From Candidatus Krumholzibacteriia bacterium (lineage in GTDB: Bacteria; Krumholzibacteriota; Krumholzibacteriia; WVZY01), in contig JAZGDW010000200.1 in NCBI GenBank assembly GCA_036478295.1, positions 1 through 32,482 on the forward strand: DNA of 32,482 nucleotides, read 5' to 3'. A program made the translations under genes and the position numbers. This document shows, piece by piece, positions 1-32,482 of the stretch. Within the stretch, counting starts at the first letter, position 1. The number at the start of each line of letters is the position of its first letter. The notes below the pieces were generated by a model. It did not search any database. It was not told the origin of the DNA and was given only the letters and a program-made list of their open reading frames with translations.

Positions 1-1
1 G

Positions 2-529
2 TCAGTGGCGGTGCTGGGGGGCAGCGCGGCGATGATGCTCTTTCGCTGCCTGCGCATCCGTGAGGCTCTGGCCGCACTGGACAGTGCGGTGCTCCTGCTG
101 CTTGCCGCGGCCATCCCGCTGGGCCTCGCGATGGAAAGGACGGGGATGGCCGCCACGCTGGCCGAGTCGATCCTGGGACTCGCCCAGGACCATGGGCCGG
201 TGGTCCTGATCAGCGTGCTCTATCTAATTACCAGTGTCCTCACCGCGTTCCTGACCAACACGGCAACGGCGGCGCTCCTGGTGCCCATCGTCCTGCAGGT
301 CGCCGTCACCTCGGGGTACGATCCCAAGCCGATGCTGATCGCCGTCATGTTCGGCGCCAGCGCCAGTTTTGTAACACCGATCGGTTACCAAACCAACCTG
401 CTGGTCATGGGGCCCGGCGGCTACCTGTTCCGCGACTATCTGAAAATCGGCCTGTTCCTCAACCTGCTCCTGTGGATCGCCGCCACGGTTCTGATTCCGG
501 TATTCTGGCCTCTCGGGGGGGCGATGTAG
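2..529 (+). CDS. SLC13/DASS-type (CitMHS/TrkA-C-associated) permease, C-terminal part; 5' end outside window
   Basis: Hydrophobic helices with family motifs LTAFLTNTATAALLVP and ASASFVTPIGYQTNLLVMGPGGY; frame is open from the window edge. Confidence 0.85.
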   Translation, partial: SVAVLGGSAAMMLFRCLRIREALAALDSAVLLLLAAAIPLGLAMERTGMAATLAESILGLAQDHGPVVLISVLYLITSVLTAFLTNTATAALLVPIVLQVAVTSGYDPKPMLIAVMFGASASFVTPIGYQTNLLVMGPGGYLFRDYLKIGLFLNLLLWIAATVLIPVFWPLGGAM

Positions 530-684
530 TGCACGGCCTGCCGGGTAACGCCCCAACTCTCGAGCATTGGGTTTTGGAGCGCTGCGCTCCGTGAATGACT
601 AGAGTCATCTTTCAGAGCTGCGACCCTTGGACCCGTGGCGCCGGCGCCCGAGGACTGATTAGAGTTATTCTCCCCGGCGCAATG

Positions 685-693
685 TGGTACGCT
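685..693 (+). promoter_or_regulatory. Possible extended -10 promoter element for gltA
   Basis: TG-G-TACGCT about 50 bp upstream of the GTG start; no clear -35. Confidence 0.3.
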
Positions 694-742
694 AACCCAG
701 TAAGCCCCAGATCAGACACGGTACATGCGAGGAGGTAGAGAG

Positions 743-2050
743 GTGGCTGATACATTAACCATTACAGATAATCGTAACGGCGAAACATACGAAATCCCGA
801 TTTCGTACGGGACCTATCCGGAATACGGCGCGTCGATACCCGCGGCGGCGCTGAGACAGATCAAGTCATCGGAAGACGATTTTGGAATGATGACGTACGA
901 TCCCGGTTTCCTGAACACGGCGTCGTGCAAGAGTGCGATTACGTTCATCGACGGGGAAAAGGGTATTCTTCGTTATCGCGGTTATCCCATCGAGGAGCTG
1001 GCGGAGAAGAGCAGCTTCCTGGAGGTCGCGTACCTCCTTCTGAACGGTGAGCTACCGACCGACAAAGAGCTCGGCGAATGGACTCACAACGTTACGCACC
1101 ACACGATCATCCACGAGAAGATCAAGAAATTCATGGAGGGCTTCCACTACGACGCCCATCCCATGGGTATCTTGATTTCGACCGTGGCGGCGCTGTCGAC
1201 ATTTTATCCCAAGGCCAAGGACAGCGGGGACCTCGACGGGCGGCTCAAGCAGATCTATCGCCTGGTCGCCAAGATGCCGACCATCGCCGCATTCGCCTAC
1301 CGGCACCGAAAAGGCATGCCGTATTCGTATCCGGACAACGATTTGAGCTACACGGGCAATTTCATGAACATGCTCTTCAAGATGACGGAGCTGAAATACG
1401 AGCCGAACCCGACGCTGGAGCGCGCGCTGGATGTCCTGTTCATTCTCCATGCCGACCACGAACAGAATTGCAGCACCAGTGCAATGCGTGGCGTTGGAAG
1501 CTCGCTGCCCGATCCGTACGTCTCGGTTGCGGCAGCCGCCGCGGCGCTGTACGGGCCGCTGCACCGCGGCGCAAACGAGCAAGTGCTGCACATGCTGCGC
1601 GAGATCGGCAGCAAGGACCGGGTGCCGGAATACGTGGAGCGGGCCAAGTCGGGAGCGTATCGGCTCATGGGATTCGGACACCGTGTGTACAAGAACTACG
1701 ACCCGCGCGCGAGGATTCTCAAGGAAATGGCGCAGCAGGTTTTCGACGTCACCGGCACGAACGAACTTCTGGACATCGCGATCGATCTCGAGCGCATCGC
1801 GCTCGAGGACGAGTACTTCGTCAAGCGCAAGCTCTATCCGAACGTCGATTTCTATTCGGGAATCATCTACCAGGCGATGGGATTTCCCGTGGAGATATTT
1901 CCGGTGCTCTTTGCGATACCGCGGACGATCGGCTGGCTCGCGCAGTGGCAGGAGATGCTCGATGATTCCGATCAAAAGATCGCGCGGCCCAGGCAGGTAT
2001 ACACCGGAGCGGACACACGCAAGTACGAACCGGTCGACAAGCGCCGTTAG
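743..2050 (+). CDS. gltA: Citrate synthase
   Basis: Motifs YDPGFLNTASCKSAITFIDG, LRYRGYPIE, LHADHEQNCST, LMGFGHRVYK, YPNVDFYSG; GTG start at 743 with GGAGG at 731-735. Confidence 0.95.
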   Translation: MADTLTITDNRNGETYEIPISYGTYPEYGASIPAAALRQIKSSEDDFGMMTYDPGFLNTASCKSAITFIDGEKGILRYRGYPIEELAEKSSFLEVAYLLLNGELPTDKELGEWTHNVTHHTIIHEKIKKFMEGFHYDAHPMGILISTVAALSTFYPKAKDSGDLDGRLKQIYRLVAKMPTIAAFAYRHRKGMPYSYPDNDLSYTGNFMNMLFKMTELKYEPNPTLERALDVLFILHADHEQNCSTSAMRGVGSSLPDPYVSVAAAAAALYGPLHRGANEQVLHMLREIGSKDRVPEYVERAKSGAYRLMGFGHRVYKNYDPRARILKEMAQQVFDVTGTNELLDIAIDLERIALEDEYFVKRKLYPNVDFYSGIIYQAMGFPVEIFPVLFAIPRTIGWLAQWQEMLDDSDQKIARPRQVYTGADTRKYEPVDKRR

Positions 2051-2057
2051 GGGAAAC

Positions 2058-2717
2058 ATAGTTCAGGTCGCCGGCATCTCCGGCAGGGCCGAAGCGCAGA
2101 TGCTGGTGGAGTGCGGCGTCGATTTTCTGGGCTTTCCGTTGCGAATCGACGTCCACGACGAAGATATTTCGGAGGAGGGTGCGGGGGAAATCATCCGCTC
2201 CCTCCTGCCGCCGCACTTTGGAGTGCTGATCACATACCTCAGCACCGCCCGTGACATCACGTCGCTATGCGAAACGCTGGGTGCGTCCATCGTCCAACTC
2301 CACGGACAGGTCGCGTCGGCGGAGCTCGTGAGGCTCAGGAAGACCCTTCCCCTGCTTCGCATCATAAAGAGCATCGTCATCCACGAGGGCGCGGAGCTTC
2401 CCACCAGGGTGATCGACGAGATGGGAGATTTCGTCGACACCTTCATCCTGGACACGTTCGACCCGGCGACCGGAGCCAGCGGTGCCACCGGTAAAACCCA
2501 CGACTGGCAGCTCAGCCGCCGCATTGTCGAGTACTCACCCCACCCCGTGATACTGGCCGGCGGTCTCACGCCGGAAAACGTCGGCGATGCCATCCGGCAG
2601 GTGCGGCCCGCGGGAGTCGATGTTCATACGGGCGTCGAGAACGCGGACGGTCACAAGGACCGGGGACGCGTGCAGGCGTTCGTCGCCCGTGCCCGCGAAG
2701 CGTTTGCGCAGGCCTGA
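2058..2717 (+). CDS. trpF: Phosphoribosylanthranilate isomerase (TrpF)-like protein; start uncertain (ATA at 2058, first ATG at 2100)
   Basis: Motifs VQLHG, FILDT, GATGKTHDW, ILAGGLTPENV, GVDVHTGVE; first strand reads VQVAGI instead of KICGI. Confidence 0.75.
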   Translation: MVQVAGISGRAEAQMLVECGVDFLGFPLRIDVHDEDISEEGAGEIIRSLLPPHFGVLITYLSTARDITSLCETLGASIVQLHGQVASAELVRLRKTLPLLRIIKSIVIHEGAELPTRVIDEMGDFVDTFILDTFDPATGASGATGKTHDWQLSRRIVEYSPHPVILAGGLTPENVGDAIRQVRPAGVDVHTGVENADGHKDRGRVQAFVARAREAFAQA

Positions 2718-2738
2718 GCACCAGCGAAGCTGGGGGGA

Positions 2739-2767
2739 TTGCGGGAAATCGTCCGAACCGCTATCAT
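2739..2767 (+). promoter_or_regulatory. Putative sigma70 promoter for the ThDP enzyme/ALDH pair
   Basis: TTGCGG (2739-2744), 17 bp, TATCAT (2762-2767). Confidence 0.45.
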
Positions 2768-2917
2768 GGGGCTAAGCGTAAACGAGTGGATACGCGTGCA
2801 CCAGCCGCTCGGGGCGGTCGACTACAGCTGTCGTCATGAACACGCTGCGGCGCTCATCCACTGCCCATACCAGACACGCGTGTTACAACGGCCATCCAGC
2901 TACGGAGATTGAGGGCC

Positions 2918-4558
2918 ATGAAGGCTTCTGACCTGTTTGTTAAAGCACTCGAAGCCGAAGGCGTCGAATACGTATTCGGCGTGCCTGGGGAGGAAAACCT
3001 CGACCTGCTGGAATCGCTCCGCGATTCCGGGATCAAACTAATCCTGACCCGCCACGAGCAGGCGGCGGGTTTCATGGCGGCGACCTACGGGCGCTTCACC
3101 GGCAAGGCGGGTGTGTGTCTGTCGACCCTCGGTCCCGGTGCCACCAACCTGGTGACGGCGGCAGCCTATGCCCAGCTCGGGGCGATGCCGATGCTCATGA
3201 TCACCGGCCAGAAGCCGGTGAAACACAGCAAGCAGGGGCAGTTTCAGATTGTCAACGTGGTCGACATGATGAAGCCCCTGACCAAGTACACACACCAGAT
3301 CGTCAGCGGTGACAACATTCCGTCACGGATTCGCGAAGCCTTCCGCGTGATGGAGCGCGAACGGCCCGGCGCGGCCCACCTCGAGCTGCCCGAAGACGTC
3401 GCCCGTGAGGAATGCAGCGCGCCTATCATTCCGAAGAGCCACTCTCGCCGGCCCGTCGCCGAAGAAAAAGCGGTGGCCCGGGCCATCGAAACCATAGAAG
3501 CTGCCAAACATCCATTGCTCCTGATCGGTGCGGGCGCGAACCGTAAGATGACGTGCCGTGCACTGCGGGGATTCATCGACAAGACGGGGATCCCTTTCTT
3601 CAGTACGCAGATGGGTAAAGGTGTCGTCGACGAGCGCGACCCGCTTTTTCTCGGCAACGCGGCGCTGTCTTCCGGAGATTTCCTGCACCGGGCGATCGAT
3701 CACGCTGACGTAATCATCAACGCCGGACACGACGTGGTCGAGAAACCGCCGTTTCTGATGGAGCCGGGAGGGACGACGGTCATCCATATTAATTTCGAAT
3801 CCGCCTCGGTCGACGCGGTTTACTTTCCCCAGGTGTCCGCCGTGGGAGACATCGCCAACACCATCTGGCAGATTACGGAGCGTATCCACAAACAGGGTTC
3901 TTGGGACTTTACGTATTTCATGAAGGTTCGCGAGCACGTGGAGGCGCACCTGCTCGAAGGCGCCGACGATCCGCGCTTTCCCATGTACCCGCAGCGTATC
4001 GTCGCCGACGTGCGGCGGGTCATGCCGTCGGACGGCATCATCGCCCTGGACAACGGTGTGTACAAGATATGGTTCGCGCGCAACTACAAGGCGCACCAGA
4101 CCAACACGGTGATTCTCGACAACGCCCTCGCCACCATGGGAGCGGGCCTGGCGTCGGCAATGGCGGCGCACCTCGTGCGCCCCGGGCGGCGGGTCATGGC
4201 CGTCTGCGGTGACGGTGGCTTCATGATGAATTCACAGGAGCTCGAAACAGCGGTCAGGCTGAAGATGGACCTGCTGGTCCTCATATTGCGGGACAACGCC
4301 TACGGGATGATCAAATGGAAGCAGGCCGGCATGGAGCTTCCCGCTTTTGGCCTCGACTACGGCAATCCCGACTTCGTGAAGTACGCGGAGAGTTACGGCG
4401 CGAGGGGTCATCGAATCGAAAAGTCCGAGGACCTGCTGCCGACCATGGAGAAGTGCTTCGACGAGCCAGGTGTCCACGTGATCGACGTGCCTGTCGACTA
4501 TTCCGACAACGACCGCATCCTCAACCGTGAAATCCAGGAGAAGAGCAAATTGGTGTGA
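2918..4558 (+). CDS. ThDP-dependent enzyme, acetolactate synthase large-subunit-like family
   Basis: FGVPGEEN, TRHEQAAGFMA, STLGPGATN, ThDP motif GDGGF...RDNAYGMI; ATG at 2918 after GAGG. Confidence 0.9.
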   Translation: MKASDLFVKALEAEGVEYVFGVPGEENLDLLESLRDSGIKLILTRHEQAAGFMAATYGRFTGKAGVCLSTLGPGATNLVTAAAYAQLGAMPMLMITGQKPVKHSKQGQFQIVNVVDMMKPLTKYTHQIVSGDNIPSRIREAFRVMERERPGAAHLELPEDVAREECSAPIIPKSHSRRPVAEEKAVARAIETIEAAKHPLLLIGAGANRKMTCRALRGFIDKTGIPFFSTQMGKGVVDERDPLFLGNAALSSGDFLHRAIDHADVIINAGHDVVEKPPFLMEPGGTTVIHINFESASVDAVYFPQVSAVGDIANTIWQITERIHKQGSWDFTYFMKVREHVEAHLLEGADDPRFPMYPQRIVADVRRVMPSDGIIALDNGVYKIWFARNYKAHQTNTVILDNALATMGAGLASAMAAHLVRPGRRVMAVCGDGGFMMNSQELETAVRLKMDLLVLILRDNAYGMIKWKQAGMELPAFGLDYGNPDFVKYAESYGARGHRIEKSEDLLPTMEKCFDEPGVHVIDVPVDYSDNDRILNREIQEKSKLV

Positions 4559-4638
4559 CGGGTTACCATGTGTGGCGGGATTCCCACTCGCCGCCCGGTT
4601 GTCCGCGTTGCGCGTGTTCGTGAGTGAGGGGAGCCGTA

Positions 4639-6078
4639 ATGACGAAGAAATTCTCGCTGAAAATCCCGGGGGCGAAAACCAGTGACGGTGTTCTGCGGGT
4701 AACGGCGCCGTTCGACGGCAAAGCGATCGGTGAGATAGTGGCCGCCGACGCCACGGCGGTGGACGTTGCGTTGCAAAACGCCGCCCGTGTCTTCGGCGAC
4801 CGCGACGGGTGGCTGGAGCCTGCCGAACGCATGGCAATACTGGGGAAAGCCGCCGGTATCATGAGTGGCCGCGCCGAGGAACTGGCCGTGGAAGCGGCGC
4901 GCGAAGGCGGCAAGCCGCTCATCGATTCTCGCGTGGAGGTCGCGCGCGCCATCGACGGCGTCAAGAACTGCATTGAAGTCATGAGGACGGAATCGGGCAG
5001 GGAAATCCCAATGAACTTGAACGCCGCCTCCCAAGGCCGCCTGGCCGTGACGCGCAGGGCGCCCATTGGAGTGGTGGTGGCGGTGAGCGCCTTCAACCAC
5101 CCGCTAAACCTGATCGTGCACCAGGTGTGTCCGGCCGTGGCGGTCGGTTGTCCGGTGATTGTCAAACCGGCCGAGGATACACCGCTGTCGTGTTTCCGCA
5201 TGGTGGAAATACTCCACGAAGCGGGGCTGCCGGAGGAATGGTGCCAGGCGCTGGTGGTCAACGACCTGGACAACGCCACGCGGTTGGCGACCGACCCGCG
5301 CGTCGCTTTTTTCTCGTTTATCGGCAGTGCCCGCGTCGGGTGGATGCTGCGCTCCAGACTGTCGCCGGGAACACGCTGCGCCCTGGAACACGGAGGTGCC
5401 GCGCCGGTCATAATCGCCGGGGACGCGGATTTGGATGCGGCCGTGCCGCTGCTCACCAAGGGCGGTTTCTACCACGCCGGCCAGGTGTGCGTGTCGGTGC
5501 AACGTGTGTACGCAGCCAGCGCCATAGCTGGTGAGGTGGCGGTTCGCCTGGCGACGGCGGCGGGCAAGCTGACTGTGGGAGATCCCACGCTCGAAAACAC
5601 GGACGTCGGTCCGCTCATCCGGCACGCCGAAGTGGACCGCGTCGAACAATGGGTGAAAGAAGCGGTGGCCGGGGGTGGTGAGCTCGTTAGGGGCGGCAAA
5701 CGCATTTCAGACTCGTGTTACGAATGTACCGTGCTCACGAACCCGCCCGAAGACGTGAACATCAGCCGGTTCGAGATCTTTGGTCCCGTCGTGTGCGTAT
5801 ACTCGTACGACGATGTGGACGAGGCCATCAGCCGTGCCAACTCGTTGCCCTTCGCCTTTCAGGCCGCCGTTTTCACACGGGATCTCGATCTGGCGATGCG
5901 TGCCTACACACGACTCGACGCCAGCGCGGTGATGATCAACGACCACACGGCGTTCCGGGTGGACTGGATGCCATTCGCCGGTCTTCGCGAGTCGGGGTTG
6001 GGGGTGGGCGGCATCCCGTATACCATGCGGGACATGCAGATCGAAAAACTGATGGTGCTGCGGTCCGGCGGACTCTAA
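4639..6078 (+). CDS. NAD(P)-dependent aldehyde dehydrogenase
   Basis: AFNHPLNL, VKPA, FIGSARVG, LEHGG (catalytic Glu), GQVCVSVQR (catalytic Cys), EIFGPV, PFAGLRESGLG. Confidence 0.92.
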   Translation: MTKKFSLKIPGAKTSDGVLRVTAPFDGKAIGEIVAADATAVDVALQNAARVFGDRDGWLEPAERMAILGKAAGIMSGRAEELAVEAAREGGKPLIDSRVEVARAIDGVKNCIEVMRTESGREIPMNLNAASQGRLAVTRRAPIGVVVAVSAFNHPLNLIVHQVCPAVAVGCPVIVKPAEDTPLSCFRMVEILHEAGLPEEWCQALVVNDLDNATRLATDPRVAFFSFIGSARVGWMLRSRLSPGTRCALEHGGAAPVIIAGDADLDAAVPLLTKGGFYHAGQVCVSVQRVYAASAIAGEVAVRLATAAGKLTVGDPTLENTDVGPLIRHAEVDRVEQWVKEAVAGGGELVRGGKRISDSCYECTVLTNPPEDVNISRFEIFGPVVCVYSYDDVDEAISRANSLPFAFQAAVFTRDLDLAMRAYTRLDASAVMINDHTAFRVDWMPFAGLRESGLGVGGIPYTMRDMQIEKLMVLRSGGL

Positions 6079-6092
6079 GAATTGCGGTTTGC

Positions 6093-6113
6093 GACGTAGC
6101 GGACTTAAAAACC
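6093..6113 (+). repeat. Left att-like core, direct repeat of 11808-11828
   Basis: GACGTAGCGGACTTAAAAACC vs GACGCAGCGGACTTAAAAACC: 20/21 identical, last 16 bp exact. Confidence 0.85.
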
Positions 6114-6241
6114 CGAAATCACGACTCCAACCACCTCGTTGTAATCACTCCAGTTACATCCTAATTACTTTCAAATAATTGTGTTACACAGATTCTGCTT
6201 TCGCCGGGTCTCGTCCAATTCTATGGCATCTTGGCCGCGTA

Positions 6242-6263
6242 CGTGGCACAATTTTCGCACACC
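6242..6263 (+). repeat. Tandem arm-type-like sites, left end
   Basis: CGTGGCACAAT-TTTCGCACACC: GCACA at 6246 and 6257, 11-bp period, same orientation as the pair at 11714-11735. Confidence 0.55.
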
Positions 6264-8579
6264 ATGATCGGCCAAACCATATCCCACTACAAGATCCTCT
6301 CCAAACTCGGCGAAGGCGGCATGGGGGTGGTCTACAAAGCTTCCGATACGAAGCTCAAGCGCACCGTGGCACTCAAGTTCCTGTCTCCCCATCTCCTCGC
6401 GAACGACAAAGACAAACAACGTTTCCTGCACGAGGCCCAGGCAGCCGCCGGTCTCAACCACCCCAATATCTGCACGGTTCACGAGATCCACGAAGCCGAT
6501 GGGCACACCTTTATGGTGATGGAGCACATCGAGGGGACGAGCCTGAGGGACAAGATAGAAAGCGGTCCGATGGCGATCGATGACGCGCTGGAGACAGCAC
6601 TCCAGGTGGCGAAGGGGCTCTCCAAGGCGCACGGCCAGGGGATCGTGCACCGGGACATCAAGCCGGGGAACGTACTGCTGACAGAAGACGGTGATGCCAA
6701 GATCGTGGATTTCGGTCTGGCGAAGCTGGCGACACAAACCAGGCTGACCAAGACGGGGGCCACGGTGGGAACCGTGATGTACATGTCACCGGAGCAGGCG
6801 AAGGGCGAAGGGGTGGACCACCGGACCGATGTGTGGTCGCTGGGGGTCGTGCTCTACGAGATGTTGGCCGGCAGGTTGCCGTTTCGGGGAGACATAGAGC
6901 AGGCAGTGGTCTACTCGATCATGAACCAGGACCCGGATCCGGTGACATCGACACGTAAGGACGTACCGATAGCGCTGGAGGATATCATTGAGAAGGCGCT
7001 TTCCAAGGATCCGGAGAAGCGGTACGAGAGTGTGGATGCGTTCCTCGCAGCTCTCGAGGAACAACGGGACCACCGGGTATTGGGGATCACGGAGCGACGG
7101 TTCACGTTTGTGCGGAAGCTTCGGCGCCGGAAGCGGCTAACGGCGGGAGTGGCAGCGGTGGTAGTTGTGGCTCTGGCGGCTGTTCTAATCCAGACGCTCC
7201 ACACGCGCAGCATGGAGATCGACTCGGTGGCGGTGTTGCCGTTTGTGAACCTTTCGGGCGACGAGGGCCAGGAGTACTTTAGTGACGGCATGACCGAGGC
7301 ACTGATCAACGAGCTCGGACAGATCGGTGCGCTCACGGTGATCTCGCGCACATCGGTGATGCAGTTCAAGGGCACCGACAAACCGCTGCCGGAAATCGCC
7401 CGGGAGCTCAATGTCGACGCAATCATCGAAGCGTCAGTAACGAGAGACGGCGAAAAGGTGCGGATCACCGCGCAGTTGATCCGCGCCAACCCCGAGCGGC
7501 AGATGTGGGCGGAAAGCTACACGCGGGACGCCGGCGACTTGCTTTCACTTCACGCCGAAGTTGCGCAGGCGATTGCGGAGCGCATAGAGGTGGCGGTGAC
7601 AGCGCGGGAGCAGGAGCGCCTCACGCACGTTCGAACCGTAGATCCACAAGCTTACGATGCCTATCTCAAGGGCCGTTACTACTCGTATGTGTGGGCGGAG
7701 GAAGAGATGAAGAAGGGGCTCAGGTACTATGTGGAGGCGATCGAGATCGACCCAACCTACGCGCAGGCGTACGCCGGGCTCGCCGACTGTTACAGCACTC
7801 TCGGTTTGTTTGGATTTATGCCGGGCGACGAAGCGATGCCGAAGGCGAGGGCGGCGGCGAAGAAGGCGGTGGAACTCGAGCCATCACTGGGGATAGCCCA
7901 CGCTATGCTTGGCTGGGTCAAGTTCGCGGGCGATTGCGACTGGTACGGCCCCGATGCAGATTTCCGACGTGCCGTCGAGTTGAGCCCTAACAATGCGGAC
8001 GTTCATACGTGGTATGACCAATATCTTACGACTACCGGACGATTTGACGAGGCGATCGTCCATAGCAAACGAGCAGTTGAACTCGACCCCCTGACGCCAA
8101 CGACGGCATTGCATCTCGCCTGGGTCTACGAATATGCCGGACGATACGACGACGCAATCGAGGTAACGAAGATGGCCATTGAGATGAAACCGAGCGATCC
8201 TTATGGCCAACTGCAATTAGCGGGGGGGTACCTTGGCAAAGGGATGCGTGCGGAGGCAGTTGCCGCTGTTGACTCGGCGCTTGCCCTCTCGACGGATCCA
8301 AACGATCAGGTGATGCTGGTCTGGGCTGGCTATGGCTATGGGCTTTTCGGTCGGACGGATGAGGCTGAGGAAATACTGGACAAACTGGTCGCGCCCATCC
8401 GTAAGGCCATGGTTTGCAAAGGCCTGGGGCGAACCGACGAGATGTTCGAATGGCTGGAGAAAGCGTACGAAAACCCCTCGGGTTGTATGATGGACCTGGT
8501 GATCGACTTCGGAGAGCATCGCGACGACCCGCGCTACATCGATCTGTGTCGAAGAATCGGCATTCCCCTCGATGAGTAG
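6264..8579 (+). CDS. Hanks-type Ser/Thr protein kinase with TM helix, TolB-N-like domain and TPR repeats
   Basis: GEGGMGVVY, VALK, HRDIKPGN, DFGLA, YMSPEQ, DVWSLG; basic stretch then hydrophobic helix; SVAVLPFVNLSGD...YFSDGMTE; several TPR-like repeats. Confidence 0.93.
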   Translation: MIGQTISHYKILSKLGEGGMGVVYKASDTKLKRTVALKFLSPHLLANDKDKQRFLHEAQAAAGLNHPNICTVHEIHEADGHTFMVMEHIEGTSLRDKIESGPMAIDDALETALQVAKGLSKAHGQGIVHRDIKPGNVLLTEDGDAKIVDFGLAKLATQTRLTKTGATVGTVMYMSPEQAKGEGVDHRTDVWSLGVVLYEMLAGRLPFRGDIEQAVVYSIMNQDPDPVTSTRKDVPIALEDIIEKALSKDPEKRYESVDAFLAALEEQRDHRVLGITERRFTFVRKLRRRKRLTAGVAAVVVVALAAVLIQTLHTRSMEIDSVAVLPFVNLSGDEGQEYFSDGMTEALINELGQIGALTVISRTSVMQFKGTDKPLPEIARELNVDAIIEASVTRDGEKVRITAQLIRANPERQMWAESYTRDAGDLLSLHAEVAQAIAERIEVAVTAREQERLTHVRTVDPQAYDAYLKGRYYSYVWAEEEMKKGLRYYVEAIEIDPTYAQAYAGLADCYSTLGLFGFMPGDEAMPKARAAAKKAVELEPSLGIAHAMLGWVKFAGDCDWYGPDADFRRAVELSPNNADVHTWYDQYLTTTGRFDEAIVHSKRAVELDPLTPTTALHLAWVYEYAGRYDDAIEVTKMAIEMKPSDPYGQLQLAGGYLGKGMRAEAVAAVDSALALSTDPNDQVMLVWAGYGYGLFGRTDEAEEILDKLVAPIRKAMVCKGLGRTDEMFEWLEKAYENPSGCMMDLVIDFGEHRDDPRYIDLCRRIGIPLDE

Positions 8580-8597
8580 ATCTGGCCTTGATATCTC

Positions 8598-11288
8598 CTA
8601 AAAGCCGGTCTCAATACCCACGCGAACAACCATCGGTGGCTGCCAGGCTATCGGCTGCATGAAAAACGGATTTTCCCCCGATAACGGTACCGGATTGCCC
8701 TGGTCATCGACTTTGAAATAACGAACCTGGTCAAAAGCGACCGGCTCCTTCTGGCTGAAAAGATGAAAGATGTCCACGAGAAGTCGTGGCGTAGAACGTC
8801 GTTCGCCAGATGCCCTCGACGCCAGGTCATACGAGAACCTGAGATTGAGATCCCATATCGACGATGTGCGGCCGAACGTTCCTCGCGGCCGCTGGTGCAC
8901 GAGCCAGAACCCCTGGAGCAGGCCAAACTCGCTCAGCGGCGTGCCGCTTTGCCAGGTGAAAAACCCGCCGGCACTTAAGCCCCACCTCGTAGCGTGGGAG
9001 CCATAGATCTTGAACACATGAGGCCGGTCGTTCGGTAACCGTCCTTCGCTGTTTCTCAGCATAGCGGGAAAGTCGAAAGCGGGTCCCGCATTTGCAATCG
9101 AGTTTCTGGAATCGGTATCGAATACCCCCACGTAGTTGCCATAGCTTCTGGAGAGGACGTATGAGGCGCCCAGGCGGTACCGTTCTACGAAGGCTTTTCC
9201 GACCGTCAATTCAAGTGCGGAATAGCGACGAATGGGATCCGGCAGGAAGTCCAGATCCCCCCGCCCCGGATTTCCCCTTTGGAAAAAGCCTGCGGGAACC
9301 CACGCGTCGTCTACGACTTCGCGTTGCTCGCGGTGGATTCCACTGATGCTGGCCTTCCACGTTTCGCCGATGTGGCGTTCGTAGCCCAATATAAATTCGT
9401 CAAAGTGCTGGCCCTTGAGATTCTTGGCAGCCTTCTCGTCGCGGCCGGTTAAAACAAATTGTGTGTCACCCAGGGCGAACGGGTTCGCTCTCGGGTCCTC
9501 TGTATACGTGACGAAGTCCTGGTAAAACTCTGAAAGGAATCTACCGGCGCGCGTGGGAATCTGTTCGTAAAAGCGACCGTACGAGCCAAAGATCTTCTGG
9601 GAACCCAGCTCCCCAATTTGGTAGACCAGACCAACACGGGGTTGGTATTGACCATTGATTTGCTCTGCGAGGTCGCCTTGTGAGTCGTACGAGTAATACC
9701 CATCCCACCTAACCCCCGCATTGAGTCGTAGTCGCTCCGCGGCCCGCCAGGAATCCTGCACAAACACCGAGGGCACGCGCACATGCAACTCTACGTCTTG
9801 CAACAGCGTGTTTGTGCCGAAGCTCGAGTCGGGGAACCTTTCAATCCAACCGGGTACGCCGTCCGGGGTGATCCAGTTCCATTCCGTATCCAGCTTGTTA
9901 TCTTCGTACTCCAAACCGGCTTTGAGCCTGTGGTTTTTCAAATGCCCGGTTCCGACAACGCGACCGGCCCACCGCACGCTGTGGTTATCGAAAACGTTCT
10001 GGTACCCTCCCGACCATTCGCCTGTCAACCAATCCGTAAAGAGAGGCTCATTCCGTCCCGTTTCTGTGGCCGGCTCCACTTTTTCCCTCGTATCGAAACG
10101 GTACACGTTGCCTTCCAGCAGGAATTTGTCGCTGAAGAGGTGCTGCCCATTCAGGGCAACCGTCACACCGCCCGTTGTCCATTTGCTGAGAAACGGGTCC
10201 GCATTGGCCAGACTGATCGGCTGAAGGCCAAACAGGTCTACTCCGATGCGGTCGTTCTGGGATGGATCGCCAAAAGCCACCAGTTCCAGATTGGTTTTCT
10301 TTGTGGCCTGCCAGGTAAGCTTGCTGGCGAACTGGTGGGTGATGAGCTCATCGCGGTGAAACCCAACCCCCGGTATCTCGAGGTCCTCGAACTGAACCGT
10401 GGGATCATATGCTGCATAGTACCAGAGCTTGTCACCCGCGATCGGACCGGAGAGCGACACGCCAATATCATAGCGTGCAAAGTCCTCCAATTTCAATTCA
10501 ATAGGGCCGCGCTGGGTATTTGCGGTCAATGTGTTGTTCGAAAAAAAGGCAAACCCGCTGCCCCTGAATTCGTTGCTACCCGATTGTGTGATAACATCGA
10601 TGATCCCGCCATGCGATCTGCCGTACTCAGCCTGATATCCGCCGCTGATCAGTCTGATCTCTTTGATGAAATTCTGCGGCAACTGCGTACTCGTCTTCGC
10701 AAGATAAGGATCGGTGACGTTGACTCCCTGGATATAATAGGCGTTTTCGGATCCAGTGCTTCCCGCAACATTCGTGCCGTCGCCGAGGAAGCTTGTGTTG
10801 GCCTGCGGAAGGTAGACGACGGCGGAGCGGTAGTCCCTCAGGGTGGGCAGGGTTTCGAGATCTTTGGCCGTGATGTGGCCGCCCAGCTCGGTGACGGTCA
10901 CATCGATCGGCAGCTTGCGTTCGGTGACGACGATTTCGGGAGCTTCGTACACTGTGGGTGTTACCCGGATCTTACCCAACGTGACTGTCTTCCCCAGGCG
11001 AACAACGACGTTCTGGATTGTCATCTGCTGATAACTGACGTGGTAGACCTTGACGGTGTAGGTTCCGGGCGGAAGTCTGAACACGCCAAAGTACCCGTCC
11101 GTGGTAGACATGACACCACGGCTCCCCTGCAGACTCGGGCCGGAGACGACAACGTTGGCAAACGCAACTGGATCGCCCCTGTTGTCTCGGATCCGACCTT
11201 CGATATCTCCTGTAATCTCCTGGGCAAAGATGGCCTGTGCGGGGAACCCCACGAGAAGTACGAACGAAATGACGACAAATGTACGCAC
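8598..11288 (-). CDS. TonB-dependent receptor (Oar-like, N-terminal carboxypeptidase-regulatory-like domain)
   Basis: Signal peptide ending AIFA-Q; GGYQAEYGRSHGGIIDVITQSGSNEFRG plug motif; amphipathic beta strands; C-terminal Phe (RVGIETGF); GTG start after GAGGA. Confidence 0.9.
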   Translation of the reverse strand: MRTFVVISFVLLVGFPAQAIFAQEITGDIEGRIRDNRGDPVAFANVVVSGPSLQGSRGVMSTTDGYFGVFRLPPGTYTVKVYHVSYQQMTIQNVVVRLGKTVTLGKIRVTPTVYEAPEIVVTERKLPIDVTVTELGGHITAKDLETLPTLRDYRSAVVYLPQANTSFLGDGTNVAGSTGSENAYYIQGVNVTDPYLAKTSTQLPQNFIKEIRLISGGYQAEYGRSHGGIIDVITQSGSNEFRGSGFAFFSNNTLTANTQRGPIELKLEDFARYDIGVSLSGPIAGDKLWYYAAYDPTVQFEDLEIPGVGFHRDELITHQFASKLTWQATKKTNLELVAFGDPSQNDRIGVDLFGLQPISLANADPFLSKWTTGGVTVALNGQHLFSDKFLLEGNVYRFDTREKVEPATETGRNEPLFTDWLTGEWSGGYQNVFDNHSVRWAGRVVGTGHLKNHRLKAGLEYEDNKLDTEWNWITPDGVPGWIERFPDSSFGTNTLLQDVELHVRVPSVFVQDSWRAAERLRLNAGVRWDGYYSYDSQGDLAEQINGQYQPRVGLVYQIGELGSQKIFGSYGRFYEQIPTRAGRFLSEFYQDFVTYTEDPRANPFALGDTQFVLTGRDEKAAKNLKGQHFDEFILGYERHIGETWKASISGIHREQREVVDDAWVPAGFFQRGNPGRGDLDFLPDPIRRYSALELTVGKAFVERYRLGASYVLSRSYGNYVGVFDTDSRNSIANAGPAFDFPAMLRNSEGRLPNDRPHVFKIYGSHATRWGLSAGGFFTWQSGTPLSEFGLLQGFWLVHQRPRGTFGRTSSIWDLNLRFSYDLASRASGERRSTPRLLVDIFHLFSQKEPVAFDQVRYFKVDDQGNPVPLSGENPFFMQPIAWQPPMVVRVGIETGF

Positions 11289-11432
11289 CCTATATCCTCG
11301 CGTCGGCCTAGCTTCGGAGATGTGGTGCGAGAAATGCGGGGCAATCGGTGTGCGTTCCGAAAGCGAGGCATGAATCGGATCGTGTGTGTTCACCGTGGCC
11401 GCTAGAAACCACGGGGTTAGTTTGACGCAAAC

Positions 11433-11475
11433 ATTGTATCAGACAATACTCTGGGCACAAGTTGATATTTATCAA
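11433..11475 (-). promoter_or_regulatory. FNR/CRP-family box plus extended -10 (class II-type promoter) for the TonB-dependent receptor
   Basis: Perfect TTGAT-ATTT-ATCAA at 11462-11475; minus-strand TG-A-TACAAT at 11441-11433; box centre about 42 bp from the predicted start site. Confidence 0.7.
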
Positions 11476-11713
11476 GACAGCAGTTGATGGGAGGAAGTTG
11501 TCCCTTCCAATTATACCGTCCACATTGGTATTATTGCACTTCGCGGATGCTTCTCAAAAAACCTGTATTACTGAGAAGTCGTGGTGACTGCTTGTCAGAC
11601 GGTGCCCAGCAGGCGTGAGGTTTAACGCCGTCAGGGCACGGCCGGGAAGCCCTGGCCAGATATTGTCTCAGGCCAGGTATCATAGCCTACAAGGAGCCGA
11701 GCGGGTGCAAACG

Positions 11714-11735
11714 ATTAGCACAATATTAGCACAGT
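11714..11735 (+). repeat. Tandem arm-type-like sites, right end
   Basis: ATTAGCACAAT-ATTAGCACAGT, 11-bp tandem repeat, 10/11 identical. Confidence 0.65.
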
Positions 11736-11768
11736 TGCCCCGACGACATATCGAGCGGGTTTGGTAAC

Positions 11769-11774
11769 TATAAC
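11769..11774 (+). promoter_or_regulatory. -10 element upstream of the tRNA fragment
   Basis: TATAAC 13 bp before tRNA position 1; no good -35. Confidence 0.45.
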
Positions 11775-11787
11775 AATGACAACAGGC

Positions 11788-11825
11788 GCCGGAGTGGCGG
11801 AATGGTAGACGCAGCGGACTTAAAA
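11788..11825 (+). pseudogene. 5' half of tRNA-Leu(UAA), truncated after the anticodon loop
   Basis: GCCGGAG-TG-GCGGAATGGTAGACGC-A-GCGGA-CTTAAAA gives the acceptor 5' strand, Leu-type D arm, anticodon stem 5' strand and loop (TAA at 11821-11823); the expected TCCGC, T arm and acceptor 3' strand are absent. Confidence 0.85.
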
Positions 11826-11853
11826 ACCACCGGCCGCCGAACAAGGCATTGCC

Positions 11854-13770
11854 ATGGGCAAACAGAAGATAGACGAAAAATCCGATCGCCAGCAGTTGCG
11901 GGCGTTTACCAAGGCGCTGCTCGAAGACGTGCAGGCGATCGAGCGCATGCTTGCCGATGGTCTGATCGAATCGGGCGTTCGCCGGATCGGCGCAGAGCAG
12001 GAGATGTTCCTCGTGGACCGCGCCATGCATCCAGCCATGACCGCGCTCGACGTCCTCGAGAGGCTCGACCACCCGCAGTTCGCCACTGAGCTGGGCCTTT
12101 TCAATCTCGAAGTCAACCTCAGCCCCCAGGATTTCGGCGGTGACTGCCTGTGGCGCATGGAGCAGGAGCTCGAGGGCTTGCTGTCGCAGGCCCGCCGGGC
12201 GGCAAAGAGCGTGGAGAGCCGCGTGCTCATGACCGGCATCCTGCCGACGATAAAACAGAAAGACCTCACCCTGGAAGCGATGACGCCCAGCCCGCGCTAC
12301 CTGCAGCTGAACCGCACGATGAGCGAGCACCGCGGCGGTGATTTCAGCATGCTGATCAAGGGGCTCGACGAACTGGGCGTCACTCACGACAACGTCATGT
12401 TCGAAGCCTGCAACACGAGTTTTCAGATTCACTTCCAGGTCAGCGCGGACGAGTTTGCCAACCTGTACAACCTCGCCCAGGCGGTAACGGCGCCGGTCCT
12501 GGCCGCGGCGGTCAATTCCCCCGTCTTCCTGCAGCACCGGCTGTGGCACGAAACGCGCGTGGCGCTCTTTCAACAATCGCTGGATACACGCTCGGAGACC
12601 CACCAGGCCCGTAAGGCGCCGCCGCGCGTCGTGTTCGGTGACAGGTGGGTCAAGGATTCCGTACTCGAGATCTTTCGCGAAGACATCGCCCGCTTCCGCG
12701 TGCTGATCGCGGCCGAGCCGGAGGAGTCGCCGCTGGAGCTGCTCGACCGCGGGGACATTCCGCCGTTGTCGGCGCTCTGCCTGCACAACGGCACCGTGTA
12801 CCGTTGGAATCGTCCCTGCTACGGCATTCGTGACGGGCGGGCGCACCTGCGCATCGAGCACCGGGCGCTGCCGGCGGGGCCGACGGTGGTCGACGAAATG
12901 GCCAACGCCGCGTTTTTCTTCGGACTCATGACGGTGCTCGGCGACAAGTACGACGACATCACAGAGGTCATGACGTTCGATGACGCCAAGAGCAATTTTC
13001 TCCTCGCGGCGCGTTATGGTTTGCAGGCGAGACTGCGCTGGGTCGATGGCAAGGCGATGTCGGCGGAAAAACTGATCCTCAAGGAGCTGCTGCCACTTGC
13101 TCGCAAGGGGCTCCGCTCGCGCAAGATCCGCTCGCGTGACGTCGACCGCTACCTGGGCATTATTGAACGGCGGGTCAAGAGCGGCCAGACCGGGACGCAG
13201 TGGGCGCTGGACTCACTGGCCGCTATGGATCCCGCGAGCCGCACCGAAGAGCGCTACAGGGCTCTGACGGCCTGTATGTACGAGCGCAACCTTGCCGGCA
13301 AACCGGTGCACGAGTGGAAACTGGCGCAGCTCGATGAAGGCATCGACTGGCGCGACAGCTACCGCACTGTGGAACAGGTCATGGCGACGGATCTTTTCAC
13401 GGTACATCCAGAGGATCTTGTCGACCTGGCGGCCAACCTCATGGACTGGGAGCATATCCGCCACGTGCCGGTCGAGGACAACGAGGGAAAACTGGTTGGG
13501 TTGATATCGCACCGCCAGTTGCTGCGGCTTGTCGGGCGCGGGATGAAAACGGGTGCGGAGCCGGTGGCGGTTCGCGAGCTCATGACAAGCGACCCTCTGA
13601 CCATCGGACCGCAGGCGGGATCGCTCGAAGCGATAGAAATCATGCGAAAGAACCGGGTGAGCTGTTTGCCGGTGGTCAAGGATGACAACAAACTGGTGGG
13701 TATCGTGACCGAGGTTGACTTTATCAATGCCGCAGCGAGACTGCTGGAAGAACAACTGCGAGAATCATGA
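11854..13770 (+). CDS. Glutamate--cysteine ligase family 2 (GCS2-like) carboxylate-amine ligase fused to a C-terminal CBS pair
   Basis: IGAEQEMFLVD, ELGLFNLEVN, GILPT, SFQIHFQV, NSP, LRIEHRALPAGPT; CBS repeats IRHVPVED...LVGLIS and VSCLPVV...LVGIVTEVD. Confidence 0.85.
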   Translation: MGKQKIDEKSDRQQLRAFTKALLEDVQAIERMLADGLIESGVRRIGAEQEMFLVDRAMHPAMTALDVLERLDHPQFATELGLFNLEVNLSPQDFGGDCLWRMEQELEGLLSQARRAAKSVESRVLMTGILPTIKQKDLTLEAMTPSPRYLQLNRTMSEHRGGDFSMLIKGLDELGVTHDNVMFEACNTSFQIHFQVSADEFANLYNLAQAVTAPVLAAAVNSPVFLQHRLWHETRVALFQQSLDTRSETHQARKAPPRVVFGDRWVKDSVLEIFREDIARFRVLIAAEPEESPLELLDRGDIPPLSALCLHNGTVYRWNRPCYGIRDGRAHLRIEHRALPAGPTVVDEMANAAFFFGLMTVLGDKYDDITEVMTFDDAKSNFLLAARYGLQARLRWVDGKAMSAEKLILKELLPLARKGLRSRKIRSRDVDRYLGIIERRVKSGQTGTQWALDSLAAMDPASRTEERYRALTACMYERNLAGKPVHEWKLAQLDEGIDWRDSYRTVEQVMATDLFTVHPEDLVDLAANLMDWEHIRHVPVEDNEGKLVGLISHRQLLRLVGRGMKTGAEPVAVRELMTSDPLTIGPQAGSLEAIEIMRKNRVSCLPVVKDDNKLVGIVTEVDFINAAARLLEEQLRES

Positions 13771-13848
13771 CAATGAGTAGCAATCCTACACCGAAACACG
13801 AAGCGCGAGACAATGAGCGGTGATCCTACACAGAAACACGAAGCGCAA
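13769..13848 (+). repeat. 40-bp imperfect tandem duplication covering the start of the deacylase gene
   Basis: GACAATGAGTAGCAATCCTACACCGAAACACGAAGCGCGA / GACAATGAGCGGTGATCCTACACAGAAACACGAAGCGCAA (34/40). Confidence 0.9.
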
Positions 13849-14985
13849 GAGGTCGACGGGCTGCCCGGTGGGCGGGTCATCGGCCGCTACGGCGAACCCG
13901 ACGGGCCGCTGCTCATCGTCGTCGCCGGCCTGCACGGCAACGAGCCCGCCGGCGTCGAGGCTTGCCGGCGCCTGTTCGAGCGGCTCGGGAGTGAGCGATC
14001 GGCCATGCAAGGGCGTGCGGTCGCTTTTATCGGCAACCTCACGGCGTTGGAGCGAGAGGAGCGCTTTGTCGACCGCGACCTCAACCGCATGTGGTCCACC
14101 GAGGACCTGGCGGTGCTGGGGGGCGATTCCTCTCACCACACCGTCGAGCAACGCGAGCAGCGCGAGCTGATCGCATCCATGGAATCCGAGTTGGACAATG
14201 GTCGACACCCGGTCATCGTCATCGATCTGCATTCGACGTCCGCCTTCGGCGCCCCCTTCTGCATTATCAGCGACACGCTGCAAAACCGGCGTATCGCGTT
14301 TCCATGGTCGGTGCCCGTTATTTTGGGTCTGGAGGAGGCGATACACGGCACCATCCAGGAATATTTTGGCGCGCGTGGGTACATTACCGCGGCGGTCGAA
14401 GGCGGGCAGCACAGGGATCCGGAAACCGCGGACCGTCTGGAATCGGTGCTGTGGATCACGCTGGTCACCGCCGGCTTCTTGCGTGAGTCGGATGTCCCCG
14501 GCCTGAGTGCGCACCGGGATTGCCTGCGGCGGGTCTCCCGCGGTCTGCCCTCTGTGGTAGAGGTCTTTTATCGTCACGGGCTGGTGGCGAACAACGGGTT
14601 CGAGATGCAGCCGGGCTTTCGTAACTTCTCCACTGTGCGCAGGGGCCAGCGAGTGGCCCGTGACGGTGACGGTGACATCGTGGCAAGAGCGAACGGCTTG
14701 CTGATCCTCCCCAACTACCAGAAATCCGGAAACGACGGTTTTTTTCTGGGCCGGAGAGTGCCGCGTTTCTGGCTTCAGCTCTCGACACTGGTCAGAAAGG
14801 CGCGTATGGACCGCCTGCTGACCCTCCTTCCCGGCGTGCAGCGCCAGCCATCTGCCCACGGAGACGTGGTCGTGAAGGCGGGGGGACGCCTCGCTCCCCG
14901 GATTCTCCACCTCATGGGGTATCAAAAGCGGGCGTCAGATGGGCGAAATCGGGTCTATCGCCGCCGGCCGGAGGGTCCGGCGTAG
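13813..14985 (+). CDS. Succinylglutamate desuccinylase/aspartoacylase (AstE/AspA, M14-like Zn) family hydrolase
   Basis: AGLHGNEPAG, RFVDRDLNR, IDLHSTS, VEGGQH motifs. Confidence 0.88.
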   Translation: MSGDPTQKHEAQEVDGLPGGRVIGRYGEPDGPLLIVVAGLHGNEPAGVEACRRLFERLGSERSAMQGRAVAFIGNLTALEREERFVDRDLNRMWSTEDLAVLGGDSSHHTVEQREQRELIASMESELDNGRHPVIVIDLHSTSAFGAPFCIISDTLQNRRIAFPWSVPVILGLEEAIHGTIQEYFGARGYITAAVEGGQHRDPETADRLESVLWITLVTAGFLRESDVPGLSAHRDCLRRVSRGLPSVVEVFYRHGLVANNGFEMQPGFRNFSTVRRGQRVARDGDGDIVARANGLLILPNYQKSGNDGFFLGRRVPRFWLQLSTLVRKARMDRLLTLLPGVQRQPSAHGDVVVKAGGRLAPRILHLMGYQKRASDGRNRVYRRRPEGPA

Positions 14986-15104
14986 GGCAGCGAGCCTCTC
15001 GGGGCATGTAACCTTGGGGAAAAACAACCTCATACGAACATTTTCCCACGCCGCAAGAAAGCCGGTGCGGAGCGACCGCAAATGACTTAGATTTCCAATC
15101 AGAG

Positions 15105-15671
15105 GTGGCAAACGTGAAAAGATACCTGAACACGCTGACTGCCGCGGTGCTGATTGCGGCCCCACTCGCTGCGCCCACTGTGGGTGTGGCCGACAAGGCC
15201 AAATCCGCGGTAAAGCCCACGATCGCTCCCAGGACCGAGGACGAACGGGCGAGCGACCGCGTGGTGAGGAGCGAAGAAGAATGGCGGGCGCTTCTCACAG
15301 CGGATCAGTTTTACATCACCCGTCTCAAGGGGACCGAAAAGCCTTTCTCCGGGAAGTACAACGATTTCAAAGGCGACGGCACATTCGTGTGTGTGTCCTG
15401 CGGGAACGAGTTGTTCGATTCGAACACCAAGTTCAAATCGGGCACGGGCTGGCCGAGCTTCTGGGAACCGATCGCGCCCGGCAGAGTCGTTGAGGTAAAG
15501 GATGCGCGGTACGGCTGGGTCCGGATCGAGATCATCTGTAACCGCTGTGACGCGCATCTCGGTCACGTATTCGACGACGGCCCGCGGCCCACGGGCTTGC
15601 GCTACTGCATCAACTCGATTGCACTGGATTTTGTGGAGACGGAGAAGATAGAAAAAGAGAAGAAAGAGTAA
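15105..15671 (+). CDS. msrB: Peptide-methionine (R)-S-oxide reductase with N-terminal signal peptide (start may be GTG at 15114)
   Basis: KGTEKPFSG, CVSC, KFKSGTGWPSF, CNRC, HLGHVFDDGP, RYCINS; KR plus hydrophobic leader. Confidence 0.93.
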   Translation: MANVKRYLNTLTAAVLIAAPLAAPTVGVADKAKSAVKPTIAPRTEDERASDRVVRSEEEWRALLTADQFYITRLKGTEKPFSGKYNDFKGDGTFVCVSCGNELFDSNTKFKSGTGWPSFWEPIAPGRVVEVKDARYGWVRIEIICNRCDAHLGHVFDDGPRPTGLRYCINSIALDFVETEKIEKEKKE

Positions 15672-15672
15672 A

Positions 15673-15695
15673 GCGCCGGTTACCGGCGTTTCTTT
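15673..15695 (+). terminator. Probable intrinsic terminator after msrB
   Basis: GCGCCG-GTTAC-CGGCGT hairpin followed by TTCTTT, immediately after the stop codon. Confidence 0.55.
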
Positions 15696-15836
15696 GAAAA
15701 GCAGGAAGGTCAGGATCCGGCACCCGTGCCGCGCTCTGGCCTTTTTTCGGTGGAAGCCGCGTGCACGCGGGAGTATCATCAATTGACAATGCTTCTGTAC
15801 GAAAAATCGCCAGGTCCAACGTTGTGAGGAGGCAAA

Positions 15837-16046
15837 ATGGTTGATCATGTTTACAAACAAATCGAGCTCACCGGCTCGTCCCCCAAGAATATCGAGGACG
15901 CGGTAGAGAGGGCGGTAAGCAAGGCGTCCAAGAGCATCCACAACATGCGCTGGTTCGAAGTGGTGGATACGCGCGGCCAAATCGACAAGGGCACGATCGC
16001 GCATTGGCAGGTGACGGTCAAGATCGGGTTCACACTCGACGACTGA
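15837..16046 (+). CDS. Dodecin (flavin-binding)
   Basis: 69 aa; [42 protein letters not shown]. Confidence 0.93.
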
Positions 16047-16051
16047 AAACC

Positions 16052-17704
16052 ATGAAGAGAATCACAAAGCCCGATCGGAGGCGGATGCCCAGGGGTACCG
16101 ACCTTCTCCACGATCCATCGCTCAACAAGGGTACTGCGTTCACCGAGGACGAACGCAACGCCTTCGGCCTCCAGGGGCTGCTGCCGTCGCGTGTCTGTGA
16201 CCAGAGCGAGCAGGTCACCCGCGTTCTGGAGAACTACCGCAAGAAGAGAACGGACCTGGACAAATATATTAACCTGATCGCGCTTCAGGGACGGAACGAA
16301 ACGCTTTTCTACAGGGTCGTCATCGATAACATCGAAGAAATGATGCCAATCATCTACACGCCGATCGTGGGCAGGGCATGCCAGGAGTACGGTCATATTT
16401 TCAGAAGGTCCCGCGGCCTGTTCCTGTCACGAAAACACCGGGGAGAGATCGCCGATGTGCTCCGCAACTGGCCTAAACAGGGCATTCGAATCATCGTCGT
16501 CACCGACGGCGAGCGTATCCTCGGACTGGGCGATCTCGGTGCGAACGGCATGGGAATCCCGGTGGGAAAACTCTCGCTCTACACAGCGTGTGCGGGAATC
16601 AACCCCAACCAGGCGCTGCCGATTACCCTGGACATCGGAACGGATAACGATGCGCTCCGGGATGACCCCCTGTACATCGGTGATCACGCGAAGCGCATTC
16701 GTGGAGAGGAATATGACGATTTTGTCGACGAGTTCGTACAAGCGGTCCAGGAAGTTTTTCCTGATGCGTTGATCCAGTTCGAGGACTTCGCGACTCGAAA
16801 CGCGATTCAGCTTCTCAAGACCTATCGCGACCGGGCTCGATGTTTCAACGATGACATCCAGGGGACGGCCGCCGTGACGCTCGCCGGACTCTACTCCACG
16901 TCGAGACTGACCGGTATGGAACTCGGTGCCCAGCAGATCTTGTTCTTTGGAGCGGGATCGGCCGCGACCGGCATCGCCGATCTGTTGGTTGGGGCGATGG
17001 TCGGAGAGGGGTTGCCGGAGAGCGAGGCCAGAAACCGTTGCTGGTTTGTGGACTCCAAGGGGCTGGTGGTCACGAGCCGTATCGATCTGGCCGAGCATAA
17101 ACTACCCTATGCTCACGAGCACGAGCCGCACACCGATCTGCTCTCTGTAGTCCGCTCGCTGAAACCCACCGCGCTCATTGGTGTGTCGGGCCAGGGTGGG
17201 GCGTTTACGCGTCCGGTCCTGCGCGAGATGGCCGTCCACAACCCGCAACCAATTATCTTTGCGCTCTCGAACCCGACGGCCAATGCGGAGGCGACGGCGG
17301 AAGAAGTCTATCGCGAAACGGAAGGCCGGGCCATCTTCGCCAGCGGTAGCCCCTTTGATCCGGTGACGCTTGGTGGCAAGACGCTCGTGCCCGGGCAGGG
17401 GAACAACGCGTACATCTTTCCCGGCGTCGGTCTCGGAGTGGTGGCAAGCGGTGCGAAACGGGTAACAGATGAGATGTTCTTTGCGGCGGCGCGGTCGCTC
17501 GCTGCGGACGTGTCGCAGGATAGCCTATCCCAGGGCTGCCTGTACCCGCCGCTGTCAAAGATCCGCGAGGTGTCGCTCCACATCGCCGTCGTGGTTGCGC
17601 AAGTGGCGTACGACAGCGGACTGGCTACCCGGCCGAAGCCGCAGGATCTGCTCGAGGACATTCGATCGGGGATGTACGAGCCCGAATACCGGAGCTACGT
17701 GTGA
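16052..17704 (+). CDS. maeA: NAD(P)-dependent malic enzyme, large MaeA/SfcA type
   Basis: NKGTAFT, PIIYTP, VTDGERILGLGDLG, IQFEDF, FNDDIQGTA, GAGSAA, FALSNPT, GQGNNAYIFPG. Confidence 0.92.
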   Translation: MKRITKPDRRRMPRGTDLLHDPSLNKGTAFTEDERNAFGLQGLLPSRVCDQSEQVTRVLENYRKKRTDLDKYINLIALQGRNETLFYRVVIDNIEEMMPIIYTPIVGRACQEYGHIFRRSRGLFLSRKHRGEIADVLRNWPKQGIRIIVVTDGERILGLGDLGANGMGIPVGKLSLYTACAGINPNQALPITLDIGTDNDALRDDPLYIGDHAKRIRGEEYDDFVDEFVQAVQEVFPDALIQFEDFATRNAIQLLKTYRDRARCFNDDIQGTAAVTLAGLYSTSRLTGMELGAQQILFFGAGSAATGIADLLVGAMVGEGLPESEARNRCWFVDSKGLVVTSRIDLAEHKLPYAHEHEPHTDLLSVVRSLKPTALIGVSGQGGAFTRPVLREMAVHNPQPIIFALSNPTANAEATAEEVYRETEGRAIFASGSPFDPVTLGGKTLVPGQGNNAYIFPGVGLGVVASGAKRVTDEMFFAAARSLAADVSQDSLSQGCLYPPLSKIREVSLHIAVVVAQVAYDSGLATRPKPQDLLEDIRSGMYEPEYRSYV

Positions 17705-17889
17705 TCGTTCGTTCCGCGGGTACTGACATAATTACAATAATACAAACAGAATACACGTAGACACCGCGCCCGGCGCCCGCTCGTAATCCCCACCTCTGGA
17801 ACGGCATAATTTCCTACCCTTCAGAGGGATATTGGCCTACCCTCCATTTCTGGTTGCCGGCGTGTCGCGTTTGTGGAGGATTCCGTTTC

Positions 17890-19230
17890 ATGCAGATACT
17901 AATCGTTGGGGCGGGGGACATTGGTTTTGAGCTGAGCAAACGCCTCTCCCACGAAAAGCACGATATCACCATTATCGAGTCCGATCCCCAAAAGGTAAAA
18001 CGGGCCAGCCAGCAGCTCGATGCCCTGCTCATCGAGGGGCGGGGGACCAGCTATATCACGCTGCAAAAGGCGAATCTCTCTGAGATCGATATTGTGGCAG
18101 CGATGACGAACAACGAGGAAGTGAACCTCATTACCTGCCAGCTGGCGAAGAAAGCGGGTGTCGCGACCACGATAGCGCGCGTGCGAAATCCAGAACTGAC
18201 CATGCCCGACTTCATCATGACGCCGCAGGAACTCGGCGTCGACGTCATGATTCATCCGGAAAGAGAGACCGCCGACGCCATCGTGCGTTTGATCCGGCAG
18301 TCCGGGGCCACGGATATAATCGAATTCGAGGACGGCCGTGTCCAGCTCATGGGTGTGCGCCTCGAGCAGGATTCGAAGCTGTTGGGAACGCCGCTGATCA
18401 AGCTCGGCAAGCAATTCGGAAATCCACCAATGCGTATCGTCGCCATCGTCCGCAAGCAGGAAACCCTGATCCCGGGTGGCCAAGATGTGCTCGAGCCGGG
18501 CGATCAGATTTTTGTGATTTCCGACCCGGGATACGTAGCGGATTTCATCGCGCTTGCCGGCAAGAAAGATACGAAAATCGAAGATATCATGATTCTGGGG
18601 GGGGGACTCATCGGCCAGTTCGTCGCTTCCTCGGTCGGCAAGGAAATAAACGTAAAGATTATCGAGAGTAGCGCCGAGAAATCGGAAGAGATCGCCGAGG
18701 TGCTGCCACATACCCTGATCATCCACGGGGACGGCACCGACTATGATCTTCTCGCCGCCGAGGGCGTCGTCGATATGGACGCGTTCGTCGCCGTCACGGG
18801 GGACGACGAAACGAACATCATCGCGACGCTGCTTGTTCGCCACATGCGTATCCCGAGGACCATTGCGCTGGTCAACAAGGTGGACTATATGCCCATCACG
18901 ACCACGATCGGCATGGATGCGGTGGTGAGCAAGCAGTTGTTAACGGTGAACGCCGTACAGCGCTACATCCAGCATCAGCAGGTGGCGGCCATCGCCAGCC
19001 TGCCCGGCATAGACGCGCACTGCATCGAGTACATTGCGAAGGCCAAGTCGATCATCGTGCGCAAGCCGCTCAAGGACATTGATTTTCCCAGTAACGCCAT
19101 CGTGGGCGCGGTTCTGCATCAGGATGAGGTTCTCATCCCCAAGGGGGACACTCACATCGTGGCAGGGGACAGAGTCGTGATATTTTCTCTCCCCCAGGCC
19201 CTGGACAACGTCGAGAAACTTTTCAAGTAG
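17890..19230 (+). CDS. trkA: Trk potassium uptake NAD-binding subunit
   Basis: Two RCK N/C units with GAGDIG and GGGLIG; TIARVRNPE; GGAGG RBS; adjacent to trkH. Confidence 0.93.
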   Translation: MQILIVGAGDIGFELSKRLSHEKHDITIIESDPQKVKRASQQLDALLIEGRGTSYITLQKANLSEIDIVAAMTNNEEVNLITCQLAKKAGVATTIARVRNPELTMPDFIMTPQELGVDVMIHPERETADAIVRLIRQSGATDIIEFEDGRVQLMGVRLEQDSKLLGTPLIKLGKQFGNPPMRIVAIVRKQETLIPGGQDVLEPGDQIFVISDPGYVADFIALAGKKDTKIEDIMILGGGLIGQFVASSVGKEINVKIIESSAEKSEEIAEVLPHTLIIHGDGTDYDLLAAEGVVDMDAFVAVTGDDETNIIATLLVRHMRIPRTIALVNKVDYMPITTTIGMDAVVSKQLLTVNAVQRYIQHQQVAAIASLPGIDAHCIEYIAKAKSIIVRKPLKDIDFPSNAIVGAVLHQDEVLIPKGDTHIVAGDRVVIFSLPQALDNVEKLFK

Positions 19231-19239
19231 CGTGTAGTA

Positions 19240-20679
19240 ATGCGTATCGCCAGCGTGATCCACATATTGGGTTTCCTGCTGATGTTCCTCGCGGCGGCGA
19301 TGCTGCTTCCCATCGGCTTTTCCCTCTATTACGGAGACAGCGATTACGTCGCGCTGCTCATAAGTGCCGGTATCACACTCGCCGCCGGGATCGTGGCCTT
19401 CACGACCACACGAATGAGCGATGACCTGAGGACCAAAGAGGGATTCGCCGTCGTCACCTTCAGCTGGATTTTCATGTCGATTTTTGGCTGCCTGCCGTTC
19501 CTGTTTTCCGGCACCATTCCCTCGATTACCAACGCCTTCTTCGAAACCATGTCGGGATTCACGACGACGGGAGCGACCGTTATCAACAATATCGAGGAGG
19601 TGTCACACGGGATCCTCTTCTGGCGCAGCCTGACCCACTGGATCGGTGGCATGGGTATCATCGTCCTGTCACTCGCCATTCTCCCGTTTCTCGGTGTCGG
19701 GGGCATGCAGCTCTTCAAGGCGGAGGTGCCGGGGCCGGTCGCGGACAAGCTGACGCCGCGCATCGCCGAGACGGCAAAGATCCTGTGGGGCGTATACGTA
19801 TTGCTGTCCGCGGCCGAGACGGTACTCCTGTTGTTCGGCGGCATGAATTTGTTCGACGCGCTCTGCCACACGTTCGGCACCATGGCCACCGGCGGCTATT
19901 CGACCAGAAACGCCAGCGTCGGCGCGTACGGCAGCGCGTACATCAACTATGTAATCATATTCTTTATGATACTCGCCGGCACCAACTTTTCATTGCACTA
20001 CCGGTTTCTCCGCCGGGACTTTCGCGCGTACGTGAACAGCCAGGAATTCTTGTTCTATTTGTCTGTCATCGGTGTGGCAACGTTGATTGTTGGTGCCGGT
20101 GTCTTCGGCCATTACGACAGCGTGTGGCGAACCCTGCAGCATTCGCTTTTTCAGGTAACGTCGATTGTCACGACGACCGGGTTCGGCACGGCGGATTACG
20201 AGCAGTGGGGCTTCAGTTCGCAGTTCGTCCTGTACATGCTGATGTTCTTCGGGGGCTGCGCGGGCTCCACGGGTGGCGGCATAAAGATGGCACGGATTTA
20301 CCTGCTGGTCCGGTTCGTCTTCAGCGAAATCACCCGGCTGATTCACCCCCACGCTGTGGTACCGGTGCGCATAGGCAACAACGTCGTACCGCGGGACGTC
20401 ATGACGAACATCCTCGGCTTCTTTGTACTGTTCATGCTCGTGTTTGTCGCGGGGGTACTGGTAATGGCCGTCATTGGGCTGGATATGCCAACGGCATTCG
20501 GGGCGGTGGCGGCGACGCTGGCCAACATAGGTCCCGGCCTCGGTGATGTGGGTCCGACGGACAACTACACGCAAATACCGGTCGCTGGCAAATGGGTGCT
20601 GTCACTGCTCATGCTGATGGGACGGCTGGAGTTGTTCACCGTTATCATCCTGCTCTCTCCCTTTTACTGGCAGAAGTAA
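19240..20679 (+). CDS. trkH: Trk potassium uptake membrane subunit
   Basis: Pore loops FETMSGFTTTG, ATGGYS, TTTGFG, ANIGPGLG; GGCAGSTGGGIK; MLMGRLE. Confidence 0.95.
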   Translation: MRIASVIHILGFLLMFLAAAMLLPIGFSLYYGDSDYVALLISAGITLAAGIVAFTTTRMSDDLRTKEGFAVVTFSWIFMSIFGCLPFLFSGTIPSITNAFFETMSGFTTTGATVINNIEEVSHGILFWRSLTHWIGGMGIIVLSLAILPFLGVGGMQLFKAEVPGPVADKLTPRIAETAKILWGVYVLLSAAETVLLLFGGMNLFDALCHTFGTMATGGYSTRNASVGAYGSAYINYVIIFFMILAGTNFSLHYRFLRRDFRAYVNSQEFLFYLSVIGVATLIVGAGVFGHYDSVWRTLQHSLFQVTSIVTTTGFGTADYEQWGFSSQFVLYMLMFFGGCAGSTGGGIKMARIYLLVRFVFSEITRLIHPHAVVPVRIGNNVVPRDVMTNILGFFVLFMLVFVAGVLVMAVIGLDMPTAFGAVAATLANIGPGLGDVGPTDNYTQIPVAGKWVLSLLMLMGRLELFTVIILLSPFYWQK

Positions 20680-20693
20680 CGAGGGGCCGCGGG

Positions 20694-20954
20694 GGCGGTG
20701 CGTTGTTGGATTGCCTCCTGCCCCGCGCTCCGCTTTGCCGGCGGTACGTTGTTGGATTGCCTCCGTCGCCGTGCTCCACTTCGCTCGGCTACCCGCCTGC
20801 GGCGGGTGATCCTCGCTCGTTCCCGCAACGGCTCCGTCACCAACCCAACAACGTACCGCCGGCTGGTCCCGCGACGGGTTCGTCAAAATTCCGAAAGCGC
20901 ACTGCCGACTGGTCCCGCGACGGGGCCGTCAACAATCCGACAGCGCACCGCCGA
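20694..20954. repeat. REP/MITE-like cluster with nested inverted repeats and three 46-bp tandem units
   Basis: Perfect 19-bp IR 20737-20755/20845-20863; outer 20-bp IR 20694-20713/20933-20952 (2 mismatches); tandem units at 20817, 20863 and 20909. Confidence 0.88.
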
Positions 20955-20963
20955 CAAGGGCGG

Positions 20964-21221
20964 TCATCGCCGGGCGGGAGCCGCTATCAGCGCCTGCTTC
21001 TCCGGCCGGCGCATTCCCTTGATGGTTGCCTCACGTTTCAAGGCACCCGAGCGGCTGGCATGCATCTCCTGGTAAACGAGGCGGATGGGGCCGCGCCCGC
21101 GCGTGTACTTCGAAGCAGTTCCACGCCGGTGCGCGGCAAGACGTTGATCAATGCTCCTGGTAATTCCTGTATAGAGGGTCTTGTCAGCGCACTCGAGAAT
21201 ATATACAATCCACGTGTCCAT
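20964..21221 (-). CDS. Small stand-alone GIY-YIG nuclease (UPF0213/YazA/YhbQ-like)
   Basis: VYILECADKTLYTGIT, RLAAH, SKYTRGRGP, ALKREATIK; 85 aa. Confidence 0.9.
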   Translation of the reverse strand: MDTWIVYILECADKTLYTGITRSIDQRLAAHRRGTASKYTRGRGPIRLVYQEMHASRSGALKREATIKGMRRPEKQALIAAPARR

Positions 21222-21259
21222 TGTTCTATTGCGGCCAATCCAGCAAAGTGAGGAAAGCC

Positions 21260-21742
21260 ATGCCGTCATTCGACGTCGTGTCCGAGGTGGACATGCACGA
21301 AGTCACCAACGCTGTGGACCAGGCCAACCGCGAGGTCGGCACACGCTTCGACTTCAAGGGGAGCAACGCACGGTTCGCACGCGAGGATGCCGTGGTAACC
21401 ATGCATGCACCCAGCGATTTCCAACTCAAGCAGATGCTCGATATCTTGCGGGGCAAGCTGGCCAAGCGCCAGGTCAATCTCGCCTGTCTCAAGGTGGACG
21501 AGCCGGAGGTTTTCGGCAAGGAGGCACGCCAGGTCGTGACGCTGCGGCAAGGAATCGAGGCCGCGCTGGCCAGGAAAATCGTCAAGGTCATCAAGGACAA
21601 GAAAATGAAAATTCAGGCGTCTATTCAAGGAGAAAAAGTCCGAGTGGCCGGCAAGAAAAAAGACCAGCTGCAAGAGGCGATAGCCCTGCTCAAGGACAGC
21701 GATTGGGACATGCCGCTCCAGTTTACGAATTTCCGGGAGTGA
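21260..21742 (+). CDS. yajQ: YajQ family nucleotide/c-di-GMP-binding protein
   Basis: MPSFDVVSEVD, RFDFKG, QASIQGEKVRVAGKKKDQLQ, PLQFTNFR. Confidence 0.95.
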   Translation: MPSFDVVSEVDMHEVTNAVDQANREVGTRFDFKGSNARFAREDAVVTMHAPSDFQLKQMLDILRGKLAKRQVNLACLKVDEPEVFGKEARQVVTLRQGIEAALARKIVKVIKDKKMKIQASIQGEKVRVAGKKKDQLQEAIALLKDSDWDMPLQFTNFRE

Positions 21743-21867
21743 TCGGAGCCAGGATACTCAGCAGGTGCGTGTGGACGGGCAAGAACGCCGCCGCAGGGGG
21801 CTTTACAACGCGTTGTCGAGAGATTAGTTTATTACTTGTAATGGGACTCGTTTGTCGGGAGGCATAA

Positions 21868-22539
21868 ATGGCGAAGCCCCGATTCGTGGCTTTGAAAGAT
21901 TACCGCGAGTACCCGGCGGACGAAATGAAAGCGCGGGCAAGGGCTTTTGCCGCCGATATGAAGCGGCGGCGAAGCGTGCGTCACTTTTCCAAACGAACCG
22001 TGCCGCGCCAGGTCATCGAGAACTGCCTGCGCGCCGCCGGCAGCGCCCCCAGCGGGGCCAACAAACAGCCCTGGTACTTCGTGGTGGTGACGGACGCCGA
22101 CCTCAAGAAACAGATCCGCAAGGCCGCCGAAGCGGAAGAACACGAGTTTTATTCTCGGCGCGCCCCGGCGGAGTGGCTCGAAGTCCTAAGCCCGCTCGGG
22201 ACCGATGAACACAAACCGTTTCTGGAAGAGGCGCCCTACCTCATCGTGATCTTTGAGCAGCGCTACGGCCGGGGAGCGGACGGCAGCAAAATCAAACACT
22301 ATTACGCGCAGGAATCGGTGGGACTCGCGACGGGCATCCTGATCACGGCGCTTCACCACGCGGGGCTCGTGTCTTTGACCCACACGCCAAGCCCGATGGG
22401 TTTTCTCAACGAGATTCTGGAGAGACCTGCCAACGAGCGGCCCTTCCTGCTCCTGGTGACGGGCTACCCGAGCGACGACGCGACGGTCCCCGACATCACG
22501 CGCAAAACCCTCAAGGACATCGTGACCTTTCGCAAATGA
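21868..22539 (+). CDS. Nitroreductase-fold flavoprotein, iodotyrosine deiodinase (IYD)-like
   Basis: [58 protein letters not shown]. Confidence 0.85.
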
Positions 22540-23762
22540 ACCGCCTGATTTGCAGACTAGCGATTCTTCTAACCGTCCTGACCTTGGGATTCGGCCCGGT
22601 CCGTGCCGGGGGTATCGAGATGGGCCACTGGCGGGCGGTGCTGTCGGTGCCCGGGGGCGATCTGACCTTCGGCATCGAACTGCTCGACGAGAACGGCCGG
22701 CCGGCGGCGTATTACCTGAACGGCGCCGAACGGGTACGAGTGGATGAGGTAACCATCCGTGGTGACTCCTTGACGCTGGGCATTCCGTCTTTCGATTCGA
22801 AGATCCGGGCGGTCTTGAAAGACGGCCGGCTGGTTGGCACACTGCGTCTCGTCAAGCGCGGCGGTGTACACCAGGTCATACCATTTAGCGCCGAACGCGG
22901 TGGGCGCATATCCCCCGAACACGGAGCGGCGGCCGCCGATTTCGGTGGTCGCTGGAGCGTAACGTTTGTCAACGACAACGATGCCGCCTCGAAGGCGGTC
23001 GCCGAGTTCCGACAAGAGGGGGCGAGACTCTTCGGCACGTTCCGCACGCTCACCGGAGATTACCGCTATCTGGAAGGTCGTGTACACGGCGACAAAATGT
23101 ACTTGTCCTGCTTCGACGGTGGCCACGCCTTTTTGTTCAAGGCGGCGCTCCGGAGCGATGGTGACCTCGAAGGGGAGTTCTGGTCCGGCACCAAGTGGCA
23201 CGAGCGCTGGGTGGCCATGCGGGACGAGGAGGCCGCCCTGCCCGATCCGTTGAAGCTCACATACCTGAAGCCCGGCTACGATGCCTTCACGTTTCAATTT
23301 CCCGACCTCGGCGGCCGACCGGTGTCGCTCTCCGACGAGCGCTTTCGCGGCAAGGTGGTGATTGTGACGCTCGCGGGTAGCTGGTGTCCGAATTGTCACG
23401 ACGAAGCAGCCTTTCTCGCTCCGTTCTACACCGGGAACAAGGACCGCGGTCTCGAAGTGATCGCACTGATGTTCGAGCACTTCAAGGATTTCGAAACCGC
23501 AGTGACGCAGGTCAACCATTTCCGCGAGCGGCACGGTATCGAATATATGACCCTGATCGCCGGATACTCGAACAAATCGGACGCGGCAGAAACGCTGCCG
23601 ATGCTCAACCACGTGCTGGCTTACCCGACGACGATCTTCATCGACCGCCGGGGTGAAGTGCGAAGAATCCGAACCGGATTCGACGGCCCCGCCACTGGCG
23701 AGCGCTTCACCAACTACACCGAAGAAATGGTGCGGTTTGTCGGTCACCTCCTTGACGAATAG
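22536..23762 (+). CDS. Exported TlpA/ResA-like thioredoxin with N-terminal beta-rich domains
   Basis: Signal peptide ending [33 protein letters not shown] overlap with the upstream stop. Confidence 0.85.
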
Positions 23763-23813
23763 GCTGGGCCGGCACTTCCTTTCCGAGCTTCGCATCTCTC
23801 AGCTGGGCAAGAG

Positions 23814-24000
23814 CCGATGCGGGTCCTGTCAGGGAACAGCCCGTCCGTGCTCGCAGGCTGCGCGCGACCGGGCGCCCGTTCGCTGCCACCCGCATCGGGT
23901 CCGTTAACAATCCGCCAGTGCACCGCACGACCCGCATCGGGTCCGTCAACAATCCAACAACGGACCGCCGAATCGCCCGTTCGCTGCCACCCGCATCGGG
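23814..24000. repeat. Second cluster of the same repeat family
   Basis: 27-bp exact direct repeat 23873-23899/23974-24000; units CCCGCATCGGGTCCGT(T/C)AACAATCC resemble those at 20817-20954; inverted CCGATGCGGGT at 23814-23824. Confidence 0.85.
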
Positions 24001-24014
24001 CCCTTCTGCGGTTG

Positions 24015-24023
24015 TGCTATAAT
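24015..24023 (+). promoter_or_regulatory. Extended -10 promoter for the second msrB
   Basis: TG-C-TATAAT, perfect consensus, 18 bp before the ATG. Confidence 0.7.
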
Positions 24024-24041
24024 AAACGGGAAAGGTTTGCC

Positions 24042-24449
24042 ATGACCGACAACCCCAAGAAGACCGACGCCGAGTGGCGTGAGCAGTTGACGCCGGAGCA
24101 ATACCGGGTGACCCGTGAAAAGGGGACCGAGCCGGCGTTTACGGGTGAATACAACGATTTCAAGGAACAGGGGACGTTTATCTGCTTATGTTGTGGAAAG
24201 GAACTGTTCGACTCCGACGCGAAGTACGATTCCGGCTCCGGCTGGCCGAGCTTCTCAACTCCGGTGGATGAGCGGAACATCGACAAGACGGCCGACACCA
24301 GCCTGGGCATGGTGCGGACGGAAGTCACCTGCCGCGAGTGCAGTGCCCACCTGGGCCACGTGTTCGACGACGGTGCACAGCCGGCCGAGCTTCGCTACTG
24401 CATCAATTCGGCGGCTCTTCGTTTCAAACCCAAAAAGAACCCACGATGA
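24042..24449 (+). CDS. msrB: Peptide-methionine (R)-S-oxide reductase, cytoplasmic
   Basis: KGTEPAFTG, CLCC, KYDSGSGWPSF, CREC, HLGHVFDDG, RYCINS; no signal peptide. Confidence 0.93.
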   Translation: MTDNPKKTDAEWREQLTPEQYRVTREKGTEPAFTGEYNDFKEQGTFICLCCGKELFDSDAKYDSGSGWPSFSTPVDERNIDKTADTSLGMVRTEVTCRECSAHLGHVFDDGAQPAELRYCINSAALRFKPKKNPR

Positions 24450-26362
24450 GTGACAAAACCTCGGACCTCGAAGAGCGTGTACGTCGGATCAAAGGCAACA
24501 CGCCCGAAAAAGTGGATGCGCTGAACGACCTGGCCTGGGACGTCTCCGCCGATCACCCGCAGAAGGCCCTCGACACGAGTCTCTTCGCCCTGCAGATGGC
24601 GAGAGATCTTTCGTACGAAAAGGGCGAGGCGATGGCGCTTGCCAACCTGGGCTTTGCTCACTACCTGTTCTCGGATCACGAGACGGCCCTGGCCAGGGCG
24701 CTCGAAGCCACGGTGATGTTCAAGAAGCTGGGCGCCGTGCGGGGCCGCGCCAGGAGCTTGCTGGTGGTGGCATCCGTTCACCAGAGCCTGGGGGACTACG
24801 ACCGGGGGCTGGCGGCAGCCTACGAGGGGTTGAAGCTGGTGCGCGAGACCGGGGACAAGGCGTTCGAGGGCTGGTCTTTGAACGGAATCGGCGGCGCTTA
24901 CCATGACATGGGCGACTACGAGAGGGCGCTCGAGCATCACAGACAAAGCCTGAGAATATTCGAGGAAGAGGGGCACACCATCGGCAAGGCGCGTGCGCTG
25001 AACGGTATTGGTACCGTGTACCAGAGCATGGAGAAGTACGACCAGGCGACCGAGTATCACGAAAAGAGCCTCGCGTTGTTCCGGAGCGTCAATAATCTGC
25101 TGGGCGAGGCGCGGGCGCTGAACGATCTGGGCTTGATCCACCAGCATGTCGGTGACTACGACAAAGCGCTGGAGTTCCTGACACGCAGTTTGGAACTCAG
25201 AAATAAGGCCGGCAACCGGCAGGCGAAGAGCACCAGTTTGATCAACCTGGGCAATCTCTACGTTGCGAAGAACGAGGTCAACAAGGCGTTCGAGGTTCTC
25301 CACCGCGCCCTGACCATCGCGATGGAGATAAAGGCGAAGCCGCGGGTTTACCAGGCCAACCTCTCCCTGTCCGAAGCACACGCGCTCAACGGGGACTACG
25401 AATACGCCCTGCAACATTATAAAATATACCAGCAGGTCAAAGAAGAAGTTGCTGGGGATCAGGCGAGTTCGCGTATAAAGAACCTGGAGATCGCCCTCGA
25501 AACGGAACAGGCCCAGAAGGAAGCCGAGATTTCTCGCCTGAGAAACGTGGAGCTCAAAGAAAAGAACCAGCAGTTGCGATCGCTGCTTCGGGAGCTAAGA
25601 GAGACCCAGGTGCAGCTAGTGCAGTCGGAAAAGATGGCTGCGCTTGGCAAGCTGGTCGCGGGCGTGGTTCACGAGCTCAATTCGCCGCTCGGGGCGATTA
25701 ACAGCGCTATCGACGTGTCGGCCCGTCGCATTGGGCGCATCGTGGAGGCGCTCGAGAACGGTGGCACAATAAACGAGCTGCGGAACGGCGCAAACCTGAA
25801 AGAGATGCTCGCCATGCTGGTGAGCGATCACGATGTGACCCTCGCCGCCAGCAAGCGAATAACCAAGATCGTGAATAGTCTAAAGAGCTTTGTGCAGCTG
25901 GACAGGGCCACGTTTCAGGACACCGACCTTCACGAAGGTATCGACAATACCTTGATGCTCGTGAAGCATGATTTCGAGAATCGCATCAAACTGGTGAAGG
26001 AATACGGCACCATCCCGCGCGTGCGTTCCAATCCCGGGGAACTCAATCAAGTGTTCATCGCCCTGCTCAGCAACGCGGTGCAGGCCATTGAAGGCGTGGG
26101 TACCATTACCATACGGACCTTTATGAAGAGCGGAAAGGCGCACCTTGCCTTTTCGGATACGGGGGTAGGCATGTCCCCCGAACAAATGGAGAAACTGTTT
26201 GAGCCGGCCATCAGCAGGCGGGGCGCGAGGGCCAAGGCCGGGTTGGGGCTGTTCACGTCGTACAATATCATCAAGAAACACGGTGGGGATATCGAGGTAA
26301 ACAGCGAAGTGGGAAAAGGCACTACGTTTACTTTGCGGTTGCCGGCGGAAGGCGGCTTGTGA
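24446..26362 (+). CDS. Soluble TPR-repeat sensor histidine kinase
   Basis: ~40-aa TPR repeats (ARALNGIGTVY, ARALNDLGLIH); coiled coil; QLVQSEKMAALGKLVAGVVHELNSP; ELNQVF..LLSNA; DTGVGM; GLGL; GKGTTFT. Confidence 0.9.
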   Translation: MSDKTSDLEERVRRIKGNTPEKVDALNDLAWDVSADHPQKALDTSLFALQMARDLSYEKGEAMALANLGFAHYLFSDHETALARALEATVMFKKLGAVRGRARSLLVVASVHQSLGDYDRGLAAAYEGLKLVRETGDKAFEGWSLNGIGGAYHDMGDYERALEHHRQSLRIFEEEGHTIGKARALNGIGTVYQSMEKYDQATEYHEKSLALFRSVNNLLGEARALNDLGLIHQHVGDYDKALEFLTRSLELRNKAGNRQAKSTSLINLGNLYVAKNEVNKAFEVLHRALTIAMEIKAKPRVYQANLSLSEAHALNGDYEYALQHYKIYQQVKEEVAGDQASSRIKNLEIALETEQAQKEAEISRLRNVELKEKNQQLRSLLRELRETQVQLVQSEKMAALGKLVAGVVHELNSPLGAINSAIDVSARRIGRIVEALENGGTINELRNGANLKEMLAMLVSDHDVTLAASKRITKIVNSLKSFVQLDRATFQDTDLHEGIDNTLMLVKHDFENRIKLVKEYGTIPRVRSNPGELNQVFIALLSNAVQAIEGVGTITIRTFMKSGKAHLAFSDTGVGMSPEQMEKLFEPAISRRGARAKAGLGLFTSYNIIKKHGGDIEVNSEVGKGTTFTLRLPAEGGL

Positions 26363-26364
26363 AG

Positions 26365-26393
26365 TTGATTCCTTCATGTGACAGTGCTATGCT
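26365..26393 (+). promoter_or_regulatory. Putative sigma70 promoter for the CDGSH gene
   Basis: TTGATT, 17 bp, TATGCT with TG extension. Confidence 0.55.
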
Positions 26394-26510
26394 CTCAGGC
26401 GGCAAGAGCTAACTGCGACTTCAGAGGGAACCCGCGAAAACCACAAGCTTCGCCCTGGAAAGAACCCGGAAACTCGTTTTGGAATCTAAATCAAGCAAGG
26501 AGGAGGCGCT

Positions 26511-27149
26511 TTGTCAGACAAAAGCCAGAAGCCGACCATAGAGCCATTGGAAAACGGACCGTACATCGTCAAGGGGCTCGAAAGTATGAAAAACGCCAAG
26601 GGCGAGGACATTCCGACCAAGCCGCAGATGGCCCTCTGTCGTTGCGGACAATCCGCCAACAAGCCCTTTTGCGACGGCACACACAAATCCATCAATTTTT
26701 CGAGCAAGAAGCTGTCCAACGCTAGTCTCAACAAGCGAGACGACTACAAGGGCAAGCAGATTACCGTTCACGACAACCGCGGCATATGCGCACACGCAGG
26801 GTTTTGTACCGACACCCTGAGTTCTGTGTTCAAGCTCAAGAGCGAGCCCTGGATCGATCCCGACGGGGCGGAGGTAGACGCCGTCATCGCCCAGGTCAAG
26901 CGCTGTCCCTCCGGGGCGCTCAGCTACTCGATCGATGGCGTCGAGCACAGGCCTCAGGACCGCGATCCCTTGATCTTTGTGGCCAAGAACGGCCCGTATG
27001 CCATCCAGGGGGGCGTCGAGCTGGTAGGCCATTCCTTCGGTGAGGGCGCATCCACCGAGCACTTCGACGTGTGCCGCTGCGGCGGTTCGAAAAACAAGCC
27101 GTTCTGCGACGGAACCCACTGGACAGTGGAGTTTGATACCGATGAGTAG
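26511..27149 (+). CDS. CDGSH iron-sulfur protein with two CDGSH domains around a ferredoxin-like domain
   Basis: CRCGQSANKPFCDGTH and CRCGGSKNKPFCDGTH; central CAHAGFC...CPSGAL; TTG start with AGGAGGAGG. Confidence 0.9.
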   Translation: MSDKSQKPTIEPLENGPYIVKGLESMKNAKGEDIPTKPQMALCRCGQSANKPFCDGTHKSINFSSKKLSNASLNKRDDYKGKQITVHDNRGICAHAGFCTDTLSSVFKLKSEPWIDPDGAEVDAVIAQVKRCPSGALSYSIDGVEHRPQDRDPLIFVAKNGPYAIQGGVELVGHSFGEGASTEHFDVCRCGGSKNKPFCDGTHWTVEFDTDE

Positions 27150-27891
27150 ACATGTCGGCGAACGACCGGGCTTGAGACAGAGCGCGTACCGTACGGGGAA
27201 CCGTCCTGGCTTCCGGCGTCTGGCGGCGGTGGCGGGGGTGGCGCTGGCGGCGGTGGCGGTGAGTAACGCGCAGGCTCGCGCGGCCGGGGTGCCGGACACG
27301 GCCGCGTTCGCGGGTCAGGCCGTCGCGTCGAAGAAGCCCCTTTGGCTGATCTTTTTCGGCGCATCGGGATTGGACAGGGGCGAGTTGGCCGCCGAGCTCG
27401 ATTGGGGTGTTCCCCAGCTTTCGGCCAACCGCATGATGGAAGCGGAAATAACAAACGAAACGGGGTTGGGACGCCGTATCCAGCGCGCCATGGAGCAAGG
27501 GCACCCGGTGGCCGATGCAATGGTGTTCAAACTCGTCGCGCATCGAATATCGTTGCCGGATTGCGACCGTGGTTTTGTGCTGGATGCATTCCCCCGCAGC
27601 CTTGCGCAGGCTCGGCACCTGACGGAGATAATGGAAGAACAGGGCAAGGGGGAAGTGACGGCCGTCTACCTGACGTTGCCCGATGAAGTACTCCTGGCGC
27701 GCATGCTCGCCAACAAACGTACCGTTGAGACGGAAGAAGATGTCCAGAAGCGTCTCGCCGCCTACCACGCGAGAATGGCCCCGCTCATCGAATACTACGG
27801 GGAGCGCGGGTCCCTCGTGCGTGTCAACGCAAACCAGTCCGTTGAGGCGGTGGCCGTGGAGATCCAGCAGGCATTGAAGGGTTCGCGCTAG
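27142..27891 (+). CDS. Adenylate-kinase-like protein with degenerate P-loop and N-terminal signal-like extension
   Basis: GFVLDAFPRSLAQA, ETEEDVQKRLAAYH, PLIEYY, VNANQSVEAV resemble Adk; P-loop reads GASGLDRGE. Confidence 0.75.
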   Translation: MSRHVGERPGLRQSAYRTGNRPGFRRLAAVAGVALAAVAVSNAQARAAGVPDTAAFAGQAVASKKPLWLIFFGASGLDRGELAAELDWGVPQLSANRMMEAEITNETGLGRRIQRAMEQGHPVADAMVFKLVAHRISLPDCDRGFVLDAFPRSLAQARHLTEIMEEQGKGEVTAVYLTLPDEVLLARMLANKRTVETEEDVQKRLAAYHARMAPLIEYYGERGSLVRVNANQSVEAVAVEIQQALKGSR

Positions 27892-27920
27892 GCGGACAGA
27901 CGGAAGGGGAGACCGAGCAC

Positions 27921-28463
27921 ATGAAACGGTTGAGTGCGATAGTAGCAACGGTGATTCTCCCAGTGGCGCAAACAGCCTTCGCGGGAGAAGAGCCCGCCGG
28001 GACCGAAAAACAGTTCATGAAGAACATTCGTCCCCTGACCTATCAGGGCAAGCGCGCGGGCGAAGGATATTTTTCGAATGATGGAAAGTATCTGATCTTT
28101 CAGGACGAGCGCGAGGCTGACAATCCTTTCTATCAGATCTACATGCTGGATCTCGAGTCAGGAGAGACCCACCGGGTGTCACCCGGTAGGGGCAAGACCA
28201 CCTGTGCGTTCTTTGAACCAAACGGCGAAGGGGTAATATTCGCGTCGACTCACCGCGACCCGCAGGCAAAAAAAAAACAGAAAGCGGAGTTCGAGTTTCG
28301 CGCATCCGGCCAGAAGCGCGAATTCGCCGGCCAGAGAATAACGAATATCTATGATTACACCTACGCGTTGGGTGCAGTGAAAATAGGCGAGCCCATAGAG
28401 GTAGTGGTCCTTCGGGGCGACGAGCGGATTACGCTGACCGTGATCCCGGAGGCGCGGAAATAG
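27921..28463 (+). pseudogene. Internally deleted remnant: signal peptide and PD40/TolB-like start fused in frame to a PDZ C-terminus
   Basis: RAGEGYFSNDGKYLIFQ...NPFYQIY...GKTTCAFF...IFASTH, then abruptly EFAGQRITNIYDYTYALG...VVVLRG; both domains incomplete. Confidence 0.65.
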
Positions 28464-28497
28464 GTCCGAGGCTTTGGCTCACGGCCCCAACCACGCC

Positions 28498-28527
28498 TTG
28501 ACTGCTTGCCCGTGATAAGTATATACT
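28498..28527 (+). promoter_or_regulatory. Putative sigma70 promoter for the two-component operon
   Basis: TTGACT, 18 bp, TATACT. Confidence 0.6.
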
Positions 28528-28700
28528 AATGATGTCTCGTCCGCCTCCCGGCGGCGGTGCCACACTGTGACGACCTTTTCTCGAAGCTAGCAAGCCCTCT
28601 TGGAACGGTGACATCCCCGGCAGGCGGACCCCGAAGACAAAATACGGAGGCGGCAGACAACCCCGCTCATTGGACACCTCAGAGAAAGTGAGCCCCGGTC

Positions 28701-31655
28701 GTGCAAGAGACCCAAGACGGTGCCGCGCGTACGAGCAGCGCTCAAAAAAGACTTCATCTGTACGAGGAACGTTTCAAAACCATCTTCGAAAACGCTCCTG
28801 TGATGATCGACTCCTTCGACCGGCAGGGGCATTGTCTCCTATGGAATCGCGAGTGTGAAAGAACCCTCGGATGGACGCGAGAGGAAATCGTCGCAAGCAG
28901 CGATCCTCTGGCCCTTGCCTACCCGGATCCCAAGAAGCGCGACGAAGTTGCCGAAGCCATCACGAAAGCGGACGGGAAGTTTCGGGAATATGAGGTCCTT
29001 GCCAAGGACGGGTCCACGCGAACACAGCTGTGGGCTAATTTCCAGCTGCCGGAAGGTGCCCTGATTTCAGTCGGGTACGACGTCACGGACCAGCGGCGGG
29101 CGGAAAGAACGCTTTCGGAGTCCGAGATAAAATACCGTGCAATCTTCAACGAAGTGCGGGACGGGATCGTGTTGATCCATTCGAGTACGGGTCAGATCGC
29201 CGATTGCAACCCCGAGTTCGAACGACAGACGGGTCGGTCGCGTGAACAGTTGAGAAAGCTCAAGGTGTGGCAGCTGCGACCGGCGAACCAGGTTGAAATG
29301 GCCAAAGAGAAATTCGAGGTTATCCAGCGGAAGGGACACGGAGGATCCACGAGGCTTCACTTCGAAAGACCGGACGGGGAACTCCGGCTGATTGATTTTC
29401 TCGGTCGGTTCGTGTCCATCGGTGGCGACCAGTTCGTTCTCTCCATTACCCGGGATATCACGGAGCGGCGAAGAGTGGAAAGCGAGTTGAGAGAAACCCG
29501 GGCGAGGACGGCAGCCATCCTCGATACGGCGATCGACAGCATCATCACCATGGATCACAACGGGCGCATCCTGGAGTTTAACCCGGCGGCCGAGGAGACG
29601 TTCGGGTATCGGCGCTCCGACGTCATCGGCCGGGATGTAACCGACGTTATCATCCCGCCCGCCCTTCGCGAAAAGCACAAAAGTGGCCTGGCCCAGTACT
29701 GCACTACGAGAGACACGACCATTCTGGGCAGTAGATTCGAGACTACCGGCATGCGATCCGACGGAACGGAATTTCCGGTGGAACTGGCCGTAACGTGTGT
29801 GTGGGAGGGCGATCAACCCACGTTCACGGCATTCCTCAGGGACATCACGCAGCGCAAGCGAACCGTGGCCGCGCTCGAAGAATCGGAGGAAAAATACCGA
29901 GCGATTTTCAGCGAAGCGCGGGACGGCATCGTGCTGGTCGACGACGAGGGATTAATTGTCGACTGCAATCCCGAATTCGAAGATCAAACCGGCCGAAGCC
30001 TCGAGCAGCTCAGAAAGATGAAGGTGTGGCAGTTGCGGCCGTCTCCACAGGTTAAGCGGGCCGAGGCCCTGTTCCACAAACTTCGCGAGGACGGAACGGT
30101 TGGAGCGGTTGAGCAACAATTCCAGAAGCCCAACGGAAACACGACGGTAATCGAACTTCGTGGCCGGACGATTACGGTCGGTGGGCGGAGATTCAGCCAG
30201 GGGATCACCCGCGACATCACCGAGCGCAAGAGGACCGAGGAGGCGCTCCGCGAGAGGGACGCGCGCCTCCGCATTATGGTGGAGCAGATCCCAGCCGTCC
30301 TGTGGACGACGGATTCGAAGCTTAGGTTCACGTCCAGCGTCGGCGCGGGGCTCAAGGGACTTGGCTTGAAACCCAATCAGGTCGTCGGCATGTCTGTCTA
30401 CGAGTTTTTCGAGACCGAAGATCCAGATTTTCTGCCCATAGCCATGCACAGGAGGGCACTGACCGGAGAATCCGTTACCTATAAGTCCAATTGGGGCGGT
30501 TCCGTATTCGAGTCGCACACCGAGCCCCTGAGGGACGAGGCGGGAGGTATCATCGGCTGCATCGGGATCGCGCTGGACATCACGGACCGCCTGCGGGCCA
30601 GCGAATATTTGAGAAAGAGTGAGGAGCGATACAGCAAACTGTTTCATTATTCGAACGACGGTGTAATCGTGTACGATTTCGATGGGAAAATCATCGACGT
30701 CAATGAGAAGGCGCTGGAGTTGTTTGGATACACGAAATCCGAGATCGTCTCGCTCAGGGTCAAGAATCTGGCCAGTAGCGATTCAGCCGCACTCCTGGTG
30801 TCAGAGTTCGACGATCTCGTAAGAGAAGGGTTTGTGCAGTTCGACGCTGCTCTCAAGAAAAAGGGTGGAGAAGTGTTCTCCGGAGAGGTATCCGCCAGTA
30901 TCATCCAGATCGCGGATCGCCAGGTTATCCAGGGGATCATTCGCGATATCACCGGACGAAAGCGGGCGGAGGAAGACATCAAACAGTCCCGGGAGCAGCT
31001 GCGGGCTCTGGCCACACGCCTGCAGACGGTAAGGGAAGAAGAGAGCACCAGTATCGCCAGGGAAATCCACGACGAGCTCGGCCAGACGCTGACCGGTTTG
31101 AAGATGGACGTGTCGTGGCTGCAAAGACGTATCTCGGAATTGTGCGATCATTCCGAAGGCGAGGAGATCCAGGGGATATTGAAAGCGATGTCACAAAACG
31201 TCGACAAAACAATCCAAAGGGTTCGCAAGATCTCCACGCAATTGCGGCCGGTAGCGCTTGACGATCTCGGGCTTATGGGAGCCCTCGAATGGCAGGCGCG
31301 GGAGTTCGCCAGCCGGACCGGCATATCATGCGAGTTCAGTACAAAGGACAAGTTCGACCTCGACACCCATCGCTCTACCGCTGTGTTTCGCATATTTCAG
31401 GAAATACTCACCAACGTGACCCGGCACGCGGCGGCGAACAATGTGGTTGTGGATCTGAGCAACGAAGGCACGGTCCTCATCATGACGGTACACGACAACG
31501 GACGCGGCATCTCGGAGGACGAAATTAACAGCCCGCGTGCCCTGGGGATTCTGGGCATGCGGGAAAGGGCGCAGATGTGCGGCGGCTCAGTAGATATTCA
31601 GAACGATAACGACAGGGGAACCATGGTCACGGTCCGGATTCCAATGGGTGAGTAA
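28701..31655 (+). CDS. Cytoplasmic multi-PAS (six) sensor histidine kinase, HisKA_3 type
   Basis: Repeated PAS/PAC units ending in DIT/DVT; IAREIHDELGQTLT; FRIFQEILTNVTRHA; DNGRG; LGILGMRERA; start position uncertain. Confidence 0.92.
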   Translation: MQETQDGAARTSSAQKRLHLYEERFKTIFENAPVMIDSFDRQGHCLLWNRECERTLGWTREEIVASSDPLALAYPDPKKRDEVAEAITKADGKFREYEVLAKDGSTRTQLWANFQLPEGALISVGYDVTDQRRAERTLSESEIKYRAIFNEVRDGIVLIHSSTGQIADCNPEFERQTGRSREQLRKLKVWQLRPANQVEMAKEKFEVIQRKGHGGSTRLHFERPDGELRLIDFLGRFVSIGGDQFVLSITRDITERRRVESELRETRARTAAILDTAIDSIITMDHNGRILEFNPAAEETFGYRRSDVIGRDVTDVIIPPALREKHKSGLAQYCTTRDTTILGSRFETTGMRSDGTEFPVELAVTCVWEGDQPTFTAFLRDITQRKRTVAALEESEEKYRAIFSEARDGIVLVDDEGLIVDCNPEFEDQTGRSLEQLRKMKVWQLRPSPQVKRAEALFHKLREDGTVGAVEQQFQKPNGNTTVIELRGRTITVGGRRFSQGITRDITERKRTEEALRERDARLRIMVEQIPAVLWTTDSKLRFTSSVGAGLKGLGLKPNQVVGMSVYEFFETEDPDFLPIAMHRRALTGESVTYKSNWGGSVFESHTEPLRDEAGGIIGCIGIALDITDRLRASEYLRKSEERYSKLFHYSNDGVIVYDFDGKIIDVNEKALELFGYTKSEIVSLRVKNLASSDSAALLVSEFDDLVREGFVQFDAALKKKGGEVFSGEVSASIIQIADRQVIQGIIRDITGRKRAEEDIKQSREQLRALATRLQTVREEESTSIAREIHDELGQTLTGLKMDVSWLQRRISELCDHSEGEEIQGILKAMSQNVDKTIQRVRKISTQLRPVALDDLGLMGALEWQAREFASRTGISCEFSTKDKFDLDTHRSTAVFRIFQEILTNVTRHAAANNVVVDLSNEGTVLIMTVHDNGRGISEDEINSPRALGILGMRERAQMCGGSVDIQNDNDRGTMVTVRIPMGE

Positions 31656-31698
31656 TGGCCGGTCGCAGGCGCCGGAAATTGTTCGTGGGCAGGCGAAT

Positions 31699-32328
31699 AT
31701 GAGAATTCTTATTGTTGATGATCATGCTGTGGTCCGAAGGGGCCTCCAGCAAATTCTGTCCGATGCGGACAAGGACTTCGAGTTCGGGGAAGCCAAGGAC
31801 GGCGTGCAGGCACTGGACGCAATCGATAAGGCGGAATGGGATGCCGTGATTCTCGACCTGTCGATGCCGGGCCGCGGCGGACTGGATATTCTCAAGGACA
31901 TCAAGAAAGACCACCCCAAACTGCCTGTCCTGGTATTGAGCATATACCCCGAGGACCAGTTTGCCACACGGGTGCTGAAAGCCGGAGCCTCGGGCTATAT
32001 GACCAAGGAAACGGCACCGGAAGAGCTGGTGGCCGCCATTCGAAAGGTCATAGGGGGCGGAAAGTACGTCAGCTCCTCTCTGGCCGAGCTTCTCGCCTCA
32101 GAAATCGAGAGGGATCGGAAGGGGGAGCCCCACGAGCGACTTTCCGACCGGGAGTTCGAAGTCCTGCGGCTGATCGCCTCGGGCAAGACGGTGACGGAGA
32201 TAGCCGAAGACCTCTCGTTGAGCGTCAAGACCATCAGCACGTACCGCAGCCGCATCACGGAGAAGACCGACCTGCACACCAACTCCGAGTTAACACGGTA
32301 CGCGATTCGGCACGGGCTGGTGGACTGA
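31699..32328 (+). CDS. NarL/UvrY-family response regulator
   Basis: ILIVDDHAVVR, LDLSMPG, GASGYMTK, LuxR HTH LSDREFEVL...LSVKTISTYR. Confidence 0.95.
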   Translation: MRILIVDDHAVVRRGLQQILSDADKDFEFGEAKDGVQALDAIDKAEWDAVILDLSMPGRGGLDILKDIKKDHPKLPVLVLSIYPEDQFATRVLKAGASGYMTKETAPEELVAAIRKVIGGGKYVSSSLAELLASEIERDRKGEPHERLSDREFEVLRLIASGKTVTEIAEDLSLSVKTISTYRSRITEKTDLHTNSELTRYAIRHGLVD

Positions 32329-32377
32329 GTTGCAGCTGGCGGCTCCTTGGCGGTGCACGGTGGGACCGTTTCGTTGC

Positions 32378-32482
32378 CCGCGCTCCGCTTGCAGCGTCGG
32401 GCGGTGCGTTGTTGGATTGCCTCCTTCGCCGTGCTCCACTTCGCTCGGCTTCCCGCCTGCGGCGGGTGATCCTCACTCGTTC
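32378..32482. repeat. Third copy of the repeat family, cut by the window end
   Basis: 32400-32482 matches 20740-20822 at 79/83; preceded by the same CCCGCGCTCCGCTT motif seen near 20722. Confidence 0.92.

Follow-up and report, generated by a model that had tools for sequence, protein, structure and literature searches.

The window, a stretch of 32,482 nucleotides, carries an insertion between an aldehyde dehydrogenase gene (ALDH; 4702–6078, + strand; PF00171) and a GCS2-CBS gene (11854–13770, + strand; CBS, with a GCS2+CBS cluster match at a score of 0.99) on contig C114 of the source genome, G000. The insertion lies within positions 6104–11825, with 5,715 bp between the two 7-bp loops at its ends, and has a G+C content of 56.6% vs 62–63% in the flanks. 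An earlier note on this DNA had described two cargo genes and no recombinase, and domain matches agree with both genes. The first encodes an intact Ser/Thr kinase of 771 aa with a TPR domain (6264–8579, + strand; PF00069 and TPR), in which the catalytic motifs are present and whose start codon follows the left arm described below at a distance of 3 bp. The second encodes a TonB-dependent receptor (TBDR) with a carboxypeptidase-regulatory-like domain (8598–11393, − strand; PF00593, PF25183 and PF13620), and its true start is probably ~35 codons downstream of the called start. No tyrosine integrase remnant was detected in this element or its sister elements, either by tblastn with 23 arm-linked integrases or with a profile built from them, and no transfer genes were found in the element. 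The window contains no intact tRNA gene, and Rfam gave 0 matches (E ≤ 1) across positions 5500–12500.

The insertion is bracketed by a 21-bp repeat at 6093 and 11808, as the note had reported, with one mismatch between the copies; besides six spacings from tandem or REP-like repeats, this is the sole 21-mer pair in the window with at most one mismatch. At the right end the repeat belongs to a tRNA-Leu(UAA) 5′ half, nt 1–38 (attR; 11788–11825, + strand, loop at 11819–11825), which is identical at 38/38 positions to the intact gene at G000:C245:10247–10335 and is followed after 28 bp by the start of the GCS2-CBS gene. The left end has nt 21–38 only, with one mismatch, divided between a host-side half, B (6093–6103, + strand; 10/11 identical to the 5′ side of the anticodon stem), and the 7-bp anticodon-loop overlap (6104–6110, + strand). 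The right host-side half, B′ (11826–11833, + strand), resembles the 3′ side of the stem at 5/8 positions. Genome-wide, the 18-bp tRNA core with up to three mismatches occurs at eight places, all of them tRNA-Leu genes, tRNA halves or the left end of this element. Identity to the tRNA stops at the end of the loop in all junctions, sister left ends included, with an A-run and three more shared bases blurring the exact point. The position of this stop points to a crossover within the anticodon loop, and to 6104–6110 as the probable left crossover.

Inside each end lies a GCACA-N6-GCACA pair in identical orientation, one at 6246 (6246–6261) and one at 11718. There are 13 such pairs in the genome, and 6/13 are at the ends of elements of this family. 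The resemblance goes beyond short motifs, as both ends are homologous modules of 170–190 bp. The left module (attL arm; 6111–6263, + strand) places its pair 142 bp from the loop and is decayed. On the right, a common non-coding pre-arm segment (11644–11711, + strand) leads into an arm block with the TTAGCACA pair (11712–11746, + strand), 101 bp from the loop.

We screened 40 relatives for the flanking genes. At the thresholds used, the GCS2-CBS gene was present in four and ALDH in four, and G001, G007 and G009 had both on one contig. G001, which is of the same genus, is colinear with window positions 2917–6077 and 11882–14578 at 78–80% nucleotide identity, its ALDH and GCS2-CBS orthologues being 86% and 88% identical, and it is without exactly the insert. 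The insert is also absent from G007 and G009. The ALDH–GCS2 gap measures 31 bp in G001 and ~140 bp in G007, and holds one other gene in G009. No cargo gene, arm or att core was found at the junction in any of the three; cargo in place without the repeats, which the note had named as a refuting result, was not seen, and the host-side half B was not found there either. Possible att remnants at the G007 and G009 junctions were rejected (lowest values 32 and 46/1000 shuffles among 20 tests, not significant). Joining the two loops computationally leaves a 60-bp intergenic region, the length that the note had predicted for an excised locus; this rebuilt site does not align with the G001 gap (2720/3000 shuffles score as well).

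At E ≤ 1e-40, G001, G007 and G009 gave no match to the TBDR, and its homologues, at 42–49%, are in four more distant genomes among the 40 relatives searched. The closest G001 match to the cargo kinase is 49%, on a different contig, compared with 86–88% for the flanking genes; within G000 there are 29 kinase-domain matches, and the best paralogues reach 38–42%. Together, the empty gaps in the relatives, the absence of the TBDR there and the distant kinase match indicate that the lineage of G000 acquired the insert and that the ALDH–GCS2 gap is not the ancestral place of the tRNA. Because the relatives' empty junctions hold no copy of the repeat or its core, they do not allow the proposed loop crossover to be confirmed base by base.

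Searching G000 for the repeats and arms uncovered sister elements with the same ends. Besides those of C114, left ends of this type lie at C245:4680 and C44:2176, and right ends at C163:2152 and C245:10272, the latter completing the only intact tRNA-Leu(UAA) of the genome. From loop to arm, the C114 left end matches those of C44 and C245 at 78/132 and 82/132 positions, scores reached by 0/1000 shuffles, and these two match each other at 99/131; similarity drops to ~50% just past the arm. The left arm of C114 is 15–16/20 identical to those of its sisters, with four mismatches in 20, compared with 19/20 between the sisters. The three right ends share 47–54/67 positions before the arm, 32/32 at the arm, 30–35/42 in the spacer and 37/37 in the tRNA half; further out similarity falls to ~45–50%, and all three lose it at about the same point. 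The left end of C114 is much more diverged than its right end. A 35-bp arm block is invariant (35/35) among the right ends vs 64/103 neighbouring columns (62%; rough P = 6e-8, with the block chosen post hoc). Arm-to-loop spacing is fixed, at 101 bp on the right and 141–142 bp on the left (three ends each).

The cargo differs between sisters. The complete sister at C245:4680–10284 encodes an IS transposase and a radical SAM/SPASM protein besides two genes of unknown function, and searches of it gave no tyrosine integrase; the interval C245:4655–10335 is bounded by the full tRNA and its fragment. A further cargo set consists of kinase genes that are only 31% alike over the aligned part. Further tRNA 5′ halves lie at C223:1825–1858 and, decayed, near C223:1000 (judged by eye), a tRNA 3′ duplicate lies at C245:13381–13442, and heavy-metal efflux genes run off contig ends. 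These features suggest a single stack at the tRNA, in the order C223-C44-C163-C245, with the joins between contigs putative: the only contig overlap at the array is C55–C223, and an assembly gap falls inside the C44–C163 element.

The G000 assembly is a fragmented metagenome-assembled genome (91% complete, 316 contigs, ~5% contamination), which would be a ground for suspecting a chance repeat or a mis-assembly at tRNA-half repeats. We regard either as very improbable. Both ends sit in one 60-bp gap between genes that are adjacent in relatives, both have homologues in independent copies whose geometry is fixed, and the left repeat, at 18 bp with one mismatch, is too short to cause a join. An att-bounded, integrase-less element of a rare 5′-restoring type is real at this off-target site.

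We analysed the GCACA arm motif in at least 123 metagenome-contig stretches and 16 viral-contig stretches. Arms were classed as tRNA-proximal or distal by a general T-loop pattern, and ~60 contexts stayed unclassed. Among the matches listed, 22 distinct tRNA-proximal contexts had at least 250 bp upstream, and in 21 of them an integrase ORF ended on the arm; of 29 distal contexts with at least 1 kb downstream, none had an integrase ORF starting within 500 bp of the arm. Since integrase genes end on the motif in nearly every proximal case listed, the GCACA pair is very likely the arm-type site of a widespread tyrosine-integrase family, and the right end of the C114 element very likely corresponds to the place where the integrase gene normally ends. 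The spacing is fixed at both ends and the motif abuts integrase genes elsewhere; the paired arms flanking a core have the att architecture of lambda-type systems, with integrase binding predicted. The note's proposal of an att-bounded insertion with arm-type sites gains support from homologous ends in sister elements and a motif that abuts integrase genes.

Most public arm-linked elements among the matches listed are 3′-restoring, at tRNA-Ala, -Lys, -Arg and -Thr. In two genomes, L048 (labelled Zixiibacteriota) and L053, a related arm accompanies an integrase and a tRNA-Leu(UAA) arranged in the 5′ configuration, with a spacing of 102–103 bp; the L048 protein is a tyrosine recombinase that falls below the Xer and integron cut-offs. 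A scan of a genome collection gave eight matches, three at tRNA-Leu genes and five judged by eye to be chance. In L114 the integrase ends 76 bp before the arm, and in L261–L264, a distant phage family (~25% identity) at the same tRNA, it starts behind an arm that lies 140 bp from the loop. L059 (twice) and L122 have a common integrase-less proximal end at tRNA-Ala with other cargo, by eye. A viral scan with the L048 integrase gave 13 pattern matches, none of which was confirmed, the viral right-end pattern scan gave seven matches, none with a tRNA half by eye, and a plasmid blastn search with the right end gave no match. Four left-type viral matches were rejected as kin of the C114 element, being phage attP sites of a distant 3′-type family instead.

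In the three right ends the usual place of the integrase is taken by the 67-bp pre-arm segment. This segment gives no integrase C-terminus signal (64–121/300 shuffles score as well); an apparent match to a decayed integrase tail came from arm-encoded residues and vanished without them. Its −10-like TAnnAT hexamer (11678–11683) varies only at consensus-tolerant positions, and on C55 a greA-like gene is preceded by a similar 40-bp stretch (E = 3e-5). We treat the segment as a putative outward promoter, although a scan for strict sigma-70 promoters came up empty at both att ends. The earlier note had also pointed to an IHF-like 13-mer in the left end (6169–6181, + strand). It is present, with one mismatch to the IHF consensus, and G000 has three IHF/HU-family genes. 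Such sites number 1087 in the genome (0.31 per kb) and both sister left ends are without one, leaving 1/3 left ends with a site, so its role as an IHF site is not supported above chance.

At somewhat better than even odds (roughly 0.55), we read the C114 insertion as a non-autonomous element that was moved in trans, landed off-target and now has a decaying left end. A small family in G000 would share an attP in which two direct-repeat arms flank the anticodon loop at distances of ~100 bp and 140 bp, together with a promoter-like segment and the tRNA-Leu(UAA) 5′ half, and its insertion at the tRNA would rebuild the gene from the 5′ side. The family would have lost its tyrosine integrase once, the arms being kept under selection, and members with different cargo would be excised and integrated in trans by a cognate integrase, whose source, an autonomous relative, would since have been lost or have escaped assembly. 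Most members would have accumulated at the tRNA, and the C114 copy would have integrated off-target between ALDH and GCS2. There, transcription from its outward-facing right end may extend into the GCS2 operon; the insertion could then be tolerated, and the good preservation of the right end beside a decaying left arm would be accounted for. With its left arm decayed, this copy may no longer excise.

The left junction complicates this reading. Host-side half B matches the tRNA at 10/11 positions together with the whole loop, and the relatives' junctions have no such site, so a plain off-target event would need conversion of the loop. We found 136 genomic sites that match B with at most one mismatch; eight of them have at least 6/7 loop matches, and all eight are tRNA-derived or ends of the C114 element. 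The B match would stem either from a fortuitous site with a converted loop or from an older tRNA-derived scar. If a piece of the tRNA array was relocated, or if such a scar received the insertion, the left 18-bp core and the bases before it would be an old decayed 5′ half. It would have come with the DNA, through illegitimate recombination or an aberrant excision, or be the relic of an earlier element, and the two ends may come from different array members. The 17/18 core match, which has no chance equivalent in the genome, and the greater divergence of the left end speak for this account, as does a weak alignment of the 14 bp before the left core with tRNA nt 5–18 (263/5000 shuffles, borderline). 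The right flank was tried as a decayed tRNA 3′ half and rejected (2706/5000 shuffles score as well). The account is nevertheless rather unlikely in our estimate: site-specific recombination would leave both flanking genes intact and a right boundary precisely where the loop ends, as is the case here, and six non-tRNA sites in the genome combine B (at most one mismatch) with at least 5/8 of B′, making a fortuitous target with a converted loop feasible.

Movement in trans, which the earlier note had already proposed, remains our best reading, and we searched for the helper it calls for. G000 has eight tyrosine (PF00589) and four serine (PF07508) recombinase matches, and no TTAGCACA pair was found beside any of them. 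By eye, the C233 integrase was rejected as helper, having a different repeat and a different tRNA fragment, as were the integrase fragments of C85 and C183, which have AAGTGTAAGA pairs at tRNA-Thr. The note had suggested looking for a tyrosine integrase beside the intact tRNA-Leu(UAA); none was found there, or with matching arms anywhere in the 91%-complete assembly. Among 208 genomes of the phylum, the pattern of arm plus tRNA half occurred in one, G000 itself, and in none of the 207 others, so that the search yielded no helper among its kin; when up to two mismatches were allowed, the arm motif had one match each in 10 of the 207, no more than the reversed control. We likewise found no circle or empty-site joint (a skip of 6110–11826) among the joints listed for four of 14 read runs, a weak test as the share was at most 0.14 in all 14 and the contigs are of low share.

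Ordinary decay would do without a helper. An autonomous island at a secondary site would have lost its own integrase later, as each tRNA island did independently, with no movement after the loss. The formation of cis-mobilisable elements (CIMEs, in the sense of Pavlovic/Guedon) and tandem accretion are known processes in the accounts available (PMC5704250; PMC3146451), and the decayed left arm, the missing helper and the variable position of the integrase relative to the arm in L114 and L261–L264 would all be expected; that variation makes independent losses conceivable. Decay is the leading competitor, plausible at about one chance in four and clearly behind movement in trans. Against it, no integrase remnant was found in any of the elements, similarity among the three right ends breaks off at one common point, and the arm block is invariant against ~25% divergence around it. 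The common 67-bp segment and the invariant arm fit one integrase loss followed by divergence under selection for integrase binding, although arm invariance could also stem from gene conversion.

Integron gene cassettes are short units that lack a recombinase and whose cargo, one or two genes, varies; the enzyme that moves them is encoded elsewhere. The C114 element is likewise a recombinase-free unit from a family with variable cargo, and its enzyme is proposed to lie elsewhere. Unlike a cassette, it has two long arm-bearing ends and a tRNA half, with no attC hairpin (junction folding z 1.8 and 0.2), and the L048-type linked integrase scores 73 bits vs the integron-integrase (IntI) cut-off of 265 bits. 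CIMEs, as described in the available text of PMC5704250, move with an adjacent element and retain attL and attR without integration or transfer genes. The C114 element has the same composition, and its sisters lie in tandem at a tRNA gene. However, the C114 copy is alone at a non-tRNA site, flanked by host genes syntenic with G001 and with no adjacent ICE or IME, and in three members one common end, free of an integrase, is joined to unrelated cargo. In effect the C114 element behaves as a CIME that lacks a partner in cis.

Islander data, in the portion available, place 5′-fragment islands in a minority (159/3919), and an island is accepted only with an integrase and with one end formed by a full tRNA (PMC4383910). 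The anticodon-centred site and the restoration of the tRNA by the island are shared with the C114 family, whereas the C114 element has neither integrase nor full tRNA. Tandem ssrA islands of Dehalococcoides (PMC3146451) and tycheposon islands (bioRxiv 10.1101/2020.12.28.424599) are described in the available text as stacks separated by partial t(m)RNA copies, some without integration modules, much like the putative C223-C44-C163-C245 stack. In contrast, integrase-less members are treated in those texts as decayed or cis-mobilised, and none is presented there as off-target or as having a common replaced end. In a search covering largely open papers, we found no account of an integrase-less tRNA cassette that is mobilised in trans and occupies a secondary site, and PMC12884075 and PMC13626063 had no bearing on the question. 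The distinctive part is the lone off-target copy; most other features are covered by the CIME, Islander, ssrA and tycheposon accounts.

More speculatively, lambda-type integrases may have a class of non-autonomous passengers, short cargo cassettes with an integrase-free common end module, kept mobile by a helper in trans and restoring a tRNA 5′ half with their own promoter, which can land in operons without silencing downstream genes and spread paralogues such as kinase-TPR genes across the chromosome; C114 would then be a dispersal event and L059/L122 a second family. Integrase-less islands are usually seen either as dead remnants or as passengers of a neighbouring element, and island-finding tools pass over them when an integrase is required. 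The C114 element offers a defined att pair and candidate integrases of the L048 and L053 type, and its lone off-target copy, sisters with a replaced end and invariant arm make a clean test case for mobilisation in trans.

The tRNA-Leu(UAA) locus of the Candidatus Krumholzibacteriia genome (G000) holds more than the sister elements of the integrase-less cassette. A second integrase-less, 3'-restoring element (C245:10335-13442, L001) lies behind the same tRNA-Leu(UAA) gene; both of its ends bear inverted GCACA/GACACA pairs, and its cargo encodes Ig-like domains. At C163:2165-4453 and C245:1-4692, tRNA halves flank a unit for heavy-metal efflux (OMF-MFP-RND), whose arms are GTCACA pairs. In the same-genus genome G001 (contig C39) this operon also comes after a tRNA 5' half, and is therefore older than the G000/G001 split. 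In the C44-C163 sister element, the kinase-TPR gene has an in-frame stop (C163:70-75) where the kinase domain ends, reflecting either a pseudogene or an assembly error.

At tRNA-Thr(CGT) and its fragment lie the 3' ends of two nearly identical integrase genes (C85:1-520 and C183:1-420), accompanied by AAGTGTAAGA repeat pairs; they represent another stack, truncated by contig ends.

The pre-arm segment of the cassette's right end resembled 40 bp (C55:1983-2022; E 3e-5) located 5' of a gene that we take to be greA-like. A partial copy of this gene (C223:760-960), comprising its 3' part, precedes the first tRNA half. Variants of the right end (window 11710-11805) were found in contigs of two runs, X1 and X2, from two studies, with differences in the spacer among the matches listed. 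Elsewhere in the window, REP-like repeats of one family, 41-46 bp long and in direct and inverted orientation, form intergenic clusters at 20693-20954, 23873-24003 and 32348-32482, and the start region of the AstE-like gene carries a 40-bp tandem duplication (13769-13848).

Elements linked to tRNA genes were also observed in other genomes and contigs. A DUF5674 gene pair lies 3' of the tRNA-Leu(UAA) 5' half in three genomes from two families (L004:1075-1751; L029/L209 of G026; L218 of G004), and the loci examined contain no integrase. Two metagenome contigs (L059:950-1160 and 10900-11240; L122) share an end module of ~190 bp at tRNA-Ala(GGC), without an integrase and with additional arm copies. 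In a distant family of phage-like contigs (L261-L264), attP combines a GCACA pair with the tRNA-Leu(UAA) 3' half, starting at the anticodon loop, and the integrase of these contigs is a distant one.
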